Origin: a phage | Length of the DNA stretch: 64,000 nt | Direction: 5' to 3' (one strand) | NCBI GenBank assembly: GCA_024572335.1 | Contig: GCA_024572335.1_3052.1 | Shown: piece by piece, positions 1-64,000 of the stretch | Layout of the letters: the number at the start of each line of letters is the position of its first letter | How positions within the stretch are numbered: position 1 is the first letter of the stretch | Notes under the pieces: generated by a model | Seen by the model: the letters and a program-made list of their open reading frames with translations, nothing else | Told to the model about the DNA's origin: nothing | Database searches by the model: none | Position numbers and translations under genes: made by a program

Positions 1-109
1 TAAATGATACCGATAGTTTAATTCTACACCATTAGATTTAAAAGCGGTATCATACGGATTTTCTGGATCAATATCAATGTCAAGAGCTAAAACTTCCCTG
101 AGATACATT
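1..109 (-). CDS. 5' end of an ORF running off the window edge (MYLREVLALDIDIDPENPYD...), product unknown
   Basis: ATG at 107-109 (complement), frame open to position 1; no clear SD; partial. Confidence 0.3.
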
Positions 110-166
110 TTAAGTAAATAGGGAATAGCTTCAACTTCAGGTATTTCTTCCAAGAATCCGGAGAGG

Positions 167-730
167 TTAATCGTTAGCCTCATATAAAAAATCCAAACTA
201 GGAGAATCGTCTACAACACTTTTCTTTTCAGCCCCCGGTGTTCTATAGGTTGATTCTTCGTAATGCGTCATTTTATCGTAGATGTCTTGAATAAAAGTTT
301 CATCTACTAACGCAACCATATCGTCGTCACGACTGTCATAGACATTGTGAACGAAGTAACTGTATTTCTTTGCAACTTCCTTACGTTCTTTTTTAATACG
401 TTGGACGAATGCATTAAAACAAGCTTGAGTTATATATGCATGTGGGTTTTTATATTTCGTTTCATCAAAATTATGAAGCCCCTTAATAGAAGCTTCTATA
501 CCATCTGCAATCATTTCTTGTTTCCAAGACTGGGTGTATCCTGAAAAGTTGAAACGCTTAGATAAGCCTTCTGCAATAAGCATAATGGCTAATCCGATAG
601 TATCATTCTGACGAACTACTTTATTTGGGTCTTTATTATTTGCTAATTCTGTTTTCCAATCAATAATAGCTTGTAAAAGCTCTTTATTGTTTACGTAATT
701 ATATTTAGGCTTAGTTTCTGACATTTTCAC
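167..730 (-). CDS. 55: late-transcription sigma factor gp55
   Basis: 187-aa ORF; after the first two residues the sequence matches my recollection of T4 gp55 ([23 protein letters not shown]...); conserved position downstream of nrdG/nrdD. Confidence 0.9.
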
Positions 731-802
731 CTCTTAGCTCAATTCATAGATCTATTATATCATAATATTTGAAGATCTATCTTAAAGCATAGAGGATATC
801 AG

Positions 803-1072
803 TTATCTAAGTAAGCAGTATGCTTGGAATACTTTCTCCATCATCTTTTTAAATTCATGAATATCTATATAATGACTAGTTAGATCAGCATGATATAAAA
901 AGTCTAAAAACTTTTCATGTGTGCTAACATATTCGCTTTCATTTAATTCAGAAACATGGCTTTCCCAATATCCAACACCAGTCTTATTTGGGAAAAATGA
1001 AATTTTCATGTATTGGTCAACATAGAAAATGCCATAATTTTCAATAGTAATAGAAATATTAATAAATTTCAT
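803..1072 (-). CDS. hypothetical protein (89 aa)
   Basis: ORF in operon-like array downstream of terminator/promoter module; no recognisable motif. Confidence 0.45.
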   Translation of the reverse strand: MKFINISITIENYGIFYVDQYMKISFFPNKTGVGYWESHVSELNESEYVSTHEKFLDFLYHADLTSHYIDIHEFKKMMEKVFQAYCLLR

Positions 1073-1284
1073 ACATTCATCAACTTAGCCGCTTCAAGAG
1101 CTGCATCTAGTGAATCAAATTGATCGACATATTCAATCAGTTCGCCATAATTGGCATATAACCACCATTGGCTAAATTCATACTCAAGGATGAATCCGTT
1201 TCCTTCAATTTGAGTTAAACCAATGCCATTTGTATTTACTTCATACCCAGCAAGACGCAAATCGTTAATAAGAGCTTCGTTCAT
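1069..1284 (-). CDS. hypothetical protein (71 aa)
   Basis: ORF with 4-nt stop/start overlap with neighbour (T4-style coupling). Confidence 0.45.
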   Translation of the reverse strand: MNEALINDLRLAGYEVNTNGIGLTQIEGNGFILEYEFSQWWLYANYGELIEYVDQFDSLDAALEAAKLMNV

Positions 1285-1286
1285 AA

Positions 1287-1613
1287 TTATACCTTAGTAA
1301 TTTTCAGGTCTGCAAATTTTTTCTTGCGTTGATTTTTCATGCGACGAATAGTTTTATCGGAAATTTCATGCTTTTGATAAGCTTTAGATTCTACACCAAA
1401 AGCTTTAACATCAAATTCTGACAAGATATATTGAACCAGCAATTCACGGACAGTATTGCGTCCAATCTTCTGATCATTCTGTTTCATCGTCTGATGAAGC
1501 TCTTTTTCCCATTTATCCAAAATTTGAGGAGTTACAATATCGCCTTTTTCTAGCAGAGAAACTACTTTATCATATGCATAAGAATTGATGGCGTTTTTAA
1601 TTTGAATAGTCAT
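1287..1613 (-). CDS. hypothetical protein (108 aa), basic C-terminus
   Basis: ORF; lysine/arginine-rich tail NQRKKKFADLK. Confidence 0.45.
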   Translation of the reverse strand: MTIQIKNAINSYAYDKVVSLLEKGDIVTPQILDKWEKELHQTMKQNDQKIGRNTVRELLVQYILSEFDVKAFGVESKAYQKHEISDKTIRRMKNQRKKKFADLKITKV

Positions 1614-1640
1614 ACATTATCCTCAATTACATTAAAATTT

Positions 1641-1667
1641 TATTATCCAAAAAGGGCCGAAGCCCTT
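1641..1667 (-). terminator. intrinsic terminator (UUCG tetraloop hairpin + U tract)
   Basis: minus-strand AAGGGC-UUCG-GCCCUU followed by UUUGG. Confidence 0.55.
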
Positions 1668-1866
1668 AGCTAAACTGTTTGGCACCCTTCCAGCCTTCAT
1701 ACATCATTGCGACTGACAATGACAAAGCTCCTTCACATGCTGCATACTTATTATTCCAGAACCAATTTAGAAAAACTTCATCCTCAATACCATTGTGTTT
1801 CATGTTCTGGAAAAATTTGGCGCGTTCTTCACGAAGCTTTTGCGATAATTTAGATTCAGGATTCAT
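1666..1866 (-). CDS. hypothetical protein (66 aa)
   Basis: ORF followed by hairpin terminator at 1652-1667. Confidence 0.4.
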   Translation of the reverse strand: MNPESKLSQKLREERAKFFQNMKHNGIEDEVFLNWFWNNKYAACEGALSLSVAMMYEGWKGAKQFS

Positions 1867-1998
1867 TTAAATTTCCCAATTACCATTTTCATCAATAAAT
1901 TTAATCCAGTCATTTACTGACCACTTGGTCGTATCGCCTTTTGGAGCAACATTTAAAGTGTATAATCCTTGTTTAAAAAGCATTCGTTTGATATTCAT
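1867..1998 (-). CDS. hypothetical small protein (44 aa)
   Basis: ATG at 1996-1998 (complement) preceded by GAGGAAA SD; ORF-track start at 2082 is upstream of this SD. Confidence 0.35.
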   Translation of the reverse strand: MNIKRMLFKQGLYTLNVAPKGDTTKWSVNDWIKFIDENGNWEI

Positions 1999-2005
1999 AT
2001 TTTCC

Positions 2006-2299
2006 TCAGCTGTAACGATAGCACTCGTTTGATTTGCGCTTAGCAACTCGTTGAGAAGTATTGTAATCAAAATCATCGTCAATGTAAACTGATTTTTTCA
2101 ACTTTCTTACTTCACCACGTAATTGGCGATTTAGCTCATCTTTAACTTCTGAATCAATACCTTTCATTCTACGCCATTTATCAGAGCGAAAAATGTTTTC
2201 AACCATATCTTTATGACTTACCCCATCAGGAGCTTTACGCTTTCCGAAATAGTCATAATCACGCACTTTTAAGTCTTTACGACGATACGTTTTACCCAT
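2006..2299 (-). CDS. hypothetical highly basic protein (97 aa)
   Basis: ATG at 2297-2299 (complement) overlaps stop of upstream ORF; K/R-rich sequence. Confidence 0.45.
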   Translation of the reverse strand: MGKTYRRKDLKVRDYDYFGKRKAPDGVSHKDMVENIFRSDKWRRMKGIDSEVKDELNRQLRGEVRKLKKSVYIDDDFDYNTSQRVAKRKSNECYRYS

Positions 2300-2474
2300 G
2301 GAGTTTAATTTCCTTAGCAACTGAACTAAATACAGCACGATCGCAAATCATGCGTTTATGTAACTTGAGTATAATATAGCAAACTTCAAAACTATTTACA
2401 TGAGTAACACGAACAGCATTACCATTAATGAGATAATACTGCCCCTTTTTAATTTCTTTATCAACCATAACCAT
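2292..2474 (-). CDS. hypothetical protein (60 aa)
   Basis: first ORF downstream of early promoter at 2505-2534. Confidence 0.4.
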   Translation of the reverse strand: MVMVDKEIKKGQYYLINGNAVRVTHVNSFEVCYIILKLHKRMICDRAVFSSVAKEIKLHG

Positions 2475-2504
2475 ATCAATTCCTCAAAGGCAATTCATAT
2501 GTTA

Positions 2505-2534
2505 ATAATACCACAGTTTGAGCTTGTTGTAAAC
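2505..2534 (-). promoter_or_regulatory. sigma70-type early promoter (T4 early consensus-like)
   Basis: on minus strand GTTTAC (2529-2534) - 18 bp - TATTAT (2505-2510); flanking tgtaaacaactttgtgaaa repeat. Confidence 0.6.
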
Positions 2535-2599
2535 AACTTTGTGAAAATTATTTTAGGGAATGATAAGAAGGGAACGATAGCTTAGAATGGTAATATACA

Positions 2600-2630
2600 G
2601 AATGTGAGAAAGAAAGGCCCAGAGGGCCCG
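2600..2630 (-). terminator. intrinsic terminator
   Basis: minus-strand GGGCCC-UCU-GGGCC followed by UUUCUUUCU. Confidence 0.55.
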
Positions 2631-2632
2631 TC

Positions 2633-3055
2633 TTAGTCTTCTATGATATCTCTATCATATCCAAGTGAAATGAGAGTTTCTTTGAAGTGTTTAATGTTCT
2701 TTTGTCTAGAATCATTAATGAAAATGACTGGATAACGAATGTTAAGAGATGTGAATCCAGCGCGTTTAGCAAGAGATACAATCAGCGGACGATCATACTC
2801 AATCTTACCGTTATTTGTAAGAACTTTATAGAAAGTAAAAGGAGCATTAAGCTCCTTTAGAAGTTTTGTAACTGATTGACATCCAGGACAACGACCTACT
2901 TCTTCGGGGATGCCATAGATTTCAATCTTATTCTTTAAATTCGAGTTTTGTTCCACGAGAAATAATTCCTTGATAAGCCCAGTATGGCGGGTTAACAGAA
3001 TCCTCACCAGAGTTTTCTTCAGGAAAATAAACCTGGATAACGAAGCCGGATTCAT
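2633..3055 (-). CDS. glutaredoxin/NrdH-like redoxin (CPGC active site); start uncertain
   Basis: CPGCQ CxxC motif within IEIYGIPEEVGRCPGCQ...; the domain has no internal Met and its frame overlaps the upstream ORF; only ATG is at 3053-3055 with no SD. Confidence 0.45.
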   Translation of the reverse strand: MNPASLSRFIFLKKTLVRILLTRHTGLIKELFLVEQNSNLKNKIEIYGIPEEVGRCPGCQSVTKLLKELNAPFTFYKVLTNNGKIEYDRPLIVSLAKRAGFTSLNIRYPVIFINDSRQKNIKHFKETLISLGYDRDIIED

Positions 3056-3239
3056 CAAAGGTGAAATAAGTAGTAGGCAGTTCACCTAACAAATCGGCAC
3101 GAGCGTTGATTTCTTCGAGGTCTTGTTCACGTCCAGCCCAGAAGCTTGGGTTCAGACTACATTCATAGAAATAATAGTCATTACCGAACATATCAAAACC
3201 ATTCCAACTCTCTACTACATACCGCTCAAAACTAATCAT
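2928..3239 (-). CDS. hypothetical protein (103 aa)
   Basis: ORF; stop lies inside the redoxin reading frame (see finding). Confidence 0.45.
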   Translation of the reverse strand: MISFERYVVESWNGFDMFGNDYYFYECSLNPSFWAGREQDLEEINARADLLGELPTTYFTFDESGFVIQVYFPEENSGEDSVNPPYWAYQGIISRGTKLEFKE

Positions 3240-3241
3240 AA

Positions 3242-3457
3242 TTAAGCCTTTTTATCAAGAACAGCATTCAGCTTGTTAGTAATTTTATCCAGACGCTTAT
3301 TGAACTCACTAGAAGATAAGCCCTTTTCTGGAGAAATTAAACTAATAACGAAAAATACAACAATAAAAGGAATAAGAAAAATAGCTCCAACTGCCATAAA
3401 CAAAAAGAACGTTACAGTTGTAAGAAAATCAGCTAAACCTTTACGAAATTTATACAT
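3242..3457 (-). CDS. small membrane protein (71 aa, one TM helix)
   Basis: hydrophobic stretch VTFFLFMAVGAIFLIPFIVVFFVISLI. Confidence 0.45.
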   Translation of the reverse strand: MYKFRKGLADFLTTVTFFLFMAVGAIFLIPFIVVFFVISLISPEKGLSSSEFNKRLDKITNKLNAVLDKKA

Positions 3458-3572
3458 ATTTTACCCTTAATTGATTAACCAAGCATTGATAAGCACTAAA
3501 CTATATTGGGAATAAAATTCTGGACCAAAATGAAAAATCATATCATTTATAGTATCCATAATGTAATTCAGT

Positions 3573-4043
3573 TTAATCATGTTTCCACACCCCATCGGTA
3601 TTTGACCAAAGTCGCTGATTATCTGATCCTCGCCACAGCTTTTTGGTCGGAAGATTTTTCTCATACTTCCCATCAATAATAACATCAACATATTTAAGCA
3701 TTTCTAGTTGTTTAATATCTTCAAACTTATATCCTGTCCACAACCAAATGCTTTTATTGGGATAAAGATTTTTAACTGTTTGAACGATGCAATGAATCAC
3801 GTCTCTGTTATCAGGATAAAGAGGGTCACCTCCGGTTATAGTTAATCCTTCTATATAATCATTATTCAAACATTCAATTAATTGTTCTAGTGTTTCACCA
3901 GTGAATGGAATACCATTTCTAGCATTCCATGTTGATTTATTATAACACCCTTCACATTTATGCAAACAACCTGTAACGAAAAGAACGGTCCTGCAGCCAG
4001 GACCATTAACAAAATCGCAAGGATAAAATCTATCATAATTCAT
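3573..4043 (-). CDS. nrdG: anaerobic ribonucleotide reductase activating protein (radical SAM)
   Basis: 156 aa; CxxxCxxC cluster motif (CLHKCEGC); ATGA overlap with nrdD stop. Confidence 0.9.
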   Translation of the reverse strand: MNYDRFYPCDFVNGPGCRTVLFVTGCLHKCEGCYNKSTWNARNGIPFTGETLEQLIECLNNDYIEGLTITGGDPLYPDNRDVIHCIVQTVKNLYPNKSIWLWTGYKFEDIKQLEMLKYVDVIIDGKYEKNLPTKKLWRGSDNQRLWSNTDGVWKHD

Positions 4044-5857
4044 TGGTGCTTAACCCTATGCATGATTTCTTTATTTTTGCCGAGATTAAATCCGCGTTCG
4101 TTCGGATTTCCAAGATAGCCGCATGTTCTTCTTATTGTGTTCATCTTTTTAGGATCAGTTTCTCCACAGATAGAACAAACAAATCCGTTTTCAGTAGGAG
4201 TCATTTCATGGGTGCTTCCGCATGTAAAACATTTATCTACTGGCATATTAACACCAAAATAATCTAAATGTTGTGCAGCATAATCCCATACAGCCTCAAG
4301 GCCTTTTAGGTTATTTTTCATATCAGGAAGTTCAACATAAGAAATGTGACCACCTGTCGCAATGAAATGATATGGCGCTTCACGAGAAATCTTTTCAAAC
4401 GGAGTAATATTTTCTTCTACTGAAACATGGAAACTGTTAGTGTACCATCCTTTATCGGTAACATCTTTTACACTTCCATATTTTTCTGTATCAAGTTTAC
4501 AGAAGCGATAACAAAGGTTTTCAGCAGGAGTCGAATACAAACTAAAAGCAAACCCAGTTCTTTCAGCCCACTGTTTAAGACGAGCATTCATTTTAGTTAA
4601 AATTTCTTGTCCAATGTCACGACCGACAAGAATATTCAATTCATGAATACCAATGTATCCTAAAGACACTGAACTTCTACCGTTTTTAAATAACTCAATT
4701 ATGTCGTCATCAGGTTTAAGACGAACCCCGAATGCACCTTCTTGGTAAAGAATAGGAGCAACAGTAGCTTTAACTCCTTTTAAGGAACTAATTCTACACA
4801 TCAAAGCTTCAAAACACAAATCCATACGTTCATTGAATAATTCAACAAATTTCTGTTCATTGAACTGTGTTCCAATATAAGAATCCAACGCGATGCGAGG
4901 AAGATTCAGTGTTACAACACCAAGATTATTACGTCCATCAAGAATTTCATTACCAGTCGAATCTTTCCATACGCTCAAGAAACTACGGCAACCCATTGGA
5001 GAAACAGGAATAGATGAACCGGTGATAGCTTTATTATTCTTAACTGAAATAATATCAGGATACATCCTTTTGCTTGCACACTCTAGAGCAAGCTGCTTAA
5101 TATCATAGTTCGGATCGTCTTTATAAAGATTAACGCCTTCTTCAACGAACATAACAAGTTTAGGAAAAATAGGAGTTATCCCATCACGACCAAGACCTTT
5201 AATACGATTTTTCAGAATTGCTTTCTGAATCATTCGTTCAGTCCAGTCAGTTCCCGTACCAAATGTAATTGTTACAAAGGGAGTCTGTCCGTTTGAACTA
5301 AAGAGAGTATTTACTTCATATTCATAAGCTTGGAATGCATCGTATACGTCTTTTTCTGTTTTAGATTGGGCATAATTCAGTGCATCGGCGATTTGCCATT
5401 TTTCTGCGTCCTCGATATGTTTTGCATAGGTGCGTTTAACATAAGGAGAAAGTACTTTATCTACATTCGCAAAAGTCGTTCCGCCGTATTGGTGAGAAGC
5501 AACCTGTGCGGTAATTTGTGCCATAATTGCAGTAGCAACGCCAATTGATTTAGGAGTTTCAATCTGTGCATTACCAAGCTTAAATCCGTTTTCAAGCATT
5601 CCTTTTAAATCTACTAAACAACAATTAGTAAATGGAAGAGCAGGGGAATAATCAATATCATGGAAATGAATAATTCCGCTTTCATGCGCTTTCATAATAA
5701 AAGACGGGACCATATTTTTGGCAATGTGTTTAGACACAATACCAGCCATAAGGTCCCGTTGAGTTGGAAAAACACGAGAATCTTTATTAGCATTCTCGTT
5801 TAAAAGGTCTTTATTAGTTTTATGAATCAATCCTTCAATTTCTTTTTCAATTGTCAT
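4040..5857 (-). CDS. nrdD: anaerobic ribonucleoside-triphosphate reductase (class III, glycyl radical); uninterrupted
   Basis: 605-aa continuous ORF; C-terminal zinc-ribbon CxxC...CxxC and glycyl-radical region; nrdD-nrdG-49 synteny. Confidence 0.93.
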   Translation of the reverse strand: MTIEKEIEGLIHKTNKDLLNENANKDSRVFPTQRDLMAGIVSKHIAKNMVPSFIMKAHESGIIHFHDIDYSPALPFTNCCLVDLKGMLENGFKLGNAQIETPKSIGVATAIMAQITAQVASHQYGGTTFANVDKVLSPYVKRTYAKHIEDAEKWQIADALNYAQSKTEKDVYDAFQAYEYEVNTLFSSNGQTPFVTITFGTGTDWTERMIQKAILKNRIKGLGRDGITPIFPKLVMFVEEGVNLYKDDPNYDIKQLALECASKRMYPDIISVKNNKAITGSSIPVSPMGCRSFLSVWKDSTGNEILDGRNNLGVVTLNLPRIALDSYIGTQFNEQKFVELFNERMDLCFEALMCRISSLKGVKATVAPILYQEGAFGVRLKPDDDIIELFKNGRSSVSLGYIGIHELNILVGRDIGQEILTKMNARLKQWAERTGFAFSLYSTPAENLCYRFCKLDTEKYGSVKDVTDKGWYTNSFHVSVEENITPFEKISREAPYHFIATGGHISYVELPDMKNNLKGLEAVWDYAAQHLDYFGVNMPVDKCFTCGSTHEMTPTENGFVCSICGETDPKKMNTIRRTCGYLGNPNERGFNLGKNKEIMHRVKHQ

Positions 5858-6327
5858 TTTAAACTCTTTCTAAGCTGCTTCTTAAATGAAGCTATTAATT
5901 GTGTTTTGGTGTCAAATTCATTATATTCAAATCCTCTTTGAAGCATCTCAGCCATCATTTCCTCTTTTCCTAAACGAGAAAATTCCTTTGATTTATCTCC
6001 AACGAAGTTAGGGTGAATATTATTTTGGGTGTAATCGGATTTTAAATAAGTAAGTAAATTTTCTAACCATTCAAGATAATCAACACCCTGTCCCTTTAAT
6101 CCAGAACGATTAAATTTATGCTTCATTTGACCTTCTGCAGCATTGCAGAGATTACAGAGCAATCCACGTACCTTTCCTGCTTTTGGTCCATTTAATTCAT
6201 GGTCATGGTCGAGGTGATTAGCTTGAACATCAGGATTTAGTTCTCGTTGGCAAATTAAACATTTACCATTTTGTGCATCATAAAATTTCTGTTTTTCTTC
6301 TTTATATAATTTGCCAGTCAATAACAT
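5854..6327 (-). CDS. 49: recombination endonuclease VII (Holliday junction resolvase)
   Basis: 157 aa; CLICQ...HLDHDHE...CNLCN His-Cys box; size and position match T4 gp49. Confidence 0.9.
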   Translation of the reverse strand: MLLTGKLYKEEKQKFYDAQNGKCLICQRELNPDVQANHLDHDHELNGPKAGKVRGLLCNLCNAAEGQMKHKFNRSGLKGQGVDYLEWLENLLTYLKSDYTQNNIHPNFVGDKSKEFSRLGKEEMMAEMLQRGFEYNEFDTKTQLIASFKKQLRKSLK

Positions 6328-6368
6328 AATAAACCCTTACCTTAAATAGATAAGGGTATTTATTATTT

Positions 6369-6854
6369 TCAAGTATTGTAAAACATTTGATTCAATCGCT
6401 TATATTGCCGAATCTTTTGGTCAGAAAAAGAAATTTGAGTTTCAAGCCATTCAATGTACTCTGCGGCAGCTTGCATTAAATTTCCTTCATAGCCATCGTT
6501 ATTTTCTTGTGCAGCTAATTTAGCTAATGCGTATGGAATACGTTCACCTTGAAAATCGGCTTTAGGCTTCTGAACAACTTGATTAGTTCTCTCTACAACT
6601 TCTTCAATTTCGCCATTTTCGACTGATTCAGTATTCCACAAGCACCAATACGTAATTGGCTTATCGTAGATATTAATAATCTTTCCATCAGAAAGTTCAA
6701 TTTCAATAATTCCAGTAACAGGTTCTATATCATCTTCACATTCTTTTGCAAGTTCACGAACTTTAAAGACAGTACCTGCACTAAGTTCCGGCCAGTAATT
6801 ACACAGCCCTGTATCAGCACGATTAATTCTAAACCACTTATCTACTGTAATCAT
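6369..6854 (-). CDS. pin: putative protease inhibitor Pin-like protein
   Basis: 161 aa from ATG at 6852-6854 (complement); located between 49 and nrdC as in T4; identity by position and size only. Confidence 0.5.
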   Translation of the reverse strand: MITVDKWFRINRADTGLCNYWPELSAGTVFKVRELAKECEDDIEPVTGIIEIELSDGKIINIYDKPITYWCLWNTESVENGEIEEVVERTNQVVQKPKADFQGERIPYALAKLAAQENNDGYEGNLMQAAAEYIEWLETQISFSDQKIRQYKRLNQMFYNT

Positions 6855-6973
6855 GTCCCATCTCCATATCAATTAAGTCATTTATCGTTGGTTCATTATA
6901 TACTGTTTCTTCATCAGTGTAAACCGGTTCTTCCGGCTCTGGCTCTACAGTTTCCCATCTAGCCGCCCACCAA

Positions 6974-7147
6974 GGTTTAACCCCGAAGCTTATTAAGTTC
7001 TTCATAATCAATCCAGGATTCTAATCCTGATGGCAGGTCACATTCAATTTCCCAAAGAAGTTCTTCAATTTTATGAAGACGATCTAATTCTTCAACAGGA
7101 ATAGTAACCATTGATGGAGCTCTTGCTGCACTAATATCGTATATCAT
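6974..7147 (-). CDS. hypothetical small protein (57 aa)
   Basis: ATG 7145-7147 (complement) just after stop of upstream ORF; below ORF-track size cutoff. Confidence 0.25.
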
Positions 7148-7149
7148 AT

Positions 7150-7365
7150 TTACCCCAATTTAACCATACAATCGCCATATTTCCACTTAGAAATAGACTT
7201 TTCACCATTAGAATAATAAACTTCGAGTTTAGCACGATTATTTTTAATTTGAATAACCTTGGCTGTCATCAAAGTTCCATACCCATAATAAACTGCAACT
7301 TCATCACCTACATATACCGCGCTTCCGCGGTAATCATGAATATAGTCAGTTCCTTCAAGCATCAT
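7150..7365 (-). CDS. hypothetical protein (71 aa)
   Basis: ORF overlapping nrdC stop by 4 nt. Confidence 0.45.
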   Translation of the reverse strand: MMLEGTDYIHDYRGSAVYVGDEVAVYYGYGTLMTAKVIQIKNNRAKLEVYYSNGEKSISKWKYGDCMVKLG

Positions 7366-7625
7366 TTAAAATATTCTCGCAATTGGTCAAATCCACCAAT
7401 ATGACTTCCATCAGGAGCAAATACCTGAGGCATTGTCAAGCCGATTTGAGTATCACGACCTAGTTTAGTCAGAAGCTCAGCAATTTTCTCATCATCAAAA
7501 ACACCTTTTTCTGGCATAATGTTGATAAATTCAAATGGCTGTTTCTTCACGGTCAAAAGACGTTTTGCATTATCGCAATACACACATTTATGGATGTTGC
7601 TATCATAACCATATACTTTAAACAT
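7362..7625 (-). CDS. nrdC: thioredoxin/glutaredoxin (NrdC)
   Basis: 87 aa; VYCDNA active-site CxxC in a glutaredoxin-like fold; T4 nrdC position. Confidence 0.85.
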   Translation of the reverse strand: MFKVYGYDSNIHKCVYCDNAKRLLTVKKQPFEFINIMPEKGVFDDEKIAELLTKLGRDTQIGLTMPQVFAPDGSHIGGFDQLREYFK

Positions 7626-7626
7626 A

Positions 7627-7884
7627 TTATTCCTTAATTCCTAGTACTTGTTTAAAAGTCTCGTCGTAATCAAGACTTTGGCCCGTTTGTTCTTTATGTT
7701 TGTATATAATATCACTTACTTCTGATAGCATATTTTTATATGAACGAGTTAAAGCAGATTTAAGCACGCTGTATCTATCAGGAAATTTACCATGTTCATT
7801 ATAATACGCTATTGCTAATTCACGGACTGCCTTTTCAGCAGTCTCCATATATTCTTTACGCTTTGTCATTTTCTTCTCGGTCAA
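7627..7884 (-). CDS. hypothetical protein (85 aa)
   Basis: ORF, first of 11 ORFs between nrdC and the rI region. Confidence 0.45.
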
Positions 7885-8173
7885 ATCGGTGTTTACAATG
7901 ACGACATTTATAACGAAGATTACTAGTCTGCCAATGAACTAATTGTACCTGTTCAGTACCGCATTCAGGACAATTAGGAACGCTTTTAGAAGCCCTTTCG
8001 CGACGTTCAACCATAGCCATAATGGCATCCCAAGCTGGAGGTTTAAAATCTAAATCATCACAACCGTGAATCTTTCCACGCATTTCCAGATCGTCTTCTT
8101 CACCAGCCATAATAATTTTAATTAGACTGGAATTACTTGAAGCTGCAATATCTTCTAATAGACGCTTTTTCAT
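7856..8173 (-). CDS. zinc-ribbon protein (105 aa)
   Basis: CPECG...CRHCKH four-cysteine zinc ribbon. Confidence 0.5.
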
Positions 8174-9093
8174 TTCAGTACCTCAATAGCATCACGTAAA
8201 CCATTTGCTTTGGCGGTTAAAGCCTTAATAACTTTAGTATGCTCTTCAATCTGTTTTTCAACTTCAATCAAACGGGCACTGAGATATTCGCGTTCTTCTT
8301 TCATAGTATCATTCCCATGATTGGGCTTTGGCGTAGATTTAAATTTACTAGGGTCCTTTAACTTAATAACAACTTTAGTTTCAAACAGTGAAAGACCATA
8401 ATTCGTATTATCATCAAAGGATTCAACTACGTCCATTTTAGACAATAACGTACGAAGATTATAAGTCAAAGAACGAATCGTTTTATTATGTTTATTAGCT
8501 TCGCATGGTTTCATATATGGAAGATTTTTATATATTTCATGTGGAGCACAAACAATAATTGACAATTCAACTGGTCCATTCTGCGATGGAATGAATTTAG
8601 CCGTAACCCAATCTTTTACATTTACATTAATAGTACGGTCATCGCCATGACAAAACAGTCTACGAGAATGCTTAAAAAGCATATTCACATTATTATTAAA
8701 TTCGTGTGAAAACTCACTAGCAAATTTTTCTTTACTATTTTTAGAAAACCATTCTTCTAAATAAGTTCTTTTCACGTCATTAATAATATTAAATGTAACA
8801 ACATTAGCATTTGATACATTAGTCTCAATGTAGCTTGGATACATAAATTTTTTAACATTATTAACAGCTATCACAGAAGATAGTAATCGGGAACGTTTAA
8901 ACCATTCAAGCAAATTGCCTAACGAATGAGAATAAGCGTTTTGAGTATCTTTACAGATATGATTTTCCTGACCAACATATTGAAGGAAATCACGAAGAAT
9001 ATTATTGATTACTGCTCTGTGCCCGATCTGATAATTACGGTGTTTAGTAATAAGACTGTCAAAATAATCAATATAATGTTTACGAGTTTTCAT
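8170..9093 (-). CDS. hypothetical protein with C-terminal coiled coil (307 aa)
   Basis: N-terminus MKTRK...; heptad-like tail [42 protein letters not shown]. Confidence 0.55.
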   Translation of the reverse strand: MKTRKHYIDYFDSLITKHRNYQIGHRAVINNILRDFLQYVGQENHICKDTQNAYSHSLGNLLEWFKRSRLLSSVIAVNNVKKFMYPSYIETNVSNANVVTFNIINDVKRTYLEEWFSKNSKEKFASEFSHEFNNNVNMLFKHSRRLFCHGDDRTINVNVKDWVTAKFIPSQNGPVELSIIVCAPHEIYKNLPYMKPCEANKHNKTIRSLTYNLRTLLSKMDVVESFDDNTNYGLSLFETKVVIKLKDPSKFKSTPKPNHGNDTMKEEREYLSARLIEVEKQIEEHTKVIKALTAKANGLRDAIEVLK

Positions 9094-9145
9094 ATTCTTC
9101 TCACTTGGTTAATGGTTTATACTCCGAGCCATCCTTGGCTTTAAA

Positions 9146-10147
9146 TTACTTAATTAACTGTAAAGCTTGTTCAAGACGATCAAGACGATTAACGGATTCT
9201 TCCCAAATCTTTTTAGCCTGCTCATATTCTTTCTGCGCTTTATTAGAAATTTCTAGAACTTCTTTATAAGCTTTTTCTAGTGCAATAACTTCTGGACGAA
9301 TTTCTACCGGTTCAGGTGAATCGTCAAGATTATCCATTAGTTCCTCAAGGGTAGTTTCTTCTTTAGGAGTATTCACAATTTCCTCACATTTTTGTTGATA
9401 AATTTCTTTATCAGTAGGTGAATAAGCACATTTCACTTCACGAAGACTAATTACAATTTTATATCCTTCCCATCCGCATATATTCTTAAAAGGATATGTA
9501 TGAATATTTTCTACTGTTTCCATACAAAGTAATGCAGTCTCTAACTGACGAGTTATAGTGCTAGCAATTGAGAAAAATTTATTAATATTCTTTTGGTTAG
9601 TTTCTGGTGTAAAAAATCCATAATTCACAAAAATAGCTACTTTATTTTTATCAAGCTCATATTCTTTTACGATAATCATATCAGAAGCCAAAGGATGAAT
9701 TTGACGATAATCGCCATAACATAATTTAGAAGCTGATTTTAGAATTTGTCCTTTGAAAAGTCTGAAATTACTAATCCAACGACGAGTAAAAATATTCTCA
9801 GGGTCTTCTTTATTATTAAGATGATAAGAATTAACATCACCGAACCAATTATATCCTACTACATCTTTAGTTCGTTTAATTTCTTTCCCAAAATTACCAA
9901 GAATATCCCGATTAACCAAATATGAAAGAAGACGAGACTCTTTAAAAGTTTTTTTGATAACATCTTTATCTACACGGCTAGAAATTTTACGAATTTCATG
10001 AATAAATTTAGTAGAAGAAACAATACTTGCATCAACACTATTGAGCCATTGATTGATAATAGAAAGAACGATATTTTGACCAAACATCGGTATAGCTTTA
10101 TCATCAATAACGCTATTGAATGATTTGATATATTCGTTACGAGTCAT
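9146..10147 (-). CDS. hypothetical protein with C-terminal coiled coil (333 aa)
   Basis: start at MTRNEY (ATG 10145-10147, complement) preceded by GAGGAG SD; coiled-coil tail ...QAKKIWEESVNRLDRLEQALQLIK. Confidence 0.55.
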   Translation of the reverse strand: MTRNEYIKSFNSVIDDKAIPMFGQNIVLSIINQWLNSVDASIVSSTKFIHEIRKISSRVDKDVIKKTFKESRLLSYLVNRDILGNFGKEIKRTKDVVGYNWFGDVNSYHLNNKEDPENIFTRRWISNFRLFKGQILKSASKLCYGDYRQIHPLASDMIIVKEYELDKNKVAIFVNYGFFTPETNQKNINKFFSIASTITRQLETALLCMETVENIHTYPFKNICGWEGYKIVISLREVKCAYSPTDKEIYQQKCEEIVNTPKEETTLEELMDNLDDSPEPVEIRPEVIALEKAYKEVLEISNKAQKEYEQAKKIWEESVNRLDRLEQALQLIK

Positions 10148-10178
10148 AATAATAATCTCCTCAGTAGAAAGTAAGAAC

Positions 10179-10208
10179 ATTATACCACATCCTTGTGGCA
10201 ATGTAAAC
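10179..10208 (-). promoter_or_regulatory. early promoter
   Basis: GTTTAC (10203-10208) - 18 bp - TATAAT (10179-10184) on minus strand. Confidence 0.55.
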
Positions 10209-11227
10209 TAGTTCAGTGCATTTAGTGCATTGTTCAGTTTAGAACGTTGCTTCGTAAGATTTTTGACTTTTTCTTGAGCTTTTTCCAACATCTTTTCAGC
10301 TTCTAGCACTTCATTAGTTGCTTTAACGAGTTCATCATCTACTGCCTTAAGGGACTTCTCAATCGCATCCGCGTGCCATTTTTCAACAGGTTTAAGACTC
10401 GGATTTTCAATAGGAAGAAAATTCACTTTATTGAATTTCCATGCATCTTTATTACCTGAACTATACATCCAAAATTTAGGATCATTTGACGAGTAATTAG
10501 ATAAATTTAAGGTATCTTGTACTTCCTGCTTTTTCTCTTGTGTAACTTCGTCCTTTCTCAAAAAATCGTATTTAAATGAAACGATCATATCAAGTTCATA
10601 TGTTGTTGTGTCTAATTTAAATCGTTCGAAATGCTGTGAAATCTTAGACTGAACTGCAGCAACAACATCCATATACTTAAATGCTTCTGTCAGCTGTGAT
10701 TTAAGGCATTCACAAATTGAAAGAGAATTTTTTGTATTAGGTTTAAAGCTAATTCGTGCAGTTCTATTATTTTCTTTTAATGGTCTTACTTCCATCTGAA
10801 GAGTATAACCATCAAATTTCAGATTCTTTAAGTTAATATCAGAGCCTTTTAATCGACTAGCCGTCGACAAAATTTGCTTTAATTGTTTACGGAATAGAGC
10901 AATAAATCTCCACTCAAGACGATAATGATTTGGATTAAAAAATCCAGATGATAAATCGACCTTACTCTGACCAACACCTTGAACAAACAGAGGATTTTTA
11001 TAATCAATAGTTTTACAGAAATCGGTGAGCTGCTCACGAGCAGTCATTTGTGTAATATACCCCGCTTTACTAAAATGACGTAACCATTCACTGCTATTCA
11101 TATATTTAAAGTGAATATCACGATTAACTTTATCAGGGTCTAAATTATTTTGGCACAAAAATGTCATAACATCACGAGTATAGCTGGCATTACGAACCAT
11201 ATCTTCAATTTGAGAACGAGTTTTCAT
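10208..11227 (-). CDS. hypothetical protein with C-terminal coiled coil (339 aa)
   Basis: N-terminus MKTRSQ...; tail ...EKMLEKAQEKVKNLTKQRSKLNNALNALN. Confidence 0.55.
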   Translation of the reverse strand: MKTRSQIEDMVRNASYTRDVMTFLCQNNLDPDKVNRDIHFKYMNSSEWLRHFSKAGYITQMTAREQLTDFCKTIDYKNPLFVQGVGQSKVDLSSGFFNPNHYRLEWRFIALFRKQLKQILSTASRLKGSDINLKNLKFDGYTLQMEVRPLKENNRTARISFKPNTKNSLSICECLKSQLTEAFKYMDVVAAVQSKISQHFERFKLDTTTYELDMIVSFKYDFLRKDEVTQEKKQEVQDTLNLSNYSSNDPKFWMYSSGNKDAWKFNKVNFLPIENPSLKPVEKWHADAIEKSLKAVDDELVKATNEVLEAEKMLEKAQEKVKNLTKQRSKLNNALNALN

Positions 11228-11235
11228 GGTGTTCC

Positions 11236-12138
11236 TTAAGATTTAAGTAAATCGACAATTTTAATTAACTTTTCACGCTCAGATTTAGCTTTACTACTCA
11301 ATCCAGATAGTCTGAAAATTTCATCGTCATACTGTTGAATAGAAATATTCAGCTCTTCAATTTGCTTATTAAAATAATCAATTTGTTCAGAATGTTTTTC
11401 ATTACTACGAACTGGTACAGGTTTTGTAGGTAATTTAGATGAACTGGATTCATCCGGGCGATAAATTAAAATACAACTTGAACCAATCGGGCATTTAGCA
11501 CCAGATGAATATTCTAATGTTCCGACTTCTTTTAAAACTTCAAAAGCTAAACAGAGATGATGCCCCATATTAACATAATCTGTAGAGCGAGCTCTGATGT
11601 AATAATCATCTCCGCGAATACTAAATTTAAAGCATTTAAGGTCTTCTGTATTATTGGTCTTAAAAATCATTTGTTTATCTAGACCTTTAGCTAATCGAGC
11701 GCCTAATGCTAATAATCGTCGTTGATTTTCCCACAAATCCGCAATCATTTGGTCAAATGATAATTTCGGCATTAGTCGACCATAAAGGTCGTATCCTTTA
11801 TTATAATTGCGAAGGATTTCACTCGCGTTAATACGAGACAATGCTCCAATTTTATTAAGTGCTTTCATAATGCGATTAGATAAACTCATTCCAGATCCGT
11901 TTGTTCGCTGTAAATGTTTTTCTAATCCAAATCCAATATCAACTTTAAATTTATCTAAAATTTCAGCATGAACATCTCTGTCAATAACATTCAAATCCAA
12001 AGTTGGGTTAAATCTATGAAAAAATTTATCTGGCTCTCCACGACGAAGTACAGTCCATTCATTTAATTTTTTATTAACTAAAGATTTAATTACTGCATTG
12101 ACATTATTAATTACTACTGACATATTTTTCTCACTCAA
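11236..12138 (-). CDS. hypothetical protein with C-terminal coiled coil (300 aa)
   Basis: tail ...IDYFNKQIEELNISIQQYDDEIFRLSGLSSKAKSEREKLIKIVDLLKS. Confidence 0.55.
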   Translation of the reverse strand: MSEKNMSVVINNVNAVIKSLVNKKLNEWTVLRRGEPDKFFHRFNPTLDLNVIDRDVHAEILDKFKVDIGFGLEKHLQRTNGSGMSLSNRIMKALNKIGALSRINASEILRNYNKGYDLYGRLMPKLSFDQMIADLWENQRRLLALGARLAKGLDKQMIFKTNNTEDLKCFKFSIRGDDYYIRARSTDYVNMGHHLCLAFEVLKEVGTLEYSSGAKCPIGSSCILIYRPDESSSSKLPTKPVPVRSNEKHSEQIDYFNKQIEELNISIQQYDDEIFRLSGLSSKAKSEREKLIKIVDLLKS

Positions 12139-12539
12139 TTTTCAATTTTACTAAATACACAGAATATGATGGAAAAGACTATATAAGCACCGCATACAGA
12201 TTGAACTAATACCATTCCAAAGAACCAAACAATATTATCAAACAATGTCTGTTTTACGTCGAAAGGACGTAAACTTACAGTAATATTATCGCCTTTTTCT
12301 ATTGATGAATACATCTCTGGTGAAATATATTCACTAAATCTATAACCGTCTTTGAGTTCATATACGGCAATAAACGATAAACTAGACCCCTTTCCTTGAG
12401 TTCCTGTAAGGGTATTAACTACAGTAACATCATAATCTTTATAATGCATATAATCATTAATTGCGTAATAACCATATGCAATTACTACACATAAACAACA
12501 TATCAATAAATTCAATCTTTTAATTATCAACTGTTTCAT
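12135..12539 (-). CDS. membrane protein (134 aa, N- and C-terminal TM helices)
   Basis: hydrophobic segments LNLLICCLCVVIAYGYYAI and IVWFFGMVLVQSVCGAYIVFSIIFCVF; preceded by TGGTATAAT extended -10. Confidence 0.5.
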   Translation of the reverse strand: MKQLIIKRLNLLICCLCVVIAYGYYAINDYMHYKDYDVTVVNTLTGTQGKGSSLSFIAVYELKDGYRFSEYISPEMYSSIEKGDNITVSLRPFDVKQTLFDNIVWFFGMVLVQSVCGAYIVFSIIFCVFSKIEN

Positions 12540-12594
12540 AATAATCTCAATTAAAAGGGCTTAGAACCATTATACCATCCTTGGTATAAAGCGG

Positions 12595-13122
12595 TTATGC
12601 GAGTACCGTCTTTAACCGTTCTTCAAACTTCCGAAGAGTATTTTGGCGTTCAGCTCTTTGCTTTTTGTAAGTTTCAATACGCTCTGAAATGAGAGTGTAT
12701 CGCTCATTTACTGATTCTTTCATAAAATCAGGAATTTCACGAGAAGCTTTAATCTCGTCAAATTTATCAATAACAGCTTGCTCTTCAGCAATTAAGTTAT
12801 CATACATTAAAATATCTTTCTTGATAAACTCAATATCTTCTTGAGTTACACGAGATAATTTAGATGCTTTATCCTTTTTGTACTGTTCGTTAGTATCACG
12901 AGACCAGTGTAATGTACGATTTTTATTCGTGTTCTTGTAAATTTCTACAATACCAATCTCATCGATAATAACGATCCAATTCCAACGGGATTTGTAAATT
13001 TGTCCTCCATCAACAGTGATTTCACCACCGATTGAGACATCATTAAAGAACTTGCTTTGAGCTTCAGATTTAAATTTACCATCGTTATAATTTATCAGGT
13101 TGAAAATATCTTTAGCGTTCAT
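12595..13122 (-). CDS. hypothetical protein with C-terminal coiled coil (175 aa)
   Basis: tail ...ERYTLISERIETYKKQRAERQNTLRKFEERLKTVLA; early promoter 13150-13179 upstream. Confidence 0.5.
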   Translation of the reverse strand: MNAKDIFNLINYNDGKFKSEAQSKFFNDVSIGGEITVDGGQIYKSRWNWIVIIDEIGIVEIYKNTNKNRTLHWSRDTNEQYKKDKASKLSRVTQEDIEFIKKDILMYDNLIAEEQAVIDKFDEIKASREIPDFMKESVNERYTLISERIETYKKQRAERQNTLRKFEERLKTVLA

Positions 13123-13149
13123 TTTTGTTCCTCCGTAGTTGATAGTTGC

Positions 13150-13179
13150 ATAGTACCACAGAGGAACGGTCTTGTAAAC
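13150..13179 (-). promoter_or_regulatory. early promoter
   Basis: GTTTAC (13174-13179) - 18 bp - TACTAT (13150-13155). Confidence 0.55.
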
Positions 13180-13181
13180 AA

Positions 13182-13496
13182 CTAAAAGAAACTTCTTTCA
13201 CAATTTTTTCCACTGAACCAAGCGCTCACTGCTTTCTTAGTCTCAGGAGCAGTGTTATCCATAAACCATTCAAAGGCAGCCTTTTTATGATTCTGGAGGG
13301 CTTCTCGGGCTTTAATCTGCTCACGGTCTATTAACACTAACATATGAGCCTTTCTTGTCACCAAAGGCTTCTTATGATTTTTTGAATACTCCCAATCATT
13401 TGTCCAACGCATTGTCGTTGCGAACTGATGAACCGCGTCTTTAATTTTAGTTTCATAAATTTCACGAGCTTTTGAGTATAACATCTTTACCTCCAT
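13182..13496 (-). CDS. hypothetical protein (104 aa)
   Basis: ORF. Confidence 0.45.
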   Translation of the reverse strand: MEVKMLYSKAREIYETKIKDAVHQFATTMRWTNDWEYSKNHKKPLVTRKAHMLVLIDREQIKAREALQNHKKAAFEWFMDNTAPETKKAVSAWFSGKNCERSFF

Positions 13497-13585
13497 TTAC
13501 CAGTTTAATTCTAGTCATCTTTTTAATGGCAGTCCATATAATCTATTTCTGAACTGCCTTTTTGTCTTAGAAGTCCTCTTATGAA

Positions 13586-14566
13586 TTATTTCAGAAGAGT
13601 AACCTCAGCGATTTCTTCCCAACCGTTTTTGTCGGTCATAATAAAGTCAGCAAGATAAAGCGCAGTACGCAGTGAAACATTGCGTAAACGATTAACATTG
13701 ACTTTCATCCATGATAATGCTTTATAAGTTTCTTCATCAGAAAGACCGCGCTTTTGCATCATGTCAGTTGAAAGAATAACATCTTCAACCCTGACCATAA
13801 TTTCTTCATTAGTGTGAACACCCAAATCCAAATAAACTGAGCGGGACACTAATGCTTGTAAATGCGGAGCAAGTTTAGTACCACGGTCTAATTCGCGGTC
13901 AATGTCAACGTTTGTGATAAAAACAATCGTTCCTTTAAATTCAAACTCACGCTCAATGCCTTTTTCTTCTAAGTAAGAAGATGTGGTGCTCCAGCAGACT
14001 TTACGGGTCTCTCCAGTGTCCAGAGCAGCTTTCAGAAGATTAAGAATGTCCATATCAGAGAAAACATCCACATCATCAATCAAAAGGACAGAATTCTCTT
14101 CACGATTATTCCAAAGCTGTTCATAAAGACCAATACCAGAGATTTTACCATTAATGCTTTTATATTCAATGTATCCAATATCATTTGCTTTATTTAAAGC
14201 TTTATCTAAAGAATACGTTTTACCAATACCCGCCGCACCAGAGATAATTAATGAACGAATGTTTCCGTTAATAATACCATTCGTCATCATTCCCATAACA
14301 TTAAATCTTTTATTAATGCGGGTTTTCATATCTTCATACGATTCTTTAACTTCTTCAACTTTTACACCATCATATGAAATGTCTGATTTATAAACCCAAA
14401 CACCGCGACGTTTACCGTCAATTTCAACAAAAACTTTACCATCTCCTTGTGCATCTACCGGAGCATTATCTGGGAACCATTCGCCTAAGAGCTCAAAAGT
14501 TCCAGAGATTTCTTTACCGAAGTAGATACCCTTATTGATAGTTACAGTTTTCATTTTATTCTCCAA
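13586..14566 (-). CDS. AAA+/P-loop ATPase
   Basis: Walker A GAAGIGKT, Walker B VLLIDDVD, sensor-like TIVFITN; 326 aa. Confidence 0.7.
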   Translation of the reverse strand: MENKMKTVTINKGIYFGKEISGTFELLGEWFPDNAPVDAQGDGKVFVEIDGKRRGVWVYKSDISYDGVKVEEVKESYEDMKTRINKRFNVMGMMTNGIINGNIRSLIISGAAGIGKTYSLDKALNKANDIGYIEYKSINGKISGIGLYEQLWNNREENSVLLIDDVDVFSDMDILNLLKAALDTGETRKVCWSTTSSYLEEKGIEREFEFKGTIVFITNVDIDRELDRGTKLAPHLQALVSRSVYLDLGVHTNEEIMVRVEDVILSTDMMQKRGLSDEETYKALSWMKVNVNRLRNVSLRTALYLADFIMTDKNGWEEIAEVTLLK

Positions 14567-14588
14567 ATCCGTATCAGTTGATAGTTGT

Positions 14589-14618
14589 ATAGTACCATAA
14601 AGCTTTATGCTTGTAAAC
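14589..14618 (-). promoter_or_regulatory. early promoter
   Basis: GTTTAC (14613-14618) - 18 bp - TACTAT (14589-14594); AAAGCTTT palindrome in spacer. Confidence 0.55.
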
Positions 14619-14640
14619 CGTTTTGTGAAAAATTTTTGAA

Positions 14641-14667
14641 ATAAAAAAGGGAGCCCGAAGGCTCCCT
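14641..14667 (-). terminator. intrinsic terminator
   Basis: minus-strand GGGAGCC-UUCG-GGCUCCC followed by UUUUUUAU. Confidence 0.65.
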
Positions 14668-14668
14668 A

Positions 14669-15682
14669 TCATTTATAATAACTTCGGTGGTTTTCAAGAT
14701 AAACCCTCTCAAGGAAGTCATCCCAAAAACCCATGTCTACTTTTTGCTGCATACCGTTCTTAGAAGCTTCAATAGATGCTGCTTCTACTTGATCGACCAC
14801 ATCTTCCAAAAACTCTTGAACAGTTTTAAATGGGTGTTTACCCAGCTTCACGTCGAGAATAAATGGAGCGTCTTGAAGTGGATAGACTAAGTCACCAGTT
14901 TTGTAAATTTCCAATAGTTGGAGTCCACCACGACAAGCATGACTCAGAGCTTTCCAGTCAATGCCCTCATTCGCTTCAGCCTTACGAGCACGTTCGCCGT
15001 ATTCAGCATCAAGTTTATTCAAAGACTGCTTAAGCTCAATAAGAGAAAGTGTTGTCTGATATTTACGACCCAACACAGTGTAGAACGTTTGTGGACCGGT
15101 TTTCTCATGATTATGGAATACCCATTCACAAAACTCGTTTTCAGGGAGTCGGTGTTTGATATCTTCTACCTTAGTTCGGCGTAAACGATCTGGAATTCCC
15201 TCTTGGTAATCAACCCACTGGTCAGGGATTTGATTAACTACTTTCAATACATCACGTAATGCGGCCAAACGAGAACCCTTGACACCGTATTTAGAAGCTT
15301 GCTTGCGGACATATCCTAAATAGGATTTCATGTTAGTCGTATAAAAACGAGAACGGTTGTCTTGAATAAACTTCCACACATCAGGCAAATCAGATTTAAC
15401 CACTAGTTCAGGTGGAGTGTGAAGCATATCCAATGCTACAGTTTCACCATCTGCTGCTAATTTAAAGAAATATTTAAGACTGTATAGTTCATGGTCAATA
15501 TCATCTTTAGTGTTTTTAGATGATGTGTTGTTAGTGTTTTTACTCATGTGCTCTTTGACATTTCCGATAAGAATATCGCGGGCAGGAGGAACAAAGATTT
15601 CTTTAAAATCTACATCAGATTCTGGGGTAGAAGTTCCATAAAGATGACTACCAAAATAGCTTTTCATTACTGTTTTCATCAT
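14669..15682 (-). CDS. Pol-beta superfamily nucleotidyltransferase-like protein
   Basis: GSHLYGTSTPESDVDF (hG[GS]x9-13 DxD) minimal NTase motif near N-terminus; 337 aa. Confidence 0.55.
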   Translation of the reverse strand: MMKTVMKSYFGSHLYGTSTPESDVDFKEIFVPPARDILIGNVKEHMSKNTNNTSSKNTKDDIDHELYSLKYFFKLAADGETVALDMLHTPPELVVKSDLPDVWKFIQDNRSRFYTTNMKSYLGYVRKQASKYGVKGSRLAALRDVLKVVNQIPDQWVDYQEGIPDRLRRTKVEDIKHRLPENEFCEWVFHNHEKTGPQTFYTVLGRKYQTTLSLIELKQSLNKLDAEYGERARKAEANEGIDWKALSHACRGGLQLLEIYKTGDLVYPLQDAPFILDVKLGKHPFKTVQEFLEDVVDQVEAASIEASKNGMQQKVDMGFWDDFLERVYLENHRSYYK

Positions 15683-16140
15683 TCAGCCTTATATTCAATA
15701 ACAGGACATACTTTAGCTTTACGAGCTTTTAAAAATTCAACGATAATCGATTTCTTGGGTTGAATAGGAGGTAAACCTTTATTTTTCCTATCAATGTTTT
15801 CTACGTGTAAAGCATAATCCTTTTTCCATTTATAATCTTTATATTTTTCACGCAAATGTGCAGGAATAACAAATGAACCGATAATAAGTAAAACAACCAA
15901 AAGCGCAAGTATAAATGCCGATGGAAGAAGAGCCCATAAACTACCGAAAATAAGCCAACGTTGTAGGCTTTCTGCACAAATAATTGTTAACCCTACGAGT
16001 ATAGCACACCCAAAAATAGAAACGAAAAATGTAGGTATGGCAATAGACCAAAAATATGCGCATAGTGTCTTAGGTCGTTGCCATTCATCGTTAAACAATT
16101 TGAATAATTTATAGTGCCAAGAGTTTTCATTAATAATCAT
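15679..16140 (-). CDS. integral membrane protein (153 aa, about 3 TM)
   Basis: long hydrophobic segments (AIPTFFVSIFGCAILVGLTIICA; LIFGSLWALLPSAFILALLVVLLIIGSFVI). Confidence 0.5.
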   Translation of the reverse strand: MIINENSWHYKLFKLFNDEWQRPKTLCAYFWSIAIPTFFVSIFGCAILVGLTIICAESLQRWLIFGSLWALLPSAFILALLVVLLIIGSFVIPAHLREKYKDYKWKKDYALHVENIDRKNKGLPPIQPKKSIIVEFLKARKAKVCPVIEYKAE

Positions 16141-16142
16141 AA

Positions 16143-16664
16143 TTATCCTTTCATTGAAGGCGTAACGGTTGTTAAATACTTAATCATAGCTTCAGCTTCT
16201 GATTTTGATAGTGAAATTTCTTCACCGTTTTGGCGAATAGAAACAAAATCTGGATGACGATCACCACCAGCTTTTAAAACACACATATAAGTATCAGCTT
16301 CGCCTTCAATATTTGAAATGATTGAAGCAGTTCCACACGAATGTGGTTTTTGATAAATCAATACAGCTTTTCTTCCACCATTTGACTGTTCATAGGCTTT
16401 TAATACATCAAACAAATCAGTTCTTTTATCAATAGCTAAAATGTTATTTTCATCTTCAATGTTAAATCCTTCGGATACTTCATAAAGCGTTACCCATAAA
16501 TCGCCAATATCAATAACAGCATTTACTTTTCCACGGCTTTCAAGAGTATGACAAATTTTCTTGATTTCGTCATAACTCATTTTAATAATATCATCTCCTT
16601 GACTAAGAAAGATGTCATTTTTAAATTCAACACGAATTAAACCACTTCCACTTGAAATAAACAT
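16143..16664 (-). CDS. hypothetical protein, paralog of the 16671-17228 product
   Basis: shared blocks GFNIEDE vs GFNIESE and C-terminal SKSEAEAMIKYLTTVTPSM vs TKDEAIALKTYLDSVIPTM. Confidence 0.5.
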   Translation of the reverse strand: MFISSGSGLIRVEFKNDIFLSQGDDIIKMSYDEIKKICHTLESRGKVNAVIDIGDLWVTLYEVSEGFNIEDENNILAIDKRTDLFDVLKAYEQSNGGRKAVLIYQKPHSCGTASIISNIEGEADTYMCVLKAGGDRHPDFVSIRQNGEEISLSKSEAEAMIKYLTTVTPSMKG

Positions 16665-16670
16665 ATTTCC

Positions 16671-17228
16671 TCACTTTGAAATCATAGTTGGAATAACAGA
16701 ATCAAGATAAGTCTTTAGTGCAATAGCTTCGTCTTTGGTAAATGTGACAATATGTGCTCGAAAATCGTCAATTTGACGAATAGTTAAGACATCTCCTTCT
16801 TCATAACATTTTGATACGTTTAAAACAGTTTCATCATTCTGATTGCAAGCGTTAGTAATAATAGCATTGCAATTTTTAAACCATTTTAAACTATGTTTTC
16901 TTTCATTAGAATAATAAAAATATTTAATCTTATCTATAAAACTATCCCAATGGATAACTGATAAGCATATTGACTCGCTTTCAATATTAAATCCTGGGCA
17001 TGAAGAATAAAAATGAATTTTATGCTCATCATTAATGCTTACAATTTTATCAGTATAAGGATTTTCAATTTTGGTTAAATGAATGATTTCACTAGGCGTA
17101 AAATATAACATGTCATCTTCTTGCGTCAAACGATACATGTTATTTACTTTTTCTATAGCCAATTCACCAAAAAGTGGACTAACTTCTAATACTAATCGTT
17201 TCATATTGATTCTCTTCGACTCGCTCAC
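16671..17228 (-). CDS. hypothetical protein, paralog of the 16143-16664 product
   Basis: see paralog; early promoter at 17364-17393 upstream. Confidence 0.5.
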   Translation of the reverse strand: MSESKRINMKRLVLEVSPLFGELAIEKVNNMYRLTQEDDMLYFTPSEIIHLTKIENPYTDKIVSINDEHKIHFYSSCPGFNIESESICLSVIHWDSFIDKIKYFYYSNERKHSLKWFKNCNAIITNACNQNDETVLNVSKCYEEGDVLTIRQIDDFRAHIVTFTKDEAIALKTYLDSVIPTMISK

Positions 17229-17363
17229 AATTACATACTCCTTTGAATAATATCAATAATGTTGTTCACCAGATTATAGGTAAACAAAGGATAATTATAT
17301 TGAATCATCACATACACAACAAACAAAATTTTCATTCTCTTCTCCTCAGTAGTTGACAAGATT

Positions 17364-17393
17364 ACTATACCATAACCTTGCCAACTTGTAAAC
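17364..17393 (-). promoter_or_regulatory. early promoter
   Basis: GTTTAC (17388-17393) - 18 bp - TATAGT (17364-17369). Confidence 0.5.
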
Positions 17394-17558
17394 CATTAAA
17401 TGACGTTTTCGATAAAATTCTGAAGCTTTGTATGAGCATCAACCATGATTTTCATTTCTTCTTTAGCGAAAGCTGTGCCTCTTTCTCGAGAAGAACATTC
17501 ATAGTCAGAAACTGCGTTAGCATATTCTTCAATTAGTTTCATTAAAAACATCTGCTTT

Positions 17559-17753
17559 TCAGTTTTCATTATTCCACCTAATCATTTCAAGATATTGAAC
17601 TAACTTAGCTTTAGATTTATCCAAATCCTTTTTAGCTGTTTCTATACCGTCGTATGAATATCCTTCACAATGCTCAACCGCTAATTGATATGAATCTATT
17701 TCAATATCACGTGCTAATTTAATGATTTTTTCAAACTGTTCGCGTGTTAGCAT
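17559..17753 (-). CDS. hypothetical small protein (64 aa)
   Basis: ORF; resembles adjacent small ORF (EQFEKIIKLARDIE vs EQADKIKELVASIRKADEE). Confidence 0.4.
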   Translation of the reverse strand: MLTREQFEKIIKLARDIEIDSYQLAVEHCEGYSYDGIETAKKDLDKSKAKLVQYLEMIRWNNEN

Positions 17754-17755
17754 AC

Positions 17756-17959
17756 TTAAACTCTCGTATTATGATCGATAATTTCATCAAGAAACATATC
17801 TAACGCTTCTATAGCATTATCCACTTTAGTTTCAAAGTCTTTAATGCCTTTATTCGAAATACCCGATGAATACCAAGCAAAGTCAATCAGCTCTTCATCT
17901 GCTTTACGAATTGAAGCCACTAATTCCTTGATTTTATCTGCTTGCTCTATACTAATCAT
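17756..17959 (-). CDS. hypothetical small protein (about 67 aa)
   Basis: probable start MISIEQ (ATG 17957-17959, complement), abutting the upstream ORF stop. Confidence 0.4.
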   Translation of the reverse strand: MISIEQADKIKELVASIRKADEELIDFAWYSSGISNKGIKDFETKVDNAIEALDMFLDEIIDHNTRV

Positions 17960-18147
17960 TATTCCACCACATATGACAGAGAGAATATTGCACACGCCAT
18001 GTGAGTTGCAACTTCATCACACATATTATAACGTTTCTTAAGAAGTTCTACAAGTTCTTCACTAGTAACTTCATCCATGTCGACGAAAAAATCACCATTA
18101 ATGATGACGTAGATATTTCCTTCTTGATTGAGCGCTTCAATTTTCAT
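17959..18147 (-). CDS. hypothetical small protein (63 aa)
   Basis: ATG 18145-18147 (complement) preceded by GAGGAGAA SD; early promoter 18177-18205. Confidence 0.45.
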
Positions 18148-18176
18148 GATGTTCTCCTCTTTATCTAATAGTTGTA

Positions 18177-18205
18177 TAGTATCACAGCTCAAACGGAAAG
18201 TAAAC
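18177..18205 (-). promoter_or_regulatory. early promoter
   Basis: GTTTAC (18200-18205) - 17 bp - TACTAT (18177-18182). Confidence 0.55.
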
Positions 18206-18210
18206 CGGTA

Positions 18211-18238
18211 AAATGAAAAAAGTCTCCCGAAGGAGACT
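18211..18238 (-). terminator. intrinsic terminator
   Basis: minus-strand AGUCUCC-UUCG-GGAGACU followed by UUUUUCAUUU. Confidence 0.65.
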
Positions 18239-18242
18239 AATG

Positions 18243-18629
18243 TTATTCGAGGGAAAGAAGATACTTACTCTGGTAAAACATTCCAGTAATATCATCTATC
18301 GTGCTTTGAATGGCTGGAGGCATTTCTTTATAAATGCTGTTAGATTGGTCTAGTATGCGATCAATCATTTTAATTGTGTCGGTAGGAAGTTTACTGGCAT
18401 CTGGAATTGAAGGCGTGTATTTTCTACCAGAATACCCCAAATATTGCTCACCAAATTTATCAATCAAATCTGGCAACTCGGAGAAAATAAAATCGTATGC
18501 TTTGTGTCTAGCATAACTTTTAGTTTCAAAATGCGCAGAATGAAAATAAGCTTGTGCAGCCATTAATAAACCTAAGTATTCATCTGCCTTTGAAGGTTTT
18601 CCACTTTGTGAAAAGTCGCTGAATTTCAT
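18243..18629 (-). CDS. hypothetical protein (128 aa) downstream of rI
   Basis: ORF overlapping rI stop; followed by hairpin terminator 18221-18238. Confidence 0.5.
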
Positions 18630-18919
18630 TCAGTCTCCAATTTAATGTTCATAATTCTAGCGTATGATTGTGCCATCTCCGCGCCTCGTTCTATACATTC
18701 AAAATCAGAAGAGCACGGGTCATTTTTATAGGTCGTTCTCATAAAACTATAGAACTGTTCAGATGATTCTACGCTTTTATTTTCAAAAAGCATATAAACA
18801 TGTCTAATACCAGATTCCATAAATTTATCAAAATGAGGATCGACATTCGCTTCAATTGATGGAGATAAAGCAAATGACAATCCTAGCATGGCAAAAAGTG
18901 CCGTTGCTTTTAAGGCCAT
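18626..18919 (-). CDS. rI: lysis inhibition regulator rI (periplasmic, signal-anchored)
   Basis: 97 aa; N-terminal signal-like MALKATALFAMLGLSFALSPSIEA; matches my recollection of T4 RI almost residue for residue. Confidence 0.85.
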   Translation of the reverse strand: MALKATALFAMLGLSFALSPSIEANVDPHFDKFMESGIRHVYMLFENKSVESSEQFYSFMRTTYKNDPCSSDFECIERGAEMAQSYARIMNIKLETE

Positions 18920-18931
18920 AAAGGCCTCCTA

Positions 18932-19144
18932 TCATTTTTGTCCTGTATTTACTTTATGCCGGTGCACGGCCTTAACTTTATCAAGGTATTTTTCAAAATT
19001 TCGCAATCTAGTATAGTCTGCCGGAGATTGGTTGAGTGATACTTCTCGACGCAAAGCTGAAATGATATTTCCAACTTCCCTACGAATTTCATCTAATTGA
19101 AGCACAGTAAGATTGCGAAGTTGCTTTTCAGTTAATTGTAGCAT
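18932..19144 (-). CDS. hypothetical protein (70 aa)
   Basis: ORF between tk and rI. Confidence 0.45.
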
Positions 19145-19186
19145 ATATACCCCTTTAGTTAGATAAACCTATTTATAACTTTTGCA

Positions 19187-19768
19187 CTAACCGAGCTTTT
19201 TAGTTAATTCGTTCCAGTGTTTTCTACACAAAGAAACATAAATTTCATCACCAATACAGATTTGATTACCTTCTTTAACTGGTGTTCCATCTTCCATTAA
19301 TCGAGCTGTCATAATCGCTTTTTTACCACAATGACAAACTGCCTTTAGTTCAATAAGTTTATCTGCAATCGCTAAAAGTTCTTTAGAACCTTCAAACAAT
19401 TTTCCAGCGAAATCAGTCCTTAATCCATAAGCCATAACAGGAACATTATATGTATCAACAATTCGGCTCAATTGATGCACTTGTTCAGTTTTTAAAAACT
19501 GAGCTTCATCTACAAATACACAATGAATATCTTTTTGTGCTTCAGCCCATTTATAGAACTCGAAAATATCCATATCATCTGTAATAATATTCGCTTCCTG
19601 CTTAATTCCAATGCGAGAAACAACTTCACAGACAGAATCGCGAGTATCAATAGCAGGCTTAAGAACTAATACACCCATTCCACGTTCTTTATAATTATGT
19701 GCAGCAGTCAAAAGAGAAGCAGATTTTCCAGCATTCATTGCTGCATAAGTAAAAATTAAACTCGCCAT
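19187..19768 (-). CDS. tk: thymidine kinase
   Basis: 193 aa; P-loop YAAMNAGKS, C-terminal zinc-binding CxxC...CxxH typical of type II thymidine kinases. Confidence 0.9.
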   Translation of the reverse strand: MASLIFTYAAMNAGKSASLLTAAHNYKERGMGVLVLKPAIDTRDSVCEVVSRIGIKQEANIITDDMDIFEFYKWAEAQKDIHCVFVDEAQFLKTEQVHQLSRIVDTYNVPVMAYGLRTDFAGKLFEGSKELLAIADKLIELKAVCHCGKKAIMTARLMEDGTPVKEGNQICIGDEIYVSLCRKHWNELTKKLG

Positions 19769-19777
19769 ATCACCTTC

Positions 19778-19963
19778 TTAAAGCGTATTCACATAAGCTA
19801 TTAATTCATTTTCTTTCTTATCAAACCGATCAGCAAATTCTTCCTGCTGTTCGGGAGATAGCGGGCCGTATTCATCATAAAAGGTGTTTGCTTCTGTATG
19901 CTCATCTAGAAGTTCATGGATAAGCTCAAACAATTTATCTTTTTGTTCTTTACTCAGACTCAT
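19778..19963 (-). CDS. hypothetical acidic protein (61 aa)
   Basis: ORF immediately upstream of tk. Confidence 0.45.
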   Translation of the reverse strand: MSLSKEQKDKLFELIHELLDEHTEANTFYDEYGPLSPEQQEEFADRFDKKENELIAYVNTL

Positions 19964-20129
19964 ATATTAATTTCCAGGAGTTTTAAAATAATTCGCTTTT
20001 GCTTAAATATTTCCATAGTTAAATGATCAGTATCTTTTTGACCAATTCCAATGGCAAAACCTTTATTAGCAGCGAGTTCAATTAAATTATCAAGCTCACG
20101 TAACACTTCGTATTGTAACTCAAAACTAT

Positions 20130-20357
20130 TCATTTTGGTTTACCTTCTTTAACGAAATCTGGATAAGGATAAAATCCCGAATAAAATCCTTCACCTTTAT
20201 GATTGATACATCCTTTATTAGAACAATAGCACCAATAATCGAAATCACAAGTCATTTCATCGTTGCATAAAGCAAAAACAACCGGCCACTTACACTTTTC
20301 ACAGTGGGCATTTTTAAGAATGCTAGTTTGGCTCATAACCATGTCACCTTTAAGCAA
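20130..20357 (-). CDS. cysteine-rich small protein (putative metal-binding)
   Basis: multiple CxxC pairs: CEKCKW...CNDEMTCDFDYWCYCSNKGC. Confidence 0.45.
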   Translation of the reverse strand: MLKGDMVMSQTSILKNAHCEKCKWPVVFALCNDEMTCDFDYWCYCSNKGCINHKGEGFYSGFYPYPDFVKEGKPK

Positions 20358-20545
20358 TATTCTTCTACGTGCTGTTTACGACCTTTCTTATCAATAAAGG
20401 TATATTCAACGAATGTTCCAATGTAGTCTTTATCTACATCATGTGGACTATTAATTGGACATTTAGTACGGCAAATGCGTTCCCATTGACGAATAATTAC
20501 TGCTTTGTTTTTAGGATCAAACGGATGCGGGTAATGTACTTTCAT
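20333..20545 (-). CDS. hypothetical protein (70 aa)
   Basis: ORF. Confidence 0.4.
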   Translation of the reverse strand: MKVHYPHPFDPKNKAVIIRQWERICRTKCPINSPHDVDKDYIGTFVEYTFIDKKGRKQHVEEYCLKVTWL

Positions 20546-20996
20546 AATCCACCACTATTAAATCAATATCAGGAGTAAACATGTCAATTAATTTAGAAAC
20601 CTTATCCCAATCGCCGCCAGCGATACCACAACCTATGCGTGGAATGTAAATTACTGGTTTGAACAAAAGGGTTTCTGCCTGTAGATTTAATTCTATCATG
20701 CAGTTTACTAAAGCACCATAATCAAGATTAGGACCTGGTTCGTATTGCGTATACAGGTTATAGCATATACCAAATCCCGTAGGACTATGTTTAAAAACAA
20801 TAGACATATCGCCTAATTTATCACGAGAACCGTACTCAGTAGTGGTTTTATCTATTTCTAAAATTTTGGGATAGGCTCTTGCTAATTGACCCGCTACACC
20901 TGAACCCATAGTATGAAAACAATTGCACCCGTGCGCAATAATATTACCTTGAAGAAATAGGGCGACAATATCGCCCTTGATATATTTTACAATCAT
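20517..20996 (-). CDS. macro-domain-like protein (putative ADP-ribose binding/processing)
   Basis: KGDIV...NIIAHGCNCFHTMGSGVAGQLARAYP and C-terminal IPRIGCGIAGGDW resemble macro-domain signatures (GDIT...NAAN..GGGV..AI and G-x-G-x-G). Confidence 0.5.
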   Translation of the reverse strand: MIVKYIKGDIVALFLQGNIIAHGCNCFHTMGSGVAGQLARAYPKILEIDKTTTEYGSRDKLGDMSIVFKHSPTGFGICYNLYTQYEPGPNLDYGALVNCMIELNLQAETLLFKPVIYIPRIGCGIAGGDWDKVSKLIDMFTPDIDLIVVDYESTLPASV

Positions 20997-21334
20997 CTAG
21001 TACTCAATCCTCGATTATAAGAATCTACCAAACGGTCAACCATTGAATGACAAGCGGCTTTATCTTTCTCCTCCGCAACTGAACATTCTAAGGTATTCCA
21101 CTTTTTAGCATATCGTTTTAACAATGTATCATTTTTGTATCTGCTTGATTTATCTCTTTCTCCGTCTTTATATGCATATATTAATTTCTGCGCAAATTCA
21201 GCTTGGCATGCTTTATTTTTCCCGCAATAATCCGCTGCAGTACGGTTTACATACTCTCTAATTTCAGTATATGATGTATCTGCTAACGCAGAAAATGAAA
21301 TTAATCCTATACATAAAACCAAAATTTTAGTCAT
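20993..21334 (-). CDS. secreted cysteine-containing small protein (signal peptide)
   Basis: N-terminal signal peptide MTKILVLCIGLISFSALA; 4 Cys. Confidence 0.45.
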   Translation of the reverse strand: MTKILVLCIGLISFSALADTSYTEIREYVNRTAADYCGKNKACQAEFAQKLIYAYKDGERDKSSRYKNDTLLKRYAKKWNTLECSVAEEKDKAACHSMVDRLVDSYNRGLSTR

Positions 21335-21872
21335 TTACTATTTCCAAAAGTTTATTATTTTTAAGGTAATTAGCCTTTTCTAGGACTTCAGAAGCATATT
21401 TAGAACCTGCTTTAACATTCCATCCCGAATTATAAGAGGATATTGCTTTTCTTATATCGCCCTTATGTATATTTAACCAATAAGAAAGTTCAATGTACGC
21501 CCAGGAAGCTGAATTGGACCGTTTATTCAACATTCTTTTTATTTCAGCATCGGTCATATTATAACCAAGTTCCTTAACTCTTGCTCGCATAGTAGGCAAA
21601 TAATTTTGGAACATTCCATAAGCGTGATGCTTTGGTTTAGATTTTAAATTAACTCCGCCAGAGCTTTCTTGCCATAAAATAGCAGCCATTATATGACCTA
21701 ATCCGCTCTTGTGGATATTTTTGTGTGTTTTATATTTTCCATCCTTAGAAAATTGTTCCCCGAATTGATACGCGTAACGCATGTTATCGAGTTGGACATT
21801 ACTGAAAGTATGCTCGGAGCTATGTGCCATCATTGAAATGGCCAATAGACCAGCGAGTAGTGCTTTTCTCAT
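21327..21872 (-). CDS. secreted lytic transglycosylase (SLT domain)
   Basis: signal peptide MRKALLAGLLAISMMAHS; SLT motifs QESSGG, YGMFQ, SYNSG. Confidence 0.65.
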   Translation of the reverse strand: MRKALLAGLLAISMMAHSSEHTFSNVQLDNMRYAYQFGEQFSKDGKYKTHKNIHKSGLGHIMAAILWQESSGGVNLKSKPKHHAYGMFQNYLPTMRARVKELGYNMTDAEIKRMLNKRSNSASWAYIELSYWLNIHKGDIRKAISSYNSGWNVKAGSKYASEVLEKANYLKNNKLLEIVND

Positions 21873-21879
21873 GCTTACC

Positions 21880-22341
21880 TCATTGAGTTTTAATTACTGC
21901 TTTAGAAGCCTTTCCTGGTAAACGACGACTGTTGATAATTGCCATCCTACATTGAAGTGACGGGTCTTTGAACTTCGCATTAGGTTTACAAACTGTAAAT
22001 CCAAGCCAAAGATTTCCATTTGTGATTTCTAAACGTCCAGGACGGTATTCAACCCCATCAATAAAATCCTCGTCAATGTCAGGACGCGGAGGCATACTCA
22101 GGAATTCATTAACTTCTAAAACATGGTCTTTTATTTTATGGAATAATTCAAAAACGTATGTCTCATCAATCTCCCGTTGAATTGCACGATCAAGAAGATG
22201 TTGAGAATATTTTAGATGAAACGATGAGACTCCTTCTGCTTTTGATGCTTCACGAATCTCATTGTTAATTTGACGAAACTCCGACTCAAAGTGACGACGA
22301 AGCTTATTTCGACGGATAAAAACTTCTGTATTGATAGTCAT
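21880..22341 (-). CDS. regB: site-specific endoribonuclease RegB
   Basis: 153 aa; sequence matches recollection of T4 RegB (MTINTEVFIRRNKLRRHFESEF...); early promoter at 22369-22398. Confidence 0.8.
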   Translation of the reverse strand: MTINTEVFIRRNKLRRHFESEFRQINNEIREASKAEGVSSFHLKYSQHLLDRAIQREIDETYVFELFHKIKDHVLEVNEFLSMPPRPDIDEDFIDGVEYRPGRLEITNGNLWLGFTVCKPNAKFKDPSLQCRMAIINSRRLPGKASKAVIKTQ

Positions 22342-22368
22342 GTTATTCTCCTCTTAACTGATAGAAAA

Positions 22369-22398
22369 ATTATACCACAGTCAAGAGGAAAAGTAAAC
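22369..22398 (-). promoter_or_regulatory. early promoter upstream of regB
   Basis: GTTTAC (22393-22398) - 18 bp - TATAAT (22369-22374). Confidence 0.6.
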
Positions 22399-22400
22399 AG

Positions 22401-22679
22401 TTATTCTTTAAATCTAATCAATTTATTCATAGACTTTGAAACTTCTGCACGAACCTCATGTAAGTTTTTAAGCTGTTCAAGACGCTGCTCATAGTAAGCA
22501 ATTTCATCTTCTTCGAGACAGTCCTGTGAATCTTCTTTAAGATAACGTGCATAGTCCTGAAAAGCTTTACGGACTACTTCCTGAAAGTCATCAAGACTTT
22601 GAATTTTCTTAGGAGCGGCAGATACACGACGAGGTGCAGTATAATACTCATAACCAAACCCTGCACTTAATTGAGCCAT
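22401..22679 (-). CDS. hypothetical helical protein (92 aa from MAQLSAG)
   Basis: probable start at internal ATG abutting upstream ORF stop. Confidence 0.4.
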
Positions 22680-22981
22680 TAGTATTTTTCCTCTGGTTGG
22701 AACACTGCACGACAAGCCCACATACTGGCTTCTTTGAGTTTCGTTTTAGCAATAGTTAACTGATCGAGGCTTTCAGCATAATTCTTCGCGAGTTCATAGT
22801 CTTCACAGCTATTAAATGCTTCCCAAAATTCATCGTATAAAGCATCAAAGATAAGTCCTAAACGAACTTCAGCGTCTTTGATAGCATTCACTTTACCGAT
22901 TTTCTCTTCAGTATGCGGCTTATAACTTTTAATGTCTTCAATCATATTTGACTTCCTCACCAGTACATAAATCATATTCAA
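22679..22981 (-). CDS. hypothetical protein (88-100 aa)
   Basis: ORF; true start may be MIEDIK at 22945. Confidence 0.4.
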
Positions 22982-23159
22982 CTAAACGAATAGGTTCATG
23001 AATGCCATATCCTTGAACAGAAATTTCTGTCGTAGGATAAATTCCATCAATATCACCCATATTCCAGGCTTCGTTAAATTGCTGTTCGCCTGAATTACTA
23101 AACCACTCGGCGAAAGCATTTAGCACATCTTTAGAACCTTCAATAATTATCTTTGCCAT
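22938..23159 (-). CDS. hypothetical protein (73 aa)
   Basis: ORF, ATGA-type overlap with the GrcA-like gene. Confidence 0.4.
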   Translation of the reverse strand: MAKIIIEGSKDVLNAFAEWFSNSGEQQFNEAWNMGDIDGIYPTTEISVQGYGIHEPIRLVEYDLCTGEEVKYD

Positions 23160-23521
23160 TACAAACTCTCAGTAAAGGTACGAGCGATAACGTCGCGCTG
23201 CTGTTCCGGAGTCAGAGAGTTAAAGCGAACTGCATATCCGGATACACGGATGGTCAGCTGCGGATATTTTTCCGGATGCTTAACTGCATCTTCCAGAGTT
23301 TCGCGACGCAGAACGTTAACGTTCAGGTGTTGACCACCTTCAATTTTAACTGTAGGCTGTTGCTCAATTTCAATTTCACGGGCATGCAAACCGTAGAAAA
23401 TTTCTGGGTCTACAAAAGAGTCCTCTTTAAAGGTTTTGGAGACAATAATTCGTGCTTGAATACCATCTTCAAAATAAATAGTACCTTTATGTGTGCCTTC
23501 AAGAATTTGATATGCTTTCAT
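23159..23521 (-). CDS. autonomous glycyl radical cofactor (GrcA/YfiD-like)
   Basis: C-terminal ~60 aa [60 protein letters not shown] carries the RVSGY glycyl-radical signature, as in E. coli GrcA. Confidence 0.85.
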
Positions 23522-23528
23522 ATAAACC

Positions 23529-23855
23529 TCAATTAGAAAATAAATTTATCCAAGATTGTTCTTTAATTAAAAATGGCTCAGAATCATATGCCATTAAACT
23601 CTGTGTGATTAGTCCTTTAAAAGGCCCATCAATAAATTCCATGGTAAAATATGGAATTTTATTCATTAGCCGTGCATTAGGAGCAGTACATAAAACTCTG
23701 CATCCTTTGAATACGCCTTTTTGTAATTTGTATTGCTTAGGATAAAATTCGCTTAAAATGTTATTTTTTGCCAAAATTTCAAAATGATTCACCAATTTAT
23801 TTTTAATAGTTTTTGGCGAAAAATAAAGATATTCGAAAAGCTGAGTGTCTGTCAT
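23529..23855 (-). CDS. hypothetical protein (about 108 aa)
   Basis: probable start at MMTDTQ, abutting the upstream stop. Confidence 0.4.
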
Positions 23856-24394
23856 CATTGCATTCCAATCACAAAAAATTGAGGACGAGTAATACCACCA
23901 ATGCAACATTTACTATTACAGCAGTAGTGTACAGTGTCAATATGGACACTATAAATCTTATCCATATCAGGAGATTTGACAGGCTCATCAATTATATACA
24001 AAATTCGCGAAAGCGATAAACCTCTGAACTTGCTTCCTTTATTACCAATAAAACTGCGCACAGAATCAGTAAATAAACGAAAACGTATATCATCATTAGA
24101 ATAACGCGAAAATTCCTTTTTAATGTTATTTGCAGAAATTTTAGCGTAAGCTGAAGTATTAGAAAGAACAATAACTGTTCCGCCATCATACAGCCAATTA
24201 GCAGCAAAGTTAGTCACAGCAATTGATTTACCAGATTGACGTCCACCGTCTAGTCGAAGTGTGCAATACTGCTTAAATAATTCTTCAAATGGCGGGATAT
24301 ATTCGTTTTTACAAATTTCTTCTACTCTAGCATCAGAATGGTGTGTAAAAGCATTCATCAGGGATAGATAAGGACCAGTTAAAAATGTTCTCAT
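23855..24394 (-). CDS. stand-alone P-loop ATPase resembling the terminase large-subunit ATPase core
   Basis: Walker A LDGGRQSGKS and Walker B ILYIIDEP about 90 aa apart, compare gp17 in this window (SRQLGKT ... MIYIDECAF); ATG 24392-24394 (complement). Confidence 0.5.
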   Translation of the reverse strand: MRTFLTGPYLSLMNAFTHHSDARVEEICKNEYIPPFEELFKQYCTLRLDGGRQSGKSIAVTNFAANWLYDGGTVIVLSNTSAYAKISANNIKKEFSRYSNDDIRFRLFTDSVRSFIGNKGSKFRGLSLSRILYIIDEPVKSPDMDKIYSVHIDTVHYCCNSKCCIGGITRPQFFVIGMQ

Positions 24395-24535
24395 TTTATT
24401 CTCTCTAGGTTTGGGCCATTCCGTGGCGCATGAATTGTCCATTTCTGTATTTACCCATTACCGCACTTGGGCTCGACCTTATTACAGGTTGGCGGGAATC
24501 CCTCATAGAATCATGAGGTCCAGTTTGTTCCCATA

Positions 24536-25009
24536 TTATTTGAACGATTTAACGTACTGAATAGAACCCTTACTATTCACAAAGGCAATTTTACCATTTT
24601 TATTATACATGGTAGCAGTACGCTGATAACCATAGGTTTGTTTACCAGATTGATAACCAACTAATGCAAAATTATCTTCACCCATTTTATTCTGTTTAGC
24701 GCGAATGCGTTCATGACCATGTGCCATAAGAACCTTAGCATCACCAGTTGCAATGGATCGACGAGTTTTTTCATCTTCAACTGCATTAACAAAGTCGTCA
24801 AATGAATCAAATTTAGCATGAGATTTATTATACAATTTTCCATCTACTGCATAATTATATCCCTGTACATCCATCTCAACTTCTGTACCATCATCCAATA
24901 CAGCAGTAATTTTTTGACCTTTTTTAAATTTCAAAAGATCAGTAAAAGATTCAGCAATAATTTGAGAATTAATAGCTGCTTCAGTGATAAATTCTTGATA
25001 TGTTTTCAT
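24536..25009 (-). CDS. internal-protein-like head protein with capsid targeting sequence
   Basis: N-terminus MKTYQEFITE|A matches the T4 IP leader MKTYQEFIAE ending at a gp21 cleavage site; early promoter 25064-25093. Confidence 0.7.
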   Translation of the reverse strand: MKTYQEFITEAAINSQIIAESFTDLLKFKKGQKITAVLDDGTEVEMDVQGYNYAVDGKLYNKSHAKFDSFDDFVNAVEDEKTRRSIATGDAKVLMAHGHERIRAKQNKMGEDNFALVGYQSGKQTYGYQRTATMYNKNGKIAFVNSKGSIQYVKSFK

Positions 25010-25063
25010 GGGTTTCCTTTAAATATTTTAATTAGTAATTTGTCTCTTCAAGCAACTGTGAAT

Positions 25064-25093
25064 ATACTATCACAATTCTAGGAGAAAGTAAAC
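25064..25093 (-). promoter_or_regulatory. early promoter upstream of the IP-like gene
   Basis: GTTTAC (25088-25093) - 18 bp - TAGTAT (25064-25069). Confidence 0.5.
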
Positions 25094-25097
25094 AACT

Positions 25098-26066
<969 letters not shown>

Positions 26067-26070
<4 letters not shown>

Positions 26071-26555
26071 TTTAATTTCCTGCATTCAGTGATAAAGTTA
26101 TTTAAATTTTGAGTGTATTTCTTTTCATCAAAAATCTTTTGCTGTCTGCGTAGCCGCCATGGCATTTCAATGAACACGCACCATATCCCAGATAATATTG
26201 CTGCAGTAAAAATATTAACAAGTATGGTTAAAAGAATCCAATCTCCTATTCTGTCCATTGGATTTTTTATAAAAAAGTAAAATACGAATGATGTCACAGG
26301 AAGACTAATAATATACCACAGAATCATAATTTTATCTGTGAACCAATCAGCGTTCGTTAACTTAGCGCGACCATTATGAATACACACGAATTTATCATCT
26401 GTTATAATAGATGGCTTAGCTGCTTGATATCCCATTCTAAACTCACTAATCAACAAATTTTTCATATCTTCGGAACAACCATTCCAGTCAACTCTATCAA
26501 CTGAAATGCCATCATCCCCATCATCTAAATCATACCAGCGAGTTTTTAAAATCAT
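26067..26555 (-). CDS. membrane protein (162 aa, 2 TM)
   Basis: hydrophobic segments IMILWYIISLPVTSFVFYFFI and WILLTILVNIFTAAILSGIWCVFI. Confidence 0.45.
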
Positions 26556-26914
26556 TTAATTTTCCTACAATCACTCACAAACTCTTCCATTGATTCTTTT
26601 TCAATATAAGACATGTAGCTATTATATTCCTTTAATTGTATTTTGTAATCTTTTTTTCTTTGCCAATTTATTTTAAAATTATCATAATGAAAATATAACA
26701 TGGTACCAAAGAATGAAAATAATGAAATAATTTTAGTATAGTGAAGTTCACTCCAAACTTCTATTATATTTACTGTGCCGTCAATGTTTAAAATAAGACA
26801 GTCAATTAACAATCCAAAAAGACTACCCGCAAGAGCTGCAGCCAACGCTACAGCAAAAATTAAAAATGACTCAGGAAGAGAATATTTGACTTTATTTAGT
26901 TTTGGCTTTTGCAT
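26552..26914 (-). CDS. membrane protein (120 aa, 2 TM)
   Basis: hydrophobic segments FLIFAVALAAALAGSLFGLLIDCLIL and IISLFSFFGTMLYF. Confidence 0.45.
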   Translation of the reverse strand: MQKPKLNKVKYSLPESFLIFAVALAAALAGSLFGLLIDCLILNIDGTVNIIEVWSELHYTKIISLFSFFGTMLYFHYDNFKINWQRKKDYKIQLKEYNSYMSYIEKESMEEFVSDCRKIK

Positions 26915-27309
26915 CGTGATTCCTTAACAAATTTCATAATTTCATCAAATTCATGCGCAGCAAGTTTAAGCTGATGTTCCTTTTTAATCTTTTTACACTG
27001 AGCTTTCCAATCACGTACACGTTTACGATAGTGTCTTCCTTGATACCAATATCCTATCCAATTTATAGGTACTAATAAAAGCGGAACTACCAATGGAAGA
27101 ATTAGTGTTGCTCCAAATATTGCACCAGATTCAATATCAGTCATAACGTCTATAACTATTCCAGCAATCAACAGAATCACAAATGATACGGCTACCACAG
27201 GACCTATTAACACATCAGTAGAAATTATCTGACGCTTTAATTCATACTTTAAGGGTTTACTTGGAAGATACATTGATGGCTTTGACATATTCTCTACATT
27301 CCTTAACAA
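26896..27309 (-). CDS. membrane protein (about 130 aa, 2 TM); start uncertain
   Basis: hydrophobic segments LIGPVVAVSFVILLIAGIVIDV and IFGATLILPLVVPLLLVPINWIGYW. Confidence 0.45.
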   Translation of the reverse strand: MLRNVENMSKPSMYLPSKPLKYELKRQIISTDVLIGPVVAVSFVILLIAGIVIDVMTDIESGAIFGATLILPLVVPLLLVPINWIGYWYQGRHYRKRVRDWKAQCKKIKKEHQLKLAAHEFDEIMKFVKESRCKSQN

Positions 27310-27862
27310 ATTTTTCTAATAATAAATCGCTTTCAAAATTAGGATTTTCCACGAATTTATCAAAAAGATCATCGACAACAGTTAAGATATTCTTTTTATT
27401 AAGAATACGCTTATTTTCATATTTTGTTTCAGAGTCAACTATAAGAGTAAAGAAATATTTCTTTCCCTGAAATTTTACCGTAGTATCAATATAGAACAAA
27501 TTTGACTTTTGTAAATTACGTTTAAACCATGCGTCACTTAAACTGTAAACGCCAAGATAATCATAATCGTCATTTAAATAACAAACTGTCCATTCAGGAG
27601 AAATGAAATCAGTAAATTCAACATCAAAATCACACGTCAATGAATGAATTGATTCAATACTTTTAATGAGTATTCCAGGACGTATTAAAGACTTTTTACC
27701 TTTATAAAATCCAGAAAGACTTTCATCAGTTTCGTATGAAGACCCCCAATAATAATTACGTCCTTCTGCCATATGTTTAAGAGCATTTAGTAATTGATCT
27801 GGAACATCAACCTGTCTTTGGAACTCTTCAAACATTGAATTGAAATCACTTTGCATTTTCAT
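27257..27862 (-). CDS. hypothetical protein (201 aa)
   Basis: ORF. Confidence 0.45.
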   Translation of the reverse strand: MKMQSDFNSMFEEFQRQVDVPDQLLNALKHMAEGRNYYWGSSYETDESLSGFYKGKKSLIRPGILIKSIESIHSLTCDFDVEFTDFISPEWTVCYLNDDYDYLGVYSLSDAWFKRNLQKSNLFYIDTTVKFQGKKYFFTLIVDSETKYENKRILNKKNILTVVDDLFDKFVENPNFESDLLLEKFVKECREYVKAINVSSK

Positions 27863-27903
27863 TCCTATTTACTCCAAGTAATAGGGGCCGAAGCCCCTTA
27901 TCA

Positions 27904-28497
27904 TTATTTCAGAGAATTAATATATTCCTGAACATCGGCAGAGGTAGTTTCAACCCCAGAAATATTGCCATTAAAGGTTTCAACTCGGGCAAGAGTATCT
28001 TCAATATCAACCTTAGTCAGCGCTGCAATTTCAACTACATCATCAGCAGTACTAATTCCGAGGGCATTCGCGGCGCGAGTTTCACGGATATATTCCAATT
28101 TAACTGCAAGTTCTTGGCGAGCATCATCTAACTCAACTACTTTCTTGGCGATTTCAATTCGCATTTCAGCATAACCATCAGCTTTAGTAGTCAACTGCTC
28201 AGCTGTTCGACGATATAGTAAACCAAGTTTAGCATGCATTGTTACATCTTGACCTTCCGAAAGAAGCTTGCGAATTTCACGCTCTTTTGATTCGGCCTGC
28301 TTATTCTTTTCGACAATAAGTTCACGAATACGCTTTTCTTCATTAATAGATTTAACAGAAGCAGTTTTTAGATCTTTAATCTTATCAAGTAGTTTTGCTG
28401 CTGCAGCAGTATACTGTTCTTCAACAGATAGATTTTTAGCCATAGCAGAACCAAGTTTAGTGCGAATAAACTCAACAATTTTCTTCAGTGTGTTCAT
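27904..28497 (-). CDS. coiled-coil protein, possibly PspA/IM30-like
   Basis: 197 aa, predicted all-helical; weak resemblance to PspA ([37 protein letters not shown]); early promoter 28542-28571. Confidence 0.35.
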
Positions 28498-28541
28498 AGC
28501 ATTTCCTTTAGTTAATTAAGGGTTTTATAATCCGTGGGAGT

Positions 28542-28571
28542 ATTATACTCTACTCCCAAGAGTTTGTAAAC
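28542..28571 (-). promoter_or_regulatory. early promoter with -10 embedded in an inverted repeat
   Basis: GTTTAC (28566-28571) - 18 bp - TATAAT (28542-28547); inverted repeat gggagta/tactccc at 28536-28557. Confidence 0.55.
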
Positions 28572-28904
28572 TTATTCTTCGTCCAATTCATCAATAAATT
28601 TATCGATACTACTATTAATAGACTCATCGATGATTAACAAAGCATCATCATCTATAATATTAATATTTTCTAAAGCATCAATATAAGCTTGATTGACTAT
28701 AGACCATGCCCTTTGAAAATATGGGGTTTCATCATCAGGACTGAACCAACGTACACCTTCAAAGATACGTTTAGCATAATCCAACACCCATTGTACAGGC
28801 ATGTTTTGAGAGCGTTCATTAAACTCTTCAAAGTCCTTAGATTCAAAAAGCTCTTCAGGATAATAATTTCTATTACAAAAAGCTTTACTAAAGTTACGTT
28901 TCAT
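28572..28904 (-). CDS. hypothetical acidic protein (110 aa)
   Basis: ORF with GAGGAGAA SD; early promoter 28931-28960. Confidence 0.45.
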   Translation of the reverse strand: MKRNFSKAFCNRNYYPEELFESKDFEEFNERSQNMPVQWVLDYAKRIFEGVRWFSPDDETPYFQRAWSIVNQAYIDALENINIIDDDALLIIDESINSSIDKFIDELDEE

Positions 28905-28930
28905 AATGTTCTCCTCAAAGTTATAGGCTC

Positions 28931-28960
28931 ATAATATCTCAATCATGAGCCTGTGTAAAC
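28931..28960 (-). promoter_or_regulatory. early promoter with -10 embedded in an inverted repeat
   Basis: GTTTAC (28955-28960) - 18 bp - TATTAT (28931-28936); inverted repeat aggctcat/atgagcct at 28925-28952. Confidence 0.55.
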
Positions 28961-29224
28961 TTATTTCATATTATTGAAATATTCTTCAGCAATTTCATCA
29001 TTATCATGATAAACTTTAGAAGACAGTTTAACATAACTTTCAGCAGTGAACATGTTAATCACAACCTTTACAGTATACCACTGACCATCTTCATTACCCA
29101 TTACTGCGTAAGTTTCAAACAACGGATGATCAGGACCGATAACTTTAATATCATTCACTGTACGACCGAAATCTTCTGAAACACATTTCATAAAGAAGTT
29201 GAACAGTTCGCCGTAATTATCCAT
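28961..29224 (-). CDS. hypothetical protein (87 aa)
   Basis: ATG 29222-29224 (complement) after GGAGAA SD; ORF-track start at 29287 would lie inside promoter 29268-29297. Confidence 0.45.
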   Translation of the reverse strand: MDNYGELFNFFMKCVSEDFGRTVNDIKVIGPDHPLFETYAVMGNEDGQWYTVKVVINMFTAESYVKLSSKVYHDNDEIAEEYFNNMK

Positions 29225-29267
29225 TTCGTTCTCCAAGTTGTTTTCTGTATCAGTAGTTGATAGTTGT

Positions 29268-29297
29268 ATAGTACCATGGAAGGACAAGGATGTAAAC
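29268..29297 (-). promoter_or_regulatory. early promoter
   Basis: GTTTAC (29292-29297) - 18 bp - TACTAT (29268-29273). Confidence 0.55.
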
Positions 29298-29440
29298 CGT
29301 TTTGTGAAAAAATTTTTAAAAAGTTTTGGGGAATTCTAGGGCAGGGAGGGGAAATCAAAGGATAGGATAATATATTATAAAGGGTAGAAACTAAATGATG
29401 TCTAGAGAGGCCTGGAAAGGCCTAGATACCAAAAAGCCCC

Positions 29441-29467
29441 AACCTTTCGGCTAGGGCTAAGAATGTT
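29441..29467 (-). terminator. intrinsic terminator, copy B of a duplicated 31-bp element
   Basis: minus-strand GCCCUAGCC-GAAA-GGUUGGGGC + UUUUU; one substitution relative to 29986-30012. Confidence 0.65.
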
Positions 29468-29939
29468 ATTTGATTTGTTTAGCAGACCAAATGCGGTCTT
29501 TAATAATTTTTTGGATGTCTTCAACATACTCAAGAGAGTGAGCATGTGGGTTATCTTTGAAACTATAAGCACGAGCTAACTTTTGACCTTCAGTTTTGAT
29601 TACTAAAAGCTCTTTAAGGATAGCTTCATATTTGGAGATAATTCCTTTAACAATATTTTTCTCTTGTGCGACTTTAGGATCTGCTTTAGGAGCAGGTTTA
29701 CCCGAAGCCTTTGCAAAAGCAGCGCCAGTAGCAACTAAACTTTTCCAGGCCATACTAACTGCATTTCCCGTAAATCCTTCTGCTTTCATGTCGCGAGCAA
29801 ATTGGAATCGTGATTCATCAGAAGCATCTTTATAGGAATATTTACCCGCTGCAATGGCTGCTTTTGCGACAGCTTGAATTTCGGTGCTAGACGCTTCATT
29901 TAACACCGCTTCATTTAAAAATTGAGTATATGATTTCAT
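29466..29939 (-). CDS. candidate packaged internal protein with variant capsid targeting sequence
   Basis: N-terminus MKSYTQFLNE|A (variant of MKTYQEFIAE); own TATAAATA late promoter 29976-29983 and AGGAAA SD; flanked by duplicated terminators. Confidence 0.6.
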   Translation of the reverse strand: MKSYTQFLNEAVLNEASSTEIQAVAKAAIAAGKYSYKDASDESRFQFARDMKAEGFTGNAVSMAWKSLVATGAAFAKASGKPAPKADPKVAQEKNIVKGIISKYEAILKELLVIKTEGQKLARAYSFKDNPHAHSLEYVEDIQKIIKDRIWSAKQIK

Positions 29940-29975
29940 CTTATTTCCTGTTTTAATTTGTAGATTTAATATACT

Positions 29976-29983
29976 TATTTATA
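29976..29983 (-). promoter_or_regulatory. late promoter (TATAAATA) of the CTS-protein gene
   Basis: minus-strand TATAAATA about 37 bp upstream of ATG 29939. Confidence 0.55.
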
Positions 29984-29985
29984 CT

Positions 29986-30012
29986 AAAAAGCCCCAACCT
30001 TTCGGCTGGGGC
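29986..30012 (-). terminator. intrinsic terminator, copy A, ending the tRNA/stable-RNA transcription unit
   Basis: minus-strand GCCCCAGCC-GAAA-GGUUGGGGC + UUUUU. Confidence 0.65.
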
Positions 30013-30018
30013 TAAGCC

Positions 30019-30320
30019 TTGCGGCAACCTTGTCGGGGTTCCACCTGCTAAGGCAAGTGTTTGTACGAAACGCCGGGATTCGAACCCGGTTATCAAGCAG
30101 TTGACGCTACTCAATATTTTTAAAAGGCCATATCTCGACCATATCCGAACGTTCCGTCAAAAACGCTACTCGGCTTACGGCAAAGATATTTCCTCGAATC
30201 GATAATTCGGTGCGCCGTTTCTGCTGTGATATAAGGGGACATTAACAAAACATAAAGATTTATTAATGCCAGTCCTTAAACAGGGAACATCAGTCCGACG
30301 ACTTACCGGTAGCGACCCGG
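30019..30320 (-). ncRNA. candidate small stable RNA(s) with a tRNA-like T-arm (compare T4 species 1/2 RNAs)
   Basis: non-coding 300 bp between an ORF and terminator; perfect T-arm CCGGG-TTCGAAT-CCCGG at 30071-30090 but no pairing acceptor stem or anticodon arm. Confidence 0.35.
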
Positions 30321-30324
30321 TTTC

Positions 30325-30675
30325 TTAATATTCTTTTAAAGCATCAATCTGTTCACGGCGTTTACGCCATAAATCAATTGCTTCATACGCAGATTCAGCA
30401 TTTCGAATTAGCCGGCATTTATGTAAAGACTTATGATTTTGATATTGTGTAGATAATGGAATTGTATCTAAAAGGTCTTTACGATCAAAGTATTCGTAAC
30501 CATCTAAACCAAATGAACGATTTTTGAGAAATTGCCAATGGCCAAATTCATTTTCAACATAAACATAATCTGCATGCTGATAAAGTAAATTAATTACACG
30601 TTCAGAAATAGCAGTATCATTATGATTAAAATAGAATGTTAAATCATGAACTACTAAATAAACATTACCTTTCAT
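30325..30675 (-). CDS. hypothetical protein (116 aa) between the tRNA cluster and the stable-RNA region
   Basis: ATG 30673-30675 (complement) after GAGGAAA SD; the ORF-track TTG start at 30723 would overlap tRNA-Arg. Confidence 0.45.
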   Translation of the reverse strand: MKGNVYLVVHDLTFYFNHNDTAISERVINLLYQHADYVYVENEFGHWQFLKNRSFGLDGYEYFDRKDLLDTIPLSTQYQNHKSLHKCRLIRNAESAYEAIDLWRKRREQIDALKEY

Positions 30676-30693
30676 ATTTTCCTCACTTATAAT

Positions 30694-30770
<77 letters not shown>

Positions 30771-30777
30771 TATTTTG

Positions 30778-30849
30778 CGGACGTGATAGGATTCGAACCT
30801 ATAACCAATCGCTTAACAGGCGATCGCTCTGCCATTGAGCTACACATCC
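30778..30849 (-). tRNA. tRNA-Asn (anticodon GUU)
   Basis: acceptor GGATGTG/CACGTCC, anticodon arm ATCGC-CTGTTAA-GCGAT, T-loop TTCGAAT; no encoded CCA. Confidence 0.75.
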
Positions 30850-30853
30850 AAAT

Positions 30854-30940
30854 TGGTGGGGAGTGGTGGAGTCGAACCACCCGAGTCGCAATGACAATGA
30901 ATTTACAGTCCACACCGCTACCTCTACGGGATAACTCCCC
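30854..30940 (-). tRNA. tRNA-Tyr (anticodon GUA), class II with long variable arm
   Basis: acceptor GGGGAGT/ACTCCCC, anticodon loop CTGTAAA (as in E. coli tRNA-Tyr), T-arm GGTGG-TTCGACT-CCACC, CCA; D-arm atypical. Confidence 0.6.
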
Positions 30941-30949
30941 AAATTAATT

Positions 30950-31024
30950 TGGTGGCCCTGGGTGGAATTGAACCACCATCTGGCGATTATGAGTCGCTTG
31001 CTTGAACCTTCCAGCTACAGGGCC
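30950..31024 (-). tRNA. tRNA-Ile (anticodon CAU, probably lysidine-modified, AUA-reading)
   Basis: acceptor GGCCCTG/CAGGGCC, anticodon stem-loop GCGACTCATAATCGC resembling E. coli ileX, CCA encoded. Confidence 0.75.
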
Positions 31025-31025
31025 T

Positions 31026-31101
31026 TGGTGCTGATTAACGGAATCGAACCGCCGACCTTCTCATTACAAGTGAGTTGCTCTACCTACTGAGCTAAATCAG
31101 C
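31026..31101 (-). tRNA. tRNA-Thr (anticodon UGU)
   Basis: acceptor GCTGATT/AATCAGC, anticodon loop CTTGTAA, T-loop TTCGATT, CCA. Confidence 0.8.
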
Positions 31102-31106
31102 AAAAC

Positions 31107-31196
31107 TGGCGGAGGCGATAGGATTTGAACCTATGAGTCGCCGGAGCGACTGCCGGTTTTCAAGACCGGTGCATTAAACCACTCTGCCACGCCTCC
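31107..31196 (-). tRNA. tRNA-Ser (anticodon UGA), long variable arm
   Basis: acceptor GGAGGCG/CGCCTCC, anticodon arm CCGGT-CTTGAAA-ACCGG, T-loop TTCAAAT, CCA. Confidence 0.8.
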
Positions 31197-31198
31197 AG

Positions 31199-31273
31199 TC
31201 TCCATACAAGGATTTGAACCTTGGACCTCCTGATCCCAAATCAGGCGCTCTACCAAACTGAGCTACACGGAGT
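31199..31273 (-). tRNA. tRNA-Pro (anticodon UGG)
   Basis: anticodon arm CCTGA-TTTGGGA-TCAGG, T-arm CAAGG-TTCAAAT-CCTTG; 2 nt from tRNA-Ser; no encoded CCA. Confidence 0.75.
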
Positions 31274-31282
31274 AAATTAAAT

Positions 31283-31356
<74 letters not shown>

Positions 31357-31361
31357 AAATT

Positions 31362-31448
31362 TGGTGCGAGAAGTGGGACTCGAACCCACAAGGAAATCAT
31401 TCCGCAGCATTTTAAGTGCTGTGCCTTTACCAATTTGACCATTCTCGC
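31362..31448 (-). tRNA. tRNA-Leu (anticodon UAA), long variable arm
   Basis: acceptor GCGAGAA/TTCTCGC, anticodon arm CAGCA-CTTAAAA-TGCTG, T-loop TTCGAGT, CCA. Confidence 0.8.
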
Positions 31449-31449
31449 G

Positions 31450-31522
31450 CTGGGAATAAAGGACTCGAACCTTTGCATCCTGGAATCAAAATCCAGTGCC
31501 TTACCAACTTGGCTAATTCCCA
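31450..31522 (-). tRNA. tRNA-Gln (anticodon UUG)
   Basis: acceptor TGGGAAT/ATTCCCA, anticodon arm CTGGA-TTTTGAT-TCCAG, T-loop TTCGAGT; 1 nt from tRNA-Leu. Confidence 0.8.
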
Positions 31523-31619
31523 ATTATTAACAAAGGCTCTCAAGCAAGAACCCTTGATGATAGAGGGTATTAATCAGTGCGGTATGAGTTAATAATAACA
31601 AATAATTCTTAAAGCATAT

Positions 31620-31907
31620 TTACCATTTATGATAATACATATTTACGATGCACTCAAGACCCAAAGGATTCTTGAAAATATCATATTCAAGAGGACCTTT
31701 TTCTGTTTCAATAAAGAAATCAAAATTTACTGTATTAAATTTACGGTCTTCCTTCACTAATTTAACTTGAGAAGATGAACGGTCAACATAAACCTTTTCA
31801 ACTTCAAAACATGTTAAAACGCCATAATCATCAATCAAGGCTTTAGCCGCGTCTTGATCATATTTATATCCATTTTCAATGGACGATACTTTAGCATAAA
31901 GAATCAT
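31620..31907 (-). CDS. hypothetical protein (95 aa)
   Basis: ORF. Confidence 0.45.
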   Translation of the reverse strand: MILYAKVSSIENGYKYDQDAAKALIDDYGVLTCFEVEKVYVDRSSSQVKLVKEDRKFNTVNFDFFIETEKGPLEYDIFKNPLGLECIVNMYYHKW

Positions 31908-31909
31908 TA

Positions 31910-32290
31910 TTACCCTTCATCAACAATAGTATGAGTGTGGGCATTTACAATTTGCCACCAATCAAAGCGATTAGAACCATACATTGGTTTGTTCTCATTT
32001 TCTTTGATAATGTCACGGAGTTCATCTTCGGTAGCGGCTTTCGCGATTAAATCAGCATATCCACCGCGAGGATAATAATTATCACCTGCAAAAAGTAAAA
32101 AGTTTGGTTTAATGTTATTGAACTCTTCAAGAGTAATAACTGTTCCACCAGGTTGAACAATATCTACATAACTATATCCTAATTTTTGAGCAGCATCTAC
32201 TGCTTCAAGCAGGGTATCATGAGCCCATCCAATTTGGCAATCTGGCTTTTCAGATGGATTAGCCTGATAATCCGCGTACACTTTATACAT
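31910..32290 (-). CDS. hypothetical protein (127 aa)
   Basis: start MYKVYAD at ATG 32288-32290 (complement), abutting upstream ORF stop. Confidence 0.45.
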   Translation of the reverse strand: MYKVYADYQANPSEKPDCQIGWAHDTLLEAVDAAQKLGYSYVDIVQPGGTVITLEEFNNIKPNFLLFAGDNYYPRGGYADLIAKAATEDELRDIIKENENKPMYGSNRFDWWQIVNAHTHTIVDEG

Positions 32291-32291
32291 T

Positions 32292-32477
32292 CTATTCACC
32301 TTTAGAAATTTTATCCATAACGATAGCAATTAAACCAATTAAAAATGCTACTACAAGTGAAAATACATTTTCTGCTGTAGTTAATAATCCGCATATAAAT
32401 CCAACAAACATTGAAAAACTAAAAGCAGAAGCAGAAATTGCAATAGCAACATTTCGAATTAATTCACAACGTTTCAT
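32292..32477 (-). CDS. small membrane protein (61 aa)
   Basis: GAGGAGAA SD; two hydrophobic helices; early promoter 32506-32535. Confidence 0.45.
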   Translation of the reverse strand: MKRCELIRNVAIAISASAFSFSMFVGFICGLLTTAENVFSLVVAFLIGLIAIVMDKISKGE

Positions 32478-32505
32478 TTTATTCTCCTCAGTAGTTGATA
32501 GGGTA

Positions 32506-32535
32506 ATAGTATCACAACTAAAACCCTATGTAAAC
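32506..32535 (-). promoter_or_regulatory. early promoter
   Basis: GTTTAC (32530-32535) - 18 bp - TACTAT (32506-32511). Confidence 0.55.
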
Positions 32536-32553
32536 AACTTTGTGAAAAATTTA

Positions 32554-32838
32554 TTACAAAAGATTTTTAGCAATAATTTTAAGCTGAGCTACTGAAATAT
32601 GCTTGGCTTTAAACAAAGCAGTTTCTTCAGCAGGGGAGATAACGATTGTAGCACCATCTTTCTTAGCGGACCATCCATCACCCAGGTAAACAGTACCTTT
32701 GACTTCTTCGCCATCAACCAGGCTAATCATCGGTTTACCTTCACGTCCTTTGTTTGCTTTAATAACTTCAGAAGTAAGGGTCGCTTCAGTCAAAGTAGAA
32801 GCGTTAGTGGTTGAAGTGAATTCTTGATAAGTTTTCAT
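32554..32838 (-). CDS. internal-protein-like head protein with capsid targeting sequence (ipI-locus position)
   Basis: N-terminus MKTYQEF...LTE|A; gene sits upstream of 57B as T4 ipI does; early promoter 32869-32898. Confidence 0.65.
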   Translation of the reverse strand: MKTYQEFTSTTNASTLTEATLTSEVIKANKGREGKPMISLVDGEEVKGTVYLGDGWSAKKDGATIVISPAEETALFKAKHISVAQLKIIAKNLL

Positions 32839-32868
32839 TTTATTTTCCTAATTAATTTTGATGAGGTA

Positions 32869-32898
32869 ATAGTATCACTACCTCATCAGCATGTAAAC
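32869..32898 (-). promoter_or_regulatory. early promoter of the ipI-locus gene, -10 in the loop of a 9-bp inverted repeat
   Basis: GTTTAC (32893-32898) - 18 bp - TACTAT (32869-32874); arms gatgaggta (32860-32868) / tacctcatc (32879-32887). Confidence 0.55.
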
Positions 32899-32910
32899 AA
32901 CTTTGTGAAA

Positions 32911-33595
<685 letters not shown>

Positions 33596-33596
<1 letters not shown>

Positions 33597-34321
33597 TATA
33601 GTACCTTTAGTGTATTTTTAATTTTAGAAAAAAGTTCTTCAAGAGAACCATCGTTTGTAATTACTAAATCACCATCACGAATTGGCAATCCAGCTTCTGT
33701 AATATGTGTATCATTGGATTTTTGACCAGGACGAACTACATGAATTACTGTAGCACCCATCGCCCTAGCCGCATCCATTTCATGATCTTGACGGGTATCA
33801 GGAACGATATAATAATCATAACCTGAGTTAAATTTATCAAGATAATCTAAAGCAAATAATTTTACCCAGTACATGCGGTCGAAGTTATTAACAATCAAAT
33901 CCGTACCTAGGGCTTGCATCAGACGACGGACTGACCATTGATCTTCAATATTATTTATAACGTCAATAATCTTGTTAAATGCTACGGAATTAACTGATTC
34001 TTGTCCTTCGTCATCAAAAACAAACACACCCTTAATTGGGCTTTTACCATTAAGATAGCAAAATGCTTGTTCCATAATCGTGATTACTTCTAATTTAGTC
34101 AGATTTAAATTAGTCTCACGATCATAGTCAATTCCTTCAAACTCTTTACGAGTTAAGCAAGGATAGCCAGTGTTTGCTGCAAATACTCCCCATGCATAAG
34201 CCAATGCATCCTTAATAGGACCAGCAAGTTGGTATTTAACTGCAGAATAATTGCTCATGATAAAATCAGCAGTAGTATCTTTTCCACTACGCTTTACACC
34301 GCTTAAAAAGATTAGTTTCAT
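33596..34321 (-). CDS. 1: deoxynucleoside monophosphate kinase gp1
   Basis: 241 aa from MKLIFLSGVKRSGKDTT (P-loop) with GAGGAGAA SD; ORF-track start lies upstream of the SD. Confidence 0.85.
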
Positions 34322-34370
34322 GTGTTTCTCCTCAAATTTAATTAAGATTATAACACACAAAACTGAAGCA

Positions 34371-34901
34371 TTAAACTTCTGCTATAATTTTTCCATCTTT
34401 TTCTACTTGAAAATAGGTGTAAGGAATCGTTGCAGTACATACTAAAGCCGGGTCTGAATCTTCCGTATAGCTAAATTCTACTTCAGATAGGTCAGAAACC
34501 CAAGGCTTATAAAAATTTATTGACATCACGATTTCAGTTTTGCTATTATCTAAGATGTAAAGCGTAATGTACTCAGGACCTGTTTTTTGGGCAGTATTTT
34601 CACCTGTAAGATAGTTGCTAGTTCCTAGCATCCATTCATACATTCCTATCCATGACTTAAGTTCTTCATCAACTATAAATCTCACAATGAGTGGATCATA
34701 CTCAAATGTAACACCTGGACGTTGTGCTCGGCCCAGTCCAAACGGCCCAGTCACGGTATCAGTAACAGGTATTCTAATTCCTGGAATAGGAACTGACTGA
34801 GCATTTAAAGTAAAAGCAGATGTAGTATTACTATGTGGTATTGATACTACAAAGTTAGTTGTATTTGCTTGGTTAAAAATTTGTTGCAGAGCTTGCGACA
34901 T
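34371..34901 (-). CDS. 3: tail sheath stabiliser/tail completion protein gp3
   Basis: 176 aa from MSQALQQIF with GAGGAA SD; size matches T4 gp3. Confidence 0.8.
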   Translation of the reverse strand: MSQALQQIFNQANTTNFVVSIPHSNTTSAFTLNAQSVPIPGIRIPVTDTVTGPFGLGRAQRPGVTFEYDPLIVRFIVDEELKSWIGMYEWMLGTSNYLTGENTAQKTGPEYITLYILDNSKTEIVMSINFYKPWVSDLSEVEFSYTEDSDPALVCTATIPYTYFQVEKDGKIIAEV

Positions 34902-35007
34902 ATATTCCTCATAATGCTTTATAACTGTTGGTGGTATAATGGGTCTAAGTCCCTTCCATTCAATTCCATTTAGAACAAACAATAGAAAAGAATGGAAGAT
35001 AATAGAA

Positions 35008-35832
35008 TTAGATATTTGACCAGACTTTGTTTGCAGAGAAACGTTTTCCTTTTGAAACGAACTGCTGAAGTGGCATCAACACAACGTTCGCCCAGTCTTT
35101 CGGGGCGATTTCAACAAGGCTACCCATAATATTACCGGGTATATATGCCTTAATCATTTGGTCTGCACCCCTAAATCCTTTCACTTGACTCCAATCAATT
35201 TTTAATTTCGTTTTATTAGTAATAGTAGGTGTATTTGAATATTGCTTTAAAAGCTCTTCTAGAAATTGCTGACGAGCTTTAGGTGGAATATAGTGCAAGT
35301 TCAATCCGTACATTAAATTATGCTTACCTAAACCAAGGTAAATTATCAAAGGAAATTTATCCCAGTAAGGAAGAGTTTCCTTGTGTTTAGCATCATAAGC
35401 AAAAGCATATATTCGTCCCGGCTGCGGGCGAACAACTTTATGTCCTTTTACTTGCTTAATAGTTTCGGCAAACCATTTTCTGGTTTTATTATTAATTGCT
35501 GCACCTTCATTACGAATTTTATCGCGCAATGTTTGTCTGAATGAATTTATCATAAGCAGTTGTCTTTCTTGCTTATTGAGCTTATTCATTGGTTTTGATT
35601 CAAGCTTTTGAATCTTTTCAGCCGTTTTAATTCCCGAAGCATATTTTGACATTGCCGAAGTAAACGTAGAGTATTTGATTCCTCTTTCTTCAGCAAATTG
35701 CTTTCCTGTCATTCCTTTTGCTTTGGCCTTTTTATATTCAAGACCTATCTGAATCCATTTCTTTTCGTTTAATGATTGCTTAACCTTTGGAACTTGGGGA
35801 GTGCTTTCATTAATTATTTGAAAAATAGCCAT
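35008..35832 (-). CDS. 2: DNA end-protector protein gp2
   Basis: 274 aa, size and position between 3 and 4 as in T4. Confidence 0.8.
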
Positions 35833-36284
35833 TATGCCCCCTTAAAGCCAAGAGCTCGTAATCCATCTTCTGTTAGAATTCTAAATTTTATTCCACGCTT
35901 TTCAGCTAAAGATTGTGCTGCTTTCCATTTGTCAGTATTAACTGAATATGTATAAATTTCATTCATAAATCTTTTCTTCGCTGCAGTTGTTAGATGTGCT
36001 GGTTTAACTGGTGGTTGTGTTTCTTTTTTAGGCTTTATTTCAATAAAAAATTCTTGTCCAGAAGAATCTTTCATCCAAATATCCATGAAGTATCTACGTT
36101 TTTTCCCTTCTGCATTACAAAAATAAGGAATTACTGCTGTTTCACTACCCCATGCAATAATTTCTGGATTTTTATCTAACCATTCAAAAAAGAATTTTTC
36201 CCAATTTGATCTATACGTAATTTTTTTAGGGTCACCTCTATATTTTGATATATTTTTAGGAACCCATTTTCCAGAATATGCCAT
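35832..36284 (-). CDS. 4: head completion protein gp4
   Basis: 150 aa; minus-strand TATAAATA late promoter 36311-36318 upstream. Confidence 0.8.
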
Positions 36285-36295
36285 TGGATTCTCCT

Positions 36296-36303
36296 TATAA
36301 ATA
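36296..36303 (+). promoter_or_regulatory. late promoter for gene 53
   Basis: TATAAATA about 30 bp upstream of ATG. Confidence 0.6.
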
Positions 36304-36310
36304 GATAATA

Positions 36311-36318
36311 TATTTATA
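36311..36318 (-). promoter_or_regulatory. late promoter for gene 4 (divergent from gene 53 promoter)
   Basis: minus-strand TATAAATA. Confidence 0.55.
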
Positions 36319-36331
36319 AACAGGAGGGCCC

Positions 36332-36922
36332 ATGCTCTTTACATTTTTTGATCCGATTGAATATGCGGCCAAAACGGTGAATAAAAACGCGCCGACTATT
36401 CCTATGACAGATATTTTTAGAAACTATAAAGACTATTTTAAACGCGCTCTTGCGGGATACCGCTTACGTACTTATTATATCAAAGGTTCACCACGCCCGG
36501 AAGAATTAGCAAATACTATATATGGAAATCCACAGTTGTATTGGGTTTTATTGATGTGTAATGATAATTATGATCCATATTATGGATGGATTACTTCGCA
36601 AGAAGCTGCTTATCAAGCATCTATACAAAAATACAAAAACGTAGGTGGAGACCAAATAGTATATCATGTGAATGAGAACGGTGAAAAATTTTATAATTTA
36701 ATATCATACGATGATAATCCATATGTTTGGTATGACAAAGGTGATAAAGCTAGAAAATATCCTCAATATGAAGGAGCACTTGCTGCGGTCGATACGTATG
36801 AAGCTGCTGTTCTTGAAAATGAAAAACTTCGTCAAATAAAAATAATAGCAAAATCAGACATTAATTCATTTATGAACGACCTTATACGTATAATGGAGAA
36901 ATCTTATGGAAATGATAAGTAA
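36332..36922 (+). CDS. 53: baseplate wedge protein gp53
   Basis: 196 aa; plus-strand TATAAATA at 36296-36303; precedes gp5. Confidence 0.8.
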   Translation: MLFTFFDPIEYAAKTVNKNAPTIPMTDIFRNYKDYFKRALAGYRLRTYYIKGSPRPEELANTIYGNPQLYWVLLMCNDNYDPYYGWITSQEAAYQASIQKYKNVGGDQIVYHVNENGEKFYNLISYDDNPYVWYDKGDKARKYPQYEGALAAVDTYEAAVLENEKLRQIKIIAKSDINSFMNDLIRIMEKSYGNDK

Positions 36923-38633
36923 TAACCTTAATTGGTTTGTTGGTGTTGTTGAAGATAGAATGGACCCATTAAAATTAGGTCGTGTTCGTGTTCGTGTTGT
37001 TGGTCTGCATCCACCTCAAAGAGCACAAGGTGATGTAATGGGTATTCCAACTGAAAAATTACCATGGATGTCAGTTATTCAACCTATAACTTCTGCAGCG
37101 ATGTCAGGAATTGGAGGTTCTGTTACAGGGCCAGTAGAAGGAACTAGAGTTTATGGTCATTTTTTAGACAAATGGAAAACTAATGGAATTGTCCTTGGCA
37201 CGTATGGTGGAATAGTTCGCGAAAAACCGAATAGACTTGAAGGATTTTCTGATCCAACTGGGCAATATCCTAGACGTTTAGGAAATGATACGAACGTATT
37301 AAACCAAGGCGGAGAAGTAGGATATGATTCCTCTTCTAACGTTATTCAAGATAGTAACTTAGACACCGCAATAAATCCCGATGATAGACCACTATCAGAG
37401 ATTCCAACCGATGATAATCCAAATATGTCAATGGCTGAAATGCTTCGCCGTGATGAAGGATTAAGATTAAAAGTTTATTGGGATACCGAAGGATATCCGA
37501 CAATTGGTATTGGTCATCTTATCATGAAGCAGCCAGTTCGTGATATGGCTCAAATTAATAAAGTTTTATCAAAACAAGTTGGTCGTGAAATTACAGGAAA
37601 TCCAGGTTCTATTACAATGGAAGAGGCGACGACTTTATTTGAGCGTGATTTGGCTGATATGCAACGTGACATTAAATCACATTCTAAAGTAGGACCAGTC
37701 TGGCAAGCTGTCAACCGTTCTCGTCAAATGGCGTTAGAAAATATGGCATTTCAGATGGGTGTTGGTGGTGTAGCTAAATTTAACACAATGTTAACTGCTA
37801 TGTTAGCAGGAGATTGGGAAAAAGCGTATAAAGCCGGTCGTGATTCATTGTGGTATCAACAAACAAAGGGTCGTGCATCCCGTGTTACCATGATTATTCT
37901 TACGGGAAATTTGGAATCATATGGTGTTGAAGTGAAAACACCAGCTAGGTCTTTATCTGCAATGGCTGCTACTGTAGCTAAATCTTCTGACCCTGCTGAT
38001 CCTCCTATTCCAAATGACTCGAGAATTTTATTCAAAGAACCAGTTTCTTCATATAAAGGTGAGTATCCTTATGTGCATACGATGGAAACTGAAAGTGGAC
38101 ATATCCAAGAATTTGATGATACCCCTGGGCAAGAACGATACAGATTAGTTCATCCAACTGGAACTTATGAAGAAGTATCACCGTCAGGAAGAAGAACAAG
38201 AAAAACTGTTGATAATTTGTATGATATAACAAATGCTGATGGTAATTTTTTGGTAGCCGGTGATAAAAAGACTAACGTCGGTGGATCAGAAATTTATTAC
38301 AACATGGATAATCGTTTACATCAAATCGATGGAAGCAATACAATATTTGTACGTGGCGATGAAACTAAGACGGTTGAAGGTAATGGAACTATCCTAGTTA
38401 AAGGTAATGTTACTATTGTAGTTGAAGGTAATGCTGACATTACAGTTAAAGGAGATGCTACCACTTTAGTTGAAGGTAATCAAACTAATACAGTAAATGG
38501 AAATCTTTCTTGGAAAGTTGCTGGGACAGTTGATTGGGACGTTGGTGGTGATTGGACAGAAAAAATGGCATCTATGAGTTCTATTTCATCTGGTCAATAC
38601 ACAATTGATGGATCGAGGATTGACATTGGCTAA
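36906..38633 (+). CDS. 5: baseplate hub/tail lysozyme gp5
   Basis: 575 aa; internal lysozyme domain (MAEMLRRDEGLRLKVYWDTEGYPTIGIGHL, paralogous to gene e) and C-terminal VEGN beta-helix repeats. Confidence 0.93.
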   Translation: MEMISNNLNWFVGVVEDRMDPLKLGRVRVRVVGLHPPQRAQGDVMGIPTEKLPWMSVIQPITSAAMSGIGGSVTGPVEGTRVYGHFLDKWKTNGIVLGTYGGIVREKPNRLEGFSDPTGQYPRRLGNDTNVLNQGGEVGYDSSSNVIQDSNLDTAINPDDRPLSEIPTDDNPNMSMAEMLRRDEGLRLKVYWDTEGYPTIGIGHLIMKQPVRDMAQINKVLSKQVGREITGNPGSITMEEATTLFERDLADMQRDIKSHSKVGPVWQAVNRSRQMALENMAFQMGVGGVAKFNTMLTAMLAGDWEKAYKAGRDSLWYQQTKGRASRVTMIILTGNLESYGVEVKTPARSLSAMAATVAKSSDPADPPIPNDSRILFKEPVSSYKGEYPYVHTMETESGHIQEFDDTPGQERYRLVHPTGTYEEVSPSGRRTRKTVDNLYDITNADGNFLVAGDKKTNVGGSEIYYNMDNRLHQIDGSNTIFVRGDETKTVEGNGTILVKGNVTIVVEGNADITVKGDATTLVEGNQTNTVNGNLSWKVAGTVDWDVGGDWTEKMASMSSISSGQYTIDGSRIDIG

Positions 38634-39162
38634 TATACTTCCAATGAGCGCTGATTTAGGAGAATCCATGGAAGGTTCTTCTATCGACGTCACCTTTACC
38701 GCTCAATTAGAAACAGGTGAAACGTTAGTATCTATAAATATAACTAGTTACGAAGAAACTCCTGGGGTTTTAGTAGAAGAAAATCGCTTATATGGAACAT
38801 ATGAATCTGTGTTTGGATTTGGAGATGACGCGTTGAAATATCGTTTAGGCGATGAATTTAAAACTGCTGCTTCATGGGAAGAACTTCCTACTGATTCTGA
38901 TACTCAGTTGTATTTGTGGAAAGCTCCTCAAAATCTCCAGAAGACATTCACTTACGAAGTAACATTAATATATGACTACCAAGAACAAAGTGAATCTGGA
39001 GGTTCTGGCAGTAATTCTAGGTCATCTTCTGATACTACTGAACCGACGGATCCTCCTGCTCCAGTAAGAAAAACTCTCGTTAAAAATTATACTAAAACTA
39101 TAGTTGGAAATTGGAGTCGTTGGGCTAATAAATTGAGAAGCTATGTGTATGAGAGGCCATAA
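38605..39162 (+). CDS. hypothetical protein between genes 5 and 5.4 (5.1-like); start uncertain
   Basis: ORF; TTG/ATG start candidates at 38605/38608/38644. Confidence 0.5.
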
Positions 39163-39456
39163 ATGTCAGGATTAAGTTATGATAAGTGTGTTACTGCTGG
39201 CCATGAAGCGTGGCCTCCAACAGTTGTGAATGCTACACAAAGTAAAGTATTCACTGGAGGAATTGCTGTTCTAGTAGCAGGCGATCCAATTACAGAACAT
39301 ACAGAAATTAAAAAGCCATATGAAACACATGGCGGAGTGACACAACCTAGAACATCTAAGGTATATGTCACGGGAAAGAAAGCTGTTCAAATGGCTGATC
39401 CAATATCATGCGGTGATACTGTGGCTCAGGCATCATCTAAAGTATTCATTAAATAG
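39163..39456 (+). CDS. 5.4: PAAR-repeat spike tip protein gp5.4
   Basis: 97 aa; PAAR-like architecture, position directly before gene 6. Confidence 0.8.
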
Positions 39457-39464
39457 GATTTAAA

Positions 39465-41447
39465 ATGGCAAATACCCCTGTAAATTATCAATTAACAAGA
39501 ACAGCAAATGCTATTCCCGAGATATTCGTCGGGGGTACGTTTGCTGAAATAAAACAAAACCTCATTGAATGGCTTAATGGCCAAAATGAATTTTTGGATT
39601 ATGATTTTGAAGGCTCAAGATTAAACGTTCTGTGTGACCTTTTAGCTTATAATACATTATACATTCAGCAGTTTGGTAATGCTGCTGTGTATGAAAGCTT
39701 TATGCGTACTGCTAACTTACGAAGTTCAGTTGTTCAAGCTGCACAAGATAACGGATATTTACCTACTTCAAAATCCGCTGCGCAGACCGAAATTATGTTA
39801 ACATGCACCGACGCATTGAATAGGAATTACATTACTATTCCTCGCGGAACTCGCTTTTTAGCATATGCAAAGGATACTTCTGTTAATCCTTATAACTTTG
39901 TATCTACCGAAGATGTTATTGCTATTCGTGATAAAAATAACCAATATTTTCCACGATTGAAATTGGCCCAGGGACGTATAGTAAGAACTGAAATCATTTA
40001 TGATAAATTAACACCTATTATCATTTATGATAAAAATATTGATAGAAACCAGGTTAAATTATATGTTGATGGAGCGGAATGGATTAACTGGACGAGAAAG
40101 TCAATGGTTCATGCTGGTTCAACATCAACGATTTACTATATGCGTGAAACTATTGATGGAAACACTGAATTCTATTTTGGCGAAGGTGAAATTTCTGTTA
40201 ATGCTTCTGAAGGAGCTTTGACCGCTAATTATATCGGAGGTCTTAAACCTACCCAGAACTCTACGATTGTTATTGAGTACATCAGTACTAACGGTGCAGA
40301 TGCGAATGGCGCAGTCGGATTTTCATATGCAGATACATTAACAAATATAACTGTCATCAATATTAATGAAAATCCAAACGATGACCCAGATTTTGTTGGT
40401 GCTGATGGTGGTGGTGATCCAGAAGATATTGAACGTATTCGTGAATTGGGTACTATTAAGCGTGAAACTCAGCAGCGATGTGTAACTGCGACAGATTATG
40501 ATACATTTGTCTCAGAAAGATTTGGTTCTATTATTCAAGCTGTTCAAACTTTCACTGATTCTACTAAACCTGGGTATGCATTCATTGCTGCCAAACCTAA
40601 ATCAGGTCTGTATTTAACTACCGTACAGCGTGAAGATATTAAAAATTATCTCAAAGACTATAATTTAGCTCCTATTACGCCATCAATTATTTCTCCTAAT
40701 TATCTTTTTATTAAGACTAATTTAAAAGTCACATATGCTTTAAATAAACTGCAAGAATCCGAGCAATGGCTTGAAGGTCAAATAATTGATAAAATTGATC
40801 GCTATTATACAGAAGATGTAGAAATTTTTAACTCATCTTTCGCTAAATCTAAGATGTTGACATATGTAGATGATGCAGATCATTCTGTCATTGGTTCATC
40901 AGCGACTATTCAAATGGTTCGTGAAGTACAAAACTTCTATAAAACGCCTGAAGCGGGTATTAAATACAATAATCAAATAAAAGATCGTTCTATGGAATCT
41001 AATACGTTTTCATTTAATTCTGGACGAAAGGTTGTAAATCCTGATACTGGTTTAGAAGAAGATGTATTATATGACGTTCATATAGTATCAACAGACCGAG
41101 ATTCTAAAGGAATTGGCAAAGTTATTATTGGTCCATTTGCTTCTGGCGATGTTACAGAAAATGAAAACATTCAGCCATATACAGGCAATGATTTTAATAA
41201 ATTAGCAAGTTCCGATGGACGTGACAAATACTATGTTATCGGTGAAATAAATTATCCAGCTGACATGATTTATTGGAATATCGCTAAAATTAATTTAACA
41301 TCCGATAAATTTGAGGTTCAGACTATTGAGCTATATTCTGATCCAATAGACGATGTTATTTTCACGCGCGATGGTTCACTGATTGTATTTGAAAATGATT
41401 TACGTCCACAATACTTAACTATCGATTTGGAGCCTATATCACAATGA
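39465..41447 (+). CDS. 6: baseplate wedge protein gp6
   Basis: 660 aa, same length as T4 gp6; synteny. Confidence 0.9.
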   Translation: MANTPVNYQLTRTANAIPEIFVGGTFAEIKQNLIEWLNGQNEFLDYDFEGSRLNVLCDLLAYNTLYIQQFGNAAVYESFMRTANLRSSVVQAAQDNGYLPTSKSAAQTEIMLTCTDALNRNYITIPRGTRFLAYAKDTSVNPYNFVSTEDVIAIRDKNNQYFPRLKLAQGRIVRTEIIYDKLTPIIIYDKNIDRNQVKLYVDGAEWINWTRKSMVHAGSTSTIYYMRETIDGNTEFYFGEGEISVNASEGALTANYIGGLKPTQNSTIVIEYISTNGADANGAVGFSYADTLTNITVININENPNDDPDFVGADGGGDPEDIERIRELGTIKRETQQRCVTATDYDTFVSERFGSIIQAVQTFTDSTKPGYAFIAAKPKSGLYLTTVQREDIKNYLKDYNLAPITPSIISPNYLFIKTNLKVTYALNKLQESEQWLEGQIIDKIDRYYTEDVEIFNSSFAKSKMLTYVDDADHSVIGSSATIQMVREVQNFYKTPEAGIKYNNQIKDRSMESNTFSFNSGRKVVNPDTGLEEDVLYDVHIVSTDRDSKGIGKVIIGPFASGDVTENENIQPYTGNDFNKLASSDGRDKYYVIGEINYPADMIYWNIAKINLTSDKFEVQTIELYSDPIDDVIFTRDGSLIVFENDLRPQYLTIDLEPISQ

Positions 41448-44400
41448 CAGTAAAAGCACCTTCAGTCACTAGTCTCAGAATTTCCAAGTTATCCGCAAAT
41501 CAGGTGCAAGTACGCTGGGATGACGTTGGTGCTAATTTCTACTATTTTGTAGAAATCGCTGAGACAAAAACAAACTCGGGAGAAAATCTCCCGAGCAATC
41601 AATACAGATGGATTAACTTAGGATATACTGCAAATAACAGCTTCTTTTTTGATAATGCTAATCCATTAACATCGTACATTATTAGAGTAGCTACAGCTGC
41701 GCAGGATTTTGAGCAGTCTGATTGGATTTATACTGAAGAGTTTGAAACTTTTGCTACGAATGCTTACACATTTCAAAACATGATTGAAATGCAATTAGCC
41801 AATAAATTCATTCAGGAAAAGTTTACTCTTAACAATTCTAATTATGTCAATTTTAATAATGACACTATAATGGCTGCATTGATGAATGAATCGTTCCAAT
41901 TCAGCCCATCATATGTTGATGTTTCATCAATCAGTAATTTTATTATTGGTGAAAATGAGTATCATGAAATACAAGGTTCCATTCAGCAAGTATGTAAGGA
42001 TATTAACCGAGTTTATTTGATGGAATCAGAAGGGATTCTATATCTTTTTGAGCGTTATCAACCCGTGGTTAAAGTATCTAATGATAAAGGACAAACCTGG
42101 AAAGCTGTAAAGCTCTTCAATGACCGTGTAGGATATCCTTTATCTAAGACAGTATATTACCAATCTGCGAACACTACATACGTTCTAGGATACGACAAGA
42201 TTTTCTATGGCCGCAAATCTACTGATGTTAGATGGTCAGCTGATGATGTCAGATTCAGTTCACAGGATATAACATTCGCTAAACTTGGCGACCAATTACA
42301 TTTAGGATTTGATGTAGAAATTTTTGCCACTTATGCGACTTTACCAGCGAATGTATACCGCATTGCAGAAGCTATTACTTGCACCGATGATTACATTTAC
42401 GTTGTCGCCAGAGACAAAGTTAGATACATAAAAACGAGTAATGCACCTATAGATTCTGATCCATTATCTCCAACATATTCGGAAAGACTTTTTGAACCTG
42501 ATACCATGACTATAACCGGAAATCCTAAAGCAGTATGCTATAAAATGGATTCTGTTGGTGATAAAGTTTTTGCTCTTATTATTGGTGAAGTTGAAACATT
42601 AAATGCCAATCCTAGAACATCAAAAATAATTGATTCTGCTGATAAAGGAATATATGTTTTAAACCATGATACGAAAACGTGGAAAAGAGTTTTCGGTAAT
42701 ACCGAAGAAGAAAGAAGACGTATTCAACCCGGATATGCGAATATGTCAACTGACGGTAAATTAGTTTCTCTATCTTCGAGTAATTTTAAATTTTTAAGTG
42801 ATAACATTGTTAATGACCCTGAAACTGTGGTGAAATATCAGTTAATCGGTGCTGTTAAATATGAATTTCCTCGTGAATGGTTAGCTGATAAGCATTATCA
42901 TATGATGGCATTTATAGCGGATGAAAAATCTGATTGGGAGACTTTTACTCCTCAACCAATGAAATACTACGCAGAACCGTTCTTTAACTGGTCTAAAAAA
43001 TCTAACACACGATGTTGGATAAACAACTCTGATAGAGCTGTAGTAGTTTATGCTGATTTAAAATACACTAAAGTTATAGAAAATATTCCAGAAACATCAC
43101 CAGATAGATTAGTTCATGAATACTGGGATGATGGTGATTGCACGATAGTAATGCCAAATGTTAAATTCACCGGATTTAAAAAATACGCATCAGGAATGCT
43201 TTTCTACAAATCTTCTGGCGAAATAATTTCTTATTATGATTTTAACTATCGTGTGAGAGATACAGTAGAAATTATTTGGAAGCCAACTGAAGTATTTTTA
43301 AAAGCATTTTTACAAAACCAAGAGCGCGAAACTCCTTGGTCACCAGAAGAAGAACGTGGATTAGCTGACCCTGATTTAAGACCATTAATTGGCACAATGA
43401 TGCCTGATTCTTACTTGTTACAAGATTCTAATTTTGAGGCATTTTGTGAAGCATATATTCAATATCTTTCTGACGGATATGGAACTCAGTATAACAATTT
43501 ACGAAATTTAATTCGTAACCAATATCCACGAGAAGAGCATGCGTGGGAATATTTGTGGTCAGAGATATATAAAAGAAACATTTATTTAAATGCTGATAAA
43601 CGTGATGCTGTTGCGAGATTCTTTGAATCACGTAGCTATGATTTTTATTCTACTAAAGGAATTGAAGCATCATACAAGTTTCTTTTTAAAGTTCTTTATA
43701 ATGAAGAAGTTGAAATTGAAATTGAATCTGGGGCCGGTACTGAATATGACATAATCGTTCAATCTGATTCTTTGACTGAAGATTTAGTAGGACAAACGAT
43801 TTATACGGCAACAGGAAGATGTAATGTTACTTATATAGAAAGAAGCTATTCTAATGGTAAATTGCAATGGACCGTAACTATTCATAATCTTTTAGGACGA
43901 TTAATTGCTGGTCAAGAAGTTAAAGCAGAAAGACTCCCTGGTTTTGAAGGCGAAATTATTCGTGGGGTTAAAGGAAAGGATTTGCTTCAAAACAATATAG
44001 ACTATATTAATAGAAGTAGATCATACTATGTAATGAAAATTAAATCCAATTTACCTTCTTCCCGTTGGAAATCTGACGTTATTCGTTTTGTTCATCCAGT
44101 AGGATTTGGATTTATAGCAATTACCCTTTTAACGATGTTTATTAATGTTGGTTTAACTCTTAAACACACAGAGACTATAATTAATAAATACAAAAACTAT
44201 AAATGGGATTCTGGATTGCCTACTGAATATGCTGATAGAGTAGCTAAATTAACTCCAACCGGTGAAATTGAGCATGATTCAGTAACAGGCGAAGCAATTT
44301 ATGAGCCTGGCCCAATGGCTGGTGTAGAATATCCTCTTCCTGATGACTATAATGCTGAAAATAATAATTCAATATTTCAAGGTCAATTGCCGTCTGAACG

Positions 44401-44542
44401 ACGTAAATTAATGAGTCCTTTATTTGATGCATCTGGAACAACATTTGCGCAATTTAGAGATTTAGTTAATAAACGTCTAAAAGATAATATAGGAAATCCA
44501 AGAGACCCTGAAAATCCAACACAGGTTAAAATAGATGAATGA
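41444..44542 (+). CDS. 7: baseplate wedge initiator gp7
   Basis: 1032 aa, same length as T4 gp7; overlapping stop/start with 6 and 8. Confidence 0.9.
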   Translation: MTVKAPSVTSLRISKLSANQVQVRWDDVGANFYYFVEIAETKTNSGENLPSNQYRWINLGYTANNSFFFDNANPLTSYIIRVATAAQDFEQSDWIYTEEFETFATNAYTFQNMIEMQLANKFIQEKFTLNNSNYVNFNNDTIMAALMNESFQFSPSYVDVSSISNFIIGENEYHEIQGSIQQVCKDINRVYLMESEGILYLFERYQPVVKVSNDKGQTWKAVKLFNDRVGYPLSKTVYYQSANTTYVLGYDKIFYGRKSTDVRWSADDVRFSSQDITFAKLGDQLHLGFDVEIFATYATLPANVYRIAEAITCTDDYIYVVARDKVRYIKTSNAPIDSDPLSPTYSERLFEPDTMTITGNPKAVCYKMDSVGDKVFALIIGEVETLNANPRTSKIIDSADKGIYVLNHDTKTWKRVFGNTEEERRRIQPGYANMSTDGKLVSLSSSNFKFLSDNIVNDPETVVKYQLIGAVKYEFPREWLADKHYHMMAFIADEKSDWETFTPQPMKYYAEPFFNWSKKSNTRCWINNSDRAVVVYADLKYTKVIENIPETSPDRLVHEYWDDGDCTIVMPNVKFTGFKKYASGMLFYKSSGEIISYYDFNYRVRDTVEIIWKPTEVFLKAFLQNQERETPWSPEEERGLADPDLRPLIGTMMPDSYLLQDSNFEAFCEAYIQYLSDGYGTQYNNLRNLIRNQYPREEHAWEYLWSEIYKRNIYLNADKRDAVARFFESRSYDFYSTKGIEASYKFLFKVLYNEEVEIEIESGAGTEYDIIVQSDSLTEDLVGQTIYTATGRCNVTYIERSYSNGKLQWTVTIHNLLGRLIAGQEVKAERLPGFEGEIIRGVKGKDLLQNNIDYINRSRSYYVMKIKSNLPSSRWKSDVIRFVHPVGFGFIAITLLTMFINVGLTLKHTETIINKYKNYKWDSGLPTEYADRVAKLTPTGEIEHDSVTGEAIYEPGPMAGVEYPLPDDYNAENNNSIFQGQLPSERRKLMSPLFDASGTTFAQFRDLVNKRLKDNIGNPRDPENPTQVKIDE

Positions 44543-45539
44543 TTCAAGTGTTATCTATCGTGCGATAGTTACTTCAAAATTTAGAACAGAAAAAATGTTG
44601 AATTTTTATAATTCAATTGGAAGTGGTCCGGATAAAAACACTATCTTTATCACATTTGGAAGATCAGAACCGTGGTCATCAAATGAAAATGAGGTGGGCT
44701 TTGCCCCACCTTATCCAACTGATTCTGTATTAGGCGTAACTGACATGTGGACGCATATGATGGGAACAGTAAAGGTTCTTCCATCAATGCTTGATGCTGT
44801 TATTCCTCGTCGAGATTGGGGAGATACTAGATATCCGGATCCATACACATTTAGAATTAACGATATTGTAGTGTGTAACTCAGCTCCTTACAATGCTACT
44901 GAATCAGGCGCAGGCTGGTTAGTATATCGTTGTTTAGATGTTCCTGATACTGGAATGTGTTCAATAACATCTTTAACTGATAAGGATGAATGCCTCAAAT
45001 TAGGTGGAAAATGGACACCTTCTGTTAGGTCAATGACTCCGCCTGAAGGCCGAGGAGATGCTGAAGGAACAATTGAACCCGGAGACGGGTATGTGTGGGA
45101 ATATCTTTTTGAGATTCCGCCTGATGTATCTATAAATAGATGCACGAATGAATATATCGTGGTTCCTTGGCCTGAGGAATTAAAAGAAGACCCGACTAGA
45201 TGGGGGTATGAAGATAATCTCACTTGGCAACAAGATGATTTTGGATTAATTTACCGTGTTAAGGCAAATACTATCCGTTTTAAAGCATATTTAGATTCAG
45301 TTTATTTTCCTGAAGCTGCATTGCCGGGAAATAAAGGATTTAGACAAATATCAATAATTACGAATCCTCTTGAAGCTAAAGCTCATCCAAATGACCCAAA
45401 CGTTAAAGCTGAAAAGGATTATTATGACCCAGAAGATTTAATGAGGCATTCGGGTGAAATGATTTATATGGAAAATAGGCCACCTATTATTATGGCAATG
45501 GATCAAACAGAAGAAATCAATATTCTGTTTACATTTTAA
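44535..45539 (+). CDS. 8: baseplate wedge protein gp8
   Basis: 334 aa; followed by terminator hairpin 45545-45570. Confidence 0.9.
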   Translation: MNDSSVIYRAIVTSKFRTEKMLNFYNSIGSGPDKNTIFITFGRSEPWSSNENEVGFAPPYPTDSVLGVTDMWTHMMGTVKVLPSMLDAVIPRRDWGDTRYPDPYTFRINDIVVCNSAPYNATESGAGWLVYRCLDVPDTGMCSITSLTDKDECLKLGGKWTPSVRSMTPPEGRGDAEGTIEPGDGYVWEYLFEIPPDVSINRCTNEYIVVPWPEELKEDPTRWGYEDNLTWQQDDFGLIYRVKANTIRFKAYLDSVYFPEAALPGNKGFRQISIITNPLEAKAHPNDPNVKAEKDYYDPEDLMRHSGEMIYMENRPPIIMAMDQTEEINILFTF

Positions 45540-45544
45540 ATTAA

Positions 45545-45570
45545 GGGAGCCCATGGGCTCCCTTTTTCTT
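45545..45570 (+). terminator. intrinsic terminator after gene 8
   Basis: GGGAGCCC-AUG-GGCUCCC followed by UUUUUCUU. Confidence 0.6.
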
Positions 45571-45578
45571 TATAAATA
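45571..45578 (+). promoter_or_regulatory. late promoter for gene 9
   Basis: TATAAATA. Confidence 0.6.
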
Positions 45579-45602
45579 CTATAAACTCATAAGGAAACCG
45601 CT

Positions 45603-46469
45603 ATGTTCATTCAAGAACCAAAGAAATTGATTGATACCGGCGAAATTGGTAACGCTTCTACTGGTGATATCTTATTCGACGGTGGTAATAAAATTAATAG
45701 TGATTTTAACGCAATTTATAATGCGTTTGGCGATCAGCGTAAAATGGCAGTAGCAAATGGCACCGGAGCTGATGGTCAAATTATCCATGCTACTGGATAT
45801 TATCAAAAACACTCTATTGCTGAGTATGCAACTCCAGTAAAAGTTGGCACTAGACATGATATTGATACCTCTACTGTAGGTGTTAAAGTTATCATTGAAA
45901 GAGGAGAACTTGGCGATTGTGTTGAATTCATTAATTCTAATGGATCAATATCAGTTACTAATCCTTTAACGATTCAGGCTATTGATTCAATTAAAGGTGT
46001 TTCAGGTAATTTGGTAGTAACTACTCCATATAGTAAAGTTACTTTACGCTGTATTTCATCTGATAATTCTACGTCGGTTTGGAATTATTCTATTGAAAGC
46101 ATGTTTGGTCAAAAGGAATCACCAGTTGAAGGTACGTGGAATATTTCTACATCTGGATCAGTTGACATTCCATTGTTTCATCGCACTGAATATAACATGG
46201 CTAAATTGTTAGTTACATGCCAGTCAGCAGATGGAAGAAAAATTAAAACAGCAGAAATAAATATTCTTGTGGATATTGTTAATTCAGAGGTCATTTCTTC
46301 TGAATATGCTGTCATGCGAGTTGGGAATGAAACCGAAGAAGACGAAATCGCTAATATTGCATTTAGTATTAAAGAAAATTATGTAACGGCGACTATAAGT
46401 TCTTCAACTGTCGGTATGAGAGCAGCAGTTAAAGTTATCGCTACGCAGAAAATCGGGGTGGCTCAATAA
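45603..46469 (+). CDS. 9: baseplate wedge/long-tail-fibre socket protein gp9
   Basis: 288 aa; late promoter 45571-45578. Confidence 0.9.
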   Translation: MFIQEPKKLIDTGEIGNASTGDILFDGGNKINSDFNAIYNAFGDQRKMAVANGTGADGQIIHATGYYQKHSIAEYATPVKVGTRHDIDTSTVGVKVIIERGELGDCVEFINSNGSISVTNPLTIQAIDSIKGVSGNLVVTTPYSKVTLRCISSDNSTSVWNYSIESMFGQKESPVEGTWNISTSGSVDIPLFHRTEYNMAKLLVTCQSADGRKIKTAEINILVDIVNSEVISSEYAVMRVGNETEEDEIANIAFSIKENYVTATISSSTVGMRAAVKVIATQKIGVAQ

Positions 46470-48274
46470 TGAAACAAAATATTAATATCGGTAATGTTGT
46501 AGATGATGGTACCGGTGACTACCTGCGTAAAGGTGGTATAAAAATAAATGAAAACTTTGATGAGCTTTATTACGAGCTTGGTGACGGTGATGTTCCATAT
46601 TCAGCTGGTGCCTGGAAAACTTATAATGCTTCATCAGGACAAACATTAGCAGCAGAATGGGGAAAATCATATGCCATTAACACTTCATCTGGAAGAGTAA
46701 CTCTACAACTTCCTAAAGGAACAGTTAATGATTATAATAAAGTAATTAAAGCTAGGGATGTATTTGCAACATGGAATGTTAATCCAGTTACTCTAGTAGC
46801 CGCTTCTGGTGATACTATTAAAGGATCATCGTCATCAGTTGAAATTAATGTTCAATTTAGCGATTTAGAGTTAGTTTATTGTGCTCCAGGACGTTGGGAA
46901 TATGTCAAAAACAAACAAATTGACAAAATTATTAGTTCAGATATTAGTAATGTAGCACGTAAAGAATTTTTAGTCGAAGTTCAAGGACAAACAGACTTTT
47001 TAGATGTTTTCCGTGGAACTAGCTATAATGTTAATAACATCCGAGTAAAACACCGCGGTAATGAATTATATTACGGCGATGTATTTAGTGAAAACAGTGA
47101 CTTTGGCTCTCCTGGGGAAAATGAAGGAGAATTGATTCCTCTTGATGGATTTAATATTAGGTTAAGACAGCCTTGTAATATTGGTGACACTGTTCAAATT
47201 GAAACATTTATGGATGGTGTATCACAATGGAGAAGTTCATATACAAGACGCCAAATAAAAGTATTAGATTCAAAATTAACGTCAAAAACTTCTTTAGAAG
47301 GAAGTATTTACGTTACTGATTTATCAACAATGAAATCAATTCCATTCTCTGCATTTGGATTAATTCCTGGAGAACCTATTAATCCTAATTCTCTTGAAGT
47401 TCGTTTTAATGGAATTTTACAACAACAAGCTGGAACAGCCGGATATCCTCTGTTTTTGTGTGAAGGTGCTAATTCAGATACGCAAGCAGGATGTATATCT
47501 CTTGGTGGTGAATGGAAAGAATCGAATACAGATTATTCTATAGAATATGAAGATGGAAAACCTGTCAGTCTTTTATTTGATAGAAAATTTGAATCTGGCG
47601 ATATAATCGTTATAACATGGTTCAATAATGATTTAGGAACTCTTTTAGAAAAAGATGACATTATTGAATTAACTGATGACCGTTATGTTAGTAAAGGATC
47701 ATCTACTGAAGTTACTGGTGATGTAGCCTTAACAGATTTTGATAAAATCGGTTGGCCAAATGTTGAAAAAGTTGATTCTTATACTAGAACGTATAATTCA
47801 ATATCATCTATTTTCGACAGCATTTATCCTGTTGGTTCAATTTATGAAAATGCTATAAACCCAAATAATCCGGTGACTTATATGGGATTTGGTTCATGGA
47901 AATTATTTGGTAAAGGGCAGGTTTTAGTAGGATGGAATGATGATGTCACAGATCCAAACTTTGCATTAAACAATAATGATTTAGATTCTAGCGGAAATCC
48001 TTCACATACCGCCGGCGGAACAGTTGGTACAACATCAGTAACGCTTGAAAACGCAAATCTTCCTGCGACTAAAACCGATGAAAGAGTTTTAATTGAAGAC
48101 GAAAATGGATCAGTTATTATTGGAGGATGTCAATATGACCCAGACGAAACTGGTCCTATATATACAAAATATCGTGAAGACTACGCAACAACAAACTCTT
48201 CACATACTCCTCCTGCTAATATTAGTAATATTCAACCGTCTATTACTGTATACCGTTGGATAAGGATTGCATAA
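46469..48274 (+). CDS. 10: baseplate wedge protein gp10
   Basis: 601 aa; TAATG overlap with gene 11. Confidence 0.9.
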
Positions 48275-48933
48275 TGAGTTTACTTAATAATAAAGCGGGA
48301 GTTATTTCCCGCTTAGCAGATTTTCTTGGTTTTAGAACTAAGAAAAATGATATTTCGGTTATGAATAATCAGCCAGTAGGTGCTGTAACAATTTCACAAA
48401 TAGCAAAAGGTTTTTATGACCCAAATGTAGAATCTGCTATCAATGATGTTAGAAATATGGCAGAGCAACAGGTTGGAGCTGTATTAGTTAATATAAGTGG
48501 CGTATCTCCTACTGGAGTGCAACAAACAGACTACTGGTCATTTGAAGGAACTGTCAATGATACTTCAGCCAAACCAGGTGACCCAGTTATTGTTAATATG
48601 TTTGGCATTCCTGTTAAAGCTACTAATGGAATGACTTCAATCGAATTTACCAGTGCCGTTAGAACAGCTCTGCAGGAAATGGTTGCAAAATTTATTGCAA
48701 TTGATTCATTTGAAGACCATCCTACCATAGGAAATAAAATACAAGTTAAGTATTTAGATAACCAAGAACATATCTTAGAACAATACTCTGATAAAGGAAT
48801 TACTTTCAAACAAGAAATAATTTCTCCTTCTAAACCCGGATACGGAACTTGGCAATTATTAGGTGCGCAAACTGTTACGCTAGATAGTCACACACAACCT
48901 ACGGTATTTTATTATTTTGAGAGAATAGCATGA
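48274..48933 (+). CDS. 11: baseplate wedge protein gp11 (short-tail-fibre attachment)
   Basis: 219 aa from [20 protein letters not shown]; ORF-track start at 48256 is a TTG upstream of the true ATG. Confidence 0.9.
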
Positions 48934-50480
48934 GTAACAATACATATCAGCACGTATCAAATGAATCAAAATATGTTAAATTCGATCCTACTGGATCGAA
49001 TTTTCCTGACACTGTCACGACAGTGCAGTCTGCATTATCAAAAATAAGTAATATCGGCGTAAATGGTATTCCTGATGCAACTATGGAAGTTAAAGGAATA
49101 GCAATGATTGCGTCAGAGCAAGAGGTTTTAGATGGAACTAATAATTCTAAAATCGTTACACCAGCTACATTAGCAACAAGATTATTGTATCCAAATGCTA
49201 CTGAAACTAAGTATGGTTTAACGCGCTATTCAACAAATGAAGAAACATTAGAAGGCTCAGATAATAATTCATCAATAACGCCGCAAAAACTGAAATACCA
49301 TACTGATGATGTGTTCCAAAATAGATATTCGTCTGAGTCGTCAAACGGGGTTATTAAAATATCATCAACACCTGCAGCTTTGGCTGGAGTTGATGATACT
49401 ACGGCAATGACTCCATTAAAAACCCAAAAACTTGCAATAAAATTAATTTCACAAATAGCTCCTTCCGAAGATACTGCATCAGAATCTGTGAGAGGTGTAG
49501 TTCAATTATCTACTGTTGCGCAAACTCGTCAAGGAACTCTCCGCGAAGGATATGCAATTTCTCCGTATACCTTTATGAATTCTGTTGCAACACAAGAATA
49601 TAAGGGTGTTATACGTTTAGGAACACAATCGGAAATTAACAGTAATTTAGGAGATGTTGCAGTAACAGGTGAAACACTAAATGGTCGAGGAGCTACCGGT
49701 TCTATGCGTGGGGTAGTAAAATTAACGACGCAAGCCGGTATTGCCCCTGAAGGTGATAGCTCTGGAGCATTAGCATGGAACGCAGATGTAATTAATACTC
49801 GTGGTGGACAAACTATTAATGGTTCTTTAAATTTAGACCATCTTACAGCAAACGGAATTTGGTCGCGCGGCGGAATGTGGAAAAATGGCGATCAACCTGT
49901 TGCCACTGAAAGATATGCGTCCGAAAGAGTTCCAGTTGGAACTATTATGATGTTTGCGGGTGATTCAGCACCTCCGGGTTGGATTATGTGCCACGGTGGA
50001 ACAGTGTCAGGAGATCAATATCCTGATTATAGAAACACAGTTGGAACAAGATTTGGTGGTGATTGGAATAATCCAGGGATTCCTGATATGCGAGGTCTTT
50101 TCGTCAGAGGAGCTGGCACAGGAGGTCATATTTTAAATCAACGAGGACAAGATGGTTACGGGAAGGATAGACTTGGTGTAGGATGTGACGGAATGCATGT
50201 CGGCGGTGTTCAGGCACAACAAATATCATACCATAAACATGCTGGCGGTTGGGGAGAATACCAAAGACATGAAGCTCCATTTGGCGCGTCCGTTTATCAA
50301 GGATATCTTGGAACTAGAAAATATGCCGACTGGGATAATGCTTCATACTTCACTAATGATGGATTTGAATTAGGTGGACCGAGAGATGCCCTTGGTACAC
50401 TTAATCGTGAAGGATTAATTGGTTATGAAACTAGACCATGGAATATATCATTAAACTATATTATTAAAATTCATTACTAA
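48930..50480 (+). CDS. 12: short tail fibre protein gp12
   Basis: 516 aa; position between 11 and wac; about 11 aa shorter than my recollection of T4 gp12. Confidence 0.9.
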
Positions 50481-50489
50481 GGATTACAA

Positions 50490-51947
50490 ATGATTGAATT
50501 AAAAGATTTACCTTTTGTTGATAGCGTTCCTGGCGAAGGTCAGGAACGTATTTCATGGATTAAAAATGGTGAAGAAATACTAGGAGCTAGTACTAAGTAT
50601 GGAAACGATGGATCAATGAATAGACCAACTGTGTCCGTATTTAAAAATGTTGAGGTTCTTGATGAAAATATAGGAATTCTTAAAACTGCCGTTGAAACAT
50701 CACAGGAAGATATTAAAACAATTCAAGGCATTTTGGATGTATCTGGAGATATCGAAGCACTATCACAGATTAGCGTTAATAAAAATGACATATCAAATTT
50801 AAAGACGCTTACGAATGAACACACTGATATATTAAATGGTACAAATACTACGGTTGATAATATTCTTTCTGATATTGGTCCATTTAATTCGCAAGCAAAT
50901 TCAGTTTATAGAACGATTAGAAATGATTTGTTATGGATTAAAAGGGAATTAGGACAATATGCTGGGCAAGATATTAATGGTCTTCCTGTTGTAGGAAATA
51001 GCAGCACGGGGATGAAGCACCGTATCATTAATAATACAGATGCTATAACTTCCCAAGGAATACGTCTAAGTGATTTGGAAGAAAAATTTATTGAATCTGA
51101 TGTAGGTTCACTGACAATTGAAGTCGGAAATCTTAGACAAGAACTTGGACAAAGACCATCTTCATTTAGTGAAAGCATATATTCACGTGTGCATAATTTA
51201 GATCAATCACAGATTAATCTTAGTTCCGAAATTAAATCTATCAAAACTTCTATTGGATATCCAGGAAATACTTCAATAATCACAGATGTCAATGTCAACA
51301 GTCAAGAAATTTCAGCTTTAAATGATGAACTAAATAAAAGTGGCGGCGTTAAACAGCGATTAACTGTTATTGAAACATCGATTGGTTCAGATGATATTCC
51401 TTCTAGTATTAAAGGTCAAATTAAAGATAATACCACTTCTATTGAATCTTTAAATGGAATTGTAGGTGAAAACACCTCGTCCGGTTTAAGAGCTAACGTT
51501 TCATGGTTAAATCAGATAGTTGGAACTGATTCTAGCGGAGGTCAACCTTCTCCTCCGGGGTCTCTTTTAAATAGAGTTTCAACAGTTGAAACCTCTGTTA
51601 ATAGACTTAACAATGATGTTCAAAACTTACAGGTTGAAATTGGTAATAACAATTCCGGAATTAAAGGACAAGTTGTAGCATTAAATAAATTAGTAAATGG
51701 AACAAATCCAAATGGCTCAACTGTCGAAGAACGCGGATTGACTAATTCAATAAAAGCTAATGAGACTAACATTGCTTCAATTAATCAAGAGATTCGTAGC
51801 ATTAAAAGCGATGTATCTTCATTACAAAGGGATGTTCAGACTTTACAGGAAGCAGGTTATATCCCTGAAGCTCCAAAAGATGGCCAAGCTTACGTTCGTA
51901 AAGACGGCGAATGGGTACTACTTTCTACCTTTTTATCACCAGCATAA
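50490..51947 (+). CDS. wac: fibritin (whisker antigen control)
   Basis: 485 aa, long segmented coiled coil with C-terminal foldon-like [27 protein letters not shown]. Confidence 0.93.
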
Positions 51948-51978
51948 CATGGGGCCGCAAGGCCCTAAAGGATTTTAA

Positions 51979-53680
<1,702 letters not shown>

Positions 53681-53721
53681 TAAATATTATAAACTAATTA
53701 AAGCCCAGATTAGGAGAAATC

Positions 53722-56859
<3,138 letters not shown>

Positions 56860-56864
56860 ATATA

Positions 56865-56872
56865 TTAAAGCA
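56865..56872 (+). promoter_or_regulatory. late promoter for gene 18
   Basis: TATAAATA. Confidence 0.6.
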
Positions 56873-56890
56873 TATTAAAGAGGATTAAAA

Positions 56891-58870
56891 ATGACTTTAT
56901 TATCTCCGGGCATTGAGCTCAAAGAAACTACGGTTCAAAGCACCGTGGTTAATAACTCTACTGGTACAGCAGCTTTGGCCGGTAAATTCCAGTGGGGTCC
57001 TGCTTTTCAGATCAAACAGGTTACAAATGAAGTAGATTTAGTTAATACTTTTGGTCAACCTACAGCTGAAACTGCTGACTATTTTATGTCTGCAATGAAT
57101 TTCTTACAATATGGAAATGATTTGCGAGTTGTGCGCGCTGTCGATAGAGATACCGCTAAAAACTCATCTCCGATTGCTGGTAATATTGAATACACAATTT
57201 CTACCCCAGGTAGTAACTACGCGGTTGGAGATAAAATCACGGTCAAATATGTTTCAGAAGATGTTGAAACAGAAGGTAAAATTACCGAAGTAGATGCTGA
57301 TGGAAAAATTAAGAAAATTAATATTCCTACTGCAAAAATTATTGCTAAAGCTAAAGAAGTTGGCGAATACCCAACATTAGGTTCTAACTGGACTGCAGAA
57401 ATTTCTTCATCTTCTTCCGGTTTAGCTGCAGTAATAACTCTTGGAAAAATTATTACTGATTCTGGTATTTTATTAGCTGAAATTGAAAATGCTGAAGCTG
57501 CTATGACAGAGGTTGACTTTCAAGCAAATCTCGAAAAATACGGAATTCCAGGAGTAGTAGCTCTTTATCCAGGCGAATTAGGCGATAAAATTGAAATTGA
57601 AATCGTATCTAAAGCTGACTACGCAAAAGGGGCTTCTGCATTACTGCCAATTTATCCAGGCGGTGGTACTCGTGCATCTACTGCTAAAGCTGTGTTTGGA
57701 TATGGACCACAAACTGATTCACAGTACGCTATTATAGTTCGTCGCAATGATGCTATTGTTCAAAGTGTTGTTCTTTCAACTAAGCGTGGTGAAAAAGATA
57801 TTTACGATAGTAACATCTATATCGATGACTTTTTCGCAAAAGGTGGTTCAGAATATATTTTTGCAACTGCACAAAACTGGCCAGAAGGCTTCTCTGGAAT
57901 TTTAACTCTGTCTGGTGGATTATCATCAAATGCTGAAGTAACAGCAGGAGATTTAATGGAAGCCTGGGACTTCTTTGCTGACCGTGAATCTGTTGACGTT
58001 CAGTTGTTTATTGCGGGTTCTTGTGCCGGTGAATCTTTAGAAACAGCATCTACTGTCCAAAAACACGTCGTTTCAATTGGGGATGCTCGCCAGGATTGCT
58101 TAGTATTGTGCTCACCACCGCGCGAAACTGTAGTTGGAATTCCTGTAACTCGCGCTGTTGATAACTTAGTCAATTGGAGAACCGCAACAGGTTCATACAC
58201 TGATAATAACTTTAATATCAGTTCAACCTATGCAGCAATTGATGGTAACTACAAATATCAGTATGACAAATATAATGATGTCAATCGCTGGGTTCCATTA
58301 GCAGCTGATATTGCCGGTTTATGTGCAAGAACCGATAACGTTTCTCAGACTTGGATGTCTCCAGCTGGTTATAATCGCGGCCAGATTCTTAACGTTATTA
58401 AACTTGCTATTGAAACTCGCCAGGCTCAGCGCGACCGTTTATACCAAGAAGCTATCAACCCGGTAACTGGTACAGGTGGTGATGGTTACGTATTGTATGG
58501 TGATAAAACAGCTACTTCTGTTCCTTCTCCATTTGATCGTATTAACGTTCGTCGTCTGTTTAATATGTTGAAAACGAATATCGGACGTAGTTCAAAATAT
58601 CGTTTGTTCGAATTAAACAACGCGTTTACTCGTTCTTCATTCCGTACAGAAACTGCTCAGTACTTGCAAGGAATTAAAGCTCTTGGCGGAATTTATGAAT
58701 ATCGTGTAGTTTGCGATACAACAAATAACACTCCGTCAGTAATTGATAGAAATGAGTTTGTTGCAACATTCTACATCCAACCGGCGCGCAGTATAAATTA
58801 TATCCAGCTTAACTTCGTTGCGACTGCTACTGGTGCAGATTTCGATGAGTTAACTGGTCTTGCTGGTTAA
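56891..58870 (+). CDS. 18: tail sheath protein gp18
   Basis: 659 aa; late promoter 56865-56872. Confidence 0.93.
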   Translation: MTLLSPGIELKETTVQSTVVNNSTGTAALAGKFQWGPAFQIKQVTNEVDLVNTFGQPTAETADYFMSAMNFLQYGNDLRVVRAVDRDTAKNSSPIAGNIEYTISTPGSNYAVGDKITVKYVSEDVETEGKITEVDADGKIKKINIPTAKIIAKAKEVGEYPTLGSNWTAEISSSSSGLAAVITLGKIITDSGILLAEIENAEAAMTEVDFQANLEKYGIPGVVALYPGELGDKIEIEIVSKADYAKGASALLPIYPGGGTRASTAKAVFGYGPQTDSQYAIIVRRNDAIVQSVVLSTKRGEKDIYDSNIYIDDFFAKGGSEYIFATAQNWPEGFSGILTLSGGLSSNAEVTAGDLMEAWDFFADRESVDVQLFIAGSCAGESLETASTVQKHVVSIGDARQDCLVLCSPPRETVVGIPVTRAVDNLVNWRTATGSYTDNNFNISSTYAAIDGNYKYQYDKYNDVNRWVPLAADIAGLCARTDNVSQTWMSPAGYNRGQILNVIKLAIETRQAQRDRLYQEAINPVTGTGGDGYVLYGDKTATSVPSPFDRINVRRLFNMLKTNIGRSSKYRLFELNNAFTRSSFRTETAQYLQGIKALGGIYEYRVVCDTTNNTPSVIDRNEFVATFYIQPARSINYIQLNFVATATGADFDELTGLAG

Positions 58871-58886
58871 TACGGTGCATTCTAAA

Positions 58887-58904
58887 GGCCTGTTTCGACA
58901 GGCC
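58887..58904 (+). other. stable UUCG-tetraloop hairpin after gene 18 (RNA 3'-end stabiliser or partial terminator)
   Basis: GGCCUGU-UUCG-ACAGGCC, no U tract; directly followed by a late promoter. Confidence 0.4.
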
Positions 58905-58905
58905 A

Positions 58906-58913
58906 TATAAATA
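58906..58913 (+). promoter_or_regulatory. late promoter for gene 19 (distal)
   Basis: TATAAATA. Confidence 0.55.
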
Positions 58914-58964
58914 CACTATATCCTTAATTCTTTAATTCTATATGCCCTAGGTTAAACATAGGGA

Positions 58965-58972
58965 TATAAATA
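58965..58972 (+). promoter_or_regulatory. late promoter for gene 19 (proximal)
   Basis: TATAAATA. Confidence 0.6.
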
Positions 58973-58986
58973 CTACAGAGGCTAAT

Positions 58987-59478
58987 ATGTTTGTAGATGA
59001 TGTAACACGAGCGTTTGAATCTGGTGATTTTGCTCGACCTAACTTATTCCAAGTAGAAATTTCTTATCTTGGACAAAATTTTACGTTCCAATGTAAAGCC
59101 ACTGCTTTACCAGCTGGTATTGTAGAAAAAATTCCAGTCGGATTTATGAACCGTAAAATTAATGTAGCAGGAGACCGTACATTCGATGATTGGACTGTTA
59201 CAGTGATGAATGATGAAGCTCATGATGCTCGTCAGAAGTTTGTTGATTGGCAAAGCATTGCTGCTGGTCAAGGAAACGAAATTACTGGTGGAAAACCTGC
59301 AGAGTATAAAAAGAGCGCTATTGTTCGCCAATATGCTCGTGATGCTAAAACAGTAACAAAAGAAATTGAAATTAAAGGTCTATGGCCTACTAACGTGGGT
59401 GAACTTCAATTAGATTGGGATTCAAACAATGAAATCCAAACATTTGAAGTAACTCTTGCTCTCGATTATTGGGAATAA
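58987..59478 (+). CDS. 19: tail tube protein gp19
   Basis: 163 aa; two TATAAATA boxes upstream (58906-58913, 58965-58972). Confidence 0.93.
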   Translation: MFVDDVTRAFESGDFARPNLFQVEISYLGQNFTFQCKATALPAGIVEKIPVGFMNRKINVAGDRTFDDWTVTVMNDEAHDARQKFVDWQSIAAGQGNEITGGKPAEYKKSAIVRQYARDAKTVTKEIEIKGLWPTNVGELQLDWDSNNEIQTFEVTLALDYWE

Positions 59479-59483
59479 AATGA

Positions 59484-61135
<1,652 letters not shown>

Positions 61136-61136
<1 letters not shown>

Positions 61137-61372
61137 TGGAAGGTTTAATTGAAGCTATTAAATCAAACGACCTCGTAGCCGCTCGTAAATTATTTGCTGA
61201 AGCCATGGCTGCAAGAACGACTGATTTAATCAAAGAAGAAAAAATCACTATCGCTCGTAATTTCTTAATCGAGGGTGAAGAACCTGATGACGAGGATGAC
61301 GACGAAGATAGCGATGATGATAAAGACGACAAAAAAGACAAAGACTCTGACGATGACGAGGATGATGAATAA
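61136..61372 (+). CDS. 67: prohead core protein gp67
   Basis: 78 aa with poly-acidic tail [31 protein letters not shown]. Confidence 0.85.
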
Positions 61373-61797
61373 TGATTCTAATCCCTGAAACTCATGAATT
61401 AGTTCTCGAGAATGTCGAAGCACTTATTCCTGAAGCACAGGGTCGCTTTGACGAGTTGTCTTCTGCTTTAAATAAAGACGATATAAATAAAATTATCGAG
61501 AATATGCTTGATGATGAAACTGATTTAGCGGTTGCATTAGCTTCTATTAATGAAAATATGCCGTTAAATGAATTTATCGTTAAACATGTTTCTGCCCGTG
61601 GTGAAATTACTCGCACTAAAGATCGCAAAACCCGCGAACGTAATGCATTTCAAACTACCGGGTTGTCTAAAGCAAAACGTAGACAAATTGCTCGTAAAGC
61701 TACCAAAACGAAGATTGCCAATCCAGCAGGTCAATCTCGTGCTCAGCGTAAGCGTAAAAAAGCTCTTAAACGCCGTAAAGCATTAGGATTAAGCTAA
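61372..61797 (+). CDS. 68: prohead core protein gp68
   Basis: 141 aa, basic C-terminus; ATGA overlaps with 67 and 21. Confidence 0.85.
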
Positions 61798-62435
61798 TGA
61801 ATGAACCCCAATTGCTAATTGAAACTTGGGGTCAACCTGGCGAAATTATTGATGGTGTGCCAATGCTTGAATCCCATGATGGGAAAGACTTAGGTTTAAA
61901 ACCTGGTTTATACATCGAAGGAATATTCATGCAAGCAGAAGTCGTCAATAGAAATAAACGTCTTTATCCAAAACGTATATTAGAAAAAGCGGTAAAAGAC
62001 TATATTAATGAGCAAGTTTTAACTAAACAAGCTCTCGGAGAATTAAATCATCCTCCACGCGCTAATGTTGACCCGATGCAAGCCGCTATCATTATAGAAG
62101 ATATGTGGTGGAAAGGAAATGACGTATACGGACGAGCTCGTGTTATTGAAGGTGACCATGGTCCTGGAGATAAATTAGCAGCTAATATTCGTGCCGGATG
62201 GATTCCAGGAGTTTCTTCTCGTGGATTAGGTTCATTGACTGACACAAATAAAGGTTATCGTATCGTAAACGAAGGATTCAAATTAACTGTAGGTGTTGAT
62301 GCAGTATGGGGTCCAAGTGCTCCAGATGCATGGGTAACTCCTAAGGAAATTACCGAATCACAGACGGCGGAAGCCGATACAAGTGCCGATGACGCCTATA
62401 TGGCTCTCGCAGAGGCCATGAAAAAAGCGTTATAA
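61797..62435 (+). CDS. 21: prohead core protease gp21
   Basis: 212 aa; position between 68 and 22. Confidence 0.9.
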   Translation: MNEPQLLIETWGQPGEIIDGVPMLESHDGKDLGLKPGLYIEGIFMQAEVVNRNKRLYPKRILEKAVKDYINEQVLTKQALGELNHPPRANVDPMQAAIIIEDMWWKGNDVYGRARVIEGDHGPGDKLAANIRAGWIPGVSSRGLGSLTDTNKGYRIVNEGFKLTVGVDAVWGPSAPDAWVTPKEITESQTAEADTSADDAYMALAEAMKKAL

Positions 62436-62438
62436 ATA
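62431..62438 (+). promoter_or_regulatory. late promoter for gene 22
   Basis: TATAAATA. Confidence 0.6.
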
Positions 62439-62465
62439 TTATTATCTAAACAACAGGACTACAAA

Positions 62466-63275
62466 ATGCTTAAAGAACAACTGATTGCCGAAGCGCAGAA
62501 AATTGATGCTTCCGTTGCTCTTGATAGTATTTTCGAATCAGTTAATATTTCTCCGGAAGCAAAAGAAACTTTCGGCACTGTATTCGAAGCTACCGTCAAG
62601 CAGCACGCCGTTAAATTAGCTGAATCTCATATCGCTAAAATTGCTGAAAAAGCAGAAGAAGAAGTAGAAAAAAATAAAGAAGAAGCCGAAGAAAAAGCTG
62701 AGAAGAAAATCGCTGAGCAAGCTTCTAAATTCATTGACCATCTTGCAAAAGAATGGCTCGCTGAAAATAAATTAGCAGTTGATAAAGGCATCAAAGCCGA
62801 ACTGTTTGAATCCATGCTTGGTGGATTAAAAGAGCTCTTTGTTGAACACAACGTTGTTGTTCCAGAAGAATCAGTTGATATTGTAGCTGAAATGGAAGAA
62901 GAGCTGCAAGAACATAAAGAAGAATCAGCTCGTCTGTTCGAAGAACTCAATAAGCGTGACGCATATATCAATTATGTGCAGCGTGAAGTGGCATTGAGCG
63001 AAAGTACTAAAGATCTGACTGAGTCTCAAAAAGAAAAAGTCTCTGCTCTGGTCGAAGGTATGGATTATTCAGATGCATTCTCAAGTAAATTGAGTGCAAT
63101 CGTAGAAATGGTGAAGAAATCTAATAAAGATGAAAGCACTATTACTGAGAGTATAAATACTCCTGATACTGAAGCAGCCGGACTGAATTTCGTCACTGAA
63201 GCTGTAGAAGATAAAGCTGCACAGGGTGCAGAAGATATTGTAAGTGTATATGCGAAAGTCGCATCTCGTTTCTAA
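62466..63275 (+). CDS. 22: prohead core scaffold protein gp22
   Basis: 269 aa, acidic helical; late promoter 62431-62438. Confidence 0.9.
   Translation: MLKEQLIAEAQKIDASVALDSIFESVNISPEAKETFGTVFEATVKQHAVKLAESHIAKIAEKAEEEVEKNKEEAEEKAEKKIAEQASKFIDHLAKEWLAENKLAVDKGIKAELFESMLGGLKELFVEHNVVVPEESVDIVAEMEEELQEHKEESARLFEELNKRDAYINYVQREVALSESTKDLTESQKEKVSALVEGMDYSDAFSSKLSAIVEMVKKSNKDESTITESINTPDTEAAGLNFVTEAVEDKAAQGAEDIVSVYAKVASRF
63152..63159 (+). promoter_or_regulatory. late promoter for gene 23 inside gene 22
   Basis: TATAAATA about 140 bp upstream of ATG 63294. Confidence 0.55.
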
Positions 63276-63293
63276 TTTTAAAGGTTAACACAA

Positions 63294-64000
63294 ATGACTA
63301 TCAAAACTAAAGCTGAACTTTTGAACAAATGGAAGCCATTACTGGAAGGTGAAGGTTTACCGGAAATTGCTAATAGCAAACAAGCGATTATCGCTAAAAT
63401 CTTTGAAAACCAGGAAAAAGATTTCCAGACAGCTCCGGAATATAAAGACGAAAAAATTGCTCAGGCATTCGGTTCTTTCTTAACAGAAGCTGAAATTGGT
63501 GGTGACCACGGTTACAATGCTACTAACATCGCTGCAGGTCAGACTTCTGGCGCAGTAACTCAGATTGGCCCAGCTGTTATGGGTATGGTACGTCGTGCTA
63601 TTCCTAACCTGATTGCTTTCGATATTTGTGGTGTTCAGCCAATGAACAGCCCGACTGGCCAGGTATTCGCGCTGCGCGCGGTATATGGTAAAGATCCGAT
63701 CGCTTCCGATGCTAAAGAAGCATTCCACCCAATGTATGGTCCAGACGCAATGTTCTCTGGTCAGGGTGCTGCTAAGAAATTCCCAGCTCTGGCTGCTAGC
63801 ACACAAACCACAGTAGGTGATATCTATACTCACTTCTTCCAGGAAACTGGTACTGTATATCTGCAAGCTTCTGTTCAAGTAACAATCGATGCTGGCGCGA
63901 CTGACGCAGCTAAATTAGATGCTGAAATTAAGAAACAAATGGAAGCTGGTGTACTGGTAGAAATCGCTGAAGGTATGGCTACTTCTATCGCTGAACTTCA
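63294..64000 (+). CDS. 23: major capsid protein gp23 (N-terminal part, runs off window)
   Basis: ATG 63294 after AAGG SD; MTIKTKAELLNKWKPLLEGEGLPEIANSKQAIIAKIFENQ... matches T4 gp23 N-terminus; TATAAATA at 63152-63159 inside gene 22. Confidence 0.93.
   Translation, partial: MTIKTKAELLNKWKPLLEGEGLPEIANSKQAIIAKIFENQEKDFQTAPEYKDEKIAQAFGSFLTEAEIGGDHGYNATNIAAGQTSGAVTQIGPAVMGMVRRAIPNLIAFDICGVQPMNSPTGQVFALRAVYGKDPIASDAKEAFHPMYGPDAMFSGQGAAKKFPALAASTQTTVGDIYTHFFQETGTVYLQASVQVTIDAGATDAAKLDAEIKKQMEAGVLVEIAEGMATSIAEL

Follow-up and report, generated by a model that had tools for sequence, protein, structure and literature searches.

A conserved GTG codon behind a Shine-Dalgarno sequence as the probable start of nrdH in a T4-like phage genome segment

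The redoxin domain encoded on the minus strand at 2926-2636 of the window (here, the whole 64,000-nucleotide stretch of phage DNA that was analysed) very probably belongs to a 107-aa CPGC glutaredoxin, NrdH, which would be produced by ordinary Shine-Dalgarno (SD)-directed initiation at a GTG codon on a transcript shared with gene 55.8 and a 103-aa open reading frame (ORF). In this model, ribosomes would initiate independently at the GTG (2956-2954), guided by an AAGGA sequence at 2971-2967. The nrdH start signals would thereby be housed inside the 3′ end of the 103-aa gene, where the two genes, read in different frames, share 29 nt. Synthesis of NrdH may be aided by translation of the 103-aa gene, which would keep the site open or act through coupling. 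The GTG and the SD are present and conserved among relatives, and the constraint on the surrounding sequence is frame-specific. The first-pass annotation had described the domain as lacking a start codon of its own and had overlooked this in-frame GTG with its AAGGA. A non-ATG start was among the options that it offered, and that option is borne out by a GTG with an SD that is conserved across genera and used in curated annotations.

Gene order around nrdH

The window is a genome segment of a Tequatrovirus (T4-like) phage. A 1-kb query around the nrdH locus matched 685 phage records, 420 of them with a coverage of at least 80%, and the identity was 99% to ECO4, 99% to vB_EcoM_G4507, and 98.6% to RB14. 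All genes of the region are on the minus strand. In the listed order of transcription, gene 49 (6327-5854) comes first, followed by nrdD (5857-4040) and nrdG (4043-3573). Gene 55.8 (3242..3457), which encodes a predicted membrane protein of 71 aa (phrog_1930), heads the run 55.8/103-aa ORF/nrdH. The 103-aa ORF (2928..3239) belongs to the RB69ORF082c family (phrog_2749). The nrdH coding sequence (2633..2956) comprises 107 codons and the stop codon TAA at 2635-2633. Directly 3′ of nrdH is a terminator-like hairpin at 2605..2629 (GGGCCCTCTGGGCC; stem 2629-2615 and a T-rich tail), and the fPS-65 record annotates a terminator at the matching position. An early-type promoter (2533-2505) is located between this hairpin and gene 55.6 (2474-2292). 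The genes 55.8, 103-aa ORF, and nrdH would be co-transcribed, because a consensus scan gave no promoter-like site between 55.8 and nrdH and the terminator-like hairpin follows nrdH.

Other features of the window merit mention. The nrdD gene (in the 3573-5857 region) is an uninterrupted ORF of 605 aa, the 3′ end of which overlaps the start of nrdG; therefore, the window phage lacks the group I intron with I-TevII that T4 carries in nrdD, as well as the mobC homing-endonuclease gene that T4 has there. A small ORF at 3467-3691 (minus strand), overlapping the 3′ end of nrdG, is a candidate gene, and its last 37 codons correspond to a hypothetical protein in ECO4, fPS-65, CT01, and RB51 (RB32ORF074c). 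Farther away, the minus strand carries a cluster of 10 tRNA genes at 30694-31522, for tRNAs Gln, Leu, Gly, Pro, Ser, Thr, Met(CAT), Tyr, Asn, and Arg. The Rfam tRNA model reached its gathering score for nine of the 10; it missed the 87-nt tRNA-Tyr, which ARAGORN found.

The GTG codon, its Shine-Dalgarno sequence, and their conservation

The redoxin frame is open on the minus strand from 3085 down to the stop codon at 2633-2635. As the first-pass annotation noted, the 97-aa domain (IEIYGIPEEVGRCPGCQ...DIIED) is without methionine, and the only in-frame ATG (3055-3053) is 125 nt upstream of the stop codon of the upstream ORF and has no SD. Its reading of that stop codon was right in part. The 103-aa ORF does end with TAA at 2930-2928, in a frame one base behind; these bases are not a stop in the redoxin frame, where they are read as AAT-AAG (Asn-Lys).

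The in-frame GTG lies 10 codons before IEIYG, and the AAGGA is positioned 10 nt upstream of the GTG, within the YQG codons of the 103-aa ORF. With 10 nt, the spacing is near the upper limit of what is efficient in E. coli. The corresponding distance is 6 nt in T4 and 8-9 nt in other genera. For each in-frame candidate, the 20 nt upstream were paired with the 3′ end of 16S rRNA and the duplex energy was calculated. The value for GTG2956, -5.4 kcal/mol, is inside the range for the neighbouring genes (-2.4 to -6.9 kcal/mol), while about 10% of arbitrary positions attain -5 kcal/mol. The other candidates gave -1.0 (GTG3007), -0.9 (ATT2926), +0.3 (GTG3085), +2.2 (TTG3058), and +2.6 kcal/mol (ATG3055). 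On the basis of SD strength together with the substitution-phase data discussed below, ATT2926, GTG3007, TTG3058, and GTG3085 were rejected as starts. The RNA around the GTG and the junction is not more structured than shuffled controls (z = +0.78). Moreover, the record of phage Mizar contains an explicit ribosome_binding_site feature at the position of the nrdH SD.

The 103-aa ORF is present at full length in 526 phage records, and 544 records cover both halves of the locus, i.e., the 103-aa ORF and nrdH. Approximately 30 loci out of these 544 were read, covering several Tequatrovirus species (L001-3, 5-7, 11, 12, 31, and 33-35), Mosigvirus RB69, Dhakavirus JS98, Kanagawavirus IME523, Mosugukvirus PM2, and the IMG/VR contigs L013-L016. 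The GTG and the SD accompany the 103-aa ORF in all sampled relatives that have it, in five genera altogether, with the motif out of frame in PM2. At the loci read, an in-frame GTG with an upstream SD sits 15-30 nt before the I/V-E-I/V-Y-G codons, and the SD in the other genera is AAGGAG or GAAGGTGG, with duplex energies of -8.0 to -8.6 kcal/mol. The codon of the upstream frame to which the "GT" belongs alternates between CGT, TGT, and AGT (Arg, Cys, and Ser), and the GTG is invariant. This pattern points to a constraint acting on the nucleotides and not on the upstream protein. Conservation of the SD, being in the YQG codons, could partly come from the upstream protein.

In some relatives, the GTG is the only canonical start available to nrdH. 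In L013-L016, a TGA or TAA is present in the nrdH frame between the SD and the GTG, and in Shigella phage CT01, a deletion removes the counterpart of ATG3055 while an in-frame stop codon remains upstream; NrdH is intact in all of them. The CT01 deletion (OK018184; locus L030, 612-875) lies between the short direct repeats GAATTCTGTT and GGATTCTGTT, and it joins 55.8, in frame, with the final 24 codons of the 103-aa ORF and leaves the nrdH SD and GTG in place. The CT01 layout is intermediate between those of the window and T4. Two further variants were seen among the relatives. In RB69 (AY303349; locus L027, 984-1256), the frame breaks near the 3′ end of nrdH (...LNDKKQRYCRV*, annotated as 90 aa) at the point where its relatives continue to ...GYDSDIIED, possibly as a result of an old sequencing error. 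The protein cluster P0002 is a 101-aa variant of the 103-aa protein that ends ...YQGNYFSWNKTQT, the third frame being entered in the nrdH SD/GTG region; the frame change reflects either an indel or a misassembly in the source.

The phase of the substitutions was compared in 12 distinct, gap-free close relatives. Variable sites fall at the wobble position of the 103-aa ORF, which is position 2 of the nrdH frame, in 22 of 26 cases in 3239-3086, in 10 of 14 in 3085-3008, and in 7 of 7 in 3007-2957. Within the 29-nt overlap (2928..2956), variation is restricted to positions 2939 and 2930, each of which is a wobble position of nrdH. The variants are synonymous in NrdH (AAT/AAC) but change the upstream frame, F/L at the one and stop-to-Gln (TAA to CAA) at the other. 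In RB69, TAA to CAA moves the upstream stop two codons on, and the same change is the synonymous AAT to AAC in nrdH. In the downstream part of nrdH, 42 of 62 variable sites are at wobble positions, and the sequence of NrdH is under purifying selection. Hence, the phase of the variation switches at the GTG, from upstream-ORF wobble to nrdH wobble. The switch indicates that the nrdH frame is translated upstream of 2941 and therefore argues against a start at ATT2926. Collectively, the SD lies within 5-13 nt upstream of the GTG, it is conserved, and the coding constraint starts at the GTG, as expected for canonical SD-led GTG initiation.

Other routes to the redoxin domain

An alternative start at ATG3055 (3055-3053, minus strand) would give an NrdH of 140 aa, with a 43-residue extension that would be encoded wholly by sequence of the 103-aa ORF. 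No other in-frame ATG exists, the codon is shared by the Tequatrovirus relatives, and two GenBank records (AR1 and fPS-65) take it as the start. Nevertheless, we consider its use very unlikely. The ATG arises from GAT-GAA codons of the 103-aa ORF, and these Asp-Glu codons of the upstream protein explain its conservation. It has no SD, as noted above, and of the 13 variable sites from this ATG to the GTG, 12 are at position 2 of the nrdH frame, so that the extension would change freely (MNPASL/MRLDLL/MHLDLL). Moreover, NrdH would be deprived of this start in L013-L016, where stop codons in its frame follow the equivalent position, and in CT01, through the deletion, yet it is intact in both. Reinitiation is another route, in which NrdH would be made only after termination at TAA 2930-2928, e.g., by restart at ATT2926 or SD-independent restart at the GTG. 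Termination-reinitiation coupling is well known in tightly packed phage genes, and here the stop and the possible restart codons are within 30 nt of each other. Such an obligate dependence is nonetheless very unlikely. ATT is a very poor start codon and has no SD here, and the synonymous changes at 2939 and 2930 imply that codons upstream of the ATT are translated as NrdH. T4, furthermore, retains the GTG and SD after deletion of the 103-aa ORF (see below); therefore, the site works without this ORF, which speaks against obligate reinitiation.

The first-pass annotation had also raised a +1 frameshift fusion that would join both domains in a protein of about 200 aa; such a shift would be a programmed one near the upstream stop. 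The geometry is compatible with this idea, as the domain is read in the +1 frame of the 103-aa ORF and the stop of this ORF just precedes it; this is also the extent of its likeness to prfB-type +1 frameshifting. In contrast to a prfB-type site, the window junction (GAA-TAA-G) has no P-site codon able to re-pair, given that the last sense codon GAA cannot do so in +1, there is no SD 3 nt upstream of a shift site, and the sequence is not conserved. The end of the upstream ORF differs by lineage (KLEFKE*, KEQD*, KVN*, ITKD*, KLD*, and KLN*, with differences in RB69, JS98, IME523, and L013-L016), and the shuffled-control comparison above gives no sign of a stimulatory RNA structure at the junction. 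A large protein-database search returned four clusters homologous to the 103-aa ORF; all four are 97-105 aa long and none is a fused form. Nor does frameshifting explain the conserved GTG and SD or the constraint in the nrdH phase. Taken together with the rarity of in-frame fusions described below, these data make frameshifting exceedingly improbable. A slippery-looking (-1) heptamer, T-TTA-AAG at 2936-2942 (minus strand), is present in the nrdH frame of the window and of ECO4; most relatives have C-TTA-AAG, and the heptamer probably arose by chance. As for a broken nrdH, the T4 gene directly follows 55.8 with no overlap, and the window looks at first like the outcome of an insertion of the 103-aa ORF that removed the start, leaving a pseudogene, or like a sequencing or assembly indel. 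The layout is identical, however, in hundreds of independently sequenced phages (420, 526, or 544 records, depending on the criteria), and an indel as the source of the arrangement does not fit its occurrence in more than 500 records. The wobble-biased variation of NrdH, indicative of purifying selection, does not fit a decaying gene, and T4 emerges from the DNA alignment as a deletion derivative with the same GTG and SD. The shared layout and the 98% identity to T4 NrdH therefore effectively exclude an indel or decay, and a broken gene has practically no likelihood. Initiation at GTG2956 is thus the reading that we retain.

The fused form that an ortholog comparison, proposed in the first-pass annotation, might have revealed is confined to one phage. 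Two overlapping genes are the usual arrangement; of the 544 records that span both halves, only the two of Pectobacterium phage PM2 show a single in-frame ORF. In the deposited PM2 genome (KF835987; locus L032, 11902-12501), the homologue of the 103-aa ORF and NrdH are fused in frame as a 199-aa "glutaredoxin", which raises the thought that a fusion might be tolerated. The junction (near 12205-12220 of the locus, with the A7 run near 42,205-42,215 of KF835987) reads GGAAAAAAATATCC and includes an A7 run. With one additional A (A8), the upstream ORF ends ...SSGKKIS* and a GTG-initiated NrdH (VEKKYPKIEIYG) follows behind the same tatcAAGGAAttatttctaGTG context. The simplest explanations of the fusion are a sequencing error in the homopolymer, which is the probable one, and a 1-nt deletion of very recent date. 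It is no support for frameshifting in the window. The active site of PM2 NrdH is CAGC and not CPGC.

All sampled phages with the 103-aa ORF have it directly before nrdH, with the nrdH start inside the overlap. From this arrangement, one may suppose that the protein it encodes (phrog_2749) serves NrdH as a dedicated partner, a suggestion that we consider rather doubtful. If the PM2 fusion were real, it would be evidence of the Rosetta-stone type that the 103-aa protein and NrdH are linked, physically or functionally. In this scenario, the 103-aa protein could, e.g., connect NrdH to the anaerobic reductase NrdD/NrdG as an adaptor, and tight translational coupling in the window would set the stoichiometry of the 103-aa protein and NrdH.

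NrdH, its annotation, and related systems

The predicted product of the GTG-initiated gene is fMet-EQNSNLKNK followed by IEIYGIPEEVGRCPGCQ..., i.e., a 10-residue N-terminal tail and a thioredoxin-fold domain whose CPGC active site is encoded at 2879..2890 (minus strand). The 97-aa domain matches Pfam Glutaredoxin (PF00462) over residues 12-72 (score 24.2 bits, above the curated cut-off of 22.9; E = 3.9e-5) and phrog_22, "thioredoxin domain" (3.6e-16). Among the NCBIfam models, any for NrdH-redoxin included, no family matched the 107-aa NrdH at E<=0.01, and the 103-aa ORF protein likewise had no match. The note in the T4 GenBank record states that NrdH is kin to T4 thioredoxin but "has glutaredoxin activity"; a literature search for primary data on the thiol-disulfide oxidoreductase activity of T4 NrdH found none. 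With respect to the start, the search gave no experimental N-terminus or ribosome-profiling data for NrdH in any phage, only reviews and ribonucleotide reductase (RNR) surveys free of start-site data on the expression and N-terminus of T4 NrdH, and nothing specific on non-AUG starts and coupling in T4-like phages.

The correct nrdH start is already found in public records, though not in all of them. RB14, RB51, ECO4, the RefSeq entry of vB_EcoM_OE5505 (YP_010072361), and Mizar carry a 324-nt GTG-initiated nrdH coding sequence that overlaps the upstream 312-nt coding sequence by 29 nt; the architecture is identical to that of the window, with nucleotide differences of at most 1-2%. In the AR1 and fPS-65 records, nrdH begins at the ATG3055 equivalent (140 aa), in the JS98 record at an internal ATG that removes beta-1 (88 aa), and in the IME523 record at an ATG six codons upstream of the GTG (113 aa); in some records, nrdH is uncalled. 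AR1, fPS-65, and JS98 mis-annotate the start. Hence, the value of the present analysis is one of annotation, as the comparative evidence settles the conflicting public starts in favour of the 107-aa GTG form. The biological weight is small: a routine GTG-initiated gene that overlaps its neighbour in a densely packed T4-like genome.

Of the solved structures, that of T4 glutaredoxin ("T4 thioredoxin", the nrdC product; PDB 1AAZ/1ABA/1DE1) is the closest to NrdH by sequence (E about 1e-3). The alignment to 1AAZ/1ABA matches the two proteins at beta-1, at the CxxC motif, and at the conserved Pro that precedes beta-3: CPGC is opposite CVYC/CGPC, and the Pro of RYPVIF in NrdH is opposite that of TMPQVF. 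Both a CxxC after beta-1 and the conserved (cis-)Pro before beta-3 are therefore present in NrdH. The bacterial NrdH-redoxin, the reductant of class Ib RNR, resembles the phage protein in gene name, as a small CxxC thioredoxin-fold protein, and in its link to RNR genes. However, the phage gene adjoins the class III genes nrdD/nrdG and not nrdIEF, no curated NrdH-redoxin model is matched, and the motif is CPGC, whereas the active site of bacterial NrdH is CVQC. The name nrdH follows the gene nomenclature of T4.

The orthologue is T4 nrdH (NP_049686, 102 aa, "NrdH glutaredoxin"). The redoxin domains are 98% identical over 97 residues, and T4 nrdH, like that of the window, is located between 55.8 and 55.6, downstream of nrdD/nrdG, and followed by the same terminator; identity and position together place the window gene in the T4 nrdH orthologue group. 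In its curated annotation, T4 nrdH begins at a GTG (VKQNKIEVYG) that is preceded by an AAGGA SD, and an alignment of the DNA of the window, RB69, CT01, and T4 places the T4 GTG and AAGGAAT on the same columns as those of the window. The difference is that T4 lacks the 103-aa ORF, such that nrdH directly follows 55.8 and overlaps no gene, and the NrdH tail is five residues shorter (VKQNK vs VEQNSNLKNK in the window). Relative to the window, T4 has a large deletion that starts at the end of 55.8 and reaches into the YQG codons of the 103-aa ORF, a deletion of 4 nt between the SD and the GTG, and a deletion of 15 nt (five codons) after GTG-RAA-CAA. The nrdH of T4 is free-standing because the 103-aa ORF was lost by deletion while the same start was kept, which makes it a deletion derivative of the overlapping layout found in the window.

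Follow-up and report, generated by a model that had tools for sequence, protein, structure and literature searches.

Tandem paralogs NrdC.3 to NrdC.6 of T-even phages, a likely counter-defense family of the Straboviridae

Four consecutive genes of T-even phages, nrdC.3 to nrdC.6, encode tandem paralogs that have diverged over their whole length and make up a family specific to the Straboviridae. One of them, nrdC.5, is, judging from sequence and position, the ortholog of the T4 gene that counteracts the Dsr1 defense system. Overall, we favor with moderate confidence the view that the array is a diversifying family of counter-defense proteins.

Gene content of the locus

The window (the whole stretch of 64,000 nucleotides analyzed here) belongs to a Tequatrovirus with ca. 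95% identity to T4. The five open reading frames (ORFs) that the original prediction had grouped together are all genuine, lie on the minus strand, and correspond each to an annotated T4 gene (Table 1). Three of the proteins do share an M(K)TR start, and the membrane protein said to interrupt the run is NrdC.7, which lies outside the NrdC.3 to NrdC.6 family. The ORF previously called at 11236-12138 is nrdC.6 with a TTG start at 12138, which we moved to the ATG at 12123 because all homologs begin with MSVV or MSQA. NrdC.5 matched Pfam DUF7235 (PF23882) over its full length (E value of 1.5e-122). Pfam, NCBIfam, and PHROGs returned no catalytic domain but only DUF or unknown-function families, in agreement with the lack of catalytic motifs noted earlier, and a PDB sequence search with NrdC.4, NrdC.5, NrdC.6, and NrdC.8 retrieved nothing but designed helical repeats, none of them with a significant stretch. 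Although T4 is the best-studied phage, this 4-kb block still carries the annotation “hypothetical” or, incorrectly, “thioredoxin.” The GC content of the region is 32 to 34%. Promoter-like sites were no more numerous in it than expected by chance; the best one, which matched 11 of 12 positions, is noteworthy solely for its location in the gap between nrdC.5 and nrdC.4.

Table 1. Genes, predicted tails, and candidate promoter of the nrdC.3 to nrdC.8 region
Feature	Coordinates	Strand	Description
nrdC.3	8170..9093	-	307 aa; 94% identity to T4 NrdC.3; phrog_1435 match
NrdC.3 tail	8173..8307	-	residues ~263-307; shuffle p=0.0055
nrdC.4	9146..10147	-	333 aa; phrog_1435 match; homologs with precomputed PF26897
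NrdC.4 tail	9149..9295	-	residues 285-333; single 48-residue AlphaFold2 helix
candidate sigma-70-like promoter	10179..10207	-	TTTACA-17-TATAAT with TG, nrdC.5/nrdC.4 gap
nrdC.5	10208..11227	-	339 aa; 93.5% identity to T4 NrdC.5, same position
NrdC.5 tail	10211..10375	-	residues ~285-339; top heptad score in window, 0.76; p=0.0025
nrdC.6	11236..12123	-	295 aa from ATG; phrog_2257 match; homologs with PF26899
NrdC.6 tail	11239..11391	-	residues 250-300 (300-aa numbering); shuffle p=0.0015
nrdC.7	12135..12539	-	membrane protein, two hydrophobic segments; phrog_2547 match
nrdC.8	12595..13122	-	175 aa; phrog_2274 match
NrdC.8 tail	12598-12708	-	residues ~139-175; shuffle p=0.009

Homology among the four paralogs

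The original prediction pictured variable and distinct heads carried on a shared tail. The family turned out to be real, but the heads of NrdC.3 to NrdC.6 are homologous, as seen in profile comparisons, tail-free iterative HMM searches, and shared motifs and, for NrdC.4 and NrdC.6, in AlphaFold2 models with common Foldseek matches. By hhalign, nrdC.3 is a close paralog of nrdC.4 (98% probability; E value of 6e-14, and 3e-14 without the tails), while nrdC.4 and nrdC.5 aligned with E values of 1e-5 to 4e-5 (probability of 69 to 81%), and with 1.2e-5 (81%) once the tails had been removed. Direct matches of nrdC.6 were weak (E values of 0.005 to 0.04 with nrdC.4 and of 0.007 to 0.1 with nrdC.5); it appears to be the most divergent member, linked to the others by weak sequence signals together with structure prediction. 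An iterative HMM seeded on nrdC.3 and nrdC.4 and run on tail-less ORFs, leaving out a chimera from phage Manna (see below), recruited nrdC.5 at an E value of 1.1e-5 and then nrdC.6 at 1.3e-4, with no unrelated ORF. Head homology was therefore recovered independently of the tails. The full-length version of this search was dropped, since nrdC.4 and nrdC.6 were joined there through the Manna chimera. Three collinear motif blocks are common to all four families and to their relatives in Klebsiella, Enterobacter, and Acinetobacter phages.

When an nrdC.4-family HMMER profile was searched against 1.84 billion representative proteins, only seven matches were obtained, all of them nrdC.4 or nrdC.3 types or fragments, including T4 NrdC.3 (P0229; E value of 3.6e-8), and thus nrdC.5 and nrdC.6 lie beyond the reach of plain profile-sequence comparison. 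Identity between NrdC.5 and its paralogs is 20 to 25% or less, and Pfam and PHROGs place the latter in separate families (PF26897 and PF26899; phrog_1435, phrog_2351, and phrog_2257). Such remote paralogy explains the splitting of the family into at least three unrelated database entries.

The fifth protein of the proposed family, NrdC.8, shows no detectable relationship to the other four. Its hhalign E values against NrdC.3 to NrdC.6 were 0.04 to 0.6, and the iterative HMM never recruited it, even with tails included. It differs from them in length and in its much stronger conservation (65 to 85% identity across four genera, the same four being the only ones retrieved in a scan of viral contigs), and the likeness is limited to a helical C terminus, which may be coincidental. 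We consider it a separate conserved small protein. As for nrdC.7, its position differs between genera (it follows nrdC.2 in Mosigvirus), and it is absent from VR7 and FB.

Predicted architecture and C-terminal tails

AlphaFold2 monomer models were made for NrdC.4 and NrdC.6. The first (pLDDT of 81.9) has an alpha/beta head at residues 1 to 258, a disordered linker at 259 to 284, and a helix at 285 to 332, while the second (pLDDT of 75.8) has tail helices at 250 to 276 and 282 to 299 after a disordered linker. Agreement in fold was judged from the secondary-structure elements, which follow the same order in both models, and from the BFVD entries that both matched in Foldseek with E values of 2e-7 to 3e-4 (PM2 A0A0A0PZG4, IME523 A0A7G3KGN9, Acj9 E5EPQ6, and Acj61 E5E4A2). 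The NrdC.4 model also matched NrdC.3 of phage fPS-65 (E value of 2.9e-7). On these two models, the common plan of the family begins with an N-terminal helical plus alpha/beta head (ca. 230 to 260 residues), continues with a disordered linker that is often acidic (ca. 15 to 25 residues), and ends in an amphipathic heptad helix (ca. 45 to 55 residues).

The heptad-patterned C-terminal helices proposed from the sequence are real. We used a home-made score (not COILS or Marcoil), taking the best 28-residue value within the last 50 residues, and compared each tail with 2,000 composition-preserving shuffles. The window has 69 non-nested ORFs with a length of 100 aa or more; the top three tail scores among them were those of nrdC.5, nrdC.3, and nrdC.8, and nrdC.4 came fifth. 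Heptad periodicity beyond composition was found along helices of at least four heptads. NrdC.4 was the borderline case against its shuffles (p = 0.07), but its tail keeps an unbroken register of seven heptads (a = V Y S Y W L L, d = L V A A S L I). Core positions of the heptad were the least variable ones in the tails, having the lowest sequence entropy.

Within each orthologous group, the tail protein sequence is more conserved than that of the head. In NrdC.4 the mean column entropy was 0.56 for the tail versus 1.24 for the head, and the homolog P0226, with only ca. 36% overall identity to NrdC.4, has a nearly identical tail. Identity of NrdC.3 to the Mosigvirus and Manna alleles was 0.70 to 0.78 in the tail and 0.56 to 0.60 in the head, and the corresponding NrdC.6 values were 0.60 to 0.69 versus 0.32 to 0.45, with saturated dS. 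A DNA-level cause of tail conservation, such as embedded promoters or recent gene conversion, was rejected because tail synonymous sites are saturated between genera. However, there is no single tail common to the family, contrary to what had been proposed. Each of the four proteins has its own tail sequence, and what the tails have in common is limited to the heptad pattern and a weak ending at the C terminus that resembles L-x-x-A-[IL]-x-x-L-K. Tail-only hhalign comparisons (E values of 2e-4 to 0.4) gave weak in-register matches and some out of register, too weak to prove tail homology by themselves. Oligomerization through the tail is a plausible predicted role.

An objection raised along with the original prediction was that AT-rich codons alone might generate K/E/N-rich helices in five otherwise unrelated proteins. 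The low GC content of the region, the borderline value of NrdC.4, the weak tail-only similarities, and the unrelatedness of NrdC.8 would all fit such a composition artifact. For NrdC.3 to NrdC.6, nevertheless, it is largely refuted and we regard it as very improbable: four of the five tails surpassed their shuffles at p < 0.01, tails of this set took ranks 1, 2, 3, and 5 among the ORFs of the same AT-rich window, conservation tracks the heptad, AlphaFold2 gives NrdC.4 and NrdC.6 long isolated tail helices at confident pLDDT, and homology of the heads persists without the tails.

Distribution, rearrangement, and selection

The family occupies the same locus across the Straboviridae, with one to four copies depending on the genus. 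The two homologs of Acj61 are located between nrdC and nrdC.10, as is the array of the window, and no obvious family member adjoins nrdC.10 in Aeromonas phage AhMtk13a. Natural deletions affect the array in ACG-C40 and Pinarejo, nrdC.3 has two allele classes inside the genus, and in Salmonella phage Manna the NrdC.6 head is fused in frame to the NrdC.4 tail; family copies do recombine with each other.

The HIDEN-SEQ supplement lists T4 nrdC.3 to nrdC.9 as “Non-essential,” and in one of its comparisons the loss or gain of fitness attributed to nrdC.3 to nrdC.6 was not significant (q = 1). Ratios of dN/dS versus T4 were 0.13 to 0.20 for nrdC.3 to nrdC.5 and 0.02 to 0.08 for nrdC.8, nrdC.10, nrdC.11, and gp49; being well under 1 gene-wide, they gave no evidence of pervasive positive selection. 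We conclude that nrdC.3 to nrdC.6 are dispensable accessory genes of a variable anti-defense region, which is expressed early according to Srikant et al. (PMC9391042).

Counter-defense function and alternative explanations

Genetic evidence indicates that T4 nrdC.5 restores infection on dsr1-carrying cells (Srikant et al. 2022, PMC9391042), and expression of NrdC.5 alone suffices to restore plating on a strain with a dsr1 plasmid (PMC9391042). Nearby, gp49.2 inhibits OLD (PMC13096335) and nrdC.1 inhibits Septu (bioRxiv 10.1101/2025.11.20.689424). The literature searched contained no report of NrdC.3, NrdC.4, or NrdC.6 inhibiting a defined defense system and no publication on a direct NrdC.5-Dsr1 interaction. 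Since NrdC.5 disarms Dsr1, the other copies are good candidates for further anti-defense proteins. The paralogs would probably each bind directly to and neutralize a separate immune protein of the host, with the faster-evolving head setting target specificity and the more conserved tail serving either for self-association (as a coiled coil, for avidity) or for a contact that is conserved. The earlier comparison with modular effectors holds as regards the activity of NrdC.5 against Dsr1 and the head/tail swap of Manna, but not as regards unrelated heads.

Alternatively, the paralogs could share a job other than counter-defense, for instance using the conserved tail to modulate some conserved process of the host or the phage, the rescue from Dsr1 being indirect. 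Tails better conserved than heads, as expected for contact with an invariant partner, dN/dS below 0.25, and the lack of a described NrdC.5-Dsr1 interaction in the literature searched are compatible with this. We nonetheless find it rather unlikely, given that the genes are scored as non-essential in HIDEN-SEQ, have repeatedly undergone deletion or fusion in nature, vary in number between genera, and sit amid proven anti-defense genes, and that NrdC.5 by itself restores plating. A narrower form of the counter-defense reading, to which we give little credence, is a battery of diversified inhibitors against TPR-sensor receptors of the Dsr1/Avs7 type, which recognize phage structural proteins. Each paralog or allele would then match a receptor variant of its own, with specificity residing in the tail-terminator-like head; the conserved C-terminal helix would be a common warhead or oligomerization module (it might, for example, take the place of the capsid trigger in the concave groove of the TPR solenoid), and in-frame head/tail swaps like that of Manna would be a natural source of new specificities. 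Still less probable is that the heads act as decoys, their alpha/beta core resembling tail-terminator or tail-completion proteins enough to occupy immune sensors of structural proteins. Lambda gpU-fold proteins of this kind belong to the tail module, while NrdC.4 is encoded in an early-gene region and has an additional helical domain at its N terminus as well as a linker and a coiled-coil tail. It has no sequence similarity to them, and membership is not supported.

Comparison with known systems

Within the family, NrdC.5 is the sole member with a demonstrated phenotype, NrdC.3, NrdC.4, and NrdC.6 being remote paralogs with the same architecture. By analogy, NrdC.5 may work like DSAD1, the DSR2 inhibitor of phage SPbeta, which blocks a SIR2-type NADase defense by binding, although the target is DSR2 in one case and the SIR2-type Dsr1 system in the other. 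The T-even anti-defense islands (dmd-tifA-adfA, gp49.2, and nrdC.1) are likewise clusters of small, non-essential, early, and rapidly exchanged genes, and two of these genes, the anti-OLD gp49.2 and the anti-Septu nrdC.1, are in the same T4 stretch, adjoining this array. However, the island genes are unrelated singletons, in contrast to the two to four paralogs of ca. 300 aa with a conserved tail that are arrayed in tandem here. The only known anti-Dsr1 factor has three uncharacterized paralogs in a family that spans the Straboviridae, which makes them concrete candidates for new anti-defense activities. The head/linker/tail map can be used to dissect the action of NrdC.5, and the deletions, allele replacement, and in-frame head/tail fusion provide a small natural example of the reshuffling of counter-defense genes.

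Gene content of the locus

The window derives from a Tequatrovirus, and its bases 7800 to 13600 align end to end with many T4-like phages at 95 to 97% identity (95.0% for T4 itself). The five ORFs singled out in the original prediction all correspond to T4 genes, as does the membrane protein ORF said to interrupt them, which is nrdC.7, and the window ORFs are 92 to 98% identical to the T4 proteins. The nrdC.3 to nrdC.8 ORFs are flanked by gp49, pin, and nrdC on one side and by nrdC.10 and nrdC.11 on the other. One boundary had to be moved: since all NrdC.6 homologs begin with MSVV or MSQA, the start of nrdC.6 is an ATG and not the TTG first called. No thioredoxin domain was found in any of NrdC.3 to NrdC.8. 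In many GenBank records, the whole block from nrdC.1 to nrdC.11 is named "thioredoxin," a label that seems to have spread from the gene name nrdC.

Positions of the array genes and adjoining features in the window
Feature	Position	Strand	Basis or description
nrdC.3	8170-9093	minus	Match to T4T annotation
nrdC.4	9146-10147	minus	Match to T4T annotation
nrdC.5	10208-11227	minus	Match to T4T annotation
nrdC.6	11236-12138 as first called; start corrected to 12123	minus	Match to T4T annotation
nrdC.7	12135-12539	minus	Match to T4T annotation; membrane protein
nrdC.8	12595-13122	minus	Match to T4T annotation
pin	6369-6854		Lon inhibitor PinA
Small gene pair	6977-7147 and 7150-7365	minus	In place of T4 49.2/49.3
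nrdC.1 to nrdC.11 block	7856-15682		"Thioredoxin" in many GenBank records
nrdC.10	13586-14566		AAA/STAND-like ATPase
nrdC.11	14669-15682		RlaP-type nucleotidyltransferase

Four paralogs with homologous heads

The heads of these proteins had been described as distinct. However, profile comparisons, an iterative HMM search without the tails, and AlphaFold2 (AF2) models searched against BFVD showed that those of NrdC.3, NrdC.4, NrdC.5, and NrdC.6 are homologous, and the four proteins are paralogs. NrdC.3 and NrdC.4 belong to one PHROG and matched each other in BLASTP (23% over 250 residues) and hhalign (98% probability, E value of 6e-14). Against 1.84 billion representative proteins, the NrdC.4-family profile recovered nearly only NrdC.4 types and T4 NrdC.3 (E value of 3.6e-8), so that, judged by sequence, the family is narrow. 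The NrdC.4 and NrdC.5 profiles aligned over 150 to 250 columns (E values of 1e-5 to 4e-5), a match that persisted after removal of the last 50 to 55 residues.

NrdC.6 is the hardest case for family membership, with direct profile comparisons that were weak but collinear (E values of 0.005 to 0.04). The database for the iterative HMM search was built locally from 27 T4-like loci and comprised 216 ORFs, with the C-terminal 60 residues cut from every ORF and a natural chimera (see below) excluded. Starting from NrdC.3 or NrdC.4, the first recruit was a 324-aa Klebsiella phage protein (E value of 2e-4), followed by NrdC.5 (1.1e-5) and then NrdC.6 (1.3e-4), and no unrelated ORF in this database was recruited. 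The resulting alignment contained three collinear motif blocks common to all four families, roughly F-K-x-S-R-x-L-S...A...L..F, A-[SA]-[RK]-L-x-x-G-x-D, and L..A[FL]..M..V in this order, which also appeared in relatives encoded by phages of Klebsiella, Enterobacter, and Acinetobacter. The AF2 models of NrdC.4 and NrdC.6 have an identical order of core secondary-structure elements and share four BFVD matches (E values of 2e-7 to 9e-6 for NrdC.4 and 1e-6 to 3e-4 for NrdC.6), all of them proteins of distant T4-like phages (PM2 A0A0A0PZG4, IME523 A0A7G3KGN9, Acj9 E5EPQ6, and Acj61 E5E4A2). In Acinetobacter phage Acj61, two adjacent homologs occupy the same locus as in the window, flanked by nrdC and nrdC.10.

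The proposal of a single family of five stands for NrdC.3 to NrdC.6 by homology and fails for NrdC.8 (175 aa, 65 to 85% identity across four genera). No method used linked NrdC.8 to the others, tails included; it is an outsider that resembles the family only in its heptad C terminus.

The T4 ORFs as such were already known, and the NrdC.5 phenotype is published. In the databases and papers searched, we found no recognition of NrdC.3, NrdC.4, NrdC.5, and NrdC.6 as one superfamily, which Pfam and PHROGs divide into separate entries, of a Straboviridae-wide family at a syntenic locus, or of a head-linker-tail architecture common to its members, in which the tail is unusually conserved. The family finding brings no new principle so far, and clear, cheap experiments follow from it.

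Heptad-patterned tails

Each protein was scored by the best 28-residue heptad register within its last 50 residues, rewarding hydrophobic residues at positions a and d and penalizing hydrophobics elsewhere and any Pro or Gly, and was compared with 2000 shuffles of its own last 50 residues. NrdC.3, NrdC.5, NrdC.6, and NrdC.8 had tails that exceeded their shuffles (P = 0.0015 to 0.009), the NrdC.4 tail gave P = 0.07, and the neighbors NrdC.2, NrdC.7, and NrdC.9 were unremarkable in the same comparison. Among the 69 non-nested ORFs with lengths of ≥100 aa, all in the equally AT-rich window, NrdC.5, NrdC.3, and NrdC.8 ranked 1 to 3 and NrdC.4 ranked 5. Rank 4 belonged to PinA, whose C-terminal heptad score was fairly high (0.55). 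In the family alignments, entropy was lowest at heptad core positions and highest at b, c, and f. The AF2 model of NrdC.4 has one helix (residues 285 to 332) after a linker with pLDDT of <50, while that of NrdC.6 has two (250 to 276 and 282 to 299) preceded by a disordered stretch (231 to 247). The predicted C-terminal helices are therefore real, and the shuffles, ranking, core entropy, and AF2 helices together rule out a purely compositional origin.

In comparisons between genera, NrdC.3, NrdC.4, and NrdC.6 were more conserved in the tail than in the head (NrdC.6 identity of 0.60 to 0.69 versus 0.32 to 0.45; NrdC.4 mean column entropy of 0.56 versus 1.24); the pattern in NrdC.5 was mixed. Synonymous sites within the tails were saturated at this range, so the constraint acts on protein and not on DNA. 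At short range (window versus T4), dN/dS was 0.13 to 0.20 for NrdC.3 to NrdC.5 and 0.02 to 0.08 for NrdC.8, NrdC.10, NrdC.11, and gp49, indicating a family under purifying selection yet evolving faster than its neighbors.

Distribution and plasticity of the array

Tequatroviruses carry four family copies, Mosigvirus three (NrdC.6-like, NrdC.5-like, and NrdC.3-like), Gaprivervirus and Dhakavirus three each (NrdC.6, NrdC.5, and NrdC.4), and more distant genera one or two. By tblastn, the phage collection contained 654 records with nrdC.3, 554 with nrdC.4, 620 with nrdC.5, and 742 each with nrdC.6 and nrdC.8.

The NrdC.3 to NrdC.6 array is plastic. The genes nrdC.3 to nrdC.5 are gone from ACG-C40, and only the tail of nrdC.6 is left in Pinarejo. 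In Salmonella phage Manna, nrdC.5 is deleted and Manna_094 (4215 to 5252 of its locus record, L002) is a natural in-frame chimera, with NrdC.6 residues 1 to ca. 265 followed by the linker and tail of NrdC.4; the junction lies at a 10-nt microhomology, TGATGAAATT (QQYDDEI/QQKCDEI). Two other rearrangements may be assembly artifacts: a 299-aa database protein (P0056) combining the middle of NrdC.5 with the C-terminal half of NrdC.3, and an internal tandem duplication of ca. 82 residues in NrdC.6 of Shigella phage Sf25 (P0058, 378 aa). Tequatrovirus NrdC.3 falls into two allele classes, ca. 62% identical to each other, with ca. 140 records at least 90% identical to that of the window and 358 at 60 to 80%. 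The second class (e.g., Manna) has 77% identity to the Mosigvirus allele, closer than the class of the window, which suggests allele exchange between genera. All T4 genes from nrdC.3 to nrdC.9 are nonessential by transposon sequencing (bioRxiv 10.1101/2025.11.20.689424, supplement).

Proposed role in counter-defense

The sole hard functional fact is a published one. A T4 clone that lacked nrdC.5 failed to infect ECOR17 or dsr1-carrying MG1655, and expressing nrdC.5 by itself rescued infection of dsr1 cells (Srikant et al. 2022, PMC9391042). A 2026 preprint describes the Dsr1 sensor as a TPR solenoid triggered by the phage major capsid protein (PMC12803255). Our literature search yielded no paper that addresses how NrdC.5 works or mentions its paralogs. 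Nearby, gp49.2 is a proven OLD inhibitor in T4 (PMC13096335) and nrdC.1 a proven inhibitor of Septu. We infer that NrdC.3 to NrdC.6 are best explained as a diversifying family of direct-binding anti-defense proteins, to be placed with known phage counter-defense proteins, in which specificity would reside in the head and the tail would mediate self-association or form a conserved contact.

Genes within and next to the array

The position of nrdC.7, with two membrane segments, shifts among genera. It follows nrdC.2 in Mosigvirus and is missing from Gaprivervirus and Dhakavirus, which have a membrane ORF of 66 to 71 aa between nrdC.5 and nrdC.6 instead. T4 genes 49.2 and 49.3 are missing from the window; the small gene pair in their place is common to ACG-C40 and Pinarejo (89 to 100% identity) and is a variable cassette adjoining the array, one gene of which is labeled in other annotations as "antitoxin from a toxin-antitoxin system." On the other side, nrdC.10 and nrdC.11 are conserved far more widely than the array genes, and the slow-evolving nrdC.10 (dN/dS of 0.04 to 0.06) was found in 1312 records of phages, among them Vibrio, Aeromonas, and jumbo phages.

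Follow-up and report, generated by a model that had tools for sequence, protein, structure and literature searches.

Anciently diverged MobD.1 (Y05I) paralogues in tandem in a Tequatrovirus: predicted PUR-like repeats and the segment replaced by mobD in T4

The nearest structural parallels to the gene pair considered here lie among the PC4-like proteins that bind single-stranded nucleic acids. A chain running β4-α-β4-α defines a type I PC4-like domain (Janowski and Niessing, PMC7549692), and a lone repeat, being unlikely to fold by itself, pairs with a second one by helix swapping (PMC7549692). The two arrangements coexist in Pur-alpha, the only protein known in which a type I domain is joined by one of type II: of its three PUR repeats, I and II form an intramolecular domain, while III forms a dimerisation domain (PMC7549692). 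The Whirly proteins, MRP1-MRP2 and ChmC are of type I, form tetramers and bind ssDNA or RNA through basic residues on their sheets. ChmC, a Whirly-fold protein of jumbo phages, is an RNA binder that needs its lysines and arginines; the RNA contacts of ChmC and MRP1/2 involve lysines and arginines on the sheet, or the phosphate backbone.

In sequence, the closest described system is phage T4 itself, where the genes run mobD.1, mobD and nrdC.11. T4 mobD codes for a free-standing HNH homing endonuclease, whose target site is listed as unknown (PMC2988022), and the mobD.5 transcript is reported as early (PMC1702504). The stretch from nrdC.11 to mobD.3 can be deleted in T4 (PMC9825161); the genes are thus dispensable in the laboratory, as expected for accessory early genes. 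NrdC.11 of T4 has been placed in the RlaP family, whose members attach nucleotides to RNA 3' ends that have been damaged (PMC12776372). For mobD.1, whose product Y05I combines the domains PF24449 and PF24448 and falls in phrog_1502, we found no functional study in the literature under either name, in agreement with the preliminary description, which had left the function of the present pair unassigned.

We analysed a window of 64,000 nucleotides of phage DNA, which is of Tequatrovirus origin: the stretch 15600-17800 matches phages Sa45lw and wV7 at 98-99% identity, and about 500 records match it at 90% or more. Two adjacent ORFs of 173 and 185 aa had been described there in advance. Both are present at the given positions, the four peptide blocks quoted from them all occur in the translations, and we add that they lie on the minus strand, so that the 185-aa ORF is the upstream one:

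16671-17228, minus strand: mobD.1 orthologue (Y05I family), the upstream ORF; 185 aa with GTG 17228 as the start, 177 aa with ATG 17204
16899-17204, minus strand: N-domain of the mobD.1 orthologue, residues ~9-110
16674-16898, minus strand: C-domain of the mobD.1 orthologue, residues 111-185
16143-16664, minus strand: 173-aa paralogue ('RB32ORF097c' type, hereafter 097c), the downstream ORF
16530-16664, minus strand: predicted repeat I of the 173-aa paralogue, residues 1-45
16371-16529, minus strand: predicted repeat II of the 173-aa paralogue, residues 46-98
16146-16370, minus strand: C-domain (putative repeat III) of the 173-aa paralogue, residues 99-173

The GTG start of the 185-aa form at 17228 has a strong AAGGAG 9 nt before it (17238-17243, inside mobD.2), which is the ribosome-binding site for mobD.1; the internal ATG at 17204 gives the 177-aa form, and mobD.1-type forms of 177, 181 and 185 aa are all present in the databases.

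The two ORFs are members of the MobD.1/Y05I family and paralogues of each other, beyond reasonable doubt. BLASTP aligns them over essentially their full length with 46/176 identities (26%; E=5e-10), and their Smith-Waterman score of 101 stands far above those of shuffled controls (31.0 +/- 5.1, maximum 60; z=13.7, with 0/2000 shuffles reaching the score), a comparison that had been named in advance as capable of refuting the paralogy. PF24449 (T4_y05I_N) is recovered at 1e-33 in the 173-aa and 3e-38 in the 185-aa protein (116.2 and 130.8 bits against a gathering cut-off of 24.9), and PF24448 (T4_y05I_C) at 3e-23 and 1e-20, respectively (82.2 and 74.1 bits, cut-off 27). Both proteins match phrog_1502 end to end (1.5e-66 and 1.3e-80), and the pair shows the synteny of the family in T-even phages, with the mobD.2-5 genes on one side and nrdC.11 on the other. 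A scan of the window's 692 stop-to-stop segments with family HMMs turned up no further copy. T4 MobD.1 has its orthologue in the 185-aa ORF, at ~84-85% identity and, as in T4, with mobD.2 on one flank and the nrdC.11 side on the other. The 173-aa protein shares the two-domain architecture of T4 MobD.1 at 26-29% identity, but it has no counterpart in T4. The pair as such is ordinary and already catalogued, being annotated in hundreds of T4-like genomes with both domains in Pfam. Its paralogy, too, is on record, in the RB51 GenBank entry ('RB32ORF097c ... similar to mobD.1'), and the 173-aa-type gene of RB14 is likewise annotated 'similar to mobD.1'. The RefSeq designation 'molybdopterin-guanine dinucleotide biosynthesis protein MobD' appears to be a name-propagation error, no such enzyme domain having been found.

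Comparison with T4 shows precisely how the locus differs. In blastn, the window and T4 run colinear as far as 15683 and once more from 16646 on, and the intervening segment has been exchanged:

15684-16645: segment replaced in T4, 962 bp here against the 808-bp mobD (HNH) cassette in T4 (blastn and junction alignment)

Here, this segment holds a 153-aa membrane-protein gene and the 173-aa paralogue minus its first 6 codons; its T4 counterpart is 12451-13258 of T4 locus L002. T4 retains the ribosome-binding site, the ATG and the first six codons (MFISSG) of the lost paralogue, and this remnant now heads a 23-codon ORF whose TGA overlaps the mobD ATG. This remnant shows that the ORF pair is older than the mobD insertion in the T4 lineage, and that mobD is the invader. 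The mobD-free arrangement of the window is the commoner one; the mobD cassette is found in 47 phage records. The earlier remark that the pair lies where T4 has mobD is therefore right for the slot of the downstream paralogue, to which the 153-aa membrane-protein gene has to be added, but not for the upstream ORF, which is mobD.1 and is kept in T4. While mobD shares this genomic slot, it is unrelated to the pair in sequence and domain content. We also considered the two ORFs as homing endonucleases themselves and ruled this out for want of a nuclease domain: neither protein has an HNH or GIY-YIG match in Pfam at E<=1.

The genes around the pair are closely spaced and run in the same direction. 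From upstream to downstream on the minus strand, their order is that of RB51: tk, rI.1, rI, rI.-1, mobD.5, mobD.4, mobD.3, mobD.2a, mobD.2, mobD.1, RB32ORF097c, RB32ORF096c, nrdC.11, nrdC.10. The elements next to the pair are as follows:

17364-17392, minus strand: promoter-like site of T4-early type (GTTTACA-N17-TATAGT, TGG before the -10), called by consensus match alone (10/12 with TG)
17231-17335, minus strand: mobD.2, gene for a 34-aa hydrophobic peptide, immediately upstream, with 2 nt between its stop and the mobD.1 GTG
16668-16672, minus strand: Shine-Dalgarno GAGGA of the 173-aa gene, overlapping the mobD.1 TGA stop (16671-16673)
15679-16140, minus strand: gene for a small membrane protein ('RB32ORF096c'), 153 aa, phrog_944; its stop overlaps the nrdC.11 start
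14669-15682, minus strand: nrdC.11, Pol-beta nucleotidyltransferase of the RlaP family (PF10127 RlaP, 3e-11)

The spacer between mobD.1 and the 173-aa gene is 6 nt, and this together with the GAGGA overlapping the mobD.1 stop suggests that the two genes are translationally coupled. The promoter-like site, which is identical in RB51 and T2, is a candidate promoter for the run of genes from mobD.2 to nrdC.11, the pair and the membrane-protein gene included. Given this match upstream of mobD.2 and the early transcript of mobD.5 in T4, the genes of the mobD.1 family are probably expressed early.

The neighbourhood recurs beyond Tequatrovirus. In every genus checked, the y05I gene is followed by the membrane-protein gene or a size-matched ORF, in some cases by an extra ORF, and then by the RlaP nucleotidyltransferase. 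Homologues of the membrane protein with 31-36% identity occupy the same position in Moonvirus and Tegunavirus, while the corresponding place in Gaprivervirus, Mosigvirus and metagenomic contigs is taken by a membrane-protein gene or by an ORF of 150-157 aa that lacks annotation, likened to that protein by size and position. Across the aligned versions, namely those of the window, Moon and fHe-Yen9-01, the C-terminal tail of the membrane protein is conserved and basic, with the signature EF[IL]KA[RK]KxKxCP. T4-like phages conserve gene order generally, and the linkage to nrdC.11 therefore counts little as evidence.

Our survey of the phyletic spread points to a family that is narrow, non-essential and restricted to T-even phages of enterobacteria. 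A profile search of 1.84 billion representatives gave 27 hits at E<=0.001, all from T4-like phages except one, a 1572-aa repeat protein (P0061) that we regard as spurious, its score having accumulated over repeats. Among the BFVD viral models, convincing Foldseek scores came from family members alone. MobD.1-type proteins of all alleles and genera are present in 729 phage records. By tblastn, the 173-aa protein is found with an intact frame at >=80% identity in ~434 phage records (at 100% in phages wV7 and teqhad), and a diverged allele of ~56-60% identity occurs in a few records (T2, P0009). T4 and its close relatives lack this paralogue, and Mosigvirus and Gaprivervirus have a single copy of the family gene, a pattern of presence and absence across T-even genomes of the kind that the preliminary description had proposed to look for. 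Tegunavirus has one C-domain-only gene, and Moonvirus (Citrobacter phage Moon) has two of them in tandem. Natural hybrids of recent origin that join the MobD.1 N-domain to the 097c C-domain are the only copy on 6 Tequatrovirus-like contigs. In one T2 record, both copies and the membrane-protein gene are frameshifted, possibly by sequencing error.

By neighbour-joining, the 097c clade falls outside the whole set of MobD.1 orthologues from Tequatro-, Mosig- and Gaprivervirus, and the split must therefore be old or the copy imported: the pair might go back either to an old duplication with loss elsewhere or to a diverged copy imported beside a resident one. Thus, of the tandem duplication and divergence originally proposed, the adjacency of true paralogues stands and duplication is the most economical origin, but the event was not recent and import of a diverged copy is also possible. 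Both copies look functional: against RB51, dN/dS is 0.17 for 097c and 0.10 for mobD.1, on small counts of 17 and 19 substitutions. The divergence is unevenly spread along MobD.1, with the last ~45 residues near constant between alleles and the N-domain strongly diverged (N-domain dN/dS 0.77 for the window against T4, again on small counts).

We then turned to the fold, using AF2 models built on a 24-sequence alignment (m945b3b9d93ef for the 185-aa and md7b1ce16850a for the 173-aa protein). The N-terminal ~100 residues of both proteins are modelled with a pLDDT of ~90 and, by DSSP, have exactly the topology β-β-β-β-α, β-β-β-β-α. Among the structural matches to this predicted N-domain are MRP1/2, Whirly p24/StWhy2, the Borrelia Pur-alpha, repeat III of Pur-alpha, PC4 and the T5 PC4 homologue, and its 3D similarity to solved PC4-like, Whirly and PUR members is significant. 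We consider it very probable on the strength of these models that the N-domain adopts a PUR/Whirly-like fold. In sequence, no such relationship could be detected: with 24 family members searched at E<=10, the PurA, Whirly, PC4, HTH and nuclease models of Pfam all went unmatched; hhalign gave no significant alignment to human PURA, whether I-II or III (P 0.007-0.75); a profile search of the PDB sequences returned only a chance match (E=0.26); and neither protein had a match in NCBIfam or PADLOC. Membership of the Pur-alpha sequence family was rejected on the PurA and hhalign results and on the opposite charge of the proteins.

The C-terminal ~75 residues are modelled as five strands and a long helix at a lower pLDDT of ~47-74 (10-residue blocks; 57-66 in MobD.1). 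Here, profile comparisons within the family are informative. With hhalign, repeat I matches the C-domain at E=2.3e-5, and the small DUF7189 proteins (54-71 aa), which in other genera are encoded directly upstream of the y05I gene, match the C-domain at E=1e-6 and repeat I at E=2.7e-5, against 0.05-0.7 for reversed-sequence controls. The DUF7189 alignment used here excludes a natural DUF7189::y05I hybrid (P0069), with which the E-value is inflated to 1.8e-11. The motif shared in these comparisons is h-h-Q-[ED]-[DN]-D ... h-x-h-[ST]-x-[ED]-[EQ]-h-x-x-L, and the C-domain also occurs stand-alone as proteins of 70-87 aa. These observations indicate that the C-domain is probably a third repeat of the same kind. 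Repeat II gave no significant hhalign match to repeats I or III, and its relationship to them is suggested by the modelled topology. The low monomer pLDDT of the C-domain fits an obligate dimer, a lone repeat being unlikely to fold, and we lean, by little more than even odds, towards the third repeat as a dimerisation unit.

In their charge, these proteins depart from the nucleic-acid binders they resemble. By charge count, whole proteins of the family have pI 4.2-5.8 and their N-domains pI 4.2-5.6 with a net charge of -3 to -14, as against pI ~9.4 and a net charge of +4 for the human and fly Pur-alpha domains. The N-domain strands carry no conserved basic residue; their conserved polar residues are Q, N, D and E (TQEDD, NIExE). 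In each repeat, a cluster of conserved Q/D/E lies in the equivalent place at strands 3-4 (TQEDD, NIExE and IRQxDD), and acidic clusters are conserved in the hairpins. In the numbering of the 173-aa protein, invariance among basic residues is limited to K89 (helix 2), R144 and K154, with K99 nearly so. A basic nucleic-acid-binding surface of the Pur-alpha kind is thus lacking from Y05I, as judged by charge count rather than from a surface map. Overall acidity is compatible with a local basic groove.

The reading that we favour, at a probability of roughly 0.42 for the whole, is that the two ORFs code for dimeric PUR-like binders of single-stranded nucleic acid. They are two anciently diverged MobD.1 (Y05I) paralogues, and each would consist of three β-β-β-β-α repeats as in the PC4/Whirly/PUR group. 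The first two would make up an intramolecular ('type I') domain like that of Pur-alpha repeats I-II, and the C-terminal repeat would be a single ('type II') repeat that folds only by pairing with a second copy. The products may be homodimers, a MobD.1:097c heterodimer of the sort proposed for Pur-alpha/Pur-beta, or both; MRP1/MRP2 are also analogous. Early in infection, these dimers would bind a single-stranded nucleic acid, RNA being the more likely, and their role might be tied to that of NrdC.11, the RlaP-type nucleotidyltransferase for RNA 3'-end repair, which is apparently part of the same transcription unit. In T4, mobD has displaced the downstream paralogue together with the neighbouring membrane-protein gene. 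The ligand itself, single-stranded nucleic acid and probably RNA, is proposed tentatively and by analogy, because the closest folds are single-strand binders, ChmC binds RNA, and the genes are always followed by a membrane-protein gene (or a small ORF that matches it) and by an RlaP-type NrdC.11, whose relatives repair damaged RNA 3' ends. The points that weigh against this reading are the acidity of the family, the want of a conserved basic residue on the sheet and of sequence similarity to PurA, Whirly or PC4, the low-confidence five-strand C-domain, the dispensability of the genes and the light weight of the nrdC.11 linkage.

The acidic charge makes a protein-binding role nearly as likely as nucleic-acid binding, and hence a real prospect, if not a probable one. 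The fold and the dimer would be the same, but the proteins would serve as an acidic scaffold: a decoy, a nucleic-acid mimic or an adaptor for a basic partner, with specificity residing in the variable N-domain and dimerisation in the conserved C-repeat. The partner might be a protein of the host, either one that binds nucleic acids or one of its defences, or else the membrane protein encoded next door, through its basic cytoplasmic tail. This would account for the acidity throughout the family and the Q/D/E clusters at equivalent strand positions, in clear contrast to Pur-alpha, for an N-domain that has diverged between alleles at a high dN/dS (small counts) beside a near-constant MobD.1 C-terminus, and for a membrane-protein gene or size-matched ORF that is always next, with a conserved basic tail where it could be aligned. 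However, the best structural matches are, by a clear margin, nucleic-acid binders; the reading lacks an established partner; mobD.1 persists in T4, where the membrane-protein gene is gone; and a groove of local basic charge would reconcile acidity with a nucleic-acid ligand.

Other accounts fare worse than either a nucleic-acid or a protein ligand for the dimer. The Pfam name of PF24449 and PF24448, 'putative transcription factor', the description of Pur-alpha, Whirly p24 and PC4 as transcription regulators, and the plausibly early timing might suggest DNA-binding factors that retarget the host RNA polymerase or switch phage promoters. We think this improbable: the label is a prediction for which our literature search found no experiment, and probably reflects the PC4-like resemblance; the proteins are acidic with no helix-turn-helix or other duplex-DNA-binding domain found; and genes that are dispensable and variably present in close relatives would be unexpected for a core switch. 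It is less probable still that one copy is a redundant, decaying duplicate without a function of its own. The absence of 097c from T4 and its close relatives, the single-gene hybrids and the frameshifted T2 record could be read in that way, but the 173-aa frame is intact in ~434 records, both dN/dS values are low (0.17 and 0.10), and 26% identity implies maintenance long after the split. Hardly credible, finally, is a chance or compositional similarity, or a pair that belongs to a homing-endonuclease element. Only AT-rich composition and the position beside the T4 mobD site speak for it, against z=13.7 with 0/2000 shuffles, the shared Pfam and PHROG families, the lack of an HNH or GIY-YIG domain, and ORF sequence that was displaced by mobD rather than being part of it.

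What is new in this analysis is, in the first place, the exact boundaries of the mobD replacement and its remnant in T4. The boundaries of the T4 mobD insertion can now be given at base level, and the mobD-free sequence of the window is the natural candidate for the substrate of the endonuclease. New, too, are the three-repeat, PUR-like reading that would link y05I_N, y05I_C and DUF7189, and a testable hypothesis of dimer and ligand for an early T4 gene family without an assigned function. That a small membrane protein and an RlaP enzyme are constant neighbours hints at a possible accessory module with a bearing on host defences that target RNA. A more far-reaching picture, which we consider unlikely to hold in full, is that of an acidic phage version of the Pur-alpha plan, which would have evolved separately out of a single-repeat module still represented by DUF7189 and the C-only genes. 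[quoted passage not shown]

Set beside the described systems, Y05I differs from the Whirly proteins in having no conserved basic residue on the sheet of its N-domain and a C-terminal repeat in the place of the Whirly tetramerisation helix. To the single-repeat PC4-like proteins (the PC4 C-terminal domain, the T5 PC4 homologue, YdbC and Borrelia Bpur) it has no sequence relationship, and most Y05I members are acidic; yet both groups include lone-repeat proteins, which in the Y05I family take the form of the stand-alone C-domain. With Pur-alpha, too, there is no detectable sequence similarity, and the basic character of that protein (pI 9.4) contrasts with the acidity of Y05I (pI 4.2-6). The number of repeats would be the same: there are three in Pur-alpha and, going by topology and the match between repeat I and the C-domain (E=2.3e-5), probably three in Y05I, where the putative third is five-stranded and modelled at low pLDDT.

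Upstream of mobD.1, the 185-aa Y05I-family gene, we found three further small genes, each of which matched Pfam DUF7438 with E-values ranging from 4e-15 to 3e-17:

17396-17569, minus strand, mobD.2a, DUF7438 match
17559-17753, minus strand, mobD.3, DUF7438 match
17756-17959, minus strand, mobD.4, DUF7438 match

These shared domain matches identify them as three more tandem paralogues in the window. Related contigs possess a fourth DUF7438 copy and one more near tk. Thus, the tandem copies here, together with the extra copies in relatives, mark the mobD.1 locus as a string of small duplicated gene families.

The y05I family itself displays a second, domain-minimal tandem pair, judging from the PF24448 (T4_y05I_C) matches of two C-domain-only genes in Citrobacter phage Moon (6e-25 and 2e-6, respectively), which lie directly upstream of a membrane-protein homologue:

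L004 (Moon locus) 3465-3701, y05I C-domain-only gene, 78 aa
L004 3691-3921, y05I C-domain-only gene, 76 aa

The y05I locus also features natural deletion hybrids, namely the database proteins P0011, P0052 and P0069. The first joins the C-domain of 097c (the 173-aa paralogue of mobD.1) to the N-domain of MobD.1 and is the sole copy, being found in six contigs:

L011 3001-3540, hybrid gene (metagenomic contigs L011-L013)

In P0052, the C-terminal half of NrdC.11 is joined to the first 50 residues of MobD.1, while P0069 combines a y05I C-part with the N-terminus of DUF7189, a domain of small related proteins from other genera. Broken copies occur in one record of phage T2 (PV958097.1; locus L003, 1940-3480). 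There, two or three frames are needed to read each of three genes, namely mobD.1, the membrane-protein gene and the 097c-type gene, the last being a 56%-identical allele. These breaks reflect either genuine pseudogenisation of a laboratory strain or errors in sequencing.

In roughly twelve closely related phages, wV7 and RB14 among them, our 2.2-kb query (window bases 15600-17800) matched as two pieces with a span ~430 bp longer, indicating an extra small insert somewhere within the interval; the RB14 record shows an additional ORF, RB14ncORF100c, under its match. In several RefSeq records, including NC_019505 and NC_000866 (mobD.4), the name [quoted passage not shown] is given to the products of mobD.1, mobD.4 and adjacent genes. 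No domain in these proteins backs this name, which looks like a gene-symbol mix-up spread by automatic annotation.

The Shine-Dalgarno sequence of mobD.1, AAGGAG, includes GGAG (17238-17241, minus strand), the motif cut by the T4 endoribonuclease RegB within early mRNAs. By this motif it is a candidate RegB site; the 097c Shine-Dalgarno sequence (GAGGA) lacks it. A hairpin resembling a terminator (18221-18238; AGTCTCC-TTCG-GGAGACT, with a run of T behind it) sits just past rI.-1 and ahead of mobD.5, a placement that fits a candidate transcription-unit boundary upstream of the reported mobD.5 early promoter.

Two larger genes also lie in the window:

13586-14566, minus strand, nrdC.10, predicted AAA/STAND-like ATPase (weak AAA matches under the Pfam gathering cut-offs)
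14669-15682, minus strand, nrdC.11, predicted RlaP-family nucleotidyltransferase

Recent work showed that RlaP-family members extend the 3' ends of damaged RNA by adding nucleotides (PMC12776372).

In T4, where the homing-endonuclease gene mobD replaces 097c and the membrane-protein gene, we detected an ORF lacking annotation:

L002 (T4 NC_000866) 13206-13277, minus strand, 23-codon ORF MFISSGTDMCYKCKAKLNETKNQ

At its 5' end it retains the Shine-Dalgarno sequence, ATG and six codons that belonged to the displaced 097c paralogue, while its TGA stop shares bases with the ATG annotated for mobD (ATGA). From this arrangement, translation of T4 mobD may be coupled to the 097c remnant.

Follow-up and report, generated by a model that had tools for sequence, protein, structure and literature searches.

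We found that the open reading frame (ORF) at positions 20517..20996 on the minus strand of the 64,000-nt stretch of phage DNA analysed here (hereafter, the window) is tk.4/adfM of a T4-like phage, the positional orthologue of T4 tk.4, and that its product is a macrodomain. In our preferred reading, to which we assign a probability of roughly 0.7, the protein is expressed early and removes ADP-ribosyl-thymidine made by DarT2 from phage DNA in a Gln84-dependent manner. The macrodomain nature of tk.4 and the anti-DarTG2 role of T4 tk.4 are already known. Beyond the existing annotation, our analysis brings out an invariant glutamine, Gln84, at the position of the catalytic lysine, as well as a dimorphism of the tk.4 allele.

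To locate the gene, we used the ORF listing, in which tk.4 starts with ATG and encodes a single-domain protein of 159 aa. The ORF is real and lies on the minus strand, which the initial annotation had left unspecified; the motifs quoted there (KGDIV, NIIAHGCNCFHTMGSGVAGQL, YP and IPRIGCGIAGGDW) are all present verbatim in the translation. The placement in a "tk-regB accessory region" was likewise borne out, with tk (19187-19768) downstream and regB (21880-22341; Pfam REGB_T4 match, 5e-68) upstream, both on the same strand as the ORF. The stop codon of vs and the start codon of tk.4 overlap in an ATGA at 20993..20996 (-) (context ACTAGATGATTG), as they do in T4, and translation of the two genes is probably coupled. 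The 3′ end of tk.4 overlaps the start of tk.3 out of frame over 29 nt (20517..20545, minus strand, from the ORF coordinates). The window belongs to a Tequatrovirus, a T4-like phage: the 4 kb around the ORF are 98-98.5% identical to many Tequatrovirus genomes (MLF4, REP1, BASEL phages), and the first 25 kb are ~96% identical to REP2/REP3 and AugustSocin. GenBank already contains a 100%-identical protein from phage PBM-1, and the product names given there to near-identical copies are 'phosphatase', 'RNase III inhibitor', 'Macro domain protein' and 'hypothetical protein'.

We then assessed the fold and class of the protein. The Pfam Macro profile PF01661 scored 32 bits, above its curated gathering threshold of 22 (E 1.3e-7), and was covered from position 2 to 117 of 118. 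The ORF also matched PHROG 335 at 1.2e-71, a family that carries the label 'phosphatase'. A direct sequence search of the PDB with the ORF retrieved BT1257, Poa1p, SCO6735, Mtb DarG (5M3I) and TARG1. With a family profile built from 48 sequences, the PDB matches were BT1257 (2e-19), TARG1 (7e-17), SCO6735 (1e-15), Poa1p (3e-14) and DarG (4e-11 and 8e-9), with ALC1 also among the top matches; coronavirus Mac1 reached only 3.5e-3 with this profile and ranked lower by structure. The AlphaFold2 model, for which the family alignment served as input, has a mean pLDDT of 94.3 and a pTM of 0.89. When it was compared with the PDB by Foldseek, TARG1, Poa1p, BT1257 and DarG were matched with a probability of 1.00, TARG1 and Poa1p being the best matches, and ALC1 was found as well. 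TM scores to solved macrodomains were 0.65-0.83, and the model shows the three-layer alpha/beta/alpha macro fold. In the PADLOC and NCBIfam searches, DarG models were the sole matches. A different fold was looked for in the profile and structure searches; none appeared, and solved macrodomains were the top matches. The sequence profile, the predicted fold and the conserved glycine-rich loops thus confirm the macro-domain assignment made in the initial annotation; the resemblance is much too strong to be due to chance. Since the nearest neighbours in both sequence and structure belong to the ALC1-like class, we classify the protein as a stand-alone macrodomain of this class (TARG1, DarG, SCO6735, Poa1p) and not of the MacroD, PARG or viral Mac1 type.

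The gene order in T4 (NC_000866) is regB, vs.1, vs, tk.4, tk.3, tk.2, tk.1, tk. The part from regB to tk.3 is common to the window, T4, T2 and T6, and the ORF sits, just as its counterparts do in these three phages and in Dhakavirus VR5, between vs and tk.3. The window protein and T4 Tk.4 are 58% identical over 155 aa (E 1e-70). Orthologues of tk.4 had been assigned to A1pp/macro in print by 2006 (PMC1524935), and the T4 RefSeq note on Tk.4 reads 'phosphatase; contains A1pp phosphatase motif'. In a November 2025 preprint, a T4 transposon library was grown on DarTG2-expressing E. coli (HIDEN-SEQ), and tk.4 was the single significant hit; a clean T4 tk.4 knockout was sensitised to DarTG2, the gene was dispensable on plain K-12, and it was renamed adfM, for anti-DarT factor Macrodomain (bioRxiv 10.1101/2025.11.20.689424). 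On the basis of these genetics, the authors of the preprint proposed that T4 AdfM removes ADP-ribose from DNA (bioRxiv 10.1101/2025.11.20.689424). In addition, T2 and T4 without adfA and adfN are still DarTG2-resistant (PMC11825919), which fits tk.4 as a DarTG2-resistance factor. The suggestion in the initial annotation that a phage macrodomain could reverse defence-imposed ADP-ribosylation therefore matches what has been reported genetically for the T4 orthologue (bioRxiv 10.1101/2025.11.20.689424). The other activity suggested there, degradation of signalling nucleotides, found no support.

Next, we analyzed the conservation of the active-site residues. At E ≤ 1e-30 a search for relatives found 1,193 clusters, and at E ≤ 1e-10 it found 9,289, counted in both cases as 50%-identity representatives; conservation was counted over 259 aligned family members drawn from this search. 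Loop 1 of the ADP-ribose pocket, HGCNCFHTMGSGVA, is encoded by codons 22-35 (20892..20933, minus strand). It contains His22 (conserved in 251/259 sequences) and Asn25 (257/259), followed by C26 (256/259), G33 (258/259) and A35 (259/259). The glycine-rich loop 2, i.e. the diphosphate-binding loop PRIGCGIAGGDW, is encoded by codons 119-130 (20607..20642, minus strand); here P119, G122 and G124 are each conserved in 257/259, W130 in 252/259, G127 in 245/259 and G128 in 237/259. Loss of the glycine loops in homologues was looked for, and each of the loop glycines is retained by 237-258 of the 259 members. The window sequence of loop 2, IGCGIAGGDW, is the family consensus. In all, 15 invariant columns are common to the window protein and T4 Tk.4 and hold across the 259 sequences.

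The residue at the catalytic position sets the family apart from the lysine-type enzymes. Gln84 lies at the end of an NLYTQ motif (codons 80-84, 20745..20759, minus strand) and is present in 259/259 family members. By HMMER and by two MAFFT alignments, its column is that of the catalytic lysine of TARG1 (K84), DarG (K80) and PhiKZ AdfM (K78). T4 Tk.4 also has a glutamine in this column, and so do SCO6735 (Gln85) and BT1257. The window residues H22 and N25 align with H24 and N27 of SCO6735, N25 also aligns with N22 of DarG, and A126 occupies the column of TARG1 D125. Three further residues are invariants of the Tk.4 family that are absent from DarG, TARG1, SCO6735 and BT1257: D49 (259/259; codon at 20848-20850), K60 (K/R in 254/259; 20815-20817) and Y82 (259/259; 20749-20751), all on the minus strand. 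For these comparisons, we checked the macrodomain sequences of Mtb and Taq DarG against PDB 5M3I and 5M31, took those of SCO6735 and BT1257 from PDB alignments and translated PhiKZ gp104 from its paper. The window protein is acidic, with a pI of 5.0 compared to 9.5 for SCO6735. However, net charge is uninformative on DNA binding, and the acidic pI is weak evidence, since PhiKZ AdfM is just as acidic and does act on DNA.

We compared the protein with characterized macrodomains to see which of them it resembles. T4 Tk.4/AdfM shares with it the slot between vs and tk.3, the length class (155 vs 159 aa), a full-length identity of 58% and the residues H22, N25, D49, K60, Y82 and Q84; 42% of residues differ, four of them in loop 2. 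SCO6735 (PDB 5E3B) and BT1257 (PDB 2FG1/2AFC) belong to the same ALC1-like class, have a glutamine in place of the catalytic lysine and share the H-x-C-N motif of loop 1 and PRIGCGLAGGxW in loop 2, although they are only 26-27% identical to the window protein and are basic. Q84, H22 and N25 of the window protein correspond to Gln85, His24 and Asn27 of SCO6735, which places it with the glutamine-type enzymes. SCO6735 cleaves thymidine-linked ADP-ribose on single-stranded DNA and rescues cells from DarT; its Q85A and Q85E variants have no activity, and a water-mediated mechanism was proposed (PMC9411070). The resemblance has its limits: the DNA-positioning residues K34 and K89 of SCO6735 are not conserved in the window protein, where position 32 is a serine, and the loop after Q84 is shorter by 6-7 residues than the long mobile loop of SCO6735.

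DarG (PDB 5M3I, 5M31/5M3E) shares with the window protein the fold, the class, the asparagine N22 (window N25) and presumably the substrate, ADP-ribosyl-thymidine in single-stranded DNA. The two are 20-23% identical, and where the DarG of Mtb and that of Taq have K80, the window protein has Gln84. We considered whether tk.4 could be a captured DarG and rejected this. The NCBIfam model NF048014 scores 27.7 bits against a 250-bit cut-off and is matched only over positions 2-142 of 338; the 159-aa protein has no C-terminal DarT-binding domain and carries Gln for K80, and its gene has vs and tk.3 as neighbours and no adjacent darT. A bacterial relative from Pelagimonas with 40% identity, beside which a DarT was looked for, is a solitary gene among housekeeping genes and was uninformative on the origin. 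The T4-type AdfM family probably works like DarG, yet it is not a DarG.

A second phage protein, PhiKZ gp104, was independently named AdfM and counters DarTG2 (Cell Rep 2026, PMC13309987). It removes ADP-ribose from DarT2-modified DNA in vitro and is imported into the phage nucleus (PMC13309987). Like the window protein it is a phage-encoded stand-alone macrodomain, but it is of the DarG-type lineage with N23/K78 (FPTKDNW); the two are about 22% identical (BLASTP E 0.001, hhalign probability 96.5%). The name AdfM has thus been given to two macrodomain lineages, T4 Tk.4 of the Gln type and PhiKZ gp104 of the Lys type. TARG1/OARD1 (PDB 4J5S) and Poa1p (PDB 6LFQ-6LFU) are of the same class as the window protein and have similar loops. 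The biological substrate of TARG1 is protein Glu-ADP-ribose, and its catalytic dyad K84/D125 is Q84/A126 in the window protein. The biological substrate of Poa1p is Appr-1''-p; of the residues altered in its mutant structures, H23 is kept (H22), S30 is conservatively replaced (T29) and F152 is lost (A126).

A comparison of the window with T4 at the DNA level revealed that tk.4 is dimorphic among T4-like coliphages, with a window-type and a T4-type allele. While the flanking vs and tk.3 are 97-100% identical to T4, the body of tk.4 shows only 33-60% DNA identity, from about codon 16 to the stop codon. The divergent segment has sharp boundaries, one near codon 16 and the other where tk.3 begins, which point to recombination; the 48-nt 5′ segment of tk.4 is identical between both alleles. 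At the 3′ junction there is a 13-nt gap relative to T4, in which tk.4 and tk.3 overlap by just ATGA (4 nt). As a consequence, the window allele has 4 additional residues and the 29-nt overlap with tk.3. At ≥90% DNA identity, the window-type allele was found in about 285 phage records and the T4-type allele in about 224. Since the T4 type is the one present in T2, T4 and T6, all experiments to date concern that allele. The loop 2 substitutions from window to T4 are C123A, A126G, G127K and D129N, so that T4 loop 2 (IGAGIGKGNW) departs from the family consensus whereas the window sequence matches it. All family-invariant residues are retained in both alleles. Because these invariants are kept and loop 2 is the consensus, the window allele is expected from its sequence to be active.

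The 48-nt segment common to both alleles contains an 8-bp perfect GC-rich hairpin, AGGGCGAUAUUGUCGCCCU, at 20959-20977 (readable on both strands), which lies inside codons 7-14 of tk.4 and is terminator-like. It is conserved in T4 and, with a change in the loop, in Dhakavirus VR5, and is lost in a Klebsiella Jiaodavirus. The fold z-score of the region was only -0.8, which is not significant.

Taken together, we propose the following mechanism. The gene would be transcribed early with regB, vs.1 and vs, as suggested by the tight gene packing and the vs/tk.4 overlap. The two glycine-rich loops, HGCNC..MGSGVA and PRIGCGIAGGDW, would bind the ADP-ribose moiety, and the protein would hydrolyse the ADP-ribose-thymidine bond set by the host DarT2 on single-stranded phage DNA, so that the phage genome would stay replicable in DarTG2 cells. 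Because the catalytic position is the invariant Gln84, lysine catalysis as in DarG and TARG1 is impossible, and the chemistry would most likely follow a Gln84-dependent, water-mediated route of the SCO6735 type. By analogy with SCO6735 and T4 AdfM, we infer the DNA-thymidine substrate, this chemistry and the same job for the window allele. DarTG2 resistance would accordingly be a function of the window-type allele too, by the same analogy.

Several other activities have to be weighed against this proposal. The protein could hydrolyse small molecules, as a Poa1p-like ADP-ribose-1''-phosphate phosphatase or an O-acetyl-ADP-ribose deacetylase, and thereby clear side products that arise in RNA repair or NAD metabolism, or degrade ADP-ribose-derived immune signals. 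Many macrodomains have side activities on small molecules of the Appr-1''-p/O-acetyl-ADP-ribose type. Poa1p is a strong neighbour by sequence and structure, shares the H-x-C-N-C motif, has in H23, mutated in 6lfs, the counterpart of H22, and aligns its S30 with T29, a conservative change. The 'phosphatase' labels of T4 RefSeq and PHROG 335 say the same, but they were transferred from domain names and not from assays, and Poa1p F152 is replaced by Ala126. Moreover, the sole known phenotype of an orthologue is sensitivity to DarTG2, a DNA-modification defence, and no KptA/2H RNA-repair partner is adjacent to tk.4 in the window. We therefore regard a small-molecule substrate as quite unlikely. 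It appears to us similarly improbable that the ADP-ribose is taken off proteins or RNA instead of DNA. Such an activity would tune or reverse the marks of the phage enzymes Alt, ModA and ModB, or undo those of host toxins, e.g. the mRNA ADP-ribosylation of the CmdT type. T-even phages have three ADP-ribosyltransferases, the close neighbours TARG1 and SCO6735 also de-modify proteins, and enzymes of the ALC1-like class are reported to overlap in their nucleic-acid and protein substrates. On the other hand, tk.4 came up in the T4 screen specifically with DarTG2, the gene being dispensable on plain K-12, and the Lys/Asp dyad with which TARG1 acts on Glu/Asp-linked protein ADP-ribose is replaced by Q84/A126.

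The dimorphism itself raises the question of whether the window-type allele has diverged in function. The 42% protein divergence confined to tk.4 could reflect a change of specificity, towards another DarT variant or ADP-ribosyl linkage, or a shift from hydrolysis to binding and blocking of the toxin; even when catalytically dead, SCO6735 inhibits DarT through interaction (PMC9411070). The confinement of the divergence to the gene body between flanks of 97-100% identity, the high frequency of both alleles (about 285 vs 224 records) and the changes at loop 2 residues 123, 126, 127 and 129 are in line with such a divergence. However, all family-invariant residues are kept in both alleles, and the accessory regions of T-even phages commonly show mosaic replacement of alleles. 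As the tk.1-tk.2 stretch next to tk.4 is no less mosaic, the pattern needs no functional explanation, and we consider functional divergence of the window-type allele very doubtful. A wider proposal, also unlikely in our view, is that the Tk.4 family forms a third branch of DNA-ADP-ribose erasers with a mechanism of its own, in which Gln84 may act together with the family-specific D49, K60 and Y82, and that the two alleles, which circulate at similar frequency, differ in specificity; their targets may be, for instance, different DarT2 variants, RNA or other ADP-ribosylated bases. In that case, the dimorphism would be the trace of an arms race still under way and not neutral mosaicism. We favor the Gln84-dependent removal of ADP-ribosyl-thymidine from phage DNA.

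Finally, we examined the expression context and the neighbouring genes. From regB to tk, the genes follow one another so closely that stop and start codons overlap or abut. Upstream of regB there is a promoter-like site, TTTACT-17-TATAAT with a TG (extended -10), at 22369..22397 (-), which matches the consensus at 10/12 positions and may drive the regB-vs.1-vs-tk.4 run. A scan for sigma-70-like sites counted no more of them in the region than in shuffled sequence, and the regB site is therefore only suggestive. The tk.3 product matches DUF7202 (8e-39). Between tk.3 and a tk.2-like ORF, two small ORFs lie at 19960-20336 (-): one of 68 aa matches Phage_zn_bind (PF23895, 1.9e-29), and one of 57 aa has no family match. 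The pair is absent from T4 and present in T2 and T6 (RB32ORF111c/110c). No tk.1 homologue was found in the window. The vs.1 homologue (21327-21872, minus strand) has an SLT transglycosylase domain (1.4e-5) and the vs.6 homologue (23159-23521, minus strand) a glycyl-radical (GrcA-like) domain (2.5e-18), both in agreement with the T4 annotation. In the vs.4 slot, an 88-aa ORF at 22679-22945 (-) matches Pfam Acb2_Tad1_hairpin (2e-19) and is a homologue of the anti-CBASS cyclic-nucleotide sponge Acb2, located about 1.7 kb upstream of tk.4. With the Acb2 homologue and tk.4, the regB-tk stretch probably contains at least two counter-defence genes.

For the window, the chief value of these results is a correct annotation: the GenBank labels 'phosphatase', 'RNase III inhibitor' and 'hypothetical protein' can be replaced by 'AdfM-like macrodomain, probable DNA ADP-ribosylglycohydrolase'. 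For specialists, it is relevant that the two AdfM proteins, of T4 and PhiKZ, differ in lineage and in the residue at the catalytic position, Gln vs Lys, and that roughly half of the sequenced T4-like coliphages carry an allele just 58% identical to the experimentally studied T4 type. DarTG2, a toxin-antitoxin system of wide distribution, defends cells by ADP-ribosylating phage DNA, and tk.4 is a counter-defence factor that explains the resistance of T-even phages to it.

Follow-up and report, generated by a model that had tools for sequence, protein, structure and literature searches.

The adjacent vs.1 and vs genes of T4-like phages may together encode an early, exported lytic transglycosylase and a small periplasmic protein that regulates it, a reading that we favour tentatively and hold to have somewhat less than an even chance of being right. 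The pair lies in a stretch of phage DNA of 64,000 nucleotides (contig GCA_024572335.1_3052.1 of assembly GCA_024572335.1; hereinafter, the window) that belongs to a Tequatrovirus, that is, a T4-like phage; Tequatrovirus genomes match it at 99% identity in megablast, and the same two genes are annotated in them as vs.1 and vs. The initial annotation of the window, made from the sequence alone, had placed two consecutive ORFs at 20993-21872, and both are found on the minus strand at exactly these coordinates. The upstream gene, vs.1 (21327-21872, minus strand), encodes 181 aa, predicted to be the precursor of an exported GH23/SLT-type lytic transglycosylase. The downstream gene, vs (20993-21334, minus strand), encodes 113 aa annotated as "valyl-tRNA synthetase modifier", for which we predict an exported protein with four helices and four cysteines and propose a role as the partner of Vs.1. 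The identity of the two ORFs as named T4 genes, one of them bearing a valyl-tRNA synthetase (ValRS) modifier annotation and hence a cytoplasmic function, had escaped the initial annotation.

Vs.1 is 100% identical to T4 ORF 61.4, and its family is conserved in over 2,000 phage genomes. The label "valyl-tRNA synthetase modifier" is attached to vs in approximately 800 phage records and is uniform across phage records and PHROG 1256; in the T4 record X04567 (1986 sequence), the same ORF was named merely 'ORF 60.9', without the vs label. The stop codon of vs.1 and the start codon of vs share an overlap of 8 nt (ATGACTAA; 21327-21334, minus strand), which suggests translational coupling. A Shine-Dalgarno sequence of vs.1, GAGG (21878-21881, minus strand), read from the sequence, overlaps the stop codon of regB, and X04567 annotates a potential rRNA binding site there. 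Upstream of regB, a consensus scan located a sigma-70-like promoter, TTTACT-17-TATAAT with an extended TG (22369-22397, minus strand), and a -10 element is annotated at this place in X04567. This predicted early promoter likely drives regB-vs.1-vs-tk.4. The neighbourhood of vs.1 and vs contains many host-takeover and anti-defence genes, including tk.4, which is AdfM, and vs.4, known as Acb2.

The assignment of Vs.1 to an enzyme family rests on profile, motif and fold comparisons. The Pfam SLT profile (PF01464) matches Vs.1 with E=1.4e-5 and 25.1 bits (gathering cut-off, 21.3), residues 61-154 aligning with profile positions 16-101. Family-1 lytic transglycosylases share a consensus of three motifs, namely E-S, a GLMQ-like motif and an AYNxG-like motif. 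The counterparts that had been read in the 181-aa protein by the initial annotation (ES, GMFQ and SYNSG) are indeed present: E69-S70, in which the Glu69 codon (21666-21668, minus strand) specifies the predicted single catalytic acid/base; G86-M-F-Q89 (21606-21617, minus strand), the equivalent of 'GLMQ'; and S146-Y-N-S-G150 (21423-21437, minus strand), the equivalent of 'AYNxG'. Among 26 Vs.1 homologues, down to 40% identity, E69, G86, F88, Q89, Y147, N148 and G150 are invariant and S70 is nearly so, and the expected conservation of the catalytic Glu is thereby borne out. Remote relatives in Ackermannviridae and Felixounavirus keep the motifs as well, and the relatives Det7, finno and L056 keep Glu69. 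In the structural model of Vs.1 (pLDDT 87.6), a lysozyme-like alpha fold superposes on solved transglycosylases, with Glu69 at the C-terminal end of helix 59-70. These comparisons place Vs.1 among the GH23/SLT-type enzymes, with its catalytic Glu conserved and its activity predicted.

Neither the single sequences nor the profile of Vs.1 retrieved a transglycosylase in sequence searches of the PDB; the sole match of the profile was the C-terminal motif of a goose-type lysozyme (E=0.37), which aligns with the S146-G150 stretch. Goose-type lysozymes are set apart from transglycosylases by a second catalytic carboxylate; between E69 and G86, the alignment of the 26 homologues shows no Asp or Glu that is invariant, a pattern that would fit a transglycosylase better than a goose-type lysozyme. 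A hydrolytic, goose-type lysozyme-like muramidase, or a murein-binding protein devoid of catalysis, is for us a quite improbable identity of Vs.1: both chemistries occur in GH23 and the goose-type enzyme is the only PDB match of the sequence profile, but no conserved second carboxylate is apparent after the catalytic Glu in the alignment, and the invariance of that Glu speaks against a loss of catalysis. That vs.1 resembles SLT enzymes has already been published (PMC1524935), and our search of the literature for functional studies of vs.1 found only a comparative-genomics note from 2006.

Both proteins carry predicted export leaders. The screen for leaders was our own crude heuristic of n-, h- and c-regions and covered ATG-initiated ORFs of at least 60 aa in the window. 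It was passed by 6 of 128 ORFs, among which only three have no later membrane segment, namely RI (18626-18919), Vs and Vs.1. RI is a known periplasmic protein and thus represents an unplanned positive control. The leader of Vs.1, MRK-ALLAGLLAISMMA-HS|SE (aa 1-18; 21819-21872, minus strand; predicted Sec cleavage AHS|SE), which has low pLDDT in the model, and that of Vs, MTK-ILVLCIGLISFSA-LA|DT (aa 1-18; 21281-21334, minus strand; predicted Sec cleavage ALA|DT), each combine K/R residues, an uncharged hydrophobic core of 13 aa and a small-x-small site. If exported and cleaved as the leaders imply, the mature proteins would begin with DTSYTEIR (Vs; 95 aa, 11.0 kDa) and SEHTFSNVQLDNMR (Vs.1). The signal peptides proposed by the initial annotation are further supported by the homologues: leader character is retained in all 26 for Vs.1 and in 32 of 38 for Vs, with leader sequences less conserved than the mature parts. 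T4 Vs, with 115 aa, differs in length from the 113-aa protein studied here by a 2-aa indel restricted to the leader.

In the CC31 clade, and in no other, the Vs leader has a canonical lipobox, LSGC. We considered whether Vs of the window could be a lipoprotein as well and rejected this, because Cys8 of its leader lies in LVLC, which is no lipobox, and is not conserved. Endolysins of the signal-anchor-release (SAR) type have a weakly hydrophobic N-terminal transmembrane domain of about 18-20 aa or more; such an identity was ruled out for Vs.1, in which the h-region (ALLAGLLAISMMA) is only 13 aa long and leads into a small-x-small site.

Vs matches PHROG 1256 with E=5.2e-40, long-type as well as short-type Vs proteins match this group, and all Vs homologues carry a precomputed PF26829 assignment. 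The Pfam and NCBIfam profile searches gave no match for Vs, and NCBIfam gave none for Vs.1. A search with the Vs profile of 1.84 billion representatives found just 8 sequences, the identifiable ones being phage proteins, and no remoter relatives. Vs, which the initial annotation had called a small cysteine protein, has four cysteines in its mature part, with codons for C37 (21224-21226), C43 (21206-21208), C84 (21083-21085) and C95 (21050-21052; together 21050-21226, minus strand), all invariant in the Vs alignment. Across the family, 78 of 81 members have four mature-part cysteines with conserved spacing, C-x5/6-C ... C-x8-10-C with one x15 outlier, and the remaining 3 have five. In the AF2 model (pLDDT 86), Vs consists of helices 20-37, 41-63, 68-84 and 89-111, and each cysteine pair flanks the turn of a helix-loop-helix, so that the four invariant cysteines are predicted to staple two helical hairpins. 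Such variation in length between invariant cysteines is characteristic of loops closed by disulfides. Coordination of zinc by the four cysteines, as a Cys4 site of a cytoplasmic protein, was considered unlikely, given that there are no CxxC knuckles and that the loop lengths vary. A Foldseek search of the PDB with the Vs model yielded no meaningful match (best E=2), and neither Spackle nor any other known inhibitor, such as Ivy, PliG/MliC or the Tsi immunity proteins, was among the 51 matches, on which grounds a Spackle-like or Ivy-like fold of Vs was rejected.

The two genes are closely associated. A Vs-family ORF of 90-130 aa begins between -8 and +3 nt from the vs.1 stop in 47 of 50 IMG/VR loci, and two more of these loci carry truncated Vs copies. 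When loci were found with the Vs profile, vs.1 was upstream in all 27, and Vs was never seen there without it. A third exported gene (phrog_4957), for which no Pfam match was found, follows vs with an overlap of 4 nt in lineages with short-type Vs. However, regB and vs.1 are likewise adjacent in 44 of the 50 loci although the function of RegB is unrelated, and synteny alone is thus weak evidence. Vs.1 relatives in Felixounavirus and Ackermannviridae occur without Vs. A mirror-tree comparison of Vs.1 and Vs, with RegB and Tk.4 as controls, gave no specific signal of co-evolution (r=0.58; partial r given RegB, 0.08), and, with Vs distances near saturation, this result is uninformative to mildly negative. 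Vs evolves at roughly three times the rate of Vs.1 (mean distance, 1.25 versus 0.44).

The expectation of an early-expressed enzyme distinct from the endolysin e and from gp5 agrees with the T4 omics supplement: the vs and vs.1 RNAs were classed as early in a dual RNA-seq study of T4, and both proteins were detected by mass spectrometry in infected cells. Transposon fitness figures for phages T4 and Bas37 were taken from the supplementary tables of bioRxiv 10.1101/2025.11.20.689424. For T4 in LB liquid, insertions in vs and vs.1 had mean reads of 26.6 and 22.6, compared with 179-767 for the neighbours; in M9, both dropped further, with changes of -2.19 for vs (adjusted p about 0) and -0.87 for vs.1 (p=0.0055); and on the clinical strain CFE299 the changes were -1.04 for vs and -1.20 for vs.1 (adjusted p=0.015). 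In Bas37, the values were 23.5 (vs) and 73.8 (vs.1), with neighbours at about 325. Thus, within the block around the pair, the loss of fitness is confined to vs and vs.1 and runs in parallel in both phages. The authors of the dataset discuss the result for vs in minimal medium only, and not this parallel; a clean vs knock-out forms poor plaques on M9. The gene regB precedes the pair in their operon and never shows depletion of its insertions, which makes general transcriptional polarity an unlikely cause of the vs.1 and vs phenotypes, whereas the phenotypes of vs.1 insertions could be an effect of translational polarity on vs.

Compared with the cellular family-1 enzymes, Vs.1 is divergent and reduced. 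It is only 13-21% identical to Slt70, MltC and MltE of E. coli and to Slt, MltF and MltD of Pseudomonas, and is reduced to one minimal domain preceded by an N-terminal extension specific to phages (aa 19-58). Unlike these transglycosylases, it is encoded by a phage, transcribed early, and located outside both the virion and the lysis cassette. Among phages, the transglycosylases gp16 of T7, gp144 of phiKZ and gp13 of phi29 are virion components that act from the outside at DNA entry, whereas Vs.1, with its predicted Sec leader, would be made inside the infected cell and act from within. Superinfection exclusion, lysis-inhibition signalling and DNA entry had been put forward by the initial annotation as possible roles of the enzyme, and none of them gained support.

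The closest precedent for a small partner is T4 Spackle (gp61.3), described (PMC7677548, PMC7650644) as an early, small, helical periplasmic protein with a signal peptide that binds and inhibits the lysozyme-fold gp5. However, Spackle targets gp5 of the incoming phage rather than a co-expressed enzyme, and its gene is not adjacent to that of its target; moreover, the Vs model has no fold match to Spackle or to anything else in the PDB, and sp insertions carry no fitness cost in the same transposon datasets. Vs is likewise related neither by sequence nor by fold to the inhibitors Tsi3, the immunity partner of the Type VI muramidase effector Tse3, and Ivy, which inhibits MltB. What Vs has in common with periplasmic inhibitors of lysozyme-fold enzymes is export, predicted in its case, and a gene located beside that of its putative cognate enzyme. 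Since Vs and Vs.1 would both reach the same compartment of the same cell, a partner would be a regulator rather than self-protection against an exported toxin. The suggestion of the initial annotation that the enzyme has a partner or inhibitor in the small cysteine protein is partly sustained: synteny, shared predicted export and parallel mutant phenotypes lend it real, though indirect, support, but no relation to known inhibitors in fold or sequence backs it.

The main tension concerns the compartment of Vs: a periplasmic Vs conflicts with the annotation as a cytoplasmic ValRS modifier. By sequence, our protein and the annotated Vs (PHROG 1256, PF26829) are the same family, but the features described above predict the periplasm, whereas the annotated function needs the cytoplasm. 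It is conceivable, though unlikely in our view, that Vs is the tau factor, binding and stabilising the cytoplasmic ValRS of the host, with a hydrophobic N-terminus that is not used for export or is used only in part, and is simply a syntenic neighbour of an independent periplasmic transglycosylase, Vs.1. Classical work on vs mutants reportedly included effects in vivo: T4 infection reportedly stabilises a thermolabile ValRS, and vs mutants reportedly lose this stabilisation. Tau is reported to have a size of about 10 kDa, close to the 11.0 kDa of mature Vs. The uniform annotation in phage records and PHROG 1256 points the same way, as do the equally conserved regB-vs.1 synteny, which involves no functional link, and the absent co-evolution signal; the vs phenotype is strongest in minimal medium, a condition under which translation is constrained by the supply of amino acids, and would fit a role in translation too. 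Nevertheless, leader character is conserved across the Vs family and turns into a lipobox in the CC31 clade; the four invariant cysteines look like two hairpin staples; and the sequence offers no internal Met from which a leaderless Vs could be made. N-His-tagged full-length T4 Vs was insoluble in the E. coli cytoplasm (PMC8076793), Vs always came with vs.1 upstream in the loci found with its profile, and vs mutants share their phenotype with vs.1 mutants in two phages and three conditions. Finally, the original sequence record did not give ORF 60.9 the name vs. We regard it as possible, although we lean against it, that vs is mislabelled and that its product resides in the periplasm, in some phages as a lipoprotein, as the regulatory subunit of Vs.1. 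The M9 phenotype would then stem from the cell wall and not from translation, and either another gene would encode the true ValRS modifier or the classical modification would involve a protein whose normal place is another compartment.

Vs and Vs.1 might also both be exported and act independently, Vs being a fast-evolving envelope factor with another target, for example in superinfection exclusion, receptor masking or anti-defence. Its threefold faster evolution without partial correlation, the surrounding host-takeover and anti-defence genes such as tk.4 (AdfM), and the Vs.1 relatives of other phage families that function without Vs are all in line with this, and Vs of the CC31 clade, the lipoprotein, weakly matches the Cor exclusion lipoprotein family (E=0.0013). 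However, the Cor match lies mainly over the leader, and independent action sits poorly with the strict order of overlapping genes in 47 of 50 loci and with a condition-dependent fitness profile that vs and vs.1 share and no neighbour shows. We therefore consider it unlikely. Against the module that we favour stand the cytoplasmic ValRS annotation, the null mirror-tree result, the lack of an inhibitor fold and the Vs.1 relatives that do without Vs.

Under the favoured reading, vs.1 and vs would form an early-transcribed, translationally coupled two-protein export module. Guided by its Sec signal peptide, Vs.1 would reach the periplasm and, once cleaved, be a soluble enzyme of approximately 163 aa and 18.8 kDa. 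There, as a GH23 enzyme of family-1 type, it would use Glu69 as its only acid/base to cut host murein at the MurNAc-GlcNAc bond, probably leaving 1,6-anhydroMurNAc ends, as expected if its chemistry is that of a transglycosylase rather than a hydrolase. Vs would likewise be exported, maturing into a four-helix bundle in which putative disulfides C37-C43 and C84-C95 each staple one helical hairpin, and would bind Vs.1 and either restrain or direct its activity. Through such control of Vs.1 by Vs, murein could be remodelled during infection without premature lysis, and the benefit would be felt mostly in slow or poor growth and in certain hosts.

In the literature that we searched, we found neither the Vs leader and lipobox nor the four-cysteine pattern, the vs.1-vs pairing, which a third exported gene follows in many lineages, or the parallel loss of fitness. 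T4 serves as the standard model of a virulent phage, and the literature on its murein enzymes lists two lysozymes only, e and gp5 (PMC7650644); Vs.1 would add a third murein-cleaving enzyme, transcribed early and predicted to be exported. If the function or the compartment currently assigned to vs is wrong, one of the oldest functional labels of the T4 genome is mistaken, and such a label would mislead the reading of current functional-genomics screens. The measurable effects of vs.1 and vs on fitness, seen in poor medium and with a clinical strain as host, hint that T4-like phages handle the host envelope through a step that has so far gone unstudied.

The interval 20993-21872 holds exactly two ORFs, both on the minus strand: a 181-aa ORF (21327-21872) and a 113-aa ORF (20993-21334), the start of the latter overlapping the stop of the former by 8 nt and its own stop overlapping the start of the next gene by 4 nt. 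Many Tequatrovirus genomes match the 2-kb region at 98.7-99.2% identity, and annotated relatives carry the genes in the order regB, vs.1, vs, tk.4. In the 1986 T4 sequence X04567, ORF 61.4 matches the 181-aa protein with 100% identity, and the counterpart of the 113-aa protein is ORF 60.9 (115 aa in T4), the only name that vs has in that entry. Thus, both ORFs are named T4 genes, vs.1 and vs, and our findings concern these genes. Database-wide, vs is annotated as 'valyl-tRNA synthetase modifier'.

A sigma-70-like promoter is predicted from the sequence upstream of regB. Directly downstream of vs lies tk.4 (20517-20996, minus strand), whose product has a macro domain (Pfam Macro, E=1.3e-7); T4 Tk.4 has been named 'AdfM', anti-DarTG2 factor, in the transposon-insertion fitness study HIDEN-SEQ (bioRxiv 10.1101/2025.11.20.689424). 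Four small ORFs lie between tk and tk.4 (19778-20545, minus strand), as in phage Bas37, and two corresponding ORFs of the close relative vB_Eco_NR1 are labelled with matches to non-T4 phages. The gene for RI, the periplasmic lysis-inhibition antiholin (18626-18919, minus strand), has the orientation of vs.1 and vs and lies 2 kb downstream of them. Homologues of vs.3-vs.6 (22401-23521, minus strand) precede regB; among them, vs.4 (within 22679-22981) presumably corresponds to the cGAMP sponge Acb2. The vs.6 homologue occupies 23159-23521 (minus strand), vs.6 being an ORF with a glycyl-radical domain according to Nolan et al. 2006 (PMC1524935).

Direct, heuristic analysis of the n-, h- and c-regions predicted a leader in each protein: MRK, ALLAGLLAISMMA and HS, cleaved before SE, in Vs.1, and MTK, ILVLCIGLISFSA and LA, cleaved before DT, in Vs. 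The predicted mature proteins comprise 163 aa (18.8 kDa) and 95 aa (11.0 kDa), respectively. In a crude signal-peptide screen of all 128 ATG-initiated ORFs of at least 60 aa in the window, 6 passed, and only 3 of these show no membrane segment beyond the N-terminus: Vs, Vs.1 and the product of 18626-18919, that is, the known periplasmic antiholin RI, an unplanned positive control. The ORFs at 3242-3457, 12135-12539 and 32292-32477 (all minus strand) combine a hydrophobic N-terminus with a later membrane-like segment and probably encode small membrane proteins. Across homologues, leaders were less conserved than mature parts (majority fraction 0.47-0.49 versus 0.69-0.70), while their positive-plus-hydrophobic character was kept in 26/26 Vs.1 and 32/38 Vs sequences; between T4 and the window, Vs carries a 2-aa indel confined to the leader. 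Diverging sequence with retained character is, at the sequence level, the pattern of cleaved signal peptides. The n/h/c analysis, the screen and the homologue leaders thus agree with the initial annotation, which had assigned predicted signal peptides to both ORFs.

The three family-1 lytic transglycosylase motifs reported initially in the 181-aa protein were all found (E69-S70, G86-M-F-Q89 and S146-Y-N-S-G150, precursor numbering), and the catalytic Glu is conserved: 26 homologues, with identities ranging down to 40%, show no substitution of E69, G86, F88, Q89, Y147, N148 or G150, and the motifs persist in distant relatives from Ackermannviridae (Det7) and Felixounavirus (finno). Vs.1 matches Pfam SLT with E=1.4e-5 (25.1 bits; gathering cut-off 21.3). 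Sequence-only searches of the PDB gave no convincing match, and Vs.1 is therefore a divergent GH23 member. In the AlphaFold2 model of Vs.1, for which the alignment of the 26 sequences served as input (mean pLDDT 87.6), helix 59-70 ends C-terminally with E69, and the top Foldseek matches of the model in the PDB were all GH23 proteins (MltD, goose-type lysozyme, Ralstonia GH23 chitinase, LtgA and Slt70). Vs.1 displayed every GH23/SLT feature checked by sequence and model. No acidic residue is conserved between E69 and the GxFQ motif in the 26-homologue alignment, a pattern that favours transglycosylase over hydrolase as the putative chemistry.

SLT similarity of vs.1 was already reported by Nolan et al. 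2006 (Pfam E 0.012-0.74, 6/6 T4-like genomes), and that paper credits the same PSI-BLAST match to a 2003 T4 genome review (PMC1524935). We found no functional study of vs.1 in the literature searched; a 2020 paper on Spackle still credits T4 with two lysozyme genes, e and 5 (PMC7650644). Vs.1 relatives occur in 2,046 phage records, from Straboviridae, Ackermannviridae, Felixounavirus and other groups; outside Straboviridae they had no accompanying Vs. Salmonella phage Det7 (locus L005) and Escherichia phage finno (Felixounavirus, locus L006) encode Vs.1-like exported SLT proteins without Vs, and the finno gene, labelled 'putative lysin', immediately follows rIIA-rIIB and precedes the spanin genes by ~1.2 kb.

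From the sequence searches, the Vs family appears small and confined to phages: 8 cluster representatives were recovered at E<=1e-3 among 1.84 billion, and about 800 phage records carry a homologue. Alignments display an N-terminal leader and invariant C37, C43, C84 and C95; exactly four Cys are present in the mature part of 78/81 family sequences, with the spacing C-x5/6-C, x37-41, C-x8-10-C. The AF2 model of Vs (pLDDT 86) is a four-helix bundle (20-37, 41-63, 68-84 and 89-111) in which the two Cys of each pair sit on either side of a helix-loop-helix turn and would form a disulfide staple, two in all. Against the PDB this model had no fold match (best E=2), T4 Spackle not being matched. The Vs of the CC31 clade (Enterobacter phage CC31, GU323318; locus L037, 3549-3875), annotated 'vs: valyl-tRNA synthetase modifier', starts with MKKLFVLLVVFALSGC followed by K, a canonical lipoprotein lipobox; elsewhere in the family the leaders are of type I. 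Furthermore, full-length T4 Vs with an N-terminal His tag formed inclusion bodies in the E. coli cytoplasm (PMC8076793). Taken together, leader, Cys pattern, CC31 lipobox and cytoplasmic insolubility make the Vs family look exported.

Linkage was assessed in 50 IMG/VR loci encoding Vs.1 relatives. In 47 of these, the start of a 90-130-aa ORF that has both a leader and the 4-Cys pattern lies -8 to +3 nt from the vs.1 stop; of the others, two carry a truncated Vs and one, a 31%-identity relative, carries none. The truncated homologues (L022, 3541-3798, 85 aa; L040, 3549-3746, 65 aa) indicate that Vs can be lost or broken in nature. An HMM of T4-type Vs proteins recognises 44 loci; the others form a 'short' subtype (C-x8-C), to which an unannotated ORF of Acinetobacter phage Mokit also belongs. 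This subtype matches PHROG 1256 at E=1e-32 and is therefore of the same family. Conversely, a search with the Vs profile retrieved 27 loci, 27/27 on contigs already reached via vs.1. Aeromonas phage 31 (L003, 2605-3296) is an exception to the pairing: between vs.1 and tk.4 it carries first an ORF of 75 aa and then one of 146 aa, whose leader resembles that of a lipoprotein (…IGMYGC). Synteny alone is weak evidence, because regB, encoding a cytoplasmic RNase, is also conserved upstream of vs.1 (44/50 loci) and T4 genes are generally tightly packed. A mirror-tree test gave no specific Vs.1-Vs co-evolution signal (r=0.58; partial r given RegB=0.08).

In short-subtype lineages (CC31, the Erwinia phage Cronus-like locus L039, several contigs such as L015-L019, and Acinetobacter-type loci), vs is followed by a third exported gene, the two overlapping by 4 nt (L015-L019, L034-L035, L037-L041 and L049-L055; for example, L037 3872-4291 and L050 3842-4267). 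Its product (133-148 aa, phrog_4957) has a leader ending in A before WE, two conserved Cys and no Pfam match; T4-type phages lack this gene and have tk.4 in its place. In Mokit (MW388002; L004, 1980-3847), five consecutive genes, for a vs.1-like protein, the unannotated Vs homologue, the phrog_4957 protein, a 99-aa ORF and antiholin rI, each encode an N-terminal leader or membrane segment, and the run looks like an envelope-directed gene cluster.

According to a T4 dual-omics study, vs and vs.1 RNAs are early and both proteins were detected by mass spectrometry (PMC9697503). In the HIDEN-SEQ preprint, no T4 gene was depleted more strongly than vs when M9-glucose was compared with LB; this defect was confirmed with a clean knock-out and read through the ValRS annotation (bioRxiv 10.1101/2025.11.20.689424). 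In the supplementary tables of the preprint, mean reads after T4 competition in LB liquid were 26.6 for vs and 22.6 for vs.1, compared with 128-767 for neighbours (regB 179, tk.4 290, vs.3 652, tk.3 767). Between M9 and LB, log2FC was -2.19 for vs (adj. p about 0), -0.87 for vs.1 (p=0.0055, adj. 0.155), -0.20 to +0.28 for neighbours and +1.17 for regB; in the M9 control at 30 °C, mean reads were 9.9 for vs, 9.4 for vs.1, 267 for regB and 288 for tk.4. On the clinical E. coli strain CFE299 relative to K-12, vs changed by -1.04 (p=0.13) and vs.1 by -1.20 (adj. p=0.015; Extended Data Table 6, sheet Data S9), neighbours all being slightly up; vs.1, including this significant depletion, is absent from the HIDEN-SEQ main text. 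In Bas37, a second Tequatrovirus whose Vs has 113 aa like that of the window, LB liquid mean reads were 23.5 for vs, 73.8 for vs.1, 324 for regB, 326 for the tk.4-like gene and 163-619 for others (bioRxiv 10.1101/2025.11.20.689424). Thus, across several conditions and in both phages, vs and vs.1 alone within the block carry a parallel, condition-dependent fitness cost. Depletion was never seen for insertions in regB, the gene that precedes them in the operon, and this speaks against general transcriptional polarity; the vs.1 values could possibly stem from lost vs.1-to-vs translational coupling.

We tentatively propose that Vs.1 is an exported enzyme and Vs its exported partner. Vs.1 would be exported early and cut host murein as a soluble periplasmic lytic transglycosylase, and Vs would be co-exported with it. 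We lean towards Vs restraining or directing Vs.1, because an unregulated soluble transglycosylase would risk premature lysis from the start of infection, vs loss is usually at least as harmful as vs.1 loss, and vs evolves fast; a co-required subunit is equally allowed by the data. It appears unlikely that Vs acts in the cytoplasm as the annotated valyl-tRNA synthetase modifier. A family that looks exported is hard to reconcile with binding a cytoplasmic synthetase; the classical vs phenotype includes stabilisation of thermolabile ValRS in vivo, so that the conflict between label and export features is real. That Vs.1 and Vs are two independent exported functions seems rather improbable.

The enzyme-partner arrangement proposed here resembles Spackle-gp5, Ivy-MltB and Tse3-Tsi3, in which a small exported protein acts on a lysozyme-fold enzyme, in logic only, since Vs, by sequence a member of the 'Vs' family, showed no fold relation to known inhibitors of lysozymes or transglycosylases; T6SS pairs (Tse3-Tsi3) further share a partner encoded next to the enzyme. 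The genes themselves and the SLT similarity of vs.1 are already known. In the literature searched, we did not find the predicted export of Vs, the deep conservation of a two- or three-gene exported module, the sharing of vs phenotypes by vs.1, or the conflict of these features with the ValRS-modifier label; predicted export, conserved module and shared phenotypes all conflict with that label. As a speculation, the pair might benefit the phage by leaving the sacculus fit for cell enlargement, or for lysis later on, when murein is more cross-linked; the T7 gp16 transglycosylase is likewise reported to be needed only under such conditions.
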